The notes under the pieces: model-generated
Told to the model about the DNA's origin: nothing
Seen by the model: the letters and a program-made list of their open reading frames with translations, nothing else
Database searches by the model: none
Source of the DNA: a virus
Lineage: Duplodnaviria; Caudoviricetes
Virus record (IMG/VR): IMGVR_UViG_3300042434_000613
Location: 1 to 52,318 of that record
Reading direction: 5' to 3' (one strand)
DNA length: 52,318 bases
Position numbers and translations under genes: made by a program
Part shown: positions 1-52,318 of the stretch, piece by piece
How the letters are laid out: the number at the start of each line of letters is the position of its first letter
How positions within the stretch are numbered: the stretch's first letter is position 1

Positions 1-1318
1 TAATTAAACTGGTGATTGGTTGAGAATCATCTTCATATGCTGCCCAACCAACTCCATCGGGAGCATAATCAACACGAAAGTCTACAAGAGCACAGAGTTT
101 AAATTGAGGTAATGCCTCATTTCTTTCATTGTTTGCTTTTGTATATTGAACGGCAAACACATTAGGTGTCTCCATGAAGATTGCCGTTTGACTTAAATAA
201 GGTAAACTATTTATTTTAAACCAACGAATCATTTTACGAATTCTTAAAGAATCCTCAGCACTTCTCGGTGAAAGTTTCCAAGCACAATCAAATGATCTTA
301 GTTTAGGTCCTCTAAACAACAGCTCAGCATTATTATTTACAACACTACCAGTTGATCTTGCTAATGCAGCTAAAGGATCAACTTTAAAATCTGGTCCTAA
401 ACTAGCAAGAATGTCGCGGGTTAAATTGTTTAATACTTGAGTTCTTATTTGCCCACCATCTCCAGCACTTCCATATGCTGATGCTAATGATGCCCAAGCT
501 TCTAAATTTGAAGATTGTTTAAATCCAGATCTTAAGAGAGTCCCCATTCCTGTAGGATCCATTTCATACTTGTTCCGAATAGAACTGTAAAGACCAAGTG
601 CTAATGCATTTACAGTATCAATTCCCCACTCTGCACCTACAGCATCTCTTACTGCCAATGGCATTGGTAAGATAACCTCTCCACGTTGATCATAATTTTT
701 TATTAACGCATTTAATTGCTGATAACTATCAAACTCTTGATTATTTGATACTGTTCCTTCAGTAAACAAACTTCCAGTATTAAAAACACCTTCTAAGAAA
801 TCTTGTTGCGGAGGAACATATTTTAATGCTTTGATTCTTATGGTGTCTTGAGAATATTTTACTCCTCCAGATTCAGACTTTACAATCAAATCTGATGGGA
901 ACACTATTACACCAGATGTTTTTGGTTGACTTTTACCAACTAATGAATTAATATTTTGTAAATTTCTTCCTTGGAATTCAGCCCCATTAGATCTTTCTGT
1001 GGCGCTAACATTTGCAATTGCTTTATCAAGCTTAGTGCTTTCCGAATCAAACTGTGCCTGTGGAGCTAAAACATTATTTGCGCTTGTATATTCTTTATGA
1101 ACACCACCAGCAGCTCTAAACTGTTTATTTAAAGAATCACTAATTATTAAACTATTTAATAATGATGAACTTTGCTGTCTTGTTAAAGTTTCACTTGTTG
1201 AATTATTGATGACCGATACAACTTTACCAGATGTGTTTGAATCAGTATATACCGTATAGTATTGTCCTACCGCATCTCTAACAATAAATTGTTGTGTACC
1301 AGATTGTTGTACTGACAT
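1..1318 (-). CDS. gp48: Baseplate tail-tube cap (T4 gp48-like), 3' end truncated by window start
   Basis: Not in the ORF track. My translation from ATG at 1318 (MSVQQSGTQQ...) stays open to position 2, with motifs VILPMP, NNNAELLFRGPKLRSFDCAWKLSPRS, TPNVF, FKLCAL..VDYAPDG. Synteny with gp2/gp4. Confidence 0.88.
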   Translation of the reverse strand, partial: MSVQQSGTQQFIVRDAVGQYYTVYTDSNTSGKVVSVINNSTSETLTRQQSSSLLNSLIISDSLNKQFRAAGGVHKEYTSANNVLAPQAQFDSESTKLDKAIANVSATERSNGAEFQGRNLQNINSLVGKSQPKTSGVIVFPSDLIVKSESGGVKYSQDTIRIKALKYVPPQQDFLEGVFNTGSLFTEGTVSNNQEFDSYQQLNALIKNYDQRGEVILPMPLAVRDAVGAEWGIDTVNALALGLYSSIRNKYEMDPTGMGTLLRSGFKQSSNLEAWASLASAYGSAGDGGQIRTQVLNNLTRDILASLGPDFKVDPLAALARSTGSVVNNNAELLFRGPKLRSFDCAWKLSPRSAEDSLRIRKMIRWFKINSLPYLSQTAIFMETPNVFAVQYTKANNERNEALPQFKLCALVDFRVDYAPDGVGWAAYEDDSQPITSLI

Positions 1319-1321
1319 TAA

Positions 1322-1828
1322 TTATGCCGCCCAAACTCTACTATTTTTTACTTGTTGATTGTATTTATTGACAAAATACTCGGTTATAAACTCAGCACAT
1401 CCTTTCACATCTTCATCAGGAACTCTGTTAATATCATTGATACCTTGAGGGTAATATGAATGAAGACATTTATCTGGCAAAACGTTTGTTGCTTTTAATG
1501 CATTCAGTGCATATGTTCCACGAATAGATGGATTTAAATAATGAAAGTTTCCGCCTAGAATCAAACCAGTCTTAGTGTCAATACCTAAAATAATAGCTAA
1601 AGGAAATCTATCATAGTATGGATAACGATTTGGAAACTTTGCAACGTAATTAAAATAGTATACTTTACCAACTTCCAAACCAAAAGTATCTAGATTATCA
1701 CTAACATCATAATTTTTTTGAACAACATTTAACTCTTCAAACAATCTCATTCGATACCAATCTTGAGTTTGAAATTGTCCTTTTAATCTTTTTTTAACTT
1801 CATCTTTGATTATTTCTGATGGCTTCAT
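1322..1828 (-). CDS. gp2: DNA end protector protein
   Basis: Motifs YPYYDRFPL and GGNFHYL typical of gp2; adjacent to gp4. Confidence 0.85.
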   Translation of the reverse strand: MKPSEIIKDEVKKRLKGQFQTQDWYRMRLFEELNVVQKNYDVSDNLDTFGLEVGKVYYFNYVAKFPNRYPYYDRFPLAIILGIDTKTGLILGGNFHYLNPSIRGTYALNALKATNVLPDKCLHSYYPQGINDINRVPDEDVKGCAEFITEYFVNKYNQQVKNSRVWAA

Positions 1829-2268
1829 AATCCAAGATCCTCTTCAGTCAAAATCTTGAATGTCATCATTCTGTCCTCACACCACTCTTTTGCAGCCTCC
1901 CATTTAGCAGTGTTCTTTGCATACTCAAAAACACTTTTTTTCCAGTGCTGAGTTTTTCTTTTAGGATTTTGGACAGGGCCAATAACTTGTTTCTTTGGTT
2001 TAATCTCAATCAAATATTTTTTTACAACTCCAGTTTTTTCTTTGACTTTAATATAAAAATCCACAAAGTACCTGTGATATCTATTGTCCAATGGAGAACG
2101 ATAAGGTATTACAATCTCTTCACTTCCCCACTCCAAAACATTTGAATTCTCATCACAGTATTTCATGAAAACTAACTCCCAGGAAGACCTATAAAATATA
2201 TTTGTAGGATCTCCTTTATACTTTTGATAATTCTTGGGCGAAAATTTCCCTTGATAATACATATACAT
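1825..2268 (-). CDS. gp4: Head completion nuclease (TnsA-like PD-(D/E)XK)
   Basis: YQGKFSPKNYQKYKGDPTNIFYRSSWE, HRYFVDF, LIEIKP, KWEAA, FKILTE. Confidence 0.93.
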   Translation of the reverse strand: MYMYYQGKFSPKNYQKYKGDPTNIFYRSSWELVFMKYCDENSNVLEWGSEEIVIPYRSPLDNRYHRYFVDFYIKVKEKTGVVKKYLIEIKPKKQVIGPVQNPKRKTQHWKKSVFEYAKNTAKWEAAKEWCEDRMMTFKILTEEDLGL

Positions 2269-2285
2269 AGTATAGATACCCCAAA

Positions 2286-2292
2286 TATTTAG
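2286..2292 (-). promoter_or_regulatory. T4-type late promoter (CTAAATA) for gp4-gp2-gp48
   Basis: CTAAATA on the minus strand 18 nt upstream of gp4; a divergent TATAGATA at 2271-2278 may serve the plus-strand gene. Confidence 0.6.
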
Positions 2293-2295
2293 CTT

Positions 2296-3255
2296 GTGTC
2301 TAGTAATACAAGACTTTATTTTCCAATAGAAAGTGTAAAGAATACCTTTTCAAAGGTATCTCTTAATAGTTACTACAAGGTAGCATTTCCATTAAGCGAT
2401 AGAGCTGCAGGGAATGCTGGATTAGTTAGTTGGTTGCGAGCTGCTGGAATATATGATACTGCATCAACCAATGGTCTAGATCCGATTGAAGCAATTGAAC
2501 TGTTATGTGCTGGAACAGTTCTTCCTGGTCCTAATTTTAAAACAACAGATACGATTGGAAATAGGCAAGGAGTAATTGAAAAATATCCTATTCTTCGTCA
2601 GTATCCCGAATTGACGATGACTTTTTACGTTGACAATAATCATAGGATCATTAGATTTTTTGAAGAGTGGATTAATTTTATTAACCCATTGTATTCAGGC
2701 GATGGAGTTGTTACATCCTCAGAAGCAGGACAGGATTATCCTGTTGCTGGAAATGAAAATAATTTTATGAAGTTTAGATATCCAAATACTTATTGCCAAA
2801 GAATTCTTGTTACTAAGTTTGAGAAAGATTTAAATACAACAACACGAGTTAATGATACTACAATTCAAAGTTATAATAGTGGATATTTAAGCTATGAATT
2901 TATTCAAGCATATCCATCCAACATTATTGTTTCTCCTGTAAGCTATCAGGCAAGTGAAATTTTAACTTTTACTGTTAACTTTAACTATAGTAGATATATC
3001 ATTAGAAGAAACTTAAGCGCAGTTAAACAATATCATAGTGCTATCACAGTTCCTGATGTTCCAACTGGAAATGCATTGCAAGGTTTTGAAGAATTTTCTG
3101 GAGCACAGCCATTTGATACTAGTCCTTTTAGCAGAACATTGACAAATGAATATTATAATAATGGAATTATACGTGGAAATACACCATCACAACAAACACA
3201 AGGTCCTGGACAAAGATCACAAGATGCAACCAATTTTGGTCGTGGTAATGCCTAA
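2296..3255 (+). CDS. Tail-tube family protein / baseplate tail-tube initiator (gp54/gp19-like)
   Basis: LLCAGTVLPG, LTMTFYVD..RFFEEWINFI, YEFIQAYP, FTVNFNY; GTG start. Confidence 0.78.
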   Translation: MSSNTRLYFPIESVKNTFSKVSLNSYYKVAFPLSDRAAGNAGLVSWLRAAGIYDTASTNGLDPIEAIELLCAGTVLPGPNFKTTDTIGNRQGVIEKYPILRQYPELTMTFYVDNNHRIIRFFEEWINFINPLYSGDGVVTSSEAGQDYPVAGNENNFMKFRYPNTYCQRILVTKFEKDLNTTTRVNDTTIQSYNSGYLSYEFIQAYPSNIIVSPVSYQASEILTFTVNFNYSRYIIRRNLSAVKQYHSAITVPDVPTGNALQGFEEFSGAQPFDTSPFSRTLTNEYYNNGIIRGNTPSQQTQGPGQRSQDATNFGRGNA

Positions 3256-3261
3256 TAAATA
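3254..3261 (+). promoter_or_regulatory. Late promoter AATAAATA
   Basis: NATAAATA 20 nt upstream of the gp26 ATG. Confidence 0.7.
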
Positions 3262-3281
3262 AATTTAACTGATCTTATAGT

Positions 3282-4007
3282 ATGCCATTACCAGAATATA
3301 CTGTTCCACAATATGATTTGACTCTTCCATCAAATAAAAAGAAGATCAAATATAGACCATTCCTTGTTAAGGAAGAAAAGGTTTTAATCATTGCATTAGA
3401 ATCTAGAAATCCAAAACAAATTACTGACGCAATTAAACAAGTATTGTCTAATTGTATTCTCACTAAAGGAATTAAAATTGAAGAACTTCCTTCGTTTGAT
3501 ATTGAATACTTGTTTTTAAATATTCGTGCTAAATCTATTGGCGAGTCTATTGAACTTGTAATCACTTGTGGTGATGATGGTGAAACAGAAGTTCCAGTTA
3601 CATTATTTGTAGATGAAATTCAAGTTCAATATCTAGAGGGACATACCAATAAAATTGATATGGAAAATGGATATCATTGGCAAATGAAATATCCATCTTT
3701 AAATCAATTTATTGAAAACAACTTTGATGTTTCAGAAAAGTCTTCAGAGAATGTAGAACGATCTGTAAAACTTATTGCATCATGTATGGAAAGCGTTTAT
3801 AATGAAGAAGATTGTTGGATGGCTTCTGACTGTACTGAAAAAGAACTGATTGATTATGTTGAGAAGTTAACTCCCAAGCAATATAAAAAAATTGAACAGT
3901 TCTTTAAAACAATGCCTAAGTTGAGTCATACATTACAAGTAGTCAATCCTAACACTGGAAAAGAGAATAGTATCGTTCTGGAGGGTTTAACTGATTTTTT
4001 CGGCTAG
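3282..4007 (+). CDS. gp26: Baseplate hub subunit/assembly chaperone (T4 gp26-like)
   Basis: MPLP..P.Y.LTLPS..KIKYRPFLVKEEKVL, FDIEYLFLNIRAKSIGE, FF.TMPKL, LEGL.DFF. Confidence 0.9.
   Translation: MPLPEYTVPQYDLTLPSNKKKIKYRPFLVKEEKVLIIALESRNPKQITDAIKQVLSNCILTKGIKIEELPSFDIEYLFLNIRAKSIGESIELVITCGDDGETEVPVTLFVDEIQVQYLEGHTNKIDMENGYHWQMKYPSLNQFIENNFDVSEKSSENVERSVKLIASCMESVYNEEDCWMASDCTEKELIDYVEKLTPKQYKKIEQFFKTMPKLSHTLQVVNPNTGKENSIVLEGLTDFFG
3980..4001 (+). other. Candidate -1 programmed ribosomal frameshift site (internal SD + slippery heptamer)
   Basis: GGAGG at 3980-3984, 10-nt spacer, T TTT TTC at 3995-4001 in correct phase, one sense codon before the gp26 stop; the -1 frame is gp51. Confidence 0.7.
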
Positions 4008-4180
4008 CCCTAGCCAAAGAAGATCTTGAAACATATTTCAGGATCAACTTTGCGCTAATGCAAGTTCATAAGTATTCTCTTACTGAAATAGAAAATATGA
4101 TTCCTTGGGAAAGAGAAACCTATCTTGAACTTCTAAAACAATACATAGAAGAAAAGGAAGCAGAAAAACAAAATGGATGA
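3995..4180 (+). CDS. gp51: Baseplate hub assembly catalyst (gp51-like) reading frame
   Basis: Not in the ORF track. Frame reads FFRLALAKEDLETYFRINFALMQVHKYSLTEIENMIPWERETYLELLKQYIEEKEAEKQNG*; first ATG only at 4058. Confidence 0.85.
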   Translation, partial: FFRLALAKEDLETYFRINFALMQVHKYSLTEIENMIPWERETYLELLKQYIEEKEAEKQNG

Positions 4181-5501
4181 AGAATCCCCAAAGGCTATAG
4201 ACGCAAGTAAGTTTTTTGGTGCTGGAGAAGCAGTAATTGAAGGTGCTGCATCTCCAGCTGCAAGTGTGCAAAGAACACGAGCTGTCTATTCTGGTGGAGA
4301 TGATTTATCTAGACTTCTTAGAATTATTAAAACTGAAATAGATATAAATGATGAGGAAGATCAATTAAAAGAAGATCCAGAAAAGATAAGATTGCAATCA
4401 TTAGTTGATGGATTAACTGGTAGAGTTGATTTATTAACTTCACAACTCTCAGGATTATTTTCTCTAATACTTGGTGATATAAAAGGTAGAAATATTGAAG
4501 CAAGACAATCAGTAAAAGAAGAACAACAAAGAAGCTCTGAGATTTCTAAAGCTACTAAATTGCAAGCATTGCAAGCAACAACACAAGACATAATTAAAGC
4601 AGCTGAAGAAAGAGGGCAGCAACGTCAAGCTGAAATGGAACAAGAGCGTCAAATGGGTACGCTAATTTCGGCTTTGGGTTTTGGTGTTGGAATATCTGGA
4701 ATGATGCGGGGGAAAGATGAAGAAGATTTAAATCAATTTATTGGTGGAGAGCCTATTTCTAATCCAGTACGAGCCCAAGAAATATATCATTATTTAATTT
4801 CAAAAGGCATTAGTCATACACATGCAGTTGGAATATTAAACAACATTGAACATGAATCTGGATTTGATTCTGGTGCAATGGGAGATTATGAAAATGGAAA
4901 ACCTAATTCTTTTGGATTGTTTCAATTTAATTTGGGTGGTGGACGTGCTCAAACAATGTTTAAATCTGTAGGCACAGATTGGGCAAAAGATTGGAAAGGT
5001 CAGGTTGATTATGCACTGTCTGAGCCAGCGATGAAAACATATTTGAAAAAATCTTTTGCAACACCAGCAGATGCATCAAAGGATTTTACAATAAATTTTG
5101 AAAACCCTGCAAACAAAGAAGAAAAATCATTAGAAAGATTAAACACAATTAATACGTTTGATAAATTTAAGGATCTTGGTAATCAATCAAGCAAAATGAA
5201 AGGCAGAGGGGCAACAGGTGATCCACCACAAGTAGCACAAATATCTTCCCCAGGAACTATGATTAGTGTTCAGCAAGAAAAATTAAATGCTCAAGTTTTA
5301 GCACAAGAAACTGGTGGCAAAGCCATGTCACCACAAATAGCATTATTAAATGCTCCAACTAAATCACCAACAATTCCTGAAGGAACTGGGGGAGCACCAA
5401 CAACATCTCATGCATCTGCTCCTATTCTTCCAGCAACAAATCCTAAAGATCCTTATCCAATTGCAACAGCAATCAATCTCAATGCTGTTAAGCAAGCGTA
5501 G
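4173..5501 (+). CDS. Tail/baseplate protein with coiled coil and phage tail lysozyme domain
   Basis: AVGILNNIEHESGF, GLFQF, GQVDY, FTINFENPA resemble the Phage_lysozyme2 family; lies at the tape-measure position. Confidence 0.7.
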   Translation: MDEESPKAIDASKFFGAGEAVIEGAASPAASVQRTRAVYSGGDDLSRLLRIIKTEIDINDEEDQLKEDPEKIRLQSLVDGLTGRVDLLTSQLSGLFSLILGDIKGRNIEARQSVKEEQQRSSEISKATKLQALQATTQDIIKAAEERGQQRQAEMEQERQMGTLISALGFGVGISGMMRGKDEEDLNQFIGGEPISNPVRAQEIYHYLISKGISHTHAVGILNNIEHESGFDSGAMGDYENGKPNSFGLFQFNLGGGRAQTMFKSVGTDWAKDWKGQVDYALSEPAMKTYLKKSFATPADASKDFTINFENPANKEEKSLERLNTINTFDKFKDLGNQSSKMKGRGATGDPPQVAQISSPGTMISVQQEKLNAQVLAQETGGKAMSPQIALLNAPTKSPTIPEGTGGAPTTSHASAPILPATNPKDPYPIATAINLNAVKQA

Positions 5502-5503
5502 AT

Positions 5504-6487
5504 ATGGCAAAAATAACTGCGGAAACCATTAGTAAAGATATTGATATTGTAAAAGATAGAGTACAAGATATCACTGTCTTTATTGATAAAACAAAGTATG
5601 ATTATATTAAAACATCTAAACTAATTAAAAGTAATTTATCTTTATTAAAACAATTAAAAAAACGTTCTCATGAACTTGAAAAGGAATTGCAAAGAACAAA
5701 TCAAATACAAAAAACTGATCTTGAAAGAATAGATGAAAGGAGACAACAGGAAGAAAAACAAAAGGCAGAAATTGCTCAAGAAACAAGTTTTAATAAAGAA
5801 ATTCTCCAGACATTTTTGGGAACTGGTGTTGCCTCAATGGTTATTAGTGAAGAGATACAGGAGCAGCAAGAAACTAAACCAGACGGTTCAAATGGAAGAT
5901 TAAAACCAGATCAATTAAGAGATGTAGGTGATGGGTTTAAACTATGGGCTCCAGCAGCAGAATCTTACTTGCAAATGAAAGCTGCCGCCGCCAGAAATAA
6001 AGTATATTTTAAATTGTCAAGTGCTTATAGAACTTATGAAGAACAGGCAAAGTTAGAGGAAGAACTTGGAACATGGAGTCCAACAAATCCAGGAGCTGCA
6101 CCACCAGGAACTTCTGCACATGGTTGGGGAATTGCAATTGATATTAGTTCACCAGGAGCACAACAATGGATCCGAAGATATGGTGGTCAGTATGGTTGGT
6201 ATTCAACAGTATCAAATGAACCTTGGCATTTTGAATGGAAAGGAAGTGCAATTAATACACCTCAAAGTAAAGTTGAACCAGTAACTAAAAAAACTAATAA
6301 TCAAAACAACAATCTTGTTTCATATAATACGAAAGAAGAACCTGAATCTTTATTACTAGCATTAGTTGCTCCACCAGATAATCCTAGTGTTTCACCACCA
6401 GTAAAGCAAAATGAACCCACGACACCTCCAAATCTGTCACTAAATAAGATTACGGCTAATCCTTTCTTCATCACCCCCACTGGTTAA
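5504..6487 (+). CDS. Virion-associated M15/VanY-like zinc peptidase (peptidoglycan hydrolase)
   Basis: SAYRTYEEQ, PGTSAHGWGIAID (SxHxxGxAxD) and EPWH motifs after an N-terminal coiled coil. Confidence 0.85.
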   Translation: MAKITAETISKDIDIVKDRVQDITVFIDKTKYDYIKTSKLIKSNLSLLKQLKKRSHELEKELQRTNQIQKTDLERIDERRQQEEKQKAEIAQETSFNKEILQTFLGTGVASMVISEEIQEQQETKPDGSNGRLKPDQLRDVGDGFKLWAPAAESYLQMKAAAARNKVYFKLSSAYRTYEEQAKLEEELGTWSPTNPGAAPPGTSAHGWGIAIDISSPGAQQWIRRYGGQYGWYSTVSNEPWHFEWKGSAINTPQSKVEPVTKKTNNQNNNLVSYNTKEEPESLLLALVAPPDNPSVSPPVKQNEPTTPPNLSLNKITANPFFITPTG

Positions 6488-7767
6488 TGTCTGCAGAAAA
6501 TAGTTTTGAATATGGCAGCTTTAAAATAAAACCACTTAAATCAAGTTCTAATTTAAAGGAGATTGATTTAGGTGCAAAATCCATTGCGAGTTTTTCTTTT
6601 TATGAAAACGTATTATCGCCAGGGGTTACAGCAAGAATTAGTTTTGCTATAATTGATATTACTAAAAGTTCTGGACTTGAATTATATGGTGGAGAAGAAC
6701 TATTAGGATCAATTAATGTGCCAGATTTTCAAGGTGGAGAGATTAATTTTTCTACTCCAGGAAAAGGATTGAGAATTAGAACGATACAATCTTTAAGAGA
6801 ATCTACAAAAAGTGTTTACAATTTAGAGTTGACTAGTTATGAAACTCTAATGAATGAAATTGTTAGAGTTCCAAATCGATTTGATGGTAACGTAGGAGTC
6901 AGTGCAGAAAAAATATTCCGCCAATTAAAAAGTAATAAAACAATTGTAACCGAGAAGAGTTCTAATAATTATTCTTTTGTAGGAAATAATAAAAGACCAT
7001 TTGATTTACTTAACTTCTTATGTCCTAAAGCTGTAGCGCCTGACAAAAAATCACCAGGATATTTTTTCTTTGAAACACAAGATGGATTTGTATTTAAAAG
7101 TATTAACACACTATTAAAAGGCGGAACTAATGTTCCAATCTATACTCAGGAAGATGTTACAAATGCAAATCGTGTTGCTAACAAATACAGGATATTAAAT
7201 TCGTATATTGAAAAGAACAATGATGTATTGAATTCATTGCGTTTGGGAATGTATGCAAACAAAAGTTTGTTTTACAATCTGTATACAAATGAACCTAAGT
7301 TTGTTGACTTTCAATTAAAACAGAAGTATAATGGTGAGATTGTAACCTCATCAGGTAATCTTACAGATACATATCCACCACTGCCAGGGAACATGCAAGA
7401 TTTCCCATCTAGATATTTTGTTAGAACTTTAGATGTTGGTGCATTAGATAAGACTGGAAAGTTAAGCAAAGATTCTTTGTATCCAGACCTACCTAAATAT
7501 CAAGCAGAAGCTGTCGTAAGGTACAATCTTTTATTCTCTCAGATATTAAAAATTACTATTCCATGTAATCCTTCATTAAGAGCAGGTCAAATTATAGAGT
7601 GTAGAATACCCGAGACAGCTTCCCAAATGCAAAATAAAAATTACGAATCAATTAGTTCTGGTCGCTATATGATAACGGCATTACACCATGCGTTTTCTGG
7701 GAAGGATTGTTACACTGCGCTTGAATTGGTTAAAGATTCATATGACATTAAAACGCAATTAGCATAA
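6487..7767 (+). CDS. Baseplate hub protein (gp27-like)
   Basis: GYFFFETQDGFVFKSI, ITIPCNPSLRAGQII, SGRYMITALHH, LELVKDS; upstream of gp5. Confidence 0.72.
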   Translation: MSAENSFEYGSFKIKPLKSSSNLKEIDLGAKSIASFSFYENVLSPGVTARISFAIIDITKSSGLELYGGEELLGSINVPDFQGGEINFSTPGKGLRIRTIQSLRESTKSVYNLELTSYETLMNEIVRVPNRFDGNVGVSAEKIFRQLKSNKTIVTEKSSNNYSFVGNNKRPFDLLNFLCPKAVAPDKKSPGYFFFETQDGFVFKSINTLLKGGTNVPIYTQEDVTNANRVANKYRILNSYIEKNNDVLNSLRLGMYANKSLFYNLYTNEPKFVDFQLKQKYNGEIVTSSGNLTDTYPPLPGNMQDFPSRYFVRTLDVGALDKTGKLSKDSLYPDLPKYQAEAVVRYNLLFSQILKITIPCNPSLRAGQIIECRIPETASQMQNKNYESISSGRYMITALHHAFSGKDCYTALELVKDSYDIKTQLA

Positions 7768-7768
7768 A

Positions 7769-7981
7769 ATGGAAAACATTCAACAACATATCCAAAAGGA
7801 TAAAGAAATTTTAAGTGATCCCACAGTTTCCCCACAAATGCGCCGCCATATTGAGGGTGAATTAGAAGATCTTCAAAAATATCATGAGCGTCATCCTGAA
7901 GATGATCATGATCCAACCCCATTAGAATTATTTTGTGACGCTAATCCTAATGCTTTAGAGTGTAAAGTATACGAAGACTAA
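7769..7981 (+). CDS. cp12: CP12 Calvin-cycle inhibitor (auxiliary metabolic gene)
   Basis: C-terminal PTPLELFCDANPNALECKVYED CP12 signature; cyanophage-type N-terminus (SPQMRRHIEGEL). Confidence 0.93.
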   Translation: MENIQQHIQKDKEILSDPTVSPQMRRHIEGELEDLQKYHERHPEDDHDPTPLELFCDANPNALECKVYED

Positions 7982-10086
7982 TGTTTCTTGATCAATCATC
8001 CAACCAACTAATTAGAACACACTACCTTGGAAGGGATGGTTTCGTGTGGTGGCTTGGCGTGGTTGTTTTACCTACCACTGGTAAGTGGTCTGGTCAAGAC
8101 ATCATCAACGGCAAAAAACCACCAGAATATTATAACAGAGTAAAGGTAAGAATATTTGGTTATCATACTAAAGAAGGTGGTCAACTACCAGATGCTGATT
8201 TACCTTGGGCACATGTATTAGTTCCACCTGGAGTTGCCAATGGGGTATTGTCTCAAGGTGATTCTCATGAGTATCAAGGTGGAGAGACTGTATTTGGCTT
8301 CTTTTTAGATGGTGATGATGGTCAGCAACCAGTTATCATTGGATCTTTGTATAAAGGATCTAACATTAGTGACTTAATTACATCTGCACAAGTAGCGTCC
8401 AAAAATAGTTCTGAATTTTTACCAGTATCTCCTGGAGAATTAGGTGCTCATCAAATTCCAGTTCCACCTGCCAATGGTGGACAGAATGTAGGAACTGGTG
8501 TAGGAAATCCTGCTAACGTTGGTGTTTCCACGAGCGTATCTAAGTCTGGTATAGAAAAAATCTCCAGAACCACTGATAAAAATGTTGACCAGGCAGCAGG
8601 AAGTTTTGCCAAGAGGAGTGATATTAAATCTAATCCACCTAATCCATGTAAGTCAGATAAGATTTCTAAGATTACAGATAAGTTGGAAGATTTCCTAGCA
8701 AGATTAGAAGGCTATCAGGCTTATGCAAATCTTTATGTTGGTGGTATTGCAAATAAGTTAGGCAACATTGAAAGTGAAATTAGAGAGACAGGAATGGAGA
8801 TTGCTTCTCTATTCACTGACATGGTTAAGCTTGGAATGAAATGGTTATTTGATGAGTATTCCAAGAAAATGGATAAGTTGATTGCAGATCTGTTTCCAAA
8901 ACCAAAACAAAATGCTGCTGGACAAGTCATCAGAACATACATGTCCACAATATATTGTTTGTTCAAAAAGTTTATCAAAAAGATATTTACTTATGTTGTC
9001 AATCAATTAAAGTCGTTGGTTGGTCAAGTCTTAGGAACTGCAACTTGCTTAGTAGAAAATTTTGTCGGACAAATGCTAAACAGCATGTTCAATTCTTTAG
9101 CAGATGCAGTTGGCCCTACACTTCAACAGTTAAGTAATTTCTTAGGTGGAGCACTAGGTAATGCAAATGATATTCTTGCCAAGGCAATGAATGTTGTTGG
9201 GTTCATTAAAAATCTATTTAATTGTGAACCAAGAAATTGCACACCTCCACAAAGCTATACCACTAGATATGGCCCCTCACAAAAAGAAATTGATAACTTC
9301 AACAAGATATTAAAGCAAGCAGGTGTTGGTGGTCTTAAGAATTTAAAGAGTGATCTTTATAAGGATCTTGGGCTTGAGGATGTTGACTTAAGCTTTGGAA
9401 GCTGCACTCCAGATGTTTTAAGATGCGGGCCTCCATCAATTGCAATCTTAGGTGGCGGTGGTAATGGTGCATCAGCAACTGCGATTGTAAACAATCTTGG
9501 GCAAGTTATTGGTGCTAATATTCTTAATGGCGGCGGTGGTTATTTTGAACCTCCTTATGTTTCGTTCATTGATTCATGTAATAATGGACAAAATGCTAGA
9601 GGAAGAGCGATTATTAATGGTGGGCAGGTAACAAGTATTGTTATCGATGAACCTGGATCTGGTTATTTAAATACTCAAACCGTACAAACCTATGGATCGG
9701 AGCCTGCACCTGCACCTTCTGATGGCAGTACAGATGCTAACGCCAATTCTTATGTAACACAATTCAATGGTGTTAATGTAGATAATATTGGTGTTGGTTA
9801 TGGTGAGGATACTTCAATCGTAGTTATTCCTGGTGATAACGATATTGGTTTAGTCACCTTACCTGAGTTCCAAATTACTTACGGGCCTAATGGATCTATT
9901 TTAAACATTGATGTTGTTGCACCTGGATCAGGATTTACTGAACTGCCAGAACTATTATTAGTAAGTCTGACTGGTGCTGGTGCAAAGGTCAAACCAACCT
10001 TTGATTTTATTGAGGTAAATAAAGAAGATGCTGGTGCATTAGGAGTTGGAAGAGTGATTCAAGTTGTTGATTGTGTACAGAGATGA
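7981..10086 (+). CDS. gp5: Baseplate hub/spike gp5 (N-terminal OB fold), no lysozyme domain evident
   Basis: GRDGFVWWLG, RVKVRIFGYH, DLPWA, VFGFFLDGDDGQQPVIIG; C-terminal GGGY/PGSGY repeats. Confidence 0.85.
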   Translation: MFLDQSSNQLIRTHYLGRDGFVWWLGVVVLPTTGKWSGQDIINGKKPPEYYNRVKVRIFGYHTKEGGQLPDADLPWAHVLVPPGVANGVLSQGDSHEYQGGETVFGFFLDGDDGQQPVIIGSLYKGSNISDLITSAQVASKNSSEFLPVSPGELGAHQIPVPPANGGQNVGTGVGNPANVGVSTSVSKSGIEKISRTTDKNVDQAAGSFAKRSDIKSNPPNPCKSDKISKITDKLEDFLARLEGYQAYANLYVGGIANKLGNIESEIRETGMEIASLFTDMVKLGMKWLFDEYSKKMDKLIADLFPKPKQNAAGQVIRTYMSTIYCLFKKFIKKIFTYVVNQLKSLVGQVLGTATCLVENFVGQMLNSMFNSLADAVGPTLQQLSNFLGGALGNANDILAKAMNVVGFIKNLFNCEPRNCTPPQSYTTRYGPSQKEIDNFNKILKQAGVGGLKNLKSDLYKDLGLEDVDLSFGSCTPDVLRCGPPSIAILGGGGNGASATAIVNNLGQVIGANILNGGGGYFEPPYVSFIDSCNNGQNARGRAIINGGQVTSIVIDEPGSGYLNTQTVQTYGSEPAPAPSDGSTDANANSYVTQFNGVNVDNIGVGYGEDTSIVVIPGDNDIGLVTLPEFQITYGPNGSILNIDVVAPGSGFTELPELLLVSLTGAGAKVKPTFDFIEVNKEDAGALGVGRVIQVVDCVQR

Positions 10087-10661
10087 GTAAAGTAAAAACT
10101 ACAATAAAAAAGCGTTACAGAATAGACAGTGGTAATACCATGCCTATTCATGGTAAAGTAAATTATGCACTGATCTGTGAAAATGGTGATGGTGAAATTT
10201 ACGGGATGGATGATGGTAGAAATGTTAAAGTTGTCAGTGGTGTTTCTGTTGAAGTTGTTGGAACAGAGCTGCAAGCTAATGCCGATGCTAAACAGCCACA
10301 CATTCCAGCCAAATGGATTTGCGCTAAGAAAGGTGATGTAGTTATTGAAGCGCCACAGGGAACACTATATTTGTCTGGTAGAAACGTAGTCATTTCTGCA
10401 TCAGGTCCTGAAACAGAAGATCAATCAAATGGCAACATAGATATACTTGCAACAAATGATATCAATATATCATCTTATGATACAATTAAAATTTCAGGTA
10501 CAAATGTGACAATGAATGCTAGTCTTGCAATGGATATTGCTGGGCAAACATTTTTAAATATTGCAGGCAGTATGTCCACTGGCGGATCGACTTTAGATTT
10601 ATCTAAGGGAATACTTGGAGCCACTGGAACATTATTAAAAAGTTTAACTGGAATCGGATAA
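10083..10661 (+). CDS. Putative spike beta-helix segment (gp5 C-terminal-like)
   Basis: ATGA overlap with gp5; alternating-hydrophobic beta repeats (NIDILATNDINISS). Start chosen at 10083. Confidence 0.55.
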   Translation: MSKVKTTIKKRYRIDSGNTMPIHGKVNYALICENGDGEIYGMDDGRNVKVVSGVSVEVVGTELQANADAKQPHIPAKWICAKKGDVVIEAPQGTLYLSGRNVVISASGPETEDQSNGNIDILATNDINISSYDTIKISGTNVTMNASLAMDIAGQTFLNIAGSMSTGGSTLDLSKGILGATGTLLKSLTGIG

Positions 10662-10665
10662 CATT

Positions 10666-11631
10666 ATGAATTTTCCTTCGATAGCAGCAGAAAATACTTT
10701 GCATGTTGGACTTTCAGATCCAACTTTTATTCCTAAGAATCCTACAGTTCTTCCAGGTCTTGCAACCATTAACGGGCCTTTGATTGTTGGTGGAACTTTG
10801 ATTGATGGAATTATGGGGCCTGCATTCCCTAAGACTGCAGTTGTTAATATTATTCCATCAACGAATACACCAGGAGGAGCTGCATTAAAAATCAGCGCCT
10901 TAGGTGATGGAGTTGCTCCGTTTCCTGGAATTGGTTTGCAAGCCAGTGCCATCAACCACAACATCTTAGCCACAACAGCAACAACATTAACAAGTCCTTT
11001 AACAACAATCAAAGGAAGTCTTGTTGACGTTCTTGCTCCAACTTACATTAAGACTTTATTGAATGTTAATGGCGTAGCTTTTGTTGAGAAGTTTGCAACA
11101 TTTAAGGATGCAATTTTTACAGGCACAATTACTTCAAATGGTGCGATTACTGCTAACGCTAGAATCACAGCTAACACTGGTATTACAATTACTGGACTTG
11201 GTGATGTAACAACAGAAGTTAATCTGGCAAAAGCATTACCAGCAAAGCCTTTTGATATTCCACACCCATCAAAACCAAATCATCGTCTTAGACATGTTGC
11301 GATTGAGGGGCCAGAGATTGCTGTATTTTATAGAGGGAAACTTGAAGGTGAACACATCATCTATCTTCCTGAGTATTGGAAAGATCTTGTAGATGAAAAT
11401 TCTATCACAGTTCAATTAACCGCATGGAAACATTCCGACGCAACTTTACACGTTAAGGATATTACATCAGAAAAAATTGTAGTTGGGTCGGAGAAACTAA
11501 CAAAAGTTTATTGTCATTATACAGTATTTGCTGAAAGAAAAGATCTAGATAAATTAGTAGTAGAGTATGAAGGTACTTCGGTTAAAGATTATCCAGGACA
11601 AGACTTTATAGGTATTAATAATGGCAACTGA
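10666..11631 (+). CDS. Putative spike/fibre protein with C-terminal chaperone-like domain
   Basis: Beta-strand repeats then KPFDIPHPSK..RLRH..EGPE.AVFYRG..LPEYWKDLV..VFAERKD. Confidence 0.6.
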   Translation: MNFPSIAAENTLHVGLSDPTFIPKNPTVLPGLATINGPLIVGGTLIDGIMGPAFPKTAVVNIIPSTNTPGGAALKISALGDGVAPFPGIGLQASAINHNILATTATTLTSPLTTIKGSLVDVLAPTYIKTLLNVNGVAFVEKFATFKDAIFTGTITSNGAITANARITANTGITITGLGDVTTEVNLAKALPAKPFDIPHPSKPNHRLRHVAIEGPEIAVFYRGKLEGEHIIYLPEYWKDLVDENSITVQLTAWKHSDATLHVKDITSEKIVVGSEKLTKVYCHYTVFAERKDLDKLVVEYEGTSVKDYPGQDFIGINNGN

Positions 11632-12358
11632 AAAATCAAAACGTGTAATTAAATATCTAAATGATAAGATTGGCGAAAACGCAGATGCTGTAAGTGCAAT
11701 CACACCACTCATTGCGCCAACCGAAGATAGAATTGATGATTTTTTGCCATCTATTCAAGCGTTTGATAATCAAATCATTTCTATCACTGCACAGATTGTT
11801 GCAAAACAACAGCAAATCATAAGCATCGGATCCACGGCACAAAACGTGGTAGGTTGTGGAACCACAACAACTACAACTGTCAATCAAGATGTTGCACAAG
11901 CAAACACTTGGAATATAAACACAGCATCTTATAATGGAGATCAGCCTTACGGAAATATAACAAGCAATACTTTATCTTCTGCAACAAGTGGCATTGGATC
12001 GTTCAATGTTTATTCAAATAATGGCGGAGCTTCTTTAGGAACTTACTATTCTCTTACAGGGCCTGGTTATTTGACAGGTACAAATGGTATTACAACTGTC
12101 ACACCTACAGCAGGAGATAATGCAACTTGCACCGCATGTAAAGCTGCTATCGCAACTTTGGAAAGTGAAATTACTGCGTTGAGATCACAAGTATCTACAA
12201 TAATTACAACTGCAAATACTTTAAAGTCGGAAAGAACTGAAGCAGAAGTTAGAAGATATAGTTTAAGGAAAGGAATAGAACGTATGCAAGCAGACAGCAC
12301 TAGAATGAGTTCTATTCTCACTATCTTGACAGACCCAACAAACGATGCTATAATATAA
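11621..12358 (+). CDS. Hypothetical virion structural protein
   Basis: Coupled to the previous gene; coiled coils flank a Thr/Gly-rich core. Confidence 0.55.
   Translation: MATEKSKRVIKYLNDKIGENADAVSAITPLIAPTEDRIDDFLPSIQAFDNQIISITAQIVAKQQQIISIGSTAQNVVGCGTTTTTTVNQDVAQANTWNINTASYNGDQPYGNITSNTLSSATSGIGSFNVYSNNGGASLGTYYSLTGPGYLTGTNGITTVTPTAGDNATCTACKAAIATLESEITALRSQVSTIITTANTLKSERTEAEVRRYSLRKGIERMQADSTRMSSILTILTDPTNDAII
12326..12354 (+). promoter_or_regulatory. Consensus sigma70 promoter
   Basis: TTGACA-N17-TATAAT with extended TG, inside the last codons of the upstream gene. Confidence 0.85.
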
Positions 12359-12420
12359 TAGTCCGTGTGAAGGAAGTTGCTGGAGGAGAGAAATCTCCTC
12401 CTCACCAATTTTGAAACTTT

Positions 12421-12585
12421 ATGAGACCAGAAACTAGACAAGCAATGGAAATGCTGTTCCATGCAAAATGGAACCTACCAAAAGCAGCAGCACATGCTAG
12501 ATTGACTAACAAAGAAATGAAAATTACTTTTAACGAGTATTGTAATTTTCACCCACCAATTTACACAAATGAATATAATCGATAA
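12421..12585 (+). CDS. Small conserved cyanophage protein, possible HTH
   Basis: Not in track; MRPETRQAMEMLFHAKWNLPKAAAHARLTNKEMKITFNEYC... (54 aa). Confidence 0.7.
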   Translation: MRPETRQAMEMLFHAKWNLPKAAAHARLTNKEMKITFNEYCNFHPPIYTNEYNR

Positions 12586-13063
12586 TTTTTTATCCAAAAA
12601 AGATTTTTTACAATTGCAACAAGGAATAACATCAGATAGTTTTCCTTGGCATTACAGTAAAGTTCTTGACGATTATCACGAAAAATTTTGTAACCCAAAT
12701 TATAACTTTCAATTTTATCATGGGTTTTATCATGGATTTAGACCAACTAGTGATTACATTGAGTTGTTGACACCTTTTATTGATAACTTAAAACCCAAAG
12801 CTTTAGTTAGAATAAAATGTAATCTGACAACCAGAACTCATGAAATAATAGAACATGGTTACCATACAGACCAACCATTTTCAAATTTTAAGACTGGAAT
12901 ATATTACTTAAATGATAATAACGGCTACACAAAATTTGAAGATGGTTCTAAAGTGGAAAGTGTTGCAAATAGGTATGTCGAATTTGATGGTAACATACTA
13001 CATACAGGAACCACTTGTACAAATTCAAATTATCGGATAGTAATAAACTTTAATTATTTTTGA
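12569..13063 (+). CDS. 2OG-Fe(II) oxygenase
   Basis: IIDNFL, YHTD, GIYYLNDNNGYT, NRYVEFDG..HTG, RIVINFNY. Confidence 0.85.
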   Translation: MNIIDNFLSKKDFLQLQQGITSDSFPWHYSKVLDDYHEKFCNPNYNFQFYHGFYHGFRPTSDYIELLTPFIDNLKPKALVRIKCNLTTRTHEIIEHGYHTDQPFSNFKTGIYYLNDNNGYTKFEDGSKVESVANRYVEFDGNILHTGTTCTNSNYRIVINFNYF

Positions 13064-13072
13064 TCTGACCTA

Positions 13073-13101
13073 TTGACAGCCTATAACCTCCATGCTATAA
13101 T
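13073..13101 (+). promoter_or_regulatory. Consensus sigma70 promoter for the tRNA cluster
   Basis: TTGACA-N17-TATAAT, 13 nt upstream of tRNA-Leu. Confidence 0.88.
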
Positions 13102-13114
13102 TACTGCATACCAC

Positions 13115-13198
13115 GGGGCGGTGGTGGAATCGGTAGACACACCAGACTTAAAATCTGTTGGGCTTATGCCCGTGGGAGTTCAAGTCTCCCTCGCCCTA
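13115..13198 (+). tRNA. trnL: tRNA-Leu (anticodon TAA)
   Basis: Acceptor GGGGCGG/TCGCCCT, D arm, CT-TAA-AA loop, long variable arm, GTTCAAG T loop; no encoded CCA. Confidence 0.93.
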
Positions 13199-13280
13199 CC
13201 TAAACCAAAATTGACTTTTGGTTACAAAAAAGGTCGGAAAAAAATCCCGCCAAAAAAATGCCAAAAAGGTTTTTTGGTAT

Positions 13281-13287
13281 CTAAATA
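13281..13287 (+). promoter_or_regulatory. Late promoter CTAAATA
   Basis: 20 nt upstream of ATG 13308. Confidence 0.55.
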
Positions 13288-13307
13288 AACAAAAGAAAAG
13301 ATCGTCA

Positions 13308-13577
13308 ATGAAATATCGTATTGACGCTAGATATGTTTGGTACAACAAGGGAATGCAAATTGTCTTGATGTACTTTATAGAAGGCATTCCTTTTACTTTT
13401 GACGAACTTCCAGATGAGTCAATTACTGATCTGGAATTGATAGAAGTGGCAGACAAAGAAAGAAGGTACGAACCAGAGGATTTATACAGAACATCATTTT
13501 ATTTAATTGATGAGCAGTGTCATCCAATGTTGTTTGAACTGGAACTGGAAAATCCAGAAATGTTGCCACAAGATTAA
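13308..13577 (+). CDS. Conserved cyanophage hypothetical protein
   Basis: MKYRIDARYVWY...MYFIEGIPFTFDELP; start moved to ATG 13308. Confidence 0.75.
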   Translation: MKYRIDARYVWYNKGMQIVLMYFIEGIPFTFDELPDESITDLELIEVADKERRYEPEDLYRTSFYLIDEQCHPMLFELELENPEMLPQD

Positions 13578-13578
13578 T

Positions 13579-13650
13579 GCCTCTGTAGCTCAGTGGTAGA
13601 GCAATGGTTTTGTAAACCATTGGTCGCTGGTTCAAATCCAGTCGGGGGCT
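13579..13650 (+). tRNA. trnT: tRNA-Thr (anticodon TGT)
   Basis: GCCTCTG/CGGGGGC acceptor, ATGGT-TTTGTAA-ACCAT anticodon arm, GTTCAAATC. Confidence 0.95.
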
Positions 13651-13773
13651 TGGAAGATCCAGAAGTGCTTCATTAGGTGACATGTCTGGTTCTTCCTACA
13701 AACAGAATAAGAGTCCAAATCTTATTCTTATAGTGGGGATCGGCTACTCCTCCGTTAAACAAAAGGGCCGCCA

Positions 13774-13846
13774 GGGGAATTAACTCAGTTGGTAGAGTGG
13801 CAGCTTTGCAAGCTGCAAGTCAGGGGTTCAAGTCCCCTATTCTCCA
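13774..13846 (+). tRNA. trnA: tRNA-Ala (anticodon TGC)
   Basis: GGGGAAT/ATTCTCC acceptor with G3:U70, CAGC-TTTGCAA-GCTG, GTTCAAGTC. Confidence 0.95.
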
Positions 13847-13849
13847 TGA

Positions 13850-13857
13850 TATAAATA
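13850..13857 (+). promoter_or_regulatory. Late promoter TATAAATA
   Basis: Perfect T4 late consensus 32 nt upstream of the fibre gene. Confidence 0.85.
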
Positions 13858-13889
13858 AACCATAATAGCTCCTTTATGGTTATATTTCC

Positions 13890-16800
13890 ATGCCTTTAAG
13901 CAGATTAGAAAATTTCTTAAAGAACACTGATGGTAACATTCTATACGTCAATCCATCAGATTTAGACGCAACCGATAGTATTGAAAACCAAGGTAATTCG
14001 TTAACCAGACCTTTCAAAACGATTCAAAGGGCGTTAATTGAAGCAGCAAGATTTTCGTATAATATTGGTCAAAATAACGATAAGTTTGACAAAACTACAG
14101 TTTTAGTTTATCCAGGTACTTATAATGTTGATAACAGACCTGGATTATCTGTTGCAAACGTTGGTGGTAATGTTCAATATAGAGATATTAATGGTAATTT
14201 AGCATCATTAACAGAATTAACAAATACCTCTAATTATGACATTGAAGATCCTTCCAACGTTCTTTATAAGTTTAACTCTACCATTGGTGGTGTAATTGTT
14301 CCAAGAGGAACATCAATTGTTGGTTTAGATCTTCGTAAAACAAAAATTAGACCAAAATTTGTTCCTGATCCAGCAAATGCAGGAATTACCAGTACAGCAA
14401 TGTTTAAGCTTACTGGTGGTTGTTATTTTTGGCAGTTTTCTGCCTTTGATGGTGATCTAAACAATTCGGTTTATTATGACTACAATGGCAATACTAAAAC
14501 ACCTACCTTCTCTCACCACAAATTAGCAGTATTTGAGTATGCTGATGGTGTAAATGGTGTTGGTGTTGGAACATCATCTGCATTATCTGATTTGCAGATG
14601 TATTATTATAAAGTTGCTCAAGCTTACGGTGATAGTTCGGGTAGAGCAATTGGTGATTTCCCATCAACATTGGATTTTGAACCAAATACTCCAGAATTTA
14701 AAATTGTTGGTGCTGTCAACGCAAATGATATTGGCATTTCTAGTGCTGCAGCAGTAGGAAATCTTATAACTGTCGATAGCGCACTAGATCATGGTTTAAA
14801 CATTGATGATTCTGTTAGAATTAGTGGATTTACATCTACAGTCTTCAATGGTTCTTATTATGTTGTTGGTGTATCCAGTGCTAGAAGATTCCAGTATCGA
14901 GCAAGTGCAACTCCAGGTGCTTTAAATCCTTCTTTAACTGGTGGAGAAACTCTTATTGTTGAACCTGATAGCGTAAGTGGTGCTTCCCCATATATTTTCA
15001 ACTGCAGCTTAAGATCAGCCTATGGCATGAGCGGTCTTAATGCTGATGGTGCAAGCGCAACAGGATTCAAATCTATTGTTGTTGCACAGTTTACTGGTAT
15101 TGGTCTACAAAAAGATGATGATGCGTTTGTAATTTATGATAAGACTACGGGGCAATATCAAGACAATAATACAACTTCAAACGCAAATAAGCCTTTACAT
15201 TTAAACTCAAAGGCAATTTACAAGCCAGCATATAATAATTATCATATTCGTGCTGCTAATGGAGCATTCATTCAGTGCGTATCAATCTTTGCTATTGGAT
15301 TTGCTAATCACTTCTTAGCAGAGTCTGGTGGTGACATGTCAATCACCAACTCCAACTCCAACTTTGGTGCAAAATCTTTAGTATCAAGAGGTTATCAACT
15401 TCAATCGTTTGATCGTGATGATGTTGGTTATATTACTCACGTCATTCCACCAAAAGAAATTGATAAATCTGAAGAAAGCGTAAGTTGGGTATCTTTAGAT
15501 GTTGGACTGTCAACATCAACAGCTGGCGTAGGTACAACTTCTAGACTATATCTCTACGATTTCAATGATCCTGATAATCCACCACCAAACATTCTAAGTT
15601 CTTATAGAATTGGTGCTAAGTCTGGAGAACTCTTAAAAGTTGTTGTTTCTACAGCATCTTCAGAAGTAACTGTATCATCACCAATTTTGATGCAGGTTCC
15701 TTCGGGAGAAAGCACTACATCGGCAGAAAAGTCTTATAAAGTAATTCGTGTTGGCGCTGCTAATAGCATTACATCAAATACCACATTTAACCTTGAAAGA
15801 AACCATGAACTTTTTACTGGAGAATCTGTAAGAGTATTCAGTGATAATGCTGCAATGCCAGATGGCTTATCTGCAGATGTCATTTATTATGCAATTGTTA
15901 GTGGATTGTCTGCTAATCAAGTACAACTTGCAAAGAGCTTTAATGATGCAATCACAGGCACACCTGTTCCTCTAACATTATCAAATACTTCTGGTGGTTT
16001 GCTTACGATTGTAAGTAGAGTATCTGATAAGATTCCTGGTGATTTTGGTCACCCAATTCAATATGATACTGCAAGAAAAAATTGGTATGTTGTTGGTGCT
16101 GCAACGACCTCACAAAATACAATTTATCCAGCATTCATTCAATATAAATCATCCTTAACAGATGCTAGCTCTAAGTCTTATATTACCCGTCAGTCTGACA
16201 CTAGAGCTGTAGAAGATAGAATTTATAGATTTAGATACATCATTCCAAAAGAATATGGCACAACTGCAGCAAATGCTAAGCCACCTTCAATTGGTTATGT
16301 TATTCAAGAAAGTAAAACTGTTGGAGTTGGAAACGCTGCTGAGTTTGCAACTGTAACTGATCCAACAGATCAAAGAAATCTTAGAATTATTCACAGTGTT
16401 GTTCACGATCAATCTGCTGGAATCTGTACAGTTGTTACAGAAAGACCACATAGTTTAAATGCGGGTGACCGAGTAAAAATTAATAAAATTAAGAGTGTAA
16501 ACAACCCTGTTGGCGCAGCTAATTCTGGATTTAATGGCGTATTCCCAATCGTAGGAATTACCAGCAGCAAAGGATTTACTGTCAATCTTTCTTCAAATCC
16601 TGGTGCTTATATTAATGTTTCATCCAGCCGTGATGAAAATCTGCCAACAGTTTCTAGAGATGCATATAGAAACACCTACACAATTTACAGAATTAATACG
16701 GTTCAAGAACAAGAATTTAATAAAGCAGATGGTATTTACCATCTAACATGCTTACTTAATAATGTTTCTCCTAATGATGCTTATTTTATCGGCGATGAAT

Positions 16801-19800
16801 ACCCACAAAACATTGCAAATCTATATCCTACCAGAGATAGAGATAATTATGATACCGATCCAATTGCTGCAGTTAGCTATGCGTCTAATGAAAAGTTAGG
16901 AAAAGTTCATGTAAATGATAGAGAAAACAGCATTACTAAAGAAGTTGTAGAGACTTTCTTCAAAGACAATAGAGTTGGTGTTGCAATTACAAATGCAATT
17001 CATACTTCTGGTGTTACCACTTACTATACTGATGTGCAACATAACTTAAATTCTATTAGAAGACTTTCTATTAGTGGTTTTGGTACAAACTATGGTTATA
17101 GTGGTATTGCAACGGTTCTTTATAATGCATCTCTAATTGGTATTGGAATTACTGGTGAAGGCGCTACAGCAAACATTTCAGTCAGTGCTGCTGGTACTAT
17201 CAATGGTGTAACTCTGGTTGATGGTGGTTCTGGTTATGGCATTGGCGTAACCATGGCTGTTGTTGGTGTTACCACTCGTGCTGGTTGGCAACAGGCAATT
17301 GTCAGAGTTCAAGAACTCAATAATAATGTTGGAGATTGTATTCAAGTTGTTGGTGTTGGTACAACAGGAAATAGATTCTATAGCGGATATAATGGTTTAT
17401 TCAGAATCTCTGGCATTACCAGTACAAGATCAGTAACTGTAACTTCATCAGTAAATCCTGGCATTTACACTAGCGCGAATACTGGATTCTTATATCTTTC
17501 GGATGAAACTAAAGGAATCACCGATATTCAATATACAGATACAACCACTGGTATTGTAACTGTAATTACTTCACAATCTCATGGTCTTGCAGTAGGTAAT
17601 AAGTTTACTATTGTAGGATCGGCGCAAACAGTTTACAATGGAACCTTTACATTAAAAGAAAGACTGGGAATTACTAGCTTTACTTTCTATGTTGGCGCTG
17701 GATTTAATACCGCTGCATTTACTGGGGGAAGTGTATTTCTTCTTAGAAATGCTATTGCATCACAAAATGAAAATACCAGCCAAATTAATGAAAAACTTGG
17801 CGGTAGAATGATTCCATTCTATGCAGGTATTGGTACAATTTCTTCTGCAGGTTTAACCACAACTGCTAGCACAATTACTTTAGCAAGTATTGTTGGATTT
17901 AATACTGGTGATTATGTACAGGTTGACCATGAGGTTATGAGAATCTCTGGTGGTATCAGCACTGCAACTAATACTGCAAATATTCTTAGAGGACAGTTTG
18001 GCACAAAGGCAGAATCTCATGATGCTAACTCTACATTAAGAAGAATCCGAGTAGTTCCAACTGAACTAAGAAGACACAGTATTCTTCGTGCATCTGGTCA
18101 TACATTTGAATATGTTGGTTTTGGTCATGGTAACTATTCTGTTGCTTTACCACAAAGACAAAATAGAAACCTTACCAGAGAGGAGCAGTTATTAACCCAA
18201 TCTATTTCACAAAATGGTGGTACAGTAGCTTACACTGGTACAAATGATACTGGTGAGTTCTACATTGGTAACAAGATTATTGATCCTGTTAGTGGCGAGG
18301 AAGTCTCTGTTAATATTCCTACTCAAACATTTGTTGGCGAAGCAGACTCCAGCCTCTCTGTAAGTTATGATGATGTTACGATTGCCAATACTTTACAGGT
18401 TAATGGTGGTAGTGGTAACGTACAATCCTCTGAATTCAGAGGTCCTTTAAACTTCTATAATAAAGTAACTTCAAACTCTGCATCTGGTATTGAGGCAGTT
18501 CAATTCTTAATGAAGGGAAATGCTGCACAGACTAGATCACTAACCGTTGGAATTTCTACACCAGCTTATAGTGGAACGCAAGGAGATATTGTATTCAGTT
18601 CTTCATCTACTACAGGTGGTTATCTTGGTTGGGTAAACGTTGGTGCTAGCAACTGGAAGAGATTTGGTTTAGTTAGCCAAGAAACCAATCTTACTGTAAT
18701 TACACCAGATAAGATTGGTATTAATACATCAATTCCAAGAGACGTTCTTGATATTAGAAATGGTGGTGCTATTGTTCAGCAACTTAGAGTTACAGGTATT
18801 GTTACCTTTGATAATGGTGGTTTATTCAATGACATTACATTTGGTACAATTGATTGTTTAGGTGTTTCAACATTCCGTGGAAATATTGAACAAACAGTAG
18901 GAGTTGCAACGTTCCCTAATTTAAGAACAGCAGGTATTGGATTAACCAATTTAAGTGTAACTGGTATTGCTACATTTAGTGGTAGTGCTAATAATATCCA
19001 ACAAACTGCAGGAACCGCAGAACTTAATAGATTGAGAGTTTCTGGTGTAACCACATTTGTTCAAAATGTTGTTGCTAACACTTTAAATCCAACAACATTA
19101 AATGTAAGTGGTATTTCTACATTACCATTCCTGAATAATACTAACACTGTTCATACAGGAATCACCACATTTAATAATAGTGGCAATAATATTGTACAAA
19201 GTGCAGGTACTGCGGCACTTAATCGTCTTACAGTTGCTGGAGTCTCCACCTTCACTGGTCAATTAAATGCTGGTACAGTCAGTGCAACACAATATAACGG
19301 AGCACTTCAGTATAGCATTGGTGTTTCTGGTGCATTAACAATCACAAATAGCACTGCATTTAATAACAGCGAAAGTAAGACAATTAATCTTAATGCGACA
19401 TCAGCCAATACGGCAAATTATGTTGTTCAACGTAATGCTTCTGGAAACTTCAGTGCTGGAACTATTACCGCAACGTCTTTCAGTGGTCCATTAACAGGCA
19501 GTGTTAGTGGTAATGTCACTGGAAATGTTACTGGTAATGCTGATTCTGCAACTCTGATTAAAACTAACGCCATTGCAACTAATGCTAATTTCTACCTAAC
19601 CTTTGTAAATGGTAACAATGTTTCTGCAACCAATGAAAATCTTTATACTGATGCTGGAATTTATTACAATCCATCATCTAATAACTTATCAGTAACTGGT
19701 GATATTACAGCATTTGCTTCTGACATTAGACTGAAAACAAATATTGAACCAATTGAAAATGCTCTTGATAAAGTTTGCAAGTTGCATGGATTTACTTACA

Positions 19801-20015
19801 ACTTTAATGATCTTGCATATAGCCTAGGATTTACTTCAAATCAAAGAATTGCTGGTGTATCTGCTCAAGATGTTCAAGCAGTTCTTCCTGAAGCTGTTAA
19901 ACCAGCACCTGCAAATCCTGATTACTTGACGGTTCAGTATGAAAAACTGGTTCCTCTTCTTATTGAAGCGATCAAAGAACTATCTAATAGACTAGATAAA
20001 CTAGAAAATAAGTAA
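13890..20015 (+). CDS. Giant tail fibre/virion structural protein with C-terminal S74 intramolecular chaperone
   Basis: 2041 aa; MPLSRLENFLKN N-terminus, PFKTIQRAL, beta-repeat shaft, SDIRLKTNI...YEKLVPLLIEAIKEL. Confidence 0.85.
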   Translation: MPLSRLENFLKNTDGNILYVNPSDLDATDSIENQGNSLTRPFKTIQRALIEAARFSYNIGQNNDKFDKTTVLVYPGTYNVDNRPGLSVANVGGNVQYRDINGNLASLTELTNTSNYDIEDPSNVLYKFNSTIGGVIVPRGTSIVGLDLRKTKIRPKFVPDPANAGITSTAMFKLTGGCYFWQFSAFDGDLNNSVYYDYNGNTKTPTFSHHKLAVFEYADGVNGVGVGTSSALSDLQMYYYKVAQAYGDSSGRAIGDFPSTLDFEPNTPEFKIVGAVNANDIGISSAAAVGNLITVDSALDHGLNIDDSVRISGFTSTVFNGSYYVVGVSSARRFQYRASATPGALNPSLTGGETLIVEPDSVSGASPYIFNCSLRSAYGMSGLNADGASATGFKSIVVAQFTGIGLQKDDDAFVIYDKTTGQYQDNNTTSNANKPLHLNSKAIYKPAYNNYHIRAANGAFIQCVSIFAIGFANHFLAESGGDMSITNSNSNFGAKSLVSRGYQLQSFDRDDVGYITHVIPPKEIDKSEESVSWVSLDVGLSTSTAGVGTTSRLYLYDFNDPDNPPPNILSSYRIGAKSGELLKVVVSTASSEVTVSSPILMQVPSGESTTSAEKSYKVIRVGAANSITSNTTFNLERNHELFTGESVRVFSDNAAMPDGLSADVIYYAIVSGLSANQVQLAKSFNDAITGTPVPLTLSNTSGGLLTIVSRVSDKIPGDFGHPIQYDTARKNWYVVGAATTSQNTIYPAFIQYKSSLTDASSKSYITRQSDTRAVEDRIYRFRYIIPKEYGTTAANAKPPSIGYVIQESKTVGVGNAAEFATVTDPTDQRNLRIIHSVVHDQSAGICTVVTERPHSLNAGDRVKINKIKSVNNPVGAANSGFNGVFPIVGITSSKGFTVNLSSNPGAYINVSSSRDENLPTVSRDAYRNTYTIYRINTVQEQEFNKADGIYHLTCLLNNVSPNDAYFIGDEYPQNIANLYPTRDRDNYDTDPIAAVSYASNEKLGKVHVNDRENSITKEVVETFFKDNRVGVAITNAIHTSGVTTYYTDVQHNLNSIRRLSISGFGTNYGYSGIATVLYNASLIGIGITGEGATANISVSAAGTINGVTLVDGGSGYGIGVTMAVVGVTTRAGWQQAIVRVQELNNNVGDCIQVVGVGTTGNRFYSGYNGLFRISGITSTRSVTVTSSVNPGIYTSANTGFLYLSDETKGITDIQYTDTTTGIVTVITSQSHGLAVGNKFTIVGSAQTVYNGTFTLKERLGITSFTFYVGAGFNTAAFTGGSVFLLRNAIASQNENTSQINEKLGGRMIPFYAGIGTISSAGLTTTASTITLASIVGFNTGDYVQVDHEVMRISGGISTATNTANILRGQFGTKAESHDANSTLRRIRVVPTELRRHSILRASGHTFEYVGFGHGNYSVALPQRQNRNLTREEQLLTQSISQNGGTVAYTGTNDTGEFYIGNKIIDPVSGEEVSVNIPTQTFVGEADSSLSVSYDDVTIANTLQVNGGSGNVQSSEFRGPLNFYNKVTSNSASGIEAVQFLMKGNAAQTRSLTVGISTPAYSGTQGDIVFSSSSTTGGYLGWVNVGASNWKRFGLVSQETNLTVITPDKIGINTSIPRDVLDIRNGGAIVQQLRVTGIVTFDNGGLFNDITFGTIDCLGVSTFRGNIEQTVGVATFPNLRTAGIGLTNLSVTGIATFSGSANNIQQTAGTAELNRLRVSGVTTFVQNVVANTLNPTTLNVSGISTLPFLNNTNTVHTGITTFNNSGNNIVQSAGTAALNRLTVAGVSTFTGQLNAGTVSATQYNGALQYSIGVSGALTITNSTAFNNSESKTINLNATSANTANYVVQRNASGNFSAGTITATSFSGPLTGSVSGNVTGNVTGNADSATLIKTNAIATNANFYLTFVNGNNVSATNENLYTDAGIYYNPSSNNLSVTGDITAFASDIRLKTNIEPIENALDKVCKLHGFTYNFNDLAYSLGFTSNQRIAGVSAQDVQAVLPEAVKPAPANPDYLTVQYEKLVPLLIEAIKELSNRLDKLENK

Positions 20016-20024
20016 TTTAAAGAA

Positions 20025-21059
20025 ATGACCATACAGATTGTCACCAACCCAGTTACATCTTCGGGATCAGTTTCTTTTAGTGAACTTAGAACTAAAATAA
20101 AAGAAACTGGTTCAGGATCAGTTTCTATGAGTGAACTGTATAGGAATGGAACTTATGTCCCCACTGCTTCAACAAATGGTTCCGTTCCTACAAGCGGAAC
20201 TATTTCTGCAAGTAATATGTATGGAGTAAACGTTTCAATAACTGCTAACATTACAAATGTAGAGGAAAATTTAAACGCCAGCACAAGTTTATTTGGATCT
20301 GATTATACACAACCAATTAGAAAAACCATTAATGTAAATGGCTCTATTATCTCACAAAATTCAAATCCAGCATTAACTATTCCATCAGGTGCTGGCTCTA
20401 CTATTAAAATTCAATTAACATCTGGAGGTATTTTTGGTCATCGTGCAACTTCTGTTGGCGCAGGTGGTGGTGGAAATGGGGGAACAGGAGGTAGTGGAAG
20501 TTCTGGTAATTTATCATTAAGAACATTATCAAATATTCAAATTGTTGGAACTGGTGCTGGAATTTATGGCGGCGGCGGATCTGGCGGTGGTGGTGGTGGT
20601 GGTGGACAAGAAGGTGGGGGAGGTAGAAATAAACGAGGTTTTTCTTGTGATTTTGCTGGTTGGCAATATTGTGAATCTTGTGATAGCGGCGTTGGTGGTG
20701 GAAGTGACAGCGGTGGATCTGGTGGAAATGGTGGCGTGGGTCAAGGATATAGCTGGAATGGCTCTACACTTACTTTAGTGACTGCTGCAGGAGGAGATGC
20801 TGGGAATAATCCAGGCAACGGTGGCGGCGCTGGCGGATCTGGTGGATCTGGTGGAGGTTGGGGTTCTGCAGGAGCTAGGGGTAATGATGGTAGTAGTGGC
20901 AGTCAAGGTCCTGGTGGAAACTGCCAAGCAGGAGGTGGAGGCAGCGGCGGCGGCTCTGGCGGAGGCGGAGGAGGTGGTGGCGGCTCTATTGAAGGTTACA
21001 ATAGAGTTGTTTCTATTGAAAGCACGTCAGTTTTAGCTGGAGCTACAAGCAATAATTAA
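20025..21059 (+). CDS. Glycine-rich tail-fibre tip adhesin (T2/S16 gp38-like)
   Basis: Directly after the S74 fibre; SGSVSFSELR N-terminus, IYGGGGSGGGG and many polyglycine runs. Confidence 0.7.
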   Translation: MTIQIVTNPVTSSGSVSFSELRTKIKETGSGSVSMSELYRNGTYVPTASTNGSVPTSGTISASNMYGVNVSITANITNVEENLNASTSLFGSDYTQPIRKTINVNGSIISQNSNPALTIPSGAGSTIKIQLTSGGIFGHRATSVGAGGGGNGGTGGSGSSGNLSLRTLSNIQIVGTGAGIYGGGGSGGGGGGGGQEGGGGRNKRGFSCDFAGWQYCESCDSGVGGGSDSGGSGGNGGVGQGYSWNGSTLTLVTAAGGDAGNNPGNGGGAGGSGGSGGGWGSAGARGNDGSSGSQGPGGNCQAGGGGSGGGSGGGGGGGGGSIEGYNRVVSIESTSVLAGATSNN

Positions 21060-21955
21060 AACACCCCATAAGAAGCTAAAACTTCTAATCTTATACGATC
21101 TTGTTTGATTATTTTTAAAGAAATATGTCCAAATTTTCTACGATCAGACTCCCAATTTTTTAATTCTTCTACTACTGTAAAGTTTAATAATTCTATATTT
21201 TTTAAATGATCTAGGGTAAAATAAAATATATCATTTCTTGCATCATGTACCATGGGATAAATCATAATTTCAAATTCTTGAAATTGATTTTTAGACTGTA
21301 TTAATCTATAATTTAATTTTAAATTTTCTTTTGCCAATATTGGCTGCAATTTATGAATGATTTCATTTAAATCAAACTTATCTTGATTTGTTTCTGTAAT
21401 TTTATATAATTCACATAGTTGTTCGATTATATTTTTGTCACGATCAAATTGAGCATCTGGATATTCATGACAAATTAAACGATTATATAATTTGTTTGTG
21501 CTAGAATAGAGACCGTTTAAATAATTGTCACTTTCTCCATCAAAACAATTAAAACAAGAATCTAAAAATCTTTTATAGTATGGACTCCAAGCATCAAATG
21601 CTAATTTAACCTCTTTCCTAATCGTTAAATCTTCATCGTAACTATTTTCTAAATTTAAAGTATTAAAGCTATATCCTTTCTCTATTTGAATTTTATCTTC
21701 ATATACGTCTAATACTGTTTGAGCTTTTTTTTGAAATATTTCACTGTACAATGTTGACACATCAAAATGACCGTTATCAGGAAAAGTTATAAAAACAACT
21801 TTGTGAGTGTTGTTTGTTAGATTATTTTCAAGTAAAATTGCAGATGGAGCATTTTGTGATTCTTCCAATGCCCTAACTTCATCTACAATTTCATTGTTTA
21901 TCAATGTATTGTATTGATTAGTCTCTAAGCTAGATATAAAACTGTCTACAAACAT
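21056..21955 (-). CDS. Hypothetical protein
   Basis: 299-aa AT-rich ORF with upstream CTAAATA (21979-21985, minus strand). Confidence 0.65.
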   Translation of the reverse strand: MFVDSFISSLETNQYNTLINNEIVDEVRALEESQNAPSAILLENNLTNNTHKVVFITFPDNGHFDVSTLYSEIFQKKAQTVLDVYEDKIQIEKGYSFNTLNLENSYDEDLTIRKEVKLAFDAWSPYYKRFLDSCFNCFDGESDNYLNGLYSSTNKLYNRLICHEYPDAQFDRDKNIIEQLCELYKITETNQDKFDLNEIIHKLQPILAKENLKLNYRLIQSKNQFQEFEIMIYPMVHDARNDIFYFTLDHLKNIELLNFTVVEELKNWESDRRKFGHISLKIIKQDRIRLEVLASYGVF

Positions 21956-21981
21956 CTTATAAATCTATGACTGTGTAATAT

Positions 21982-22704
21982 TTAGTTTAGGAACCCAACC
22001 AAACCAATTCTTTTAGTGTCTTGATACCATTCTTTTTCAATATATGCACTGTGTAAAATGTATGATGGATATACTACTAGTCGATTATACTTCATTTCTA
22101 CGTGATGAATTAACTCCCACTCTGAATTATCAATTTGCCTAGAATCTAAAATTGTATTATAATTATTTTGATTTATTTCACTAAAATAATCTTTAAATTT
22201 TAAATATGATTCTGTTTCTTTAAAGTTTGAATCTAGATACTCTACGTTAACTTCTAACCCAGATTTTTTATGTCGATAGAAATTTGTACCACCATAACAA
22301 TCTTCAGGGTTGTTTAAATATATTTGAAACGCACACAAAGATTGGTCAACGTGTGGAAGAACAGAAGTATATTTACAAGGCATTCCACCTTCAAACAAAT
22401 TAAATTGTAAACTTATTTTGTTACTGTGAAAAAAATCAAAATAATTGTCGCTTAGATATGTTGCTGTCGTTGTAATTTGATTAAATTTTAAATTAGTAAT
22501 TGAAATCCATCCAGGACTGCCATTTTTATTATTTACTTCCTTTTCAAATAATTGCTGGCTAGCAATTTCCTGTAAAGCTTCAGGATTTTTAAGAAAATTA
22601 TCTATTGTTAAGATCTTATGATTTGTGTTTGGAATAGTGGATATTTCTAACTCTAAATTATCATTAATATGAATTGAGTCAGTATCAATAAAATTGAAAT
22701 TCAT
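21982..22704 (-). CDS. DUF6445-like / 2OG-Fe(II) oxygenase-fold protein
   Basis: IDNFLKNP, LPHVD, IYLN..GGTNFYRH, MKYNRLVVYPSYILHSA. Confidence 0.72.
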   Translation of the reverse strand: MNFNFIDTDSIHINDNLELEISTIPNTNHKILTIDNFLKNPEALQEIASQQLFEKEVNNKNGSPGWISITNLKFNQITTTATYLSDNYFDFFHSNKISLQFNLFEGGMPCKYTSVLPHVDQSLCAFQIYLNNPEDCYGGTNFYRHKKSGLEVNVEYLDSNFKETESYLKFKDYFSEINQNNYNTILDSRQIDNSEWELIHHVEMKYNRLVVYPSYILHSAYIEKEWYQDTKRIGLVGFLN

Positions 22705-22747
22705 GTTAAAATGCTTGTTTAACTATATAGAGCCAAAGTTAGTATAA

Positions 22748-22755
22748 GATAAATA
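22748..22755 (+). promoter_or_regulatory. Late promoter GATAAATA
   Basis: NATAAATA upstream of the second fibre gene; SD GGAG at 22802-22805. Confidence 0.7.
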
Positions 22756-22816
22756 ACTCATAGCATAGTGACAGTACATACTGTCCTACGGTATATACCA
22801 CGGAGAAATAAGGCAC

Positions 22817-25800
22817 ATGTCCACGCCAATCAGAATTAAAAGATCTGCAGTACCTGGCAAAATCCCTACAACCAGTGATCTTCAATTAGGCGAATTAGCG
22901 ATTAATACATATGATGGTAAAGCCTACTTAAAAAAAGACGTAAGTGGTGTTGAAACTGTTATTAACGTTGGCGGTGGATATCCTGGTCAAACCTATTATG
23001 TAACAAAAACTGGATTAGATACAAACGACGGTCAAAATATTTCAGCGGCATTCGCAACTGTTAAAAAAGCGTTAACAGTTGCGACAGCCAACGATACAAT
23101 TTTAATTGGTTCTGGTACTTATACCGAAATCTTCCCATTAACCGTACCACAAGGGGTTATTGTACGTGGTAATGGTTTAAGATCTACTTTCATTCAACCA
23201 ACAGCAGGAACAGAAAGATTAGATGCTTTTCTCTTGAATGGTGAAAATACCATTCAAGATCTTTCGATTGGTAATTTTTATTATAATTCATCAACTGATA
23301 CTGGTTATGGATTTAAATTTGCTTCTAACATGGTCACTACCACTAGAAGCCCATATATTGAAAGAGTAACTGTTTTAAACAGAGGTTCAACACAAACAGC
23401 TTCAGATCCTTATGGTTTTGATACTGTAGATAATTATCCCACAACAAAGATTGCTGGTCGTGGTGCTTTAATTGACGGTAGTGTGGTTCAATCTAACACT
23501 CTAGAGCCAGCAATGCTCTTCAATGAGTGTACTTTCATTACACCAAATCAAACTGCCCTGAAGATGACCAACGGGGCAAGATCTGAATGGGTTAATAGCT
23601 TTTCTTATTTCTCTAGCGTTAGTATTGATGGTGTCTCTGGTAGCGTAGGTTTAGGTAGCACAGCTAATGCTACTTTAAAACTTGCTGGTGTTACAACATC
23701 AATCTCCACTAATTATGTTATTAAGTATTATCAAGGTGGCCCCGCAGTTGCTATTGGTACTGTTACATCTGTTGATGGTGCTTATGTAACCATTAGTGGA
23801 AAAGGATCTGGAATCTTTAATGCTGTTGGTATTGGATCAACACAAGATGTTAGAATTTTCCAATCTGACGGTAGCACACAAGTTGGTACTGCTAGCACAA
23901 TTCTTTGGGCAGACTATCAAAAATTTGGTGCAGATTTAAGAGCAATCGGTGCTGCTTCTAATTTTGGTACGATTGGTGTTCGTGGTGATGGCGCTGGTGT
24001 ACAGTTAAGATTATTTGGTTATAACTTTGGTTGTGTTGGTTCTGGAAAAACATTTACACAAGATCCCACATTAACAGTTAGATCTAATGAAGCTGTACAA
24101 TTAAATGGTGGTCGTGTATTCTTCCAATCTGTAGACCAGTTAGGTAACTTTAGAGTTGGTAATATTTTTGAAATTAGTCAAGAGACTGGAGCTGTTTCTC
24201 TTGCAAGTACAAGTGATATCAATATTGCAGGCACAGCCACAATTCAAAATCTTAATGTAACTGGTGTATCTACTTTTAGTGATCCTATTTTACACAGTGA
24301 TTCTAATTTTAATACTGATCAAACAACTTATAACTTAATCAATAGTGCTGCTGGTGCTGTTAACTTTGCAGGTGCTGGTACGAGTATTGTTATTGGTGCA
24401 ACTACAGGCATCACTACAATTAGAAATTATAGAGTTAATTTAAGTGGTGGTCAAGATTCTTTTACCACAACAGATGGAACATTAGTTGTTGCTGGTGGTG
24501 TTGGAATTAGCAGCAATTTAAATGTTGGTAAAGATTTCAAAGTAACTGGAGTTTCGACATTTGTATCTCCAGTCAGATTAGATTCTTCATTAAGAGTTGC
24601 TGGAGTTTCAACATTTGTTCAAAGCATCAATGCTAATAGCACATTAAATGTTACGGGTGTATCTACACTAACTGGCAATGTTAGATTGGGTGGTCAACTA
24701 AATGTTGCTGGAATTTCAACATTAGTTGGCGATTCTATGCTTAGCAGCAATTTAAGAGTTGCTGGAGTTTCTACATTTGTTCAAAGCATTGATGCTAATA
24801 GCACATTAAATGTTACGGGTGTATCTACACTAACTGGCAATGTTAGATTGGGTGGACAATTAAGAGTTGCTGGAATTTCTACTTTTGTTGACGATGTAGA
24901 ATTAGGTGATCATTTAAGAGTTGCTGGAGTATCTACTTTTGTAAGTAGTACTATGATTAACAGTAACTTAAATGTTACTGGAATTACAACGACTGGAAAT
25001 TTTAGAGTTACTGGAGTTTCTACATTAACTGGAGATACAAATTTAACAAATAATTTAAACGTTGGAGGTATCACCACAACCTCAACATTCAGAGTCACTG
25101 GAATTTCAACATTAACTGGTAATGTTGAGATGAGTAATGCTCTAAGAGTTTCTGGAGTATCTACATTTGTAGGCGATTCCATGTTTAGTGCAAACATGAG
25201 AGTTGCTGGAGTATCTACTTTTGTAAGTAGTGCTATGATTAATAGTAACTTAAGTGTTACTGGAATCACCACAACTGAAAACTTTAGGGTCACTGGTGTT
25301 TCTACATTAACTGGTAATACAAATTTAACAAACAACTTAAACGTTGGTGGTATCACTACAACTTCAACATTTAGAGTTACTGGGATATCTACTTTAACAG
25401 GTAATGTTGAATTAAGTAATGCATTAAGAGTTGCTGGAGTATCTACATTTAACAACCCAGCAATGATTAACAGTAACTTAAATGTTACTGGCATCACTAC
25501 AACAGGAAACTTTAGAGTTACAGGAATTTCTACATTAACAGGTGATGTAAGATTAGATAATAATTTAACAGTTGCTGGTATCGGTACAATTTCTGATTTT
25601 ACAATTAGCAGTGGAATTATTACAGGTCCTTCTGCGATTGTAATTGACCCAGCTACTGTTGGTAATAATACAGGATCTGTAAGAATTAAAGGCGATTTTT
25701 ATGTTGATGGAACTACAACAACGATTAATTCTACAGCTATAGAAGTAGCTGATCCCTTAATTGGAATTGGAACTACTGCCATAAACTTATCCTATGTTAA

Positions 25801-28800
25801 GCTTGGTGGTAATGTAACTGAAAATTTACCAACTATTACTGGAATTAATACTGATAATCTCGTTGTTGGTTATGCGATTAGTGCAACTTACATAGGATCT
25901 GGATCAACAATTGTATCAATCGGGGCAAGTTCTGTAACTTCTAGCAGTAACTTTACAGTTAATAGTGCCCTTGGAATTGGTACAAATATAACAATTGGAA
26001 TTGGTACAAACACCATTCTTGTAGATGGTGATTATACTACAGCAAATATTGTTGGTGCTGGTTTATCTAACGGAAACTTAGCTGGAAATACAGTAATCAC
26101 TGGTGTTACAACAAATACAATTACTTTTACGCCAGTATCTCTTAATATTGCGGTTGAAACTGGAAATACAATTTACATTATCAACAATGCAGCATTTACT
26201 TTTGTCAATGAAATCGGTGGTGACGTAATTGCAGATGGCGGCGGTCTTTTACTTTATGGATCAACAACTAGATCTTTAACTTGGGATAGAATAGACAATG
26301 CTTGGGAATCAAGCGTTAACTTCAATGTTCCAAATGGATATTCATATAAAGCAAATGGTGTTAATGTATTAGATCAAGATGCGTTAAGAATTCAAAATGC
26401 AAACATCACTGGCATTGCCACGATTAATAATTTAAATGTTACTGGTATTGGTACATTTGAAAGATTAAATGTCATTAGCGGTATTGTTACTGGAATGACC
26501 GTTGGTGTACAGACAGTCACAACTTTAAATGCAACAACGGCTTCTGTACAAACAATCTTAAATGCTAATGTAACTGGCATTGCTACATTACCAAGTACAA
26601 TCATTCAAGATTTAGAAATACCAGCTGGCGTTGGAACGGTTAATACTTTAAGAGTTAACGCAGGATTTGTAACTTCTTTAACTGTTACCACAGAAACAGT
26701 CACAGACTCCACAGTTGGTACTTCTACAATCACCACTGGTAGAATTGAAAATCTATTTGGTTTTGTTGGTGTTGTAACAAGTTTATCTGGAACTAACATA
26801 ACATATTCTGGTATTGGATCATTTGGACAAATAGACAATGTTTATTCAATTGGCATATCCACGATTGATACCTTAAATGGTGTGGTTGCTAATTATAATT
26901 CAATGATTAGCACCAGTTTCTACAACAGTGGTGTTGGAACATTTGGAAATGATGTATACATTAACAGTGGATTTGCAACCAACTTTACAATTACAAATGG
27001 AACACTTACAAACGCTAATATCACAAATGAAGTTGTAGGTTTAAGCACCATTACGATTGCTGGAATTAGTACATTAAATGTAACTAATCTTTTTGGAACA
27101 ACAAATAATCTTTCAACATTATATGTCAACACTGGGTTTGCAACAGTTTTCAATATCTTATCGGGAATCGTAACTTCTTTATATTCAAGTGGAATTGGAA
27201 GTATTCAAACATTATATGTTAATTCGGGCATAACAACAAGATCTACCATTACTGATTTAGATGTAATTGGAGTAGGTTCTTTTGCAACAATTGCTAATGT
27301 CAATACTCCATTAGGTCTTTCTACGATTGGTTACTTAACTGGTATAGACCTTAATTATAGCGGAATTGGTACAATTCAAGTATTAAATGTTGGTGTATCT
27401 ACATTTACAAACTTAACTGTAACTGGAATTGCTTCTCTTGCAAATCTTTATGGTTCTGATATACAATATACTGGAATTAGCACATTAACTGAATTAAGAG
27501 GTAATAATTTATATTACAGTGGATTATCAACTGCTGTTAACTTTAGAAGCACTGATACAATCGTTTCAGGCGCAGCTTCTATTAGTACATTACGAGCTGA
27601 TGTTGGTATAACAACGAATGCTGTCTGGACTGATGGTTATTCTGCTGGAATCACTTCTGTTGCAACGTTTAGAGCAAATAGTGGAATTATTACTACGTTA
27701 ACAGTATCCAATTCAACCCAAGGATATCTTATTGGTACTGACATTTACTACAGTGGCATTGGTAGCATTAGCACACTTAGAGTTAATGTTGGCTTTACCA
27801 CGTTCTTAAGTGGAACAAACTTAAGTTACACAGGAGTATCTACAGTAGTTTCATTGAATGCTACAGATGTAAATGTATCTGGAACTACCACAATTACTAC
27901 ATTATTAATTTCACCTAATAATCAACTTACTCATTTAAGCAATGGTACAAATCTTGCTTTTAGTGGGATTGGTACAATTGATACACTAAGATCAAATGTA
28001 GGTTTCGTCACATCTTTATCAGGATCTAATTTAAATTATTCTGGCGTTGGTACAATTGGCTCCATACAAAATATTAACATCAATAGCACTGGAATTGGAA
28101 CGTTTGGAGATATTAATGCTAATAATTTAAATGTTAGTGGAGTTGGAACTGTTGGTACGCTTAATATTACTTCTGCAAATCTTACAAGATTATCTACGGT
28201 AGATGCCATTGTAAGTGGAGCATCTTCAATTTCAATTTTAAGAGCCGATATTGGTATTACTACTAATGCTACCGCAACTAATATTAATGTTACAGGAATT
28301 GCTACTGCTGTAACTTTGGTAGCTACAAATGCAAATATTACTGGTTATGGAACAATAACTCAACTTAGAGGTACAGATTCTTACTTTACTGGAATATCGA
28401 CATTTGGTTCAATCTTTGGTGATTCTTTACAAGTAGCTACATTAGATCTTTCTGGAACAAATTTATATTATACGGGCATTGCTACGTTCTTAACATTATA
28501 CTCCTCTAATTCTTATATAACCAATATTACTGGTACAAATTTACAATATACTGGAATTAGCACTATTTCAACAATTTATAATGTTGATACAAATAGCACT
28601 GGATTTACCACTACTGGTGGATTGCATGTTGGAGCTGGCGGAACAATTATATCGGCAACTGCAGTTTCTGGAATTGGATCTGTTGGTATTAATACTTCTG
28701 ATGCTAAAGCAGCACTGCACGTTTACGGCAATTTCCAACAAGACGGTACAACTTTAACTGGTACAATTTCTACAACAAGAAACAATAATTCAGCAGTTAA

Positions 28801-29083
28801 AGTACACACTGAACTTGGAAGATTTGATTATAGATCAGTTGAGTATGTTGTTCAAGTATCTTGTGGAAATACACATCAAATTGCTAAGATTCTTTCAATT
28901 CATGATGGAAACACTGCATATAATTCTGAATACTCAAATATTACAACAGGAGTTGAAATTGCAACATTTGATGTACAAATTGATAATACAGTTCCGCCAG
29001 GATCCATTGCCTTAGTCGTTACTCCAGTTTCTAACACTGGAGTTACAACAATTGTTGCCAACTTCCAAGCAACTAGGATATAA
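22817..29083 (+). CDS. Giant tail fibre protein with beta-repeat shaft
   Basis: 2088 aa; IRIKRSAVPGKIP..LQLGELAINTYDGK N-terminus, many L.V.G(V/I)ST repeats, C-terminal HDG..AY.SEY domain. Confidence 0.82.
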   Translation: MSTPIRIKRSAVPGKIPTTSDLQLGELAINTYDGKAYLKKDVSGVETVINVGGGYPGQTYYVTKTGLDTNDGQNISAAFATVKKALTVATANDTILIGSGTYTEIFPLTVPQGVIVRGNGLRSTFIQPTAGTERLDAFLLNGENTIQDLSIGNFYYNSSTDTGYGFKFASNMVTTTRSPYIERVTVLNRGSTQTASDPYGFDTVDNYPTTKIAGRGALIDGSVVQSNTLEPAMLFNECTFITPNQTALKMTNGARSEWVNSFSYFSSVSIDGVSGSVGLGSTANATLKLAGVTTSISTNYVIKYYQGGPAVAIGTVTSVDGAYVTISGKGSGIFNAVGIGSTQDVRIFQSDGSTQVGTASTILWADYQKFGADLRAIGAASNFGTIGVRGDGAGVQLRLFGYNFGCVGSGKTFTQDPTLTVRSNEAVQLNGGRVFFQSVDQLGNFRVGNIFEISQETGAVSLASTSDINIAGTATIQNLNVTGVSTFSDPILHSDSNFNTDQTTYNLINSAAGAVNFAGAGTSIVIGATTGITTIRNYRVNLSGGQDSFTTTDGTLVVAGGVGISSNLNVGKDFKVTGVSTFVSPVRLDSSLRVAGVSTFVQSINANSTLNVTGVSTLTGNVRLGGQLNVAGISTLVGDSMLSSNLRVAGVSTFVQSIDANSTLNVTGVSTLTGNVRLGGQLRVAGISTFVDDVELGDHLRVAGVSTFVSSTMINSNLNVTGITTTGNFRVTGVSTLTGDTNLTNNLNVGGITTTSTFRVTGISTLTGNVEMSNALRVSGVSTFVGDSMFSANMRVAGVSTFVSSAMINSNLSVTGITTTENFRVTGVSTLTGNTNLTNNLNVGGITTTSTFRVTGISTLTGNVELSNALRVAGVSTFNNPAMINSNLNVTGITTTGNFRVTGISTLTGDVRLDNNLTVAGIGTISDFTISSGIITGPSAIVIDPATVGNNTGSVRIKGDFYVDGTTTTINSTAIEVADPLIGIGTTAINLSYVKLGGNVTENLPTITGINTDNLVVGYAISATYIGSGSTIVSIGASSVTSSSNFTVNSALGIGTNITIGIGTNTILVDGDYTTANIVGAGLSNGNLAGNTVITGVTTNTITFTPVSLNIAVETGNTIYIINNAAFTFVNEIGGDVIADGGGLLLYGSTTRSLTWDRIDNAWESSVNFNVPNGYSYKANGVNVLDQDALRIQNANITGIATINNLNVTGIGTFERLNVISGIVTGMTVGVQTVTTLNATTASVQTILNANVTGIATLPSTIIQDLEIPAGVGTVNTLRVNAGFVTSLTVTTETVTDSTVGTSTITTGRIENLFGFVGVVTSLSGTNITYSGIGSFGQIDNVYSIGISTIDTLNGVVANYNSMISTSFYNSGVGTFGNDVYINSGFATNFTITNGTLTNANITNEVVGLSTITIAGISTLNVTNLFGTTNNLSTLYVNTGFATVFNILSGIVTSLYSSGIGSIQTLYVNSGITTRSTITDLDVIGVGSFATIANVNTPLGLSTIGYLTGIDLNYSGIGTIQVLNVGVSTFTNLTVTGIASLANLYGSDIQYTGISTLTELRGNNLYYSGLSTAVNFRSTDTIVSGAASISTLRADVGITTNAVWTDGYSAGITSVATFRANSGIITTLTVSNSTQGYLIGTDIYYSGIGSISTLRVNVGFTTFLSGTNLSYTGVSTVVSLNATDVNVSGTTTITTLLISPNNQLTHLSNGTNLAFSGIGTIDTLRSNVGFVTSLSGSNLNYSGVGTIGSIQNININSTGIGTFGDINANNLNVSGVGTVGTLNITSANLTRLSTVDAIVSGASSISILRADIGITTNATATNINVTGIATAVTLVATNANITGYGTITQLRGTDSYFTGISTFGSIFGDSLQVATLDLSGTNLYYTGIATFLTLYSSNSYITNITGTNLQYTGISTISTIYNVDTNSTGFTTTGGLHVGAGGTIISATAVSGIGSVGINTSDAKAALHVYGNFQQDGTTLTGTISTTRNNNSAVKVHTELGRFDYRSVEYVVQVSCGNTHQIAKILSIHDGNTAYNSEYSNITTGVEIATFDVQIDNTVPPGSIALVVTPVSNTGVTTIVANFQATRI
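24540..25560 (+). repeat. Intragenic tandem repeats in fibre 2
   Basis: 18-aa and 11-aa units; near-identical DNA blocks at offsets 162 nt (24591/24753) and 282 nt (24917/25199). Confidence 0.85.
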
Positions 29084-29086
29084 ATA
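29079..29086 (+). promoter_or_regulatory. Late promoter TATAAATA
   Basis: Overlaps the stop codon of fibre 2; 35 nt upstream of the TTG start. Confidence 0.8.
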
Positions 29087-29121
29087 ACTGAAGAAAAATA
29101 ACGCAAAGGGGATAGTGAACC

Positions 29122-32100
29122 TTGGCTGATCAGAACTTTAGAGTTAAGCATGGTATCTCTATTGATACCAATCGATTAGTAGACGTAAACAGAAATATTA
29201 ATGCTGGTGTAACCACATTTGCACATACTAAAGTAACAGGAATTACCACTGTTGGTATTATTTCTGCCACCAATGGTGCTGGTGGAATGGGGATTGTTAC
29301 TTTCCAATCCCAAGTTGCAATTGAAAGTGGAGCGCAAAGAATTACAATTGCTCCACCTAGTCAAAACGCTGGATTTGTTTCTTCTTATAACTTAACTCTA
29401 CCAGCAAAAGCTGGTACTGATGGTCAAGTTTTAACATATGGGCCTAATGGCATCCTTGGATTTAATACCAATGGTCTTTATGAAAACCGCTATTATGTTT
29501 CATCTGCAAATGGTGACGATTCCTTTGACGGACGTTCAAAACCATTTGCTACAATTAAGAAAGCAGCTCAAGCAGCATCATTCAGGTCATTTCAACTTCC
29601 TGGTGGTAGATATTTAGATGCTGGTAATTTACTTGCGTTAAATAAATCATTTATTCAACACGAGGTTGTTTCATACTTAGAATTTAATTATCCAAATATT
29701 ACCACTGATAAACCAGATTATGATCGTGCAACTTGCATTAGAGACGTAGGATATATTGTAGATGCAATTGTTTATGACCTTTCATTTGGTGGTAACTCAA
29801 AAACTGTTGAAGCTGCATTAGCATATTGGGTTGGCGGAGTTTCTTATGTTGCTGGTGAGGAAGAGGAAGCGTTACACGCATACAACTATATTAATTTCTT
29901 AGGACAATATGTAATTAATAATCAAACACCACCTACATTATACCAGACTTCAATTTCTCAACAGTTTGATTTTACTGTTATTGATGATCCTGCAAATGTA
30001 AATTCTAATTATTTTCATAGAAGAAAAGACGCTAGAAATAGAATTGTAGCAAATAGACAGGAGATTATTGACAAGTCTCTTGCTGCAGTTGCCATTGCAC
30101 ATTCAGACTTCTATTTCCCTGGAGAGCAGTCAACCAATACTCGTTCAAGATTCTATGATTCTTATCGTTTGATTCAACAAAATCGTCAAACAATTATTAA
30201 CTATGCATATGCAGGTATTGCTACTGCATATCCATCTTTTGTTCAGCCAAATCCAGCAAAATGTCAGAGAGATTTGGGATATTTTGTTGATGCAGTTTCA
30301 ACAGACGTATTTACTGGCGGCAACAGTTATTCTAGAGAATTTGTATTTAAGTATTTCACTGGTGTAGGTATCGGCAGCCTTGCTGGTGAAGAACAGCAAA
30401 CAATTTATGCGTTCCGTTATGCTGGAACCTTAATGAAGGAAGCTCTGACAAACCAACTTCCAATTAAAGATCTTACCATTACCGCAGATCCTGCAACTGG
30501 TTCAAACACCAGTGCAGCTTCTTGTGCTAACGTACAATCAAACGTCGATAACCTTGTAGGCATTGTTACAACAACAATTGGTGCTGGTAGCACAGCTGGT
30601 ATTGCAACTGCAAATAATGGTTATTTTGCAGGCATCACTACATCATGTAATGTAGTTTGCGGTAGTATTGGTATTGGTTCAACTAACATTATTGGTGGTC
30701 GTAAGTGTGCCAGAGACCTTGGCTACATTGTTGATGCTATTGCTCAAGATATTTCTTATGGTTCTAACCAGCACATTGTTTATGCAACTAAAAAATACTT
30801 CAATGGAGCTGGAGCTGCCTTAACAACTGGGCTGCTTGGTGAAGAAGCTCAATCTATTACTGCCTTTGTAGCTGCCAGAGAATATGCTAAAAAGGCAATT
30901 ACAAATCAATTAAACTCTCAAGATTTAACTATTATTGCCGATGCAGCAACTGGATTTAACACTGATCCAGCCTCTTGTGCAAATATTCAAACAAACATTG
31001 ATAATATTGTTGGCATTCTTACTGTAGCTATTGGTAATAGTAGTCTCGCCACAGTTCCAGCACCAGGAATCGGAACAATCACTGATTGTGCTGATGTAAG
31101 ATCTGCTGTTGCTAGCTATGTTGGAATTATTACAAGTGTCATTGGTATTGGAACAACTGCTGCACCTGCAGTAAGTCTACCAACAACACTATCAAAACCA
31201 ATTGCAATTATTGTTGAAGCTGGTGATTATGTTGAAGATAATCCAATTATTCTTTATGAAGATGTTGCTGTATTAGGTGATAACCTTAGAAATACAATTA
31301 TTCGTCCTCAAAATGCTGGTAAAGACTTATTCCGTGTAAGGAATGGTTGTTATATTACCAACTTTGCGATGAAAGATAATGTGGATGCTGCTGGTGTTCC
31401 ACAATTTACATTTGATAACGCAGTTGCATTTGATGATCCTAGTGATCCATTTACAAGCAGAACTGGTTATGCAACCAAAACAACGAAGTCAGTAATGACT
31501 CGTTCTCCATATGTTCAAAACGCATCTATTCTGTCATTCTTAGGTGCAAATGGTATTCTTGTAGATGGTAGTAAAGTTGCCACACCAAACGTTCCTATTG
31601 TTTCTGAAGAAGTTGAAACACCAGTTTTAGGAGCACAGCCTGAACAAGGTAAATCCATGGTTGCTGCCGCCTTTACTATGGTTTCGTTTGGTGGTATTGG
31701 TTGGCGTGTTATTAACGACGGATATTCTCAGGTTGTTTCTTGCTTCCAAATCTTCTGTCGTTATGGATCTCTTGCACAGTCTGGTGGATACTTATCGATT
31801 ACAAACTCTGCAACCAACTTCGGATTCTATGCTCTAAGATCTACTGGATTTAGTCAAAATTCATTTTTCTTTGACCGTGGTAGAATTGCTGCTACGGGTA
31901 CTTCGGGCGGTCTTCAAACACTAAGAGTTGTTGGCTTAGGTAGGACAGATCAAGACTTATATGTTACTAGATTTTTCAATAATTCATTAAGTGATTTAAC
32001 ATCAAACTTTAAACCAGTTGTTACACAAGCAACCGTTAGTGTAGCTGTAGGTGTTAATACTGTTACCGATAGAATTACAATTGTGTCTCATCCATTTACA

Positions 32101-35100
32101 CAAGGAGACACAGTACTTTATCTTGGTGATGAAAATGCAACACCTAAAGTTGTAATTGAGGGACTTGTTAGCGGTAACCAATATTATTTAAATTACATTG
32201 ATAATAATACATTTACTCTCTATGAAGATGATAGTTTTACTCGATTAGTTGATTTAAAATCCGCACCAGTTGGTATTAATACTTTCCAAAAAGGTAATAT
32301 TGAATTTTTTGCAAATGAAATTATTGATACACACAACTCTTATCAAGTTATTGGTATTGCAACAACTGGTGGAACACCACAGTTTACTTCTGGAAGACAG
32401 GTTACTCAAACTGTAAGTGGAGGAACAGCTGTTGGCTATGCAGTTACTTATAATAATACATCAAGAGAACTATTAGTTTCTGTAGAAACTTCTGGAGGAA
32501 TTAGAAGATTCTTTGGTGTTTCTGGTGGAGCAAATGGTCAAATTGCAGATCACCAAGGATCGCCAGTTAATTTCTACACCACAACAGTTACAGGAGTAAG
32601 TACATATTATACAATTGAAACAACAATCGCCTCAACACCAGCTGGAACTACAATTTCTGGTATTGCAAGTCTTCCTCAAACATATTATTGCCATTTCCAC
32701 AGACCATCTATTGTTAACTCTTCAGGTCATACTTGGGAATATTCTGGTTCTGGTATTGACTATAATGCATTACCACAAAACGGAGGAAAAACCAACGTAG
32801 CAACTGAACAAACATTTTCTCTTGGTGGTCGTGTTTACTCTTCAGGTACTAACGAACTTGGAGACTTTAAAGTTGGTAACTTTATTACTGCATACAACAG
32901 AACTGGTAACATTATTTTCAATAACAAAGTTACAATTGGTCAGTTAGACTCTCTTAGATTAAGTCTTTCTGGTGGTGTTGCTGTTGAAGAATTCTCAACT
33001 GATGTTGGACTTGGTGATAATGAAACTGGTGGTGCTAAGAACTCCAGAGTTTCGACACAGCTTGCAGTTAGAACATTCCTGAACAATAGATTAGGAAACG
33101 TTATTGATAAAACTGTTTCTACAAACGCTGTTCCTAGTGCGATTGTTCAGTTAAACGCAACTGGTCAAATTAACGCAGACCTTATTCCACCTAAAGTTGT
33201 TAATTACTATAGATCAAATGTCAGTGGTGGTAGAACGGAACTTGTTGATCAAATTCCACCGATTAATGTTTTAAGTGGGGATACAGTTCTTGAACCAGGA
33301 CAAGGTTATGTTCTTACACAAGATGTATTTGGTCAATTCTTAAAATTATCAAGCAACACAGCCAACTATAATTTCCCAAATGGATTTACTGTAACTAGTG
33401 CTGGTAGTGCTGGTGGAGCAATTGGTGTTGTTACCGCTCCAACTTCCGTTGGTTATGGTACAACTGGTTTAGTTAAAGGTGTTCTATTAAGTGTAAGTAT
33501 TACTTCTGGTGGTTCTGGATATACCAATCCAGGTGTTTATACTTGTGTTCTTGACAGAAGCACAGGAATTGGAACCAGTGCAAGAGCATCAATTACTGTT
33601 AGTGGATCTGGAACAGTAACTGGAATTGATATTGATTATGGTGGTAGATATTATGCATCTGGAGACGTACTTACAATTAATAATGATAGTTTACTTGGTG
33701 GAAGAAGTGGCGGCGCAAGATTTAATGCTACTGTAGGGGGAAGTGGAGTTGAAACTCGATTATATTTAAGATTAACAAATAATCAAAAATTCACTGGTTC
33801 TTCAACTACTCCAGATTACATTGAAGACGGAGATGCTGTTGGTGTTTCGACAAGTTTAACTTCAACATATACTGTAAACTTTGATCCTACTGATATTTCT
33901 ACAGGCGGTAATGTAGATTTTGCGAATGATAGAATTGTTGTCGGTGTAACCACACTTACTGATGGCGATCCAATTGTATATACTGCAAATGGTGGTAACG
34001 TTGTTCAAGATCTGACTGGAGGGGAAACATATTTTATCAAGAGAGTTGGCATTTCTTCTGTTGAATTATATACAACATATGCACTTTCTACTAAGTTAAC
34101 TTTAAGCAGCAGTGGTACTGGTACACACAGTATAGTAAGATCTGGTATTAACACCGCTGAAAATGCGATTGTCTTTGAAAAGCATGTATTTAGCACTGGA
34201 GATGCTGTAAGAGTTACTGGTTCTGTTCCAGTAGGTGTAACAACAGGAAATTACTATTACATTGGATCAAAAACAACCAACTCCTTTACATTGCATGAGG
34301 CAAGAGCAGATGCCATTGCTTCTATTAACGGTTCTACTTTTAATGCTGTAGGACTTGCAACAGCTTCAGGAACAATGACGTTTACTAAACAAAACGTTAC
34401 ATATAATGGTCAAACAAATACTTCTTCTAACCTGATTGATAATTATACGGTTCTCGCCTCTGGTGTTATTGATGCTGCTAATATTACTTCAGGAACTGTA
34501 TCTCCATCAAGACTCGGTAGTGGAACAGCTAACTCTGATACTTTCTTAAGAGGTGATTCTGTATTTGAAAAGGTTGTTAAATCTGTAGGTATTGCGACCA
34601 CAGAACCAGTAACTGTTACAGGTTCATCTTTTGATGCGGCTCCTGGTGGTGTTGGTGTTAATACTTATTATGGAAAAGTTAATATTTCAATAAATCGTGT
34701 TGCTTCTACACTTGAAAACTTCTCAACCCTTGGTGTTGCTAAATTTAGAACATCAACATTTAGTATTACATCTAATGGTGAAGTCAGCATTAAAAGTTCT
34801 GCTACTGGAGATGTTGATGCGGCAACATTGGGAGGACAAGCTGGAGCATATTACCTCAATCCTGTAAACTTTACAGGATCTGTTCCTATTTCAAAAGGTG
34901 GTACTGGTTTATCGGCTCTTCCATCTGCAGGTTCAATCTTACAAGGAAATGGAACTGGTTATGATCTTGTAACTTCTCCAACACTTTCTGGTAATTTAAC
35001 ATTAACTGCTGGTGGTAATTTTATAGCCGTTGGTGCTGCAATTACTAATGCCAACATCAGTGGTTTTGGTACAGTTGCTAATTTAGGTTCTACAAATGCT

Positions 35101-38100
35101 ACAATAAGTGGCATTGCAACTTATAGTGGTTCAGGCAATAACATCAATCAAACTGCAGGTACAGCAGCACTGAATAGATTAACTGTTACTGGTATCACCA
35201 CATTTACAGGTCAAGCAAATTATGGAACAATTTCTGGAACTACATTAACTAACACTGGAACTGCAAATATTACTAACATTAATGCTACTGGTGTGGTTAC
35301 ATTCAGTGGTTCTGGAAATCATATTAACTGTCAAAATGGTACTGCAGTTTTCAACAGAGCAGTATTCTCTGGTATCTCAACATTCCTTGGACTTGTTAAT
35401 GTTGGTTCTGCTAACTACACCACTGTTGATGTTGGTGGAACTTTAACAACACAGAATTTTGTTGTTACTGGTGTTTCAACATTAGGAAGATTGCAAGTTT
35501 CAAATACAACTGCAGGAAATACCTTAACCATGTCTGGTGTTTCCACATTTACTGGAACAGTTAATACCAATACTTTAACTATGAGTGCCACTTCAACGGC
35601 AACTCTTCCAAATATAACAAATACAAATACCGTAACTAGTGGTATTACTACATTTAGTGGTTCCGCAAATAACATTAACCAGACTGCTGGTACTGCAGCT
35701 ATTAATAGATTAACTGTTGCTGGTATTTCTACCTTTACTGGATTGGTAAATTATGGTTCAATTAGTGGAACTACAATAACCAATAGCGGAACTGCAGCAT
35801 TAACAAATCAAACTGTTTCTGGTATCACTACATTTAGTGGTTCCGCAAATAACATTAACCAGACTGCTGGTACTGCCGCTCTCAATAGACTTACCGTTGC
35901 TGGTGTTTCCACACTCTCAGGCAATCTTACTCTTGCATCTGGTTCTGTATTAACGATTAGTAATACTGGAAATAGCATCAATCAAACTGCTGGTACTGCA
36001 CAGTTAAACAATGTTAATGTTGTTGGCGTTACTACAGTACAATCTCTATTCTTCACTTCTTTAGGCGGTTCTGCTGGCGCAACATTACCATCTATTGCAA
36101 ACACAAACATTACGATTTCAGGTGTAGCCACATATAGTGGTGCTGGTAATAATATTAACCAAACTGCAGGTACTGCTGCTCTGAATAGACTTACCGTTGC
36201 TGGTGTTTCTACCTTCACTGGTCAATTAAATGCTGGTACAATTTCTGCTACTTCATTAGCAGGTACATTAAACAATACATTAACAATTTCTTCTCCTCTT
36301 ACAGGAACTTCTTACAATAACTCTGCCGCTGTTACCTTAGGTATTAATGCTACCAGTGCCAATACAGCAAACTTTGTTGTTCAGCGTGGTGCATCTGGCG
36401 AATTTACCGCTGGAGCAATCACAGCAACTGGATTAACACTCAATGGGGGTGGTTCTACAACTTCTGCACAATTAACCTTTAGTGGCACAACAAACAACTG
36501 GATTAATTTTGGTACAACTGGTGTTGCTGCTCCTGCGTTTACAACTAGAAGTGTAGGCACAAAAGTTGTTTACTACACTAATCTCAGCGGATCTAGTGCA
36601 GACTATGCAGCAGGTATTGAAGGTAGTACATTATGGCATTCAGTTCCAACTACCTCCGAACAATTTAGATGGTACGGAGGAACAACTCTTGCAGCTACCT
36701 TAACAGGTGCTGGCGTATTCACTGCAGTTGGAACAGTTCAAGGTACAAGATTAATTTCCACCATTGCAACAGGAACTGCTCCATTAACAGTTACTTCAAC
36801 CACTCAAGTTTCCAATCTTAACGCTTCACTTCTTGAAGGTTATGCAACAGCAACCGCAAATACTGGAAATACTATTGTAAGACGTGATGCTTCTGGTAAC
36901 TTTACTGCTGGTACTATTACTTCTTCACAATTAACATGCACTGGAAACATATTACAAACTACGGGAGGGTCTTTCCATAGAATTGCATATACCTCGGCAG
37001 ATAATAGTTATTCTGCAACAATGTGGTGGAATGGACTTGTTCTTGGAAATAACGGAACCAATTTTATTGTTGCTGGCAGAACAAATGGAGGTGGTTCACT
37101 TGCTTTCTATGTTAATAATACATCAGATCTTACAAGTAATACAACTCCAGGTGGAACACTTGCATTAACATTAGCAAGTACAGGAGCTGCTACATTTGGT
37201 TCCACGGTTTCTGCTACTACTTATACTTCTACAGTTGCAACAGGCACTGCTCCATTAACGGTTACCTCCACAACTCAGGTTACAAACCTAAATGCACAAT
37301 ATCTTAATGGGTTGTTATCAGCAACAGCAAATACGGCAAATACAATTGTTTCTCGTGATGCTTCTGGTAACTTTAGTGCTGGTACAATTACTGCTACATC
37401 ATTCTCTGGCTCTCTTGCCAACACATTAACTTTAAATACATCTGGAACTGGTCTTTCTGGTTCTACTACATTTAATAACTCTGGAGCTGCTACATTTACT
37501 GTAACATCCAATGCAACTTCAGCAAATACTGGTTCAGCGATTGTTGCTCGTGATGCTTCTGGAAACTTTAGTGCTGGTACAATCACTGCGTCTTTAACTG
37601 GTAATGTAACTGGTAATGTATCTGGTACTGCCGCCAATATTTCAAATGCAGGAACAGTAACTCTTGCAACAGCAATTGAATCTAACTCAATTACTATTAC
37701 ACAACCTACATATACTACTGATCAACCAGTTAAATTATTAAACTTTGACTGGTATGGAAATACTTGGTCTTTGGGAAATATTAGAAGTGGAGCTACACCT
37801 TCAAATGGATTTGGTGTTTATTCTAGTGGCACTGAAAGAGCAAGATTTACTACTAGTGGATTAACAGTCGGTGGAACAGTAACTGCAAATTCCGACATTA
37901 AACTTAAGGCAAATATTAAGACTATTTCTGATGCTCTTAATAAAGTTTTAAGTTTACGTGGAGTTGAATATGATCGTGTTGATATGAATAATGAACATCA
38001 AATTGGTGTTATTGCTCAAGAAATCGAATCAGTAATACCTGAAGTTGTTGTTGAAAATTCAAATGGCATTAAATCAGTTGCTTATGGAAACATTACTGCA

Positions 38101-38190
38101 GTGTTGATTGAGGCAATTAAAGAACAACAACAAACTATAAATATGTTAAGAAATGAAATTGAAGAATTAAAAATAAAACTAAACGGCTAA
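29122..38190 (+). CDS. Giant tail fibre with C-terminal S74 intramolecular chaperone
   Basis: 3022 aa, TTG start; ADQNFRVKHG, CxRDxGY repeats, RDASGNF repeats, SDIKLKANI...LIEAIKEQQ. Confidence 0.85.
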   Translation: MADQNFRVKHGISIDTNRLVDVNRNINAGVTTFAHTKVTGITTVGIISATNGAGGMGIVTFQSQVAIESGAQRITIAPPSQNAGFVSSYNLTLPAKAGTDGQVLTYGPNGILGFNTNGLYENRYYVSSANGDDSFDGRSKPFATIKKAAQAASFRSFQLPGGRYLDAGNLLALNKSFIQHEVVSYLEFNYPNITTDKPDYDRATCIRDVGYIVDAIVYDLSFGGNSKTVEAALAYWVGGVSYVAGEEEEALHAYNYINFLGQYVINNQTPPTLYQTSISQQFDFTVIDDPANVNSNYFHRRKDARNRIVANRQEIIDKSLAAVAIAHSDFYFPGEQSTNTRSRFYDSYRLIQQNRQTIINYAYAGIATAYPSFVQPNPAKCQRDLGYFVDAVSTDVFTGGNSYSREFVFKYFTGVGIGSLAGEEQQTIYAFRYAGTLMKEALTNQLPIKDLTITADPATGSNTSAASCANVQSNVDNLVGIVTTTIGAGSTAGIATANNGYFAGITTSCNVVCGSIGIGSTNIIGGRKCARDLGYIVDAIAQDISYGSNQHIVYATKKYFNGAGAALTTGLLGEEAQSITAFVAAREYAKKAITNQLNSQDLTIIADAATGFNTDPASCANIQTNIDNIVGILTVAIGNSSLATVPAPGIGTITDCADVRSAVASYVGIITSVIGIGTTAAPAVSLPTTLSKPIAIIVEAGDYVEDNPIILYEDVAVLGDNLRNTIIRPQNAGKDLFRVRNGCYITNFAMKDNVDAAGVPQFTFDNAVAFDDPSDPFTSRTGYATKTTKSVMTRSPYVQNASILSFLGANGILVDGSKVATPNVPIVSEEVETPVLGAQPEQGKSMVAAAFTMVSFGGIGWRVINDGYSQVVSCFQIFCRYGSLAQSGGYLSITNSATNFGFYALRSTGFSQNSFFFDRGRIAATGTSGGLQTLRVVGLGRTDQDLYVTRFFNNSLSDLTSNFKPVVTQATVSVAVGVNTVTDRITIVSHPFTQGDTVLYLGDENATPKVVIEGLVSGNQYYLNYIDNNTFTLYEDDSFTRLVDLKSAPVGINTFQKGNIEFFANEIIDTHNSYQVIGIATTGGTPQFTSGRQVTQTVSGGTAVGYAVTYNNTSRELLVSVETSGGIRRFFGVSGGANGQIADHQGSPVNFYTTTVTGVSTYYTIETTIASTPAGTTISGIASLPQTYYCHFHRPSIVNSSGHTWEYSGSGIDYNALPQNGGKTNVATEQTFSLGGRVYSSGTNELGDFKVGNFITAYNRTGNIIFNNKVTIGQLDSLRLSLSGGVAVEEFSTDVGLGDNETGGAKNSRVSTQLAVRTFLNNRLGNVIDKTVSTNAVPSAIVQLNATGQINADLIPPKVVNYYRSNVSGGRTELVDQIPPINVLSGDTVLEPGQGYVLTQDVFGQFLKLSSNTANYNFPNGFTVTSAGSAGGAIGVVTAPTSVGYGTTGLVKGVLLSVSITSGGSGYTNPGVYTCVLDRSTGIGTSARASITVSGSGTVTGIDIDYGGRYYASGDVLTINNDSLLGGRSGGARFNATVGGSGVETRLYLRLTNNQKFTGSSTTPDYIEDGDAVGVSTSLTSTYTVNFDPTDISTGGNVDFANDRIVVGVTTLTDGDPIVYTANGGNVVQDLTGGETYFIKRVGISSVELYTTYALSTKLTLSSSGTGTHSIVRSGINTAENAIVFEKHVFSTGDAVRVTGSVPVGVTTGNYYYIGSKTTNSFTLHEARADAIASINGSTFNAVGLATASGTMTFTKQNVTYNGQTNTSSNLIDNYTVLASGVIDAANITSGTVSPSRLGSGTANSDTFLRGDSVFEKVVKSVGIATTEPVTVTGSSFDAAPGGVGVNTYYGKVNISINRVASTLENFSTLGVAKFRTSTFSITSNGEVSIKSSATGDVDAATLGGQAGAYYLNPVNFTGSVPISKGGTGLSALPSAGSILQGNGTGYDLVTSPTLSGNLTLTAGGNFIAVGAAITNANISGFGTVANLGSTNATISGIATYSGSGNNINQTAGTAALNRLTVTGITTFTGQANYGTISGTTLTNTGTANITNINATGVVTFSGSGNHINCQNGTAVFNRAVFSGISTFLGLVNVGSANYTTVDVGGTLTTQNFVVTGVSTLGRLQVSNTTAGNTLTMSGVSTFTGTVNTNTLTMSATSTATLPNITNTNTVTSGITTFSGSANNINQTAGTAAINRLTVAGISTFTGLVNYGSISGTTITNSGTAALTNQTVSGITTFSGSANNINQTAGTAALNRLTVAGVSTLSGNLTLASGSVLTISNTGNSINQTAGTAQLNNVNVVGVTTVQSLFFTSLGGSAGATLPSIANTNITISGVATYSGAGNNINQTAGTAALNRLTVAGVSTFTGQLNAGTISATSLAGTLNNTLTISSPLTGTSYNNSAAVTLGINATSANTANFVVQRGASGEFTAGAITATGLTLNGGGSTTSAQLTFSGTTNNWINFGTTGVAAPAFTTRSVGTKVVYYTNLSGSSADYAAGIEGSTLWHSVPTTSEQFRWYGGTTLAATLTGAGVFTAVGTVQGTRLISTIATGTAPLTVTSTTQVSNLNASLLEGYATATANTGNTIVRRDASGNFTAGTITSSQLTCTGNILQTTGGSFHRIAYTSADNSYSATMWWNGLVLGNNGTNFIVAGRTNGGGSLAFYVNNTSDLTSNTTPGGTLALTLASTGAATFGSTVSATTYTSTVATGTAPLTVTSTTQVTNLNAQYLNGLLSATANTANTIVSRDASGNFSAGTITATSFSGSLANTLTLNTSGTGLSGSTTFNNSGAATFTVTSNATSANTGSAIVARDASGNFSAGTITASLTGNVTGNVSGTAANISNAGTVTLATAIESNSITITQPTYTTDQPVKLLNFDWYGNTWSLGNIRSGATPSNGFGVYSSGTERARFTTSGLTVGGTVTANSDIKLKANIKTISDALNKVLSLRGVEYDRVDMNNEHQIGVIAQEIESVIPEVVVENSNGIKSVAYGNITAVLIEAIKEQQQTINMLRNEIEELKIKLNG
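35100..36240 (+). repeat. Intragenic repeats in fibre 3 (SGSANNINQTAGTAALNRLTVAG)
   Basis: Several copies; about 50 nt identical between blocks starting at 35641 and 35821. Confidence 0.8.
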
Positions 38191-38210
38191 TTTTTCTGGA
38201 GTAACTGTAA

Positions 38211-39224
38211 ATGGCAAAACTAAATGCAAATTCTATTGTTTTAGGATCAAGAACTTTAGCGCAAAGAGATGCTCTAACACCTGAAGTTGGTGAAATTGTC
38301 TATAATTCAACAGATCAATCTATTGATCTTTATAGAAACGATGCAACTTGGGTAACTTTGAATCCAAACCGAATTACTTGGAATACCGCTGCAGGTTCAT
38401 TGGGTTCTGCATTTGAAGGACAAGCTGTTAGTGTTACGGTATCGGCAACTCTTTTAATTGGAACTATTAACTATGCAGTTCTAAGCGGAACTCTTCCAAC
38501 TGGATTGTCATTAAATGCAAATACAGGTGTTATTAGCGGAACATTATCACAGCAAGGAACAAGTACGTTTACCTTTACAATACGAGCATCTAATGCAGGT
38601 GGTGCTCCAAGAGCTGACAGAACATTTACTTATACAGTAACTACAACTACAGTTGCTTGGACTACTGCATCAGGTTCATTGGGTTCTGGTTATACTGAAC
38701 AAAGCACAACTTTTAATGCTGTTGCAACCACAACGACGGGATCTTTATCGTTTGCCGTTGTTTCTGGTTCAATTAACGGTAGCCAAACTTTATCTACCGT
38801 AAGTAACACTACAGCAAGAATTAGTGGAACAGCAGCTGGTATATCAGATTTTAATAGTGCAACTTATAGTTTTACTTTAAGAGCTACAAATCAAGCTGGA
38901 AGAACTGCAGATCGAGCATTTTCTTATCTAATTACATCTCGTAAAGTAGGATTTCGTTGTGCTACTGCCAACGAAGGTGGTGGCGTAAGCGATACTGCTC
39001 CTGGAGCATTTATTTTTATCCGAAGAGATTTTATGTCTTACGGAACACCAAATGGCTCTTGTGGAGCTTTTGGATTTGGTGGATGTAATAATGGTGCATC
39101 AAATAACTGGAATCCAACTCCTACAAAATCTTATTCCGTTGGATGTAATAACGGAACTTGGGGAGATCCTTGTGGTGGTGTAGGTAAAAGATGTTATTGT
39201 CAGATGACTTACGGGCCTTTCTAA
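38211..39224 (+). CDS. Putative tip adhesin: two Ig-like (He_PIG) repeats + SUEL-type lectin domain
   Basis: LPTGLSLNANTGVISGT..FTIRA; C-terminus SYGTPNGSCG...WGDPCGGVGK. Confidence 0.72.
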   Translation: MAKLNANSIVLGSRTLAQRDALTPEVGEIVYNSTDQSIDLYRNDATWVTLNPNRITWNTAAGSLGSAFEGQAVSVTVSATLLIGTINYAVLSGTLPTGLSLNANTGVISGTLSQQGTSTFTFTIRASNAGGAPRADRTFTYTVTTTTVAWTTASGSLGSGYTEQSTTFNAVATTTTGSLSFAVVSGSINGSQTLSTVSNTTARISGTAAGISDFNSATYSFTLRATNQAGRTADRAFSYLITSRKVGFRCATANEGGGVSDTAPGAFIFIRRDFMSYGTPNGSCGAFGFGGCNNGASNNWNPTPTKSYSVGCNNGTWGDPCGGVGKRCYCQMTYGPF

Positions 39225-39862
39225 TCAACAACAACCACTTTATCATATTCCATATCTGTAAGATCTCTTTGAATATAATTTACCCAACCAGTTATAATAT
39301 ATTTTTCCTCAGTTAAACTTGGATGACCCTTATGTGTATGAGTCCAATCTGCGGGCCAAATTATAGTTAATCCTTTTCTTGGTTTAACTTTTAATTTTTG
39401 ATAATAAAATTCTGTTTCACCACCGTCATTAACATCATTTAAATATGTCATCCAGGCTAAATGGCGTGTCGTTGTTGGGAAAAATACATCTGATCGTTCA
39501 CAATGAAATTTATGAAATGCCATTCCTGGTTTATAATATTGAATGTTTCCAGGTTGTTTAAACCCAAATGGGCACATTAATGAATATTCGTATTTTTCAA
39601 TATATTGCTTAATTGCGTTGTTTAATGCCTTACCATAATACCTATTTCTAAGTTCATCAGTTAGATGTTTATCTACTAAATCAATTGATTCTTTAATATA
39701 TGGTCTTACTGTGCCAACATTGCGAACTTCACCATTAACAACTTTAAAATCAGATACACGTCCAGGTTTGTGATGTTGTGGGTTTTTTTTAAAAAACTCA
39801 ATTAAATCATCACACAAACTTAGATCTTCAATGTAAGATTGCATTATAAAACTTTCAGACAT
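39221..39862 (-). CDS. 2OG-Fe(II) oxygenase (prolyl-hydroxylase-like)
   Basis: IQYYKPG..FH.FHCE, WMTYLNDVNDGGETEF, IWPADWTHTHKG, KYIITGW. Confidence 0.9.
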   Translation of the reverse strand: MSESFIMQSYIEDLSLCDDLIEFFKKNPQHHKPGRVSDFKVVNGEVRNVGTVRPYIKESIDLVDKHLTDELRNRYYGKALNNAIKQYIEKYEYSLMCPFGFKQPGNIQYYKPGMAFHKFHCERSDVFFPTTTRHLAWMTYLNDVNDGGETEFYYQKLKVKPRKGLTIIWPADWTHTHKGHPSLTEEKYIITGWVNYIQRDLTDMEYDKVVVVD

Positions 39863-39907
39863 AACTTTAATTTTCGGTTCTTTCTATATATTCCAGAATT
39901 AACTAGT

Positions 39908-39915
39908 CATAAATA
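39908..39915 (+). promoter_or_regulatory. Late promoter CATAAATA
   Basis: 25 nt upstream of ATG 39941. Confidence 0.7.
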
Positions 39916-39940
39916 CTTCAAAAGAGTGCAAAAAAACGAA

Positions 39941-40411
39941 ATGACAATAAAAATAACTATTGCCGATGCAGTACGCTCTTTATTGTACAAGGCAAATGTT
40001 GGTGTTTCTACAGCACCTCTTAGTGCCCATTGGACTATTGAAGAAACAGATAATTATGATACTCTTGTTTGGGAAGATAAAGATATTCCCAAACCAACAA
40101 AAGAAGAAATCGATGCTGAAATAGATCGTTTAACTAAAGAACATAATTATAAAGAATTTCGTTCTGAAAATTATCCATCAATTTCAGAGCAATTAGATAT
40201 GCTTTGGCATTCTATGGATAAAGGAGAAATACCAAAATCAGAATCATTTTACAAAAAACTAGCAGATGTAAAAGAAAATTACATTAAACCATCAATGGAA
40301 ATTTTACCTGAAAGACAAGATGCATTAGGTGATGGTTTAGTATTTACTGAAGGAACACCACCTGAAAATCCATTAACTGAAGAAGATTATAAAAAGATGT
40401 TAGAAGGCTAA
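39941..40411 (+). CDS. Tail fibre assembly/chaperone-like protein (XkdW-like)
   Basis: LVW..IPKPTKEEI...Y..R...YPSISEQLDMLWH; start moved to 39941 (downstream of the late promoter). Confidence 0.6.
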   Translation: MTIKITIADAVRSLLYKANVGVSTAPLSAHWTIEETDNYDTLVWEDKDIPKPTKEEIDAEIDRLTKEHNYKEFRSENYPSISEQLDMLWHSMDKGEIPKSESFYKKLADVKENYIKPSMEILPERQDALGDGLVFTEGTPPENPLTEEDYKKMLEG

Positions 40412-40412
40412 C

Positions 40413-40440
40413 AAAAAAGCCCCTCATAAGAGGGGCTTTT
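40413..40440. terminator. Bidirectional intrinsic terminator
   Basis: AAAAAA GCCCCTC ATAA GAGGGGC TTTT between convergent genes. Confidence 0.9.
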
Positions 40441-40442
40441 AA

Positions 40443-40604
40443 TTACCAGTTAGAGTCATCCAATTCTTTGATTGTTGCATGTAGCTCTTCTCCACCTTCA
40501 ATCTTTAAAAGTTCGTGCCAATCGATCTGTTTAGGATCAAAATCGTCATAAACTTCCAGATCGAGGACGATCTGATACCGAGTTTTTTGAGCGATGGTTG
40601 ACAT
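40443..40604 (-). CDS. Small hypothetical protein
   Basis: Not in track; MSTIAQKTRYQIVLDLEVYDDFDPKQIDWHELL... (53 aa). Confidence 0.7.
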   Translation of the reverse strand: MSTIAQKTRYQIVLDLEVYDDFDPKQIDWHELLKIEGGEELHATIKELDDSNW

Positions 40605-40648
40605 TGTGGTAATCGTGCGACTTACCCTTATATAGTAGCAGAAGGGCT

Positions 40649-40834
40649 TCAGTCTGTCAAGTCTTTTTGCAAACCAAGTTTTTGAAGCACTTCCTGCTGC
40701 TTGATGTATAGTTTTAAATAGCTTTTGGCAAAGTTCAATGCCTGATCGTGATCCAATTGGTCTATAATTCTTGCTTGAGACTCATATTGAAACATCTTGT
40801 CGATTGTCTCTAACTGTATATTGTCAGGGTTCAT
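40649..40834 (-). CDS. NblA-like phycobilisome degradation adaptor (putative)
   Basis: 61 aa, two helices; F.Y....R.IDQLDHDQA..F...Y resembles NblA F.......QVQNMSHDQAKDFL..LY. Confidence 0.55.
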   Translation of the reverse strand: MNPDNIQLETIDKMFQYESQARIIDQLDHDQALNFAKSYLKLYIKQQEVLQKLGLQKDLTD

Positions 40835-40837
40835 GGG

Positions 40838-40866
40838 TTGACAATCTCCTTAGAGTATGGTATATT
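40838..40866 (+). promoter_or_regulatory. Sigma70 promoter overlapping a divergent late promoter
   Basis: TTGACA-N17-TATATT; CTAAATA on the minus strand at 40863-40869. Confidence 0.75.
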
Positions 40867-40888
40867 TAGAATGTTCACAGTATAACAT

Positions 40889-41104
40889 ATGGACGGATTT
40901 GTGTCAACTAACGGCGAATGGGCTGTTGTACCCTTTGGTAAGGAGTACATGATTATTCACAACGGCAAACAAGATTCTGTGCATAAGACCATTGAAGAAG
41001 CAAAGAACCAAATTAAACTAGCCAAATCAAAAACTGGCACAAAAGGAAAGCGAGTCGTAAGACGCGCTTCTAAGATAAAAGGATTAGAAGAATTTATGGA
41101 ATGA
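40889..41104 (+). CDS. Hypothetical protein
   Basis: 71 aa; WAVVPFGKEYMIIHNGKQ; basic C-terminus. Confidence 0.7.
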   Translation: MDGFVSTNGEWAVVPFGKEYMIIHNGKQDSVHKTIEEAKNQIKLAKSKTGTKGKRVVRRASKIKGLEEFME

Positions 41105-41108
41105 TGCA

Positions 41109-41282
41109 ATGGATTTTACTGAACAGGAATGCGATTATTTACTTGATGCATTAAAAGGGTACATTAGAACTTGTAAAGATTGGAATTGTGGAGACGAATT
41201 TGATGTTGACACAAAACCATACTCTGCACTGGTAAGAAAAATTGCTGCTCACGTCCTTGACAAATATTATGAATCAAACTGA
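41109..41282 (+). CDS. Small hypothetical protein
   Basis: Not in track; MDFTEQECDYLLDALKGY... (57 aa). Confidence 0.6.
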   Translation: MDFTEQECDYLLDALKGYIRTCKDWNCGDEFDVDTKPYSALVRKIAAHVLDKYYESN

Positions 41283-41835
41283 TGCTCTCTTAATTGAATC
41301 AATTTTAGAGCCAATCAAACAAAAAACTGTCATGAAGATTTACTCTAATCTTCATTCAAATAATCTTAATATCATCAAAGAAGCAGTACCAGAAGTAAAC
41401 ATCTGGGCTACTTTTGAGAAAACATTTACCACCTGCCTTGGTTATGCACTACAAGAAATTGCAGAAACTTGTGGTACTAATGTCAAAAACACTGATAAGA
41501 AACAGCGTAAAGTTTTAGGTATTGATCTTCGTGTCAATGATGAATGGGAAGGTCAACTTAAAGCAAACAAAAACACACAAACTGGGACTCATAAAAGTGA
41601 TTCTATTGAAAAACTCCTTGAAACTACAACACAACATGAAGCGAAAGCTTTTTTTGCGGTTGCTTTCGGCAATTCTTTTGATTACATCGATAATGATATC
41701 CGCTACATCGGAGGAGAAGCCTTCTGGTCATGGATCGGTATTGATTACACCCAGCTACGTGATATAATTATTAAAACTGCCAGAGATACTGCCAATGAAG
41801 TCAAACATGCTTATGGACATGTTTTACGGGGATGA
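41269..41835 (+). CDS. Type II restriction-endonuclease-like PD-(D/E)XK nuclease
   Basis: EKTFTTCLG..LQEIA, GIDL, EGQLKANKNT, GGEAFW resemble Eco47II/TdeIII/PmeII-like enzymes. Confidence 0.65.
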   Translation: MNQTDALLIESILEPIKQKTVMKIYSNLHSNNLNIIKEAVPEVNIWATFEKTFTTCLGYALQEIAETCGTNVKNTDKKQRKVLGIDLRVNDEWEGQLKANKNTQTGTHKSDSIEKLLETTTQHEAKAFFAVAFGNSFDYIDNDIRYIGGEAFWSWIGIDYTQLRDIIIKTARDTANEVKHAYGHVLRG

Positions 41836-42442
41836 GGATTACACCAATCATTCTGTAAAACAGTTTGTTGTTACACCCACCACACTACAAAATGTTCGTG
41901 ATTTTATTGAGACTTGGCATTATTCTGGCAATGTGAATGGTCTGCGTGTTTCCAATGCATTTGCTCTCCTTGCCGATAATAATATTATTGGTGGTATGAT
42001 TTATGGATCCATGGGCATGGCAAATGTGTGGAAGAAATATGTTTCATCTGAAGACAAGATTGTAGAACTTCGCAGACTGTGTTGCATTGATAAAACACCA
42101 AGAAATACTGAAAGTTATTTTATTGGCAAGACTCTTCGGTGGATGAAGAAGAACACTAATTATGAAGTTGTCATTTCTTATGCAGACAGTTATCATGGAC
42201 ATTGTGGGACAATCTACAAAGCATCCAACTTTGAATATCACGGCATGACTGCTAAAGGTCGATTGATTGAATACAATGGAAAGACATTCCATGACAAATC
42301 AATTAGAACTTATCATGAAAACAAGTTTGGTGTTAAGAAATTGAAACCTTTCGCACAAAATCTTAAAGATGCTTTGGAGAGAGGTGATGCTAAGTACATA
42401 GATACACCAGGCAAACACATCTACATCTACAATCTCAAATGA
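41795..42442 (+). CDS. mom: Mom-like GNAT-fold DNA adenine modification protein
   Basis: FIETWHYS, ELRRLC..PRNTESYFIG, VISYAD..HCGTIYKASNFEYHG, KHIYIY. Exact start uncertain (ATGs at 41795-41819). Confidence 0.8.
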   Translation: MKSNMLMDMFYGDEDYTNHSVKQFVVTPTTLQNVRDFIETWHYSGNVNGLRVSNAFALLADNNIIGGMIYGSMGMANVWKKYVSSEDKIVELRRLCCIDKTPRNTESYFIGKTLRWMKKNTNYEVVISYADSYHGHCGTIYKASNFEYHGMTAKGRLIEYNGKTFHDKSIRTYHENKFGVKKLKPFAQNLKDALERGDAKYIDTPGKHIYIYNLK

Positions 42443-42603
42443 CTGATTCAATTTCCAAACGTACTGATGCAATTGATCTTATGATTCTGGATCTTCTTAC
42501 TCGTCATTCTGACATTCGCAACAGTGCTAAAAAACTTGGTTGTGAAAAAGAATTAGATAAACTTAAAGAACAACTATTAACTTACTTGCAGGAGTTACGG
42601 TAA
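42439..42603 (+). CDS. Small hypothetical protein
   Basis: Not in track; MTDSISKRTDAIDLMILD... (54 aa), coupled at both ends. Confidence 0.65.
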   Translation: MTDSISKRTDAIDLMILDLLTRHSDIRNSAKKLGCEKELDKLKEQLLTYLQELR

Positions 42604-42839
42604 TGGAAATTTATTACTATTTTTTGTTTACGATTTTTGCAGTAATTTGCATAATGATGGTCATTGATCCCAATGTAAGCATTTACATTGATTTACTTGC
42701 AAAATTCGTTAAAACTAGATTCACACGAGCATATATGCTCATCTGGATGCATCCTAAAAATCCAATTTTTAGATATAAAGTTTGGCGTAGATCGATGAAG
42801 ATTGCAGAGGAACTTAGAAAAGAATATGACAGTAAATGA
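42603..42839 (+). CDS. Hypothetical membrane protein
   Basis: N-terminal TM segment, DPNV, HPKNP. Confidence 0.7.
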   Translation: MEIYYYFLFTIFAVICIMMVIDPNVSIYIDLLAKFVKTRFTRAYMLIWMHPKNPIFRYKVWRRSMKIAEELRKEYDSK

Positions 42840-43413
42840 TTATTGTGAATACATGTTCAAAATTCCTTTACTTCATCTTTCGGTAAGAAATTGGAGTGAA
42901 AAGAAATCTATCTTGCTGGAGATGTTAAAAAAATCCAACATGGATGTCCGTGAAGATGAAGAAGTAATATCAGATTATCATACACAAAAAGGAACAGTTT
43001 ATTCTGGTCAACACAATAAACCATTAGAACATTTATTTAAAGAAGAGATAAATCTTTTTTGTAATCATTTTAGTTTTGCATCTTATAAGATTGTGATGTC
43101 CTGGTTTGAGACTGCTAAACCAGGACATTATCATGGCGTTCATAACCATGGTTCAGTAGGATATAGTGCAGTATGTTATATTGATTACAATAATGACATA
43201 CATACACCAACACAGTTTGTAGCGCCATTCAATAATTTTATAGATGGATTAACATTAGATTATGTGCCTAATGTAAAAGAGGGTTCGTTAATATTTTTTC
43301 CCTCCGTTATTTTACATTGTACTGAACCAAATAAATCAGATATTGAAAGAACAGTGGTTTCTTTTAATATTGATGTCAAGGAGAATCATGATCAACGTCC
43401 AAGATATTCATAA
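42826..43413 (+). CDS. Putative 2OG-Fe(II) oxygenase (TIGR02466-like)
   Basis: SW....G.YH.VHNHG, SAVCYI, EGSLIFFPS.ILH...N.S...RTVVSFN. Confidence 0.82.
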   Translation: MTVNDYCEYMFKIPLLHLSVRNWSEKKSILLEMLKKSNMDVREDEEVISDYHTQKGTVYSGQHNKPLEHLFKEEINLFCNHFSFASYKIVMSWFETAKPGHYHGVHNHGSVGYSAVCYIDYNNDIHTPTQFVAPFNNFIDGLTLDYVPNVKEGSLIFFPSVILHCTEPNKSDIERTVVSFNIDVKENHDQRPRYS

Positions 43414-43861
43414 ACACCAATTCTTAGGTAAAATAGATTTCCCTACATTAACATGGGATGAAGTTATCTTCAACTTTAATAAGAATGTTACTGAGGATAG
43501 AGACTATAAAATTATGAATAACTTTGGGTTTGTAACACACAATACCAGGCATAATAAAAAAGTGTGTGCTGTAGGAGAAGAGTTACAAAAACTATTTCCA
43601 ACTAATAATATATCAGCACATTTGTACACCAGTTTCCTTGAAGTTAGCGAAACATTTGGCAGGCACAATGATTATCAACATGTGTTCTTCTGGCAGTGCA
43701 TTGGCATTACTCGTTGGTCTGTGTGGGAGAATGATAAAGAACATATCTATCGTTTAATGCCTGGGGAAATGCTTTATGTTCCTGTTGGTATAGATCATGA
43801 TACTAAACCAGTCACCCCGAGAGCTGGTATATCTTTTGGGATAGAGCTTGACGATTTGTAA
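43388..43861 (+). CDS. JmjC/cupin-like oxygenase
   Basis: FGRHND..VFFWQCIG..RW, L.PGEMLYVP.G..H. Confidence 0.78.
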   Translation: MINVQDIHKHQFLGKIDFPTLTWDEVIFNFNKNVTEDRDYKIMNNFGFVTHNTRHNKKVCAVGEELQKLFPTNNISAHLYTSFLEVSETFGRHNDYQHVFFWQCIGITRWSVWENDKEHIYRLMPGEMLYVPVGIDHDTKPVTPRAGISFGIELDDL

Positions 43862-43876
43862 AAACTATGCTATGCT
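43848..43876 (+). promoter_or_regulatory. Sigma70 promoter
   Basis: TTGACG-N17-TATGCT with extended TG. Confidence 0.7.
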
Positions 43877-43897
43877 GCTAAAAGCCATTTAAACTAA

Positions 43898-44068
43898 ATG
43901 ACAGATTACCAAATGATCATCGACACCCTTGCATCTAGACTGTTTAAAGTCTGGCAAGAAGGCTATCGCCAAGAATCTTGGAATGAAGAAAATGCTAAAG
44001 AATTGGCTAATACAATTCTTCGTGATGTTGAAATCTTCAAAATCAAAAAGGTTGGAGGTAATTCTTGA
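43898..44068 (+). CDS. Small hypothetical protein
   Basis: Not in track; MTDYQMIIDTLASRLFKVWQEG... (56 aa). Confidence 0.65.
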   Translation: MTDYQMIIDTLASRLFKVWQEGYRQESWNEENAKELANTILRDVEIFKIKKVGGNS

Positions 44069-44280
44069 AAACTGACACTAAGTTCCCATATGATAAGTTT
44101 TCCTATCGTTTGGAATTAAAAGAAACACCAATTCGTATTTGTTGGTTTGAGTGTGAGGAACATTTGGAAAGGTATATTGAAAAGCACAAACTTAAAGCAC
44201 GAGATTATGTCAAAGAGACAAAAACTGTGGAGACTGTGGGCAAAAAGCCTAGGAGAAAAAGCAAGCAAAAAGGATCATGA
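44065..44280 (+). CDS. Hypothetical protein
   Basis: TTG start after GGAGG; ICWFECEEHLERYI. Confidence 0.68.
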   Translation: MKTDTKFPYDKFSYRLELKETPIRICWFECEEHLERYIEKHKLKARDYVKETKTVETVGKKPRRKSKQKGS

Positions 44281-44452
44281 AGCGGATCGAGTGGCTGTTG
44301 TACGGTCTTTTATATTTTTCACTTATCTCATTACTAATCTATTCATTATCGCGGGGGTCATAAGACACTGGAATGACAATGGAATTGAAATTTACATCGA
44401 TAATCAACGACTCCCCATATCCAACCCTAGATCCAACAACTCCATGGTTTGA
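44207..44452 (+). CDS. Small membrane protein
   Basis: WRLWAKSLGEKA..D.EAD.VA..R + TM + IRHW. Confidence 0.7.
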   Translation: MSKRQKLWRLWAKSLGEKASKKDHEADRVAVVRSFIFFTYLITNLFIIAGVIRHWNDNGIEIYIDNQRLPISNPRSNNSMV

Positions 44453-44555
44453 GTTCTTGTCATACCAAGAGTGTTGTGCTAGTTTGGATCGTCCATGTCG
44501 TTTAGGCTCTTTTATGAGGTATCACGCTTATTTAAATGAGGTTGGAGTAAAGTGA
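44373..44555 (+). CDS. Hypothetical protein
   Basis: LDPTTPWFEFLSY.ECC.SL...FMRY. Confidence 0.62.
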   Translation: MTMELKFTSIINDSPYPTLDPTTPWFEFLSYQECCASLDRPCRLGSFMRYHAYLNEVGVK

Positions 44556-44818
44556 TTAAGTATTTTAGAAGAATATGGAATAACATGGTGACTGATTATA
44601 TGGATCAGCACCGTGCCTTTATCATTGATGACAATGATCATGCAAAGTATTCATTGACTGATGTTATCATTGATATGCGTATGCGTATTGATAAGTTAGA
44701 ACATGAAAACATTGAAACTACCAACTGCCTGTATGAAATGCAGAATCGGCTTGACATGCTGAGCAGTTGCCAGTATAATATGCTTGAAAACCCTTGCATC
44801 ATTGACAAAGATGTATGA
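44552..44818 (+). CDS. Hypothetical coiled-coil protein
   Basis: GTG start after GGAG; LEHENIETTNCLYE. Confidence 0.68.
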   Translation: MIKYFRRIWNNMVTDYMDQHRAFIIDDNDHAKYSLTDVIIDMRMRIDKLEHENIETTNCLYEMQNRLDMLSSCQYNMLENPCIIDKDV

Positions 44819-44987
44819 CCTTGATGATTTTGAAAAAGCACTCGCTCACTTCGGCACGAGAGTGGACATCATTATTGCTCTTGAAATGGGCGATAAAATT
44901 GATGGGGCAGCAGCATATAAACAAATTAAAGAAGAACTTAAAGAACTCAAACGAGCCAAAAAGCAGTACGGAAAGGACTTGCAGTAA
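44811..44987 (+). CDS. Hypothetical protein
   Basis: MYDLDDFEKALAHFGTRVDIIIALEMGDKI..AYKQIK. Confidence 0.72.
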   Translation: MYDLDDFEKALAHFGTRVDIIIALEMGDKIDGAAAYKQIKEELKELKRAKKQYGKDLQ

Positions 44988-45105
44988 ATGTGGTGAAACC
45001 AAGCCACTTGACAGTAATCACTACCAAGTGATAAAATACTTTCGTAGTGGACTCTCTTACTATTGTAATGAGTGCAACAAACCTAAACCCAAAGAAGACC
45101 AATGA
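44815..45105 (+). CDS. Small zinc-finger protein (start uncertain)
   Basis: CSKC...CNEC in the 3' part; the 5' part overlaps the previous gene. Confidence 0.5.
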   Translation: MTLMILKKHSLTSAREWTSLLLLKWAIKLMGQQHINKLKKNLKNSNEPKSSTERTCSKCGETKPLDSNHYQVIKYFRSGLSYYCNECNKPKPKEDQ

Positions 45106-45770
45106 CTGTTGAGTATCAAAAAGTTTGGACAACGATGAATGACCTTGAATCGGTCACATCTAAGATTTGTTCTGCCCGTGAAATTATTGACAATGCAGTA
45201 GATAAAATTCAAGGACATGAATATGATAAAGCAGAACTCTTAATGAATGCTGCTTATGAATTCCTTGAGTATTATCTGCAAGACTTTGATGATAAGTTCA
45301 GACTTGCCTGGCAGGCAACTGTAGGTGATTTGCGTGATGCTGATGTAAAACTATATGATGCTGTGATGAAAGAGAGGGAATACTATGAAAGTGTTGATGA
45401 TTATTGTGATGCATCAGGATTGACAGAACCTATTGTTAAATATAGTGACGAAGAACTGAATGCGATGTGTGATGCAGCAGAAGAACAACAAGAAAAGAAA
45501 ACTCTCAACTATCAAGAAGCAGTTGCTGCTGGTTGGTCAATGACTGATGATGGTATTTGGATGCCTCCACAAGAAAAAAAGAAGTGGGTTCTTCCTGTTG
45601 AAGAGGTCAGAGATGAAGACACTGATGAAGATATTTACTGCGTAACATTCCCCGATGATCTTCTAGAAGCAACAAACCTGAAAGAAGGTGATGAAATTGA
45701 ATGGATAGATAATAAGGATGGTTCTTATACCATTCGTAAAGTAACTAAACCAGTTACATCTGATGTTTGA
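45102..45770 (+). CDS. Protein with C-terminal AbrB/MazE-like domain
   Basis: VTFPDDLLEATNLKEGDEIEWIDNKDGSYTIRKV. Confidence 0.68.
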   Translation: MTVEYQKVWTTMNDLESVTSKICSAREIIDNAVDKIQGHEYDKAELLMNAAYEFLEYYLQDFDDKFRLAWQATVGDLRDADVKLYDAVMKEREYYESVDDYCDASGLTEPIVKYSDEELNAMCDAAEEQQEKKTLNYQEAVAAGWSMTDDGIWMPPQEKKKWVLPVEEVRDEDTDEDIYCVTFPDDLLEATNLKEGDEIEWIDNKDGSYTIRKVTKPVTSDV

Positions 45771-45927
45771 AGCACTTACTATTCTGCAACTTTGCATTAA
45801 AGGAAACTTTATATGTGAAAGAGATCCAGACCCACCAAAAATAAAATACTTTGAACCAGACATGGCTTGTTATGTTAAAGGTGTATTTTACTCTAAATGT
45901 AGTGATTTTAAAGGAGATCCATTCTAA
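45763..45927 (+). CDS. Small Cys-containing hypothetical protein
   Basis: Not in track; MFEALTILQLCIKGNFIC...CYVKGVFYSKC (54 aa). Confidence 0.6.
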   Translation: MFEALTILQLCIKGNFICERDPDPPKIKYFEPDMACYVKGVFYSKCSDFKGDPF

Positions 45928-46136
45928 TGATTAAAAGACTTAAAAGAAAAGTATCCGCAACTCGCATGACATTTTTGTCTGTTGCCGCAGTGGTTGCCCT
46001 TGGTAATACTCTGACTGGTTGGGGAGTAGTCAGTTGGGTTCTTTATATTCCACCAATTGCATTGTCTCTTGCTGCAATTACTGGTGTGTGTCCCTTCAAG
46101 ATTATCTTTGAAAAACTAGGATTTGCAAACGACTGA
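45927..46136 (+). CDS. Two-TM membrane protein (DUF2892/YgaP-like)
   Basis: Two TM segments then TGVCPF....LG. Confidence 0.6.
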   Translation: MIKRLKRKVSATRMTFLSVAAVVALGNTLTGWGVVSWVLYIPPIALSLAAITGVCPFKIIFEKLGFAND

Positions 46137-47662
46137 TGCATATTTGTGTAATAGGGGATGGTGCTGCTGGTCTCATGGCTGCAAACTTTTTTGCATCCAG
46201 AGACTATGTTAAAAAATTAACGCACATTGGCTCATCTAAAATACCTTCTATTGGTGTAGGTGAGTCAACCACTTTACTATTTGAAGAACTGCATCGAGCC
46301 TTTGATCCTGATTTTGATTCATTTATAAGAGAATCAGATGCCTGTGTTAAAACAGGTGTCATGTATTCTAATTGGAGTAAAAATGAGTTTTTACATTATT
46401 TTAAAGTTCCAAATACTTATGAGAGATTTGGTATAAGTTTTTTAGAATATTGTAATACATTGGGCAATAAAGATCCTGATATGTTTATTCATGATCTAAT
46501 TGCTCATAAATTATATCATGATGTAAAGCAAAATAGAATACCTACACGAAAGAAAAACTCCTTTTATGGTGCTGCGTGGCATTTTGACGCAGGCAAATAT
46601 ATTTCATATCTTAAAAAGATATTAAAGACTAGATGGAATAATGTCACAGTTTTAGATGATGTTGTAGTTGATTGTAAATTTAAAGATGATGGAGTAATTG
46701 ATTCAATTCTATTAGAATCAAATCATACTGTTGAAGCTGATTACTATATTATTGCCACTGGAAAATCAAAGAAAACTGCTGACATATTTAAAATAGAATA
46801 TGAAGATTTGAGTAATGTTCTTTTAACTGATAAGGCTTTGTTTTTTCCAAAACCTTACATTAATAAAAGAGAAGAAATGCATCCATATACCATTGCTAAA
46901 ACAATGAAAAATGGATGGAGATGGATCACTCCAACTTGGTCTAGAATTGGAACAGGATATGTGTTTAGTTCTAATCATATTACTGTAGAAGAGGTGATAG
47001 AAGAATTCCGAGAAGACATTGGCGATAATACTATTACACCAAATGTTGTTGATTTCCATCCAAAATATAGTAAAAGGTCATTTAATAAAAATTATGTGAC
47101 AATGGGAATGTGTAATGGTTTCTTAGAACCTTTGGATGCACCTGGATTGTCTATCTCATGTTCTTTATCAATCATTTTAGATACAATGTTTGATGGTGGT
47201 CGATACTATCATAGCATTGTCGATAAAACATATGATTACAATCTTGATAATTTGAATGATTTTGCACAACATTTCTACAAAGGATGGGCTGCATTTATCT
47301 TAACTCAATATAAAACTTGTTATAGATCTGATACACAATTTTGGATTGATCATAAAAATGTAAAGTTTGATTATCTTGAAGATGTATTAATTGATTTAAA
47401 CTCTGACATAAATTACAGTCGTGGAATTGTTCCTGCAATGGATCATTTTGATTGTAATGATAACATTAGTGATATGCTTGATGCATTTAAAATTAATTTA
47501 ATTACAATGCTTCAAAATACAATTGCATCAAAAGATGTGCAATGGCAAACAAAAACCACGGCAATGCCATATCAATACGACGATCCATGGTATAATAGTG
47601 TGGATCATTATGAGTTCTTGCAAAACATTCGTAATTTTAATGGAGATTTAACATGGCACTAG
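46136..47662 (+). CDS. Tryptophan halogenase-like flavoprotein (PrnA family)
   Basis: GDGAAG, IGVGEST, K in ACVKTG, WHFDA, GWRWITP (WxWxIP-like), G.GYVFS, FLEPLDAPG. Confidence 0.85.
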   Translation: MHICVIGDGAAGLMAANFFASRDYVKKLTHIGSSKIPSIGVGESTTLLFEELHRAFDPDFDSFIRESDACVKTGVMYSNWSKNEFLHYFKVPNTYERFGISFLEYCNTLGNKDPDMFIHDLIAHKLYHDVKQNRIPTRKKNSFYGAAWHFDAGKYISYLKKILKTRWNNVTVLDDVVVDCKFKDDGVIDSILLESNHTVEADYYIIATGKSKKTADIFKIEYEDLSNVLLTDKALFFPKPYINKREEMHPYTIAKTMKNGWRWITPTWSRIGTGYVFSSNHITVEEVIEEFREDIGDNTITPNVVDFHPKYSKRSFNKNYVTMGMCNGFLEPLDAPGLSISCSLSIILDTMFDGGRYYHSIVDKTYDYNLDNLNDFAQHFYKGWAAFILTQYKTCYRSDTQFWIDHKNVKFDYLEDVLIDLNSDINYSRGIVPAMDHFDCNDNISDMLDAFKINLITMLQNTIASKDVQWQTKTTAMPYQYDDPWYNSVDHYEFLQNIRNFNGDLTWH

Positions 47663-47880
47663 GCAAGCAAGTAGAAGAATCACTGAAAGAAGCAGAAGCT
47701 AATCTTAGAAATGCTCTGGCATTTGCAGCCAGAACCGAACGTCCTATGGTAGTATCTGTTATTGCAGACCTGATCACACGGATTGAGTCTGTCATGTCCA
47801 CTGACTCATTGTTAGACAAACTTGAGAATCGTAAGCCAGGTGACTCTGGTTTTATGGGTACATTCTTTGGAGACAAATGA
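47653..47880 (+). CDS. Conserved hypothetical protein
   Basis: MAL..QVEESL.EA..NLRNALAFAAR.ERP. Confidence 0.75.
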   Translation: MALGKQVEESLKEAEANLRNALAFAARTERPMVVSVIADLITRIESVMSTDSLLDKLENRKPGDSGFMGTFFGDK

Positions 47881-48326
47881 CTGAGGAACTTAAGAAAAAA
47901 TTATCGGAATGGTGGGATTCTGATGCTTTTAAAGAACTTCAGAAAGCAAATAAAGAAGCACAAGAACGTGCTGTAGGCAAATACTTTATGCTTTCTGAAG
48001 AAGAAAGAATTGAAATGGTAGAAGCAATCACTTACATTATGTGTAAGGCAGAACAAGAAGGATGTAGTCATCGTGGACTACAATCTGCACTTGGAATCTA
48101 TCCTGGTGGTTTTTGGGTACATTATCTGATGGATGTTCACAACGCACTGTGGACATATTATCATGATAAGAACCGAGAGAATGAACTGAATGATAATTTA
48201 GACTCATTAGACAACTTCTTGACAGATGAAACCTTAAAACAAAAAAAAGAATTGTTGACAGACCTAGATAGTAATGTAAAGTTAGGAAGTCCTAACACGG
48301 AGGTCAACAATGACTCTGAACAATGA
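47877..48326 (+). CDS. Hypothetical protein
   Basis: 149-aa ORF coupled by ATGA. Confidence 0.7.
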   Translation: MTEELKKKLSEWWDSDAFKELQKANKEAQERAVGKYFMLSEEERIEMVEAITYIMCKAEQEGCSHRGLQSALGIYPGGFWVHYLMDVHNALWTYYHDKNRENELNDNLDSLDNFLTDETLKQKKELLTDLDSNVKLGSPNTEVNNDSEQ

Positions 48327-48471
48327 AGAATGGAAAGAAATGGATGTGCTTAGACAAGCCATCAATGACTATCCTGCAGCAGTACACCCAGAAAAGATGG
48401 AAAGGTTTACTGAACTCTTTGTTCGTTCACTGGAAGGCAAATCCGATCTGCCTGTTGACAAGCTGGCATGA
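48310..48471 (+). CDS. Small hypothetical protein
   Basis: GGAGG SD; MTLNNEEWKEMDVLRQAINDYPAAVHPEKMERF... (53 aa). Confidence 0.72.
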   Translation: MTLNNEEWKEMDVLRQAINDYPAAVHPEKMERFTELFVRSLEGKSDLPVDKLA

Positions 48472-48483
48472 CCATGCTATGAT
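48455..48483 (+). promoter_or_regulatory. Sigma70 promoter
   Basis: TTGACA-N17-TATGAT. Confidence 0.78.
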
Positions 48484-48503
48484 CTCTTTGTTGCTTTTCA
48501 ACC

Positions 48504-48638
48504 ATGCATGATTCAACCCTAGACCTGTTCTGCGACCATGAGGCAGAACAATTTGCTATGATGATTGAGGCAGCTGCAGCCAAGGCTGAGGTTACCGTTG
48601 ATTACTACCTGGAGGAATTCTTTCTCGACAATGATTGA
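48504..48638 (+). CDS. Small acidic protein
   Basis: MHDSTLDLF...EVTVDYYLEEFF (44 aa). Confidence 0.68.
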   Translation: MHDSTLDLFCDHEAEQFAMMIEAAAAKAEVTVDYYLEEFFLDND

Positions 48639-48756
48639 CACTTACACGTTTACTGGTGACGCTACCACCTTTCTTGGTCTTATTGGTGTAGCATCTACTG
48701 GTATTATCATTATCACTGCTTTTCGTCGTTTCTTTAACTCCCCTTTGAACAAATGA
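48631..48756 (+). CDS. Small single-TM protein
   Basis: MIDTYTFTGDATTFLGLIGVASTGIIIITAFRRFFNSPLNK. Confidence 0.65.
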   Translation: MIDTYTFTGDATTFLGLIGVASTGIIIITAFRRFFNSPLNK

Positions 48757-48986
48757 AGTATCTGTACATCATTAATTACTGGGTTCCTTTCCCTGCTTCT
48801 GAATACGGTGGCGTAGTGTCTGTCATTGCTGAAAATGACAACGAATGCTATAACCTTATTGTGGATTGGGACGATGAATATTACGCTGAATATTATCCAC
48901 AAGCTATGGAGAATATTCAAAAGGCTCAAAAGTTTGCGCTCGCAAATGAAGAGGCAAGCCGTGTCGTTGATTCATTCACGACCTGA
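48753..48986 (+). CDS. Conserved hypothetical protein
   Basis: YWVPFPASEYGG motif. Confidence 0.72.
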   Translation: MKYLYIINYWVPFPASEYGGVVSVIAENDNECYNLIVDWDDEYYAEYYPQAMENIQKAQKFALANEEASRVVDSFTT

Positions 48987-48987
48987 T

Positions 48988-49194
48988 ATGGAGAATGACA
49001 ATCTAGTTGACATGACAGACTATGTAACCGAATGTCTTAAGTGGGCACAAGGTCGCATGGTAGATCTCATGACTGATGATCGTGCAGAGGATGCACTTGC
49101 ATTGGGTGCAGAGTTCCTTGCATGGGCAGATGAGAGTGAATCTAAGGTCTTTTGCTCTCCAGATTTTAGTGACTATTATGAAAATGAAACTTAA
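48988..49194 (+). CDS. Hypothetical protein
   Basis: Start moved to ATG 48988; DALAL..EF..W. Confidence 0.62.
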   Translation: MENDNLVDMTDYVTECLKWAQGRMVDLMTDDRAEDALALGAEFLAWADESESKVFCSPDFSDYYENET

Positions 49195-49348
49195 AAGTCT
49201 AATCGAACATCTGCAAATGTGTGATCCTGATGTTGATTTAATCATCAACATGTATCAGGATAATAATCAACTGATCATCGAGAACAACATTGATGGTCGT
49301 ATTAGCATCCCACTGAAGACGGTGGGGCAATGGCGAGCCAGTGATTGA
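49178..49348 (+). CDS. Hypothetical protein
   Basis: MKLKSLIEHLQMCDPDVD. Confidence 0.6.
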   Translation: MKMKLKSLIEHLQMCDPDVDLIINMYQDNNQLIIENNIDGRISIPLKTVGQWRASD

Positions 49349-49393
49349 ACTGGCACAAGGGGTGTTGCAGAGATCTGCTCCACCCCTTATATT
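49335..49393 (+). promoter_or_regulatory. Early promoter with upstream dyad and hairpin
   Basis: GCCAGT-N6-ACTGGC dyad, AAGGGGTG/CACCCCTT inverted repeat, TTGCAG-N17-TATATT. Confidence 0.7.
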
Positions 49394-49419
49394 ATGGAGG
49401 TCAAACACGGAGATCCCTC

Positions 49420-49884
49420 ATGGGTACTCGCTCTCGCATCGGCTACGAACTCTCTGATCACACCGTTGTTTCTGTCTACTGCCACTGGGATGGTTATGTT
49501 GAGAACAATGGTAAAATCCTTGTGGAGCACTATCAAGATCGTGATGCTGTCAAGGAACTGATTGACGGTGGTTCCATGTCTTCTCTTCGTACCACACATC
49601 TGTGGGAGACTACAGCTGTGCGTAACGATGATGGTAGCATCATTGAAGATGAGAATGGTCAGTGGAATTATTTCCCCACCCGTGATCCTCAGCCTCTTTA
49701 TCACACCGAACGTGGTGAAGAGTTGGATGTTGATCACACCAGCTTTGATGAGTTTGTTTCTGGTAAGCTTGGTGGTGAGGAGTATGCTTACCTGTATGAC
49801 CTGAATGGCAACTGGAAAGCCTACAAGATTGGTTGGCAAACTCCTGTTGAACAGGTTGACATCCCTGGCTATGTGACTGTATAA
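49420..49884 (+). CDS. Conserved early hypothetical protein
   Basis: MGTRSRIG...SVYCHWDGY...EEYAYLY; GGAG SD. Confidence 0.8.
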   Translation: MGTRSRIGYELSDHTVVSVYCHWDGYVENNGKILVEHYQDRDAVKELIDGGSMSSLRTTHLWETTAVRNDDGSIIEDENGQWNYFPTRDPQPLYHTERGEELDVDHTSFDEFVSGKLGGEEYAYLYDLNGNWKAYKIGWQTPVEQVDIPGYVTV

Positions 49885-49885
49885 T
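49856..49885 (+). promoter_or_regulatory. Sigma70 promoter
   Basis: TTGACA-N18-TATAAT. Confidence 0.72.
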
Positions 49886-49949
49886 ATCAATATGGGAACG
49901 GCAGCGCCCTAAAAGACTCCATTTCTCTGTTCATTTGTTGTTTTTTACT

Positions 49950-50183
49950 ATGCGTACCTTTACCTTTACTGGTTCTTCTGCTATCGTTGACAACGGTATC
50001 ACTGTGACCGACAACCGTGCTAACATTGTCTTCAAGGGCAATCGTGAGTATGTCTACGAAATCACCGATCCTGCATCTTTCATGATGCAACTGGAAGGTG
50101 AAATCGCTGATCAAAACGGTTCTGTGGGTCGTTTTGTGAACGCCGCTGTTAAGAACGAGCTGCTGAAGCCCGTCATCGTGTGA
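49950..50183 (+). CDS. KTSC-like small protein
   Basis: SSAI...IVFKG..EYVY...SVGRFVN. Confidence 0.6.
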   Translation: MRTFTFTGSSAIVDNGITVTDNRANIVFKGNREYVYEITDPASFMMQLEGEIADQNGSVGRFVNAAVKNELLKPVIV

Positions 50184-50189
50184 CTTGGT

Positions 50190-50209
50190 GGGGGGCTTTG
50201 CCCCCCTTT
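50190..50209 (+). terminator. GC hairpin / probable terminator
   Basis: GGGGGGC TTT GCCCCCC TTT right after the stop codon. Confidence 0.65.
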
Positions 50210-50230
50210 ACAACCTATCCCCGCATTCTT

Positions 50231-50371
50231 ATGAACGCAAAACAAATTAAAGCGGAAATGTCCCGCATTCAAACTCTCCTTAAGCACAATCTTTCCGCAC
50301 ATGAACGTGAAATGCTTGAGGAAGATTATGAAGATCTTCGTCAAGAACTGATTGAACTTACTTGTTATTGA
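50231..50371 (+). CDS. Small hypothetical protein
   Basis: MNAKQIKAEMSRIQ... Confidence 0.6.
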   Translation: MNAKQIKAEMSRIQTLLKHNLSAHEREMLEEDYEDLRQELIELTCY

Positions 50372-50372
50372 C

Positions 50373-50537
50373 ATGACACACTTCACTGACCGTCCTAACA
50401 TTGAAGAAATGCCTGAAATGATGTTCCGTGATGAAATTGAAGAACTCCTGCAATCTGACGATTCACAGTGGGATCTGAACATGGATGATGAATCAAATGA
50501 TTTTGAATCATATCTTGGGTCAACCTACGACTACTGA
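50373..50537 (+). CDS. Small highly acidic protein
   Basis: MTHFTDRPNIEEMPE...YLGSTYDY. Confidence 0.62.
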   Translation: MTHFTDRPNIEEMPEMMFRDEIEELLQSDDSQWDLNMDDESNDFESYLGSTYDY

Positions 50538-50538
50538 T

Positions 50539-50596
50539 GTGACACTTATATAACTGTCCACTGACCCCTAGGCAGCCTGTTTAGGGGTCTTATAGT
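50539..50596 (+). promoter_or_regulatory. Early promoter with upstream dyad and hairpin
   Basis: GACACT-N6-ACTGTC dyad, GACCCCTA/TAGGGGTC inverted repeat, TATAGT. Confidence 0.68.
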
Positions 50597-50621
50597 ATCT
50601 TCAGTTGATTCCCAACCAACC

Positions 50622-51029
50622 ATGCAAAACACCACCCTCACAGCTGAAAAGATCGCAGATTACGCTGTAATGCTGTGTGACGCACTGTACATGAACCTGA
50701 AAGATTATCAGATTCGTGCTCATAAGCGTTCAATTCAAAATGACATCAACATGGATTATCATCAACAAAAGATTGATGAAATCAAGAACAATGGTGTTGA
50801 TGTAGAGTATTATATTGTAACTGGTAAAAAGTATTTTAAGATTGTGATGCGTGATTCTGGCGGTCAAAAGTCGGCTCATGCTTTTGTGGACAAGACCACT
50901 GGAGAGGTCTACAAGCCCGCCAGCTGGCGAGCACCTGCCAAGCATGTACGCTACAACCTGCTCAACCAGAAGCAGCGTGAATGGCTGTATGAGAACGCTG
51001 ACTGGTCTGGAGGCTATCTTTACATGTAG
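50622..51029 (+). CDS. Conserved early hypothetical protein
   Basis: GKKYFKI...AHAFVDK.TGEVYKPASW.APAKHVRY...ADW.GGYLY. Confidence 0.8.
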   Translation: MQNTTLTAEKIADYAVMLCDALYMNLKDYQIRAHKRSIQNDINMDYHQQKIDEIKNNGVDVEYYIVTGKKYFKIVMRDSGGQKSAHAFVDKTTGEVYKPASWRAPAKHVRYNLLNQKQREWLYENADWSGGYLYM

Positions 51030-51031
51030 GC

Positions 51032-51061
51032 TTGACAGGGGGGCTTCCAGCCCCCTATAAT
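51032..51061 (+). promoter_or_regulatory. Sigma70 promoter with hairpin spacer
   Basis: TTGACA-N18-TATAAT; spacer contains GGGGGC TTCCA GCCCCC. Confidence 0.78.
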
Positions 51062-51086
51062 GACGTTGTTCACCACTGAACCAACC

Positions 51087-51308
51087 ATGGACACCTTTCA
51101 CTACGTCACCAACTGGAAAGAGGGTAAAGTCTGTCAAATGTGGATTCAACAGGTCACACCTGAGTATCAAGAGTGTGATCACAAATATGTCGCTGTTGCT
51201 TACAATCCTGAAAAGGAGACTAGCATGGTTATGTCTCACCCTCGTAGCCACTATGATACGCTACAATGGGTTCGTCGCTTTTGTGGTTCCTTCTCTCTGC
51301 TGTACTGA
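51087..51308 (+). CDS. Hypothetical protein
   Basis: MDTFHYVTNWKEGKV... Confidence 0.68.
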   Translation: MDTFHYVTNWKEGKVCQMWIQQVTPEYQECDHKYVAVAYNPEKETSMVMSHPRSHYDTLQWVRRFCGSFSLLY

Positions 51309-51394
51309 TGAACATTGTTGATCTGTCCATGCTTGCCACCTTTCTACTTTTGGTAGGTGGCATTGTATTCTTCTTCAAAGCAATTTACCGCTGA
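51308..51394 (+). CDS. Micro-membrane protein (28 aa)
   Basis: MNIVDLSMLATFLLLVGGIVFFFKAIYR; TGATG coupling. Confidence 0.55.
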   Translation: MNIVDLSMLATFLLLVGGIVFFFKAIYR

Positions 51395-51397
51395 ATC

Positions 51398-51574
51398 ATG
51401 AAACCCTACCCTCTTGGTTACGACAATCCTTATGTGATTCGTGGCATTGTAGGCACATCACGTTGGGGATTGTATGATCGGCAATCTTATCAAAAGATCG
51501 CTGAATTTCCTAATCAATTTCTTGCCTATGATGCTCGTCGTGCTATTTTGAAAACACAGGGTTACAACGCATGA
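51398..51574 (+). CDS. Small hypothetical protein
   Basis: MKPYPLGYDNPYVIRGIVGTSRWGLY... (58 aa). Confidence 0.62.
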   Translation: MKPYPLGYDNPYVIRGIVGTSRWGLYDRQSYQKIAEFPNQFLAYDARRAILKTQGYNA

Positions 51575-51720
51575 AAACTTACCACTGGTTCTTTCTTGTG
51601 ATTGCCATTCTTATGTGGAATGGCATATTGATCAAACGTGATCAAGAAATGTTCAAGGCATATGATAAAGTCTGTGCCGAACTTCATACATCTCATCCTG
51701 ATTGCCGTCACGCCAAATGA
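51571..51720 (+). CDS. Small membrane-anchored protein
   Basis: MKTYHWFFLVIAILMWNG..KRDQEMF...C...HPDC. Confidence 0.62.
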   Translation: MKTYHWFFLVIAILMWNGILIKRDQEMFKAYDKVCAELHTSHPDCRHAK

Positions 51721-51800
51721 CAATCTCTCCTGAAAAGCAAAAACAACTTGAAGAAATGGGCATCCGCCCTGATGGTTGGAAACTCTACCCTGAGGACTGA
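51717..51800 (+). CDS. 27-aa ORF sharing its N-terminus with the gene at 51969
   Basis: MTISPEKQKQLEEMGIRPDGWKLYPED. Confidence 0.45.
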   Translation: MTISPEKQKQLEEMGIRPDGWKLYPED

Positions 51801-51804
51801 AACA

Positions 51805-51972
51805 ATGAATTACATCAGCAAAGAACATTGGGATTCTCTTTATACCAAACTGTATGATGCTTATGAAGAATGTAGCAAGAATTATGATGAAACATACAGA
51901 CAAAAAATTGGCATGATTCTTGACCACATGATCTACAATCAACCTTATCTTGCCATTCAGGAAAACAAATGA
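51805..51972 (+). CDS. Small hypothetical protein
   Basis: GAGG SD; MNYISKEHWDSLY... Confidence 0.65.
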   Translation: MNYISKEHWDSLYTKLYDAYEECSKNYDETYRQKIGMILDHMIYNQPYLAIQENK

Positions 51973-52187
51973 CAATTTCTCCTGAAAAACAAAAACAACT
52001 TGAAGAAACCGCAGTAATGATCGGTCAGATTTTGGGTAAGTTGATCGGCGGCATTGTTGCAAATGCGATCATTGCTGGTATCATCTATGCAATTCTTGCA
52101 CTGATGATCGGTCTTTCTGTCACCTATCTGCAAGTGTTTGGTGCAATTCTTCTTCTTGACTTTATCAAAGCATTTATTAAAAAATGA
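51969..52187 (+). CDS. Membrane protein
   Basis: Two hydrophobic segments. Confidence 0.68.
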   Translation: MTISPEKQKQLEETAVMIGQILGKLIGGIVANAIIAGIIYAILALMIGLSVTYLQVFGAILLLDFIKAFIKK

Positions 52188-52318
52188 AAAAGTTTCTGAT
52201 TCTTGCATCTCTTCTGCTAACCACACCTGCATTTGCAACACCAGAAAAACAAAAAGATTATCGTCCGTTTCGATATGAAACCCCATGTATGTTGGAACAA
52301 GGTCTAGCAACTTATCCC
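52184..52318 (+). CDS. Secreted protein, truncated by window end
   Basis: MKKFLILASLLLTTPAFA signal peptide. Confidence 0.65.
   Translation, partial: MKKFLILASLLLTTPAFATPEKQKDYRPFRYETPCMLEQGLATYP

Follow-up and report, generated by a model that had tools for sequence, protein, structure and literature searches.

Can a phage build a restriction–modification (R-M) system in which no methyltransferase (MTase) takes part? A gene pair in a tailed virus (Duplodnaviria; Caudoviricetes) raises this question, as an open reading frame resembling a type II restriction endonuclease (REase) directly overlaps a gene of the Mom family. An initial reading of the DNA, made from the sequence alone, proposed that Mom modifies the phage DNA while the nuclease cuts unmodified DNA, a proposal that is supported as far as computation reaches. 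The window analyzed here is a stretch of 52,318 nucleotides that constitutes the entire IMG/VR record IMGVR_UViG_3300042434_000613, which covers only ~25% of a genome.

Organization of the gene pair

Both genes lie on the forward strand at the positions given in the sequence-only reading. ORF A (41269..41835) encodes 188 residues from the ATG at 41269. ORF B (41795..42442) encodes a Mom-family GNAT protein of 215 residues. The direct overlap previously described between them spans 41 nt, counting from the first ATG of ORF B; more in-frame ATGs follow within 24 nt of the first. This dual-coding segment on the forward strand (41795..41835), comprising the 3' end of ORF A and the 5' end of ORF B, is nearly invariant in six close relatives, as judged from a DNA alignment of the six loci. 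Such an arrangement implies that the two genes are co-transcribed, and their translation is probably coupled.

The proposal that both genes follow a sigma70 promoter holds only in part. The best sigma70-like match on the forward strand, TTGACA-17-TATATT at 40838..40866, is a consensus match only, agreeing at 11 of 12 positions and carrying a TG extension, and it occupies a divergent intergenic region where the co-directional gene cluster with ORFs A and B begins. However, it lies ~400 nt upstream, with two small ORFs intervening before ORF A. Promoter-like sites are not enriched in the region (11, compared with 10.2 ± 3.3 in shuffled sequences). Another promoter-like site, TTGATT-16-TATAAT (41741..41768, forward strand; 10/12, with TG), falls within ORF A, 27 nt 5' of the Mom ATG, and could permit independent expression of Mom. 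Its −10 hexamer is identical in five of six close relatives, a conservation that is ambiguous because the site is inside coding sequence.

Conserved genes of 71 aa (40889..41104, forward strand) and 78 aa (42603..42839, forward strand) border the cassette upstream and downstream, respectively. In Synechococcus phage S-SRM01, the homologue of the upstream gene adjoins the downstream flank without the pair, and one 63-aa gene separates the two in its place. By this comparison, related genomes either carry or lack the pair at one fixed locus, making it a presence/absence cassette, with the downstream gene marking the other edge of the slot. The S-SRM01 locus is also compatible with the alternative raised from the sequence alone, namely that the pair is a selfish mobile unit. 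The surrounding region is hyperplastic, a cluster made up of small genes and functionally uncharacterized 2OG-Fe(II) oxygenases. Two ORFs immediately beside the pair, of 57 aa (41109-41282) and 54 aa (42439-42603), are variable among loci. They were considered as controller proteins and rejected, having no significant Pfam match and being missing from the Synechococcus phage DSL-LC03 and other pair-bearing loci; because they are absent where the pair is kept, they are not part of the module.

ORF A resembles EcoO109I-like endonucleases

Direct searches with ORF A return little. Nothing in Pfam exceeds threshold (the best match is Endonuc_Holl, E 0.046), PF14511 (RE_EcoO109I) gives no match at E ≤ 1, NCBIfam returns nothing, and PDB sequences yield chance matches only, whether searched with ORF A itself (phmmer) or with profiles A1 and A2 (hmmsearch). 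Ten relatives carry empty database names or the label "hypothetical protein". Within the wider family, 11 of 25 members match RE_EcoO109I weakly, with a best E of 2.6e-4, and an intermediate relative, P0047, which matches the ORF A family profile at E 1.4e-22, passes the PF14511 cut-off (26.4 vs 22.5 bits). Membership of ORF A in PF14511 is transitive only, because the link runs through relatives such as P0047.

An AlphaFold2 (AF2) model of ORF A (pLDDT 88.5, pTM 0.85) finds EcoO109I structures (1wtd/1wte) at ranks 1 to 3 of a Foldseek search of the PDB, with E 4.8e-5 to 6.9e-4, probability 1.00 and query TM-scores of 0.57–0.63; among viral models (BFVD), there is no match at E ≤ 0.001. The predicted structure supports an EcoO109I-like PD-(D/E)XK core fold. 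The REase assignment rests on this predicted fold and on transitive weak matches, and the PD-(D/E)XK, REase-like call made from the sequence is borne out by the weak family matches, P0047 and the modeled fold together. No extra DNA-binding domain suited to a long target site is present in the 188-residue model.

A candidate active site, proposed from motif and secondary structure, comprises E50, D86 and Q96-x-K98. All 20 aligned sequences, from the near family and from distant relatives of as little as 20% identity, keep D86, Q96 and K98. Within the near family, E50 and E94 each reach 90% conservation or more; distant relatives have arginine at the E50 position. An NTQTGTH loop (ORF A residues 102–108) is conserved. 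The active enzyme AvaII has the same E / D / Q-x-K arrangement, and its Q-x-K is catalytically competent (PMC7337904). On these residues, the active site of ORF A looks intact. The composition of the window singles out no recognition site for the enzyme: GGWCC occurs 9 times (20.7 expected), GGNCC 23 times (24.7 expected), and palindromes with an adenine in S-A-S context, CTGCAG among them, show no depletion (29, with 23.1 expected). EcoO109I cleaves at RGGNCCY and AvaII at GGWCC (PMC7337904), and the middle A of GGACC falls within the S-A-S context targeted by Mu Mom (PMC13219725); sites of the GGNCC/GGWCC type would be a tentative first guess for ORF A.

ORF B is a member of the Mom family

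The assignment of ORF B to the Mom family is confirmed by three comparisons. It matches Pfam PF25680 at 123.2 bits (cut-off 27.1; E 1.5e-35) over profile positions 2–186 of 202, phrog_1384 at E 8e-59, and the crystal chain of Mu Mom, 8bv8, at E 8e-9, showing by sequence that it is a bona fide family member. Mu Mom transfers glycine from Gly-tRNA(Gly) to the N6 of adenines in double-stranded DNA, and the product then rearranges to N6-carbamoylmethyladenine, as established in the literature. Its target adenines lie in a short S-A-S context (PMC13219725).

Six of the seven Mu Mom active-site residues are kept in ORF B, where H42, Y43, R94, S107, D131 and Y141 correspond to Mu H58, Y59, R111, S124, D149 and Y159, and these six are invariant in 25 relatives. 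The seventh position, Mu R151, is Y133 in ORF B and varies across the whole clade. Mu R151 is reported to be essential, R151A being inactive (PMC13219725), and its loss here counts against a working module. The phmmer alignment between ORF B and 8bv8 stops at chain residue 179; the Mu protein has an HTH-like insertion at ~175–209 that is needed for activity. Judged by its retained residues, ORF B looks active. Complex prediction for the ORF A nuclease with Mom gave a score of 0.00 (mark 0.32), which is no evidence either way.

Recurrence of the pair in viral genomes

A neighborhood survey, the check that the sequence-only reading had suggested, shows the linkage to be recurrent, with Mom abutting or overlapping the nuclease in 20 of 25 evaluable viral loci. 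There are 26 nuclease loci on viral contigs; 19 have a full Mom gene abutting or overlapping, one has a Mom gene cut by the contig end, one contig ends inside the nuclease, and five have no Mom in the contig. These last five count against the module. Adjacency is kept down to 51% nuclease identity, and the flanks of the pair fall into at least six groups without mutual tblastx similarity, the pair itself still being together. The phages that carry it are ~170-kb T4-like cyanophages (Kyanoviridae relatives). The pair is also present in the complete genome of DSL-LC03, a metagenome assembly according to the paper describing that phage, which makes no mention of Mom and brings up restriction only for other genes (PMC10611076); no phage with the pair is known to be in culture.

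The association is asymmetric. Mom occurs in 128 records of a phage collection and the nuclease in 1, and the nuclease is present at 11 of 40 Mom loci. The near-family nuclease is found in viral contigs only, with no match in genomes of 185,579 prokaryote species. No fused or extended version of the nuclease, with Mom or otherwise, was found among 406 candidates, which is weak evidence; the lack of a fusion of the ORF A family counts against the module.

Methyltransferases and cellular relatives

The earlier observation that no MTase is recognizable in the window is upheld for the five DNA-MTase Pfam families searched (PF02086, PF01555, PF00145, PF05869 and PF02384), a set that would miss MTases of other families, in a window representing ~25% of a genome. 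Each family is absent from all five records examined, comprising the window, the complete related genome of DSL-LC03 and contigs of 122, 64 and 60 kb. A cognate MTase encoded elsewhere would have undercut the proposal; none of these five families provides one in the window or in DSL-LC03.

More distant relatives of the nuclease occur at 21 cellular loci, mostly in cyanobacteria. One conserved neighbor accompanies the nuclease at 20 of them, directly downstream and on the same strand at 17, and each of the five neighbors tested is a C5 DNA methylase, at E values of 1e-58 to 1e-87. Their gene neighborhoods make these relatives R-M endonucleases of the classical type, paired with an m5C MTase. 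The idea that Mom occupies the place of a cognate MTase agrees with this arrangement, in which the m5C MTase usually sits in the slot that Mom fills in the phages.

Among the viral nucleases, the Mom-less clade has a PF01555 (N4/N6) MTase ~5.6 kb away in four of its five contigs, and in the fifth the corresponding position falls off the contig. This "Mom or MTase" complementarity could be due to chance, because phage MTases are common.

Different nucleases share the slot before Mom

The slot overlapping the start of the cyanophage Mom gene is occupied by at least three kinds of nuclease gene: the EcoO109I-like family of ORF A, a REase-like lineage recognized by profile only, and an endonuclease VII/HNH type. 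The second is a very divergent REase-like ORF that lies in the same overlapping position before a nearly identical Mom (locus L039; hhalign probability 92.8%, E 4e-7), and clustering places the same lineage in the slot at L041. The third overlaps Mom at L051, and at L052 as assigned by blastp clustering; its presence there counts against the module, since homing endonucleases in T4-like phages would be expected to show this pattern. The five longer Mom proteins found comprise GIY-YIG/HTH or HTH fusions, such as P0098, in which Mom is joined to GIY-YIG and HTH domains, and one apparent chimera that has only the C-terminal half of Mom. None of the five contains this nuclease or a REase-fold domain.

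It is possible, and we propose it only tentatively, that momylation is the self-mark of a whole family of phage restriction modules, with Mom as a broad-specificity "universal antidote". Since the S-A-S context is short, one conserved Mom could protect against many nucleases. This would explain why near-identical cyanophage Moms have an overlapping slot before them in which at least three nucleases of different kinds occur, and cyanophages would then be armed with interchangeable nucleases for attacking the DNA of hosts and rival phages.

A candidate restriction–modification module and its alternatives

We favor, at odds a little better than even, the reading that ORF A and ORF B form a mobile phage R-M-like module in which phage DNA receives its mark from Mom and the nuclease attacks DNA without one. 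The two co-transcribed genes would have the layout of a type II system, with Mom replacing the methyltransferase. Mom would mark the phage genome after replication, and ORF A would act as a dimeric, site-specific PD-(D/E)XK endonuclease whose sites are blocked by that mark, so that phage DNA is spared and unmarked DNA is cut. The unmarked targets would be the host chromosome, for nucleotide scavenging and host shut-off, and any co-infecting phage whose DNA is unmarked. As R-M modules do elsewhere, the two genes behave as a mobile cassette, here within hyperplastic parts of T4-like cyanophage genomes. Two points count against this reading. Mom acts on any double-stranded DNA and would mark host DNA as well, and the cellular relatives rely on cytosine methylation for protection, whereas an enzyme protected by Mom would need an adenine in its site. 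Counting for the module are the fold and active site, the linkage, the Mom/nuclease asymmetry, the replacement in the slot, the MTase absence, the Mom residues and a prior prediction of the same kind.

Three other explanations account for parts of these data. ORF A may be a free-standing, selfish homing-type endonuclease that cuts cassette-less alleles at co-infection, with Mom as a passenger, a general anti-restriction gene not needed against ORF A. The presence/absence behavior of the cassette, with its single 63-aa gene in S-SRM01, suits such an element, as do the spread of the pair over at least six unrelated flank contexts, the endonuclease VII/HNH-type genes in the same slot and the combination of Mom with GIY-YIG and HTH domains in P0098. 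However, the cellular relatives are R-M endonucleases beside m5C MTases rather than intron- or intein-borne or free-standing homing enzymes, the small protein offers no added domain for a long target, and the pair stays constant while its flanks change, whereas a homing enzyme would be tied to its target gene. The Mom-less nuclease clade, moreover, has a different context again, and an MTase accompanies it on the contig. We consider this explanation unlikely, while noting that it and the R-M reading are not mutually exclusive, because R-M modules are themselves selfish and mobile. Somewhat less plausible again is that ORF A is an active nuclease that breaks down host DNA or serves recombination or repair, telling self from non-self independently of Mom (for example by timing, localization, an inhibitor or another DNA modification), the adjacency reflecting co-regulation only. 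Several nucleases of T4-like phages act on host DNA, among them EndoII and EndoIV of T4; the region is hyperplastic, with its small genes and oxygenases, and five loci have the nuclease without Mom. Co-regulation fits poorly with an overlapping adjacency that persists in 20 of 25 loci, through at least six flank contexts and to 51% nuclease identity, with the second, divergent REase-like ORF in the same slot at L039 (and L041 by clustering), and with the other DNA-modifying enzyme found on the Mom-less contigs.

We regard as very improbable that ORF A does not cut in vivo and instead serves as a DNA-binding partner or regulator of Mom, either as a subunit conferring specificity or recruitment or as a com-like translational coupler. 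As with com in Mu, its gene runs into the start of mom, and REase folds are sometimes reused as binding modules. The reported fusions of Mom domains to REase-fold domains (PMC7824862) would also suit a physical complex. The invariance of D86, Q96 and K98 over relatives at 20–30% identity, R-M enzymes included, nevertheless argues for retained catalysis in ORF A, and Mom works alone in Mu and is present in many phages without the ORF A gene.

Relation to known systems

The concept is not as new as the sequence-only reading assumed. Iyer, Anantharaman, Krishnan, Burroughs and Aravind (2021, Viruses 13:63; PMC7824862) predicted an R-M pair of this kind from Mom–REase fusions in jumbo phages, with momylation protecting the phage DNA and the nuclease attacking host or superinfecting-phage DNA, on computational grounds only. 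Both cases couple a Mom-family GNAT to a REase-fold endonuclease. They differ in that the present pair consists of two overlapping genes, occurs in ~170-kb T4-like cyanophages and involves a small EcoO109I-like nuclease family. The two-gene cyanophage form of nuclease plus Mom was not found in the literature searched.

Type IIP R-M systems of the EcoO109I/AvaII kind share with the pair the predicted fold of ORF A, the E / D / Q-x-K site of AvaII, and a nuclease gene followed on the same strand by the gene for modification, an order seen at 17 of the 21 cellular loci of the distant relatives. Here, however, the modification enzyme is Mom, performing tRNA-dependent adenine hypermodification, and not a SAM-dependent methyltransferase. 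ORF A is also shorter than EcoO109I (188 aa vs 272), falls below the Pfam threshold and has been found in viral contigs only.

The com-mom operon of Mu offers a second comparison, as its upstream gene overlaps the mom start and ORF B retains six of the seven Mu active-site residues. In Mu, that upstream gene encodes Com, a small translational activator and not a nuclease, and Mu Mom only evades host restriction; the R151 equivalent is not conserved in ORF B. The hydroxymethylcytosine of T4, together with EndoII and EndoIV, follows the same logic, in which the phage puts a mark on its DNA and host DNA without it is destroyed. In T4, the modification arises at the nucleotide level and takes the place of every cytosine, whereas Mom acts post-replication on double-stranded DNA, so that host DNA would be marked as well. 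The nucleases of the two systems are unrelated.

Implications

If Mom is the protective partner of the nuclease, R-M logic would not be tied to methylation. It could instead be built on a hypermodification whose chemistry, the use of glycine from a charged tRNA, was worked out only in 2023–2026. The universal-antidote reading, if true, would make this the first R-M logic to rely on an aminoacyl-type DNA modification that depends on tRNA. With its partner gene, a nuclease that N6-carbamoylmethyladenine blocks would also provide a compact two-gene tool for mapping that modification. T4-like cyanophages are abundant in lakes and oceans, and their degradation of host DNA is poorly defined. Should the module operate as proposed, these phages would gain a defined means of destroying host or competitor DNA.

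An overlapping nuclease and Mom gene pair

The record, estimated to cover about 25% of a genome, is the whole window of 52,318 bases. A T4-like myovirus module for baseplate and tail fibres is followed by a hyperplastic stretch of small genes in which 2OG-Fe(II) oxygenases and a tryptophan halogenase are also encoded. Two plus-strand ORFs reported from the sequence alone are confirmed there: ORF A (41269-41835, 188 aa), a restriction-endonuclease-like gene, and ORF B (41795-42442, 215 aa), a Mom-family gene. Their overlap is 41 nt, assuming the first ATG as the ORF B start, and is nearly invariant in six close relatives. The genes surrounding the pair include two for 2OG-Fe(II) oxygenases, one for a JmjC/cupin-like protein and one for a tryptophan-halogenase-like protein (39221-39862, minus strand; 42802-43413, 43343-43861 and 46136-47662, plus strand). 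The closest named relative at the pair region is Synechococcus phage DSL-LC03 (metagenome-assembled, Kyanoviridae), with 77% DNA identity across 68% of a 2.2-kb query.

ORF B is a Mom-family protein, scoring 123.2 bits against the Pfam Mom model (cut-off 27.1), matching phrog_1384 at E 8e-59 and aligning with the Mu Mom crystal chain 8bv8 at E 8e-9. Silva et al. 2026 (PMC13219725) show that Mu Mom takes glycine from Gly-tRNA(Gly) and attaches it to adenine N6 in dsDNA where the sequence context is S-A-S, and that the adduct rearranges to the carbamoylmethyl form; the active site is lined by H58, Y59, R111, S124, D149, R151 and Y159. With 8bv8 numbering taken as native minus nine, as deduced from the D-E-R and S124A positions in the alignment, ORF B retains six of these seven residues (H42, Y43, R94, S107, D131 and Y141), all invariant among 25 relatives. 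The R151 position is occupied by Y133 and is variable throughout the clade; because the R151A variant of Mu Mom is reported inactive (PMC13219725), this is a real caveat on the predicted activity of ORF B.

ORF A gives nothing significant in direct Pfam, NCBIfam or PDB-sequence searches. Its near family of close viral relatives is small: a search of 5.8 billion proteins gave 40 clusters at 90% identity, and one of 1.84 billion gave just 10 representatives at E <= 1e-10. Weak matches to RE_EcoO109I (11 of 25 aligned members) and RE_TdeIII (4 of 25), a relative at E 1.4e-22 (P0047) that clears the RE_EcoO109I cut-off, and the predicted fold point to a restriction-endonuclease-like protein. The AlphaFold2 model, built from the family alignment, is confident (pLDDT 88.5, pTM 0.85); EcoO109I chains take the first three places among its PDB matches (prob 1.00, TMq 0.57-0.63), ahead of the DdmD nuclease domain, McrC, Ecl18kI and BamHI, which are likewise PD-(D/E)XK nucleases. 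Conservation in the near family is at least 90% at E50, D86, E94, Q96 and K98, and D86, Q96 and K98 are invariant in relatives down to 20% identity. The EcoO109I relative AvaII is described as working with E123, D147 and Q161-x-K163 (PMC7337904), so a glutamine at the (D/E)-x-K position is no defect, and E50, D86 and Q96-x-K98 are the putative equivalent of the AvaII active site.

Linkage of the nuclease with Mom

Nuclease loci were gathered by an IMG/VR pattern scan (n=26) and searched for Mom with tblastn. A full-length Mom abuts or overlaps the nuclease 3' end in 19 of the 26; one further Mom is cut by a contig end, one contig ends inside the nuclease, and the five loci without Mom form one 45-48% identity clade. 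The sequence-only reading had proposed a survey for recurrent linkage, and recurrence is what was found: the pair is present in 20 of 25 evaluable viral loci, with the window and DSL-LC03 on top. The two genes stay adjacent down to 51% nuclease identity, and since at least six groups without mutual tblastx similarity can be told apart among their 3-kb flanks, the linkage is more than inherited synteny.

With Mom as the query, a nuclease of this family occurs in 11 of 40 loci, and among 50,697 phage records Mom is found in 128 and the nuclease in one. From the nuclease's side, the pair is an obligatory-looking adjacency. Because of these unequal counts, the nuclease seems to need the company of Mom and Mom not that of the nuclease, as would be expected if a dangerous enzyme had to travel with its antidote.

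The Mom tree contains a well-supported clade (100/99) of 18 cyanophage-type rows, 13 with the nuclease. Two more, L039 and L041, have a different upstream ORF of a size equal to the nuclease that overlaps the Mom start and lacks Pfam or PHROG matches (L039:103-669, 188 aa; L041:2415-3029, 204 aa). hhalign, applied to the L039 ORF, places it as a remote member of the nuclease superfamily (probability 92.8%, E 4e-7), and it has a canonical E-x-K; blastp groups the L041 ORF with it. That their Moms are nearly identical to those of standard-nuclease pairs points to exchange of the nuclease ahead of Mom. The three remaining rows include L051 and L042. In the S-SSM7-like loci L051 and L052, a 262-aa endonuclease VII/HNH-type gene (L051:2219-3007, phrog_1035, E 2.6e-20; L052:1237-2025) overlaps the Mom start, a different nuclease in the same slot. 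In three contigs, L042-L044, a radical SAM/SPASM protein (e.g. L043:1961-2965, 334 aa) lies directly upstream of Mom, the L042 assignment being made on its homologue in L043.

Other Mom contexts were also observed. In P0098, a 468-aa database protein, GIY-YIG and several HTH domains come after a full Mom domain in one polypeptide; this may be a fusion of Mom with a homing endonuclease, or else a gene call that reads through. By annotation only, Mom-like acetyltransferases adjoin a 'ParB-like nuclease domain' gene in Microbacterium phage records H79-H82 and an HNH endonuclease in Geobacillus phage vB_GthS_PK3.6 (H29), further cases of Mom beside a nuclease-type gene. Synechococcus phage S-SSM7 (L002, record 216772-220393) has a stand-alone Mom after a tRNA cluster, with a 'Nol-like carbamoyltransferase' gene about 1.5 kb away.

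Cellular relatives and methyltransferases

Genomes from 185,579 prokaryote species yielded no near-family member. Cellular loci with distant relatives (E 1e-9 to 1e-3, 240-270 aa) number 21: 18 are in cyanobacteria (Microcystis, Crocosphaera, Cyanothece, Spirulina and others), one in a Nitrospina MAG and two in Bacillaceae. One conserved gene of 358-466 aa adjoins the nuclease in 20 of the 21, the last contig ending there, and in 17 it comes immediately after the nuclease on the same strand. C5 cytosine DNA methylases account for all five neighbours tested (E 1e-58 to 1e-87), which argues that members of the wider superfamily are ordinary type II restriction-modification (R-M) endonucleases and that Mom in the phage family occupies the slot usually held by a methyltransferase. 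The Bacillaceae loci (L089:2331-5395 and L090) encode an m5C methyltransferase, a 192-aa distant nuclease relative and an Eco47II-family endonuclease (PF09553, E 5.6e-70) in that order, giving two REase-like genes per R-M locus.

Five DNA-methyltransferase Pfam families have no match in the window, as the sequence-only reading had held. The DSL-LC03 genome, complete at 172.8 kb, and three contigs of 60-122 kb that carry the pair gave none either. In the five Mom-less contigs (L024-L028), Mom is absent throughout, and the nuclease is extended by about 25 aa at its C-terminus and has Y in place of H108. After the nuclease come an HD-phosphohydrolase-like gene and one for a 428-aa ParB-like protein; in L026 these genes lie at 4001-4615, 4716-5369 and 5424-6710. 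A PF01555 N4/N6 methyltransferase (e.g. L096:322-1881, 519 aa, TSPPY motif) lies about 5.6 kb from the nuclease in four of these contigs; in the fifth, the position is beyond the contig end. Because orphan methyltransferases are common in phages, this apparent Mom-or-methyltransferase complementarity is supportive rather than decisive.

Mobility and expression

The genes flanking the pair (40889-41104 and 42603-42839) have homologues in Synechococcus phage S-SRM01, where a single 63-aa gene takes the place of the pair, which marks the pair as a presence/absence cassette. S-SRM01 is not named among the Mom matches listed, which cover 60 of 128 phage records and name three Synechococcus records, with six more organism names pooled.

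A sigma70 promoter had been proposed ahead of both genes. The best promoter-like site (40838-40866, 11/12 consensus match) does head the co-directional cluster from a divergent intergenic region, but such sites are no more numerous in the region than in shuffled sequence. A second site (10/12) lies inside ORF A, within conserved coding sequence, 27 nt before the Mom ATG. Methyltransferases often have their own transcript, and this candidate could provide one for Mom.

The window strongly avoids some G+C-only palindromes relative to maximal-order Markov expectation (CCGG, 0 observed vs 29.9 expected; GGCC, 14 vs 39.7; CGCG, 4 vs 17.0), as well as GGTACC (0 vs 11.2); GATC (214 vs 209.5) and CTGCAG (29 vs 23.1) show no depletion. 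The pattern resembles evasion of host restriction at sites that an adenine modification would leave unprotected.

Possible function and novelty

The elements in hand are a protein with a predicted REase fold and a conserved catalytic motif, and a Mom-family enzyme with most of its catalytic residues. We lean towards a Mom-protected R-M system, in which Mom would mark phage DNA, the mark would block ORF A, and ORF A would cut unmarked host or rival DNA. Cassette behaviour is compatible with a selfish R-M module and also with a homing element; that ORF A serves homing only is an unlikely account. Functional independence of the two neighbours, set beside their recurrent adjacency, is slightly less probable again, and a non-catalytic ORF A acting as a partner of Mom, set beside its conserved motif, is improbable.

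The Mom-protected R-M concept is already in print as a prediction: Iyer et al. (PMC7824862) predict that REase-fold domains fused to Mom in jumbo phages are the restriction component, with momylation protecting phage DNA. No description of the two-gene cyanophage form came up in the literature searches, nor any of the EcoO109I-like nuclease family of ORF A or its relationship to cyanobacterial m5C R-M enzymes. According to a 2025 paper (PMC12801897), no earlier identification of mom in a cyanophage genome existed; RefSeq annotation nonetheless names one in S-SSM7. Automatic GenBank names for the DSL-LC03 pair ('type II restriction endonuclease' and 'Mom-like DNA modification protein') show that the parts are recognisable, and the available portion of that genome's paper (PMC10611076) leaves both genes undiscussed. 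The two-gene form would represent a new version of a kind so far only predicted, well supported by comparative genomics, and the Mom-nuclease module is directly testable.
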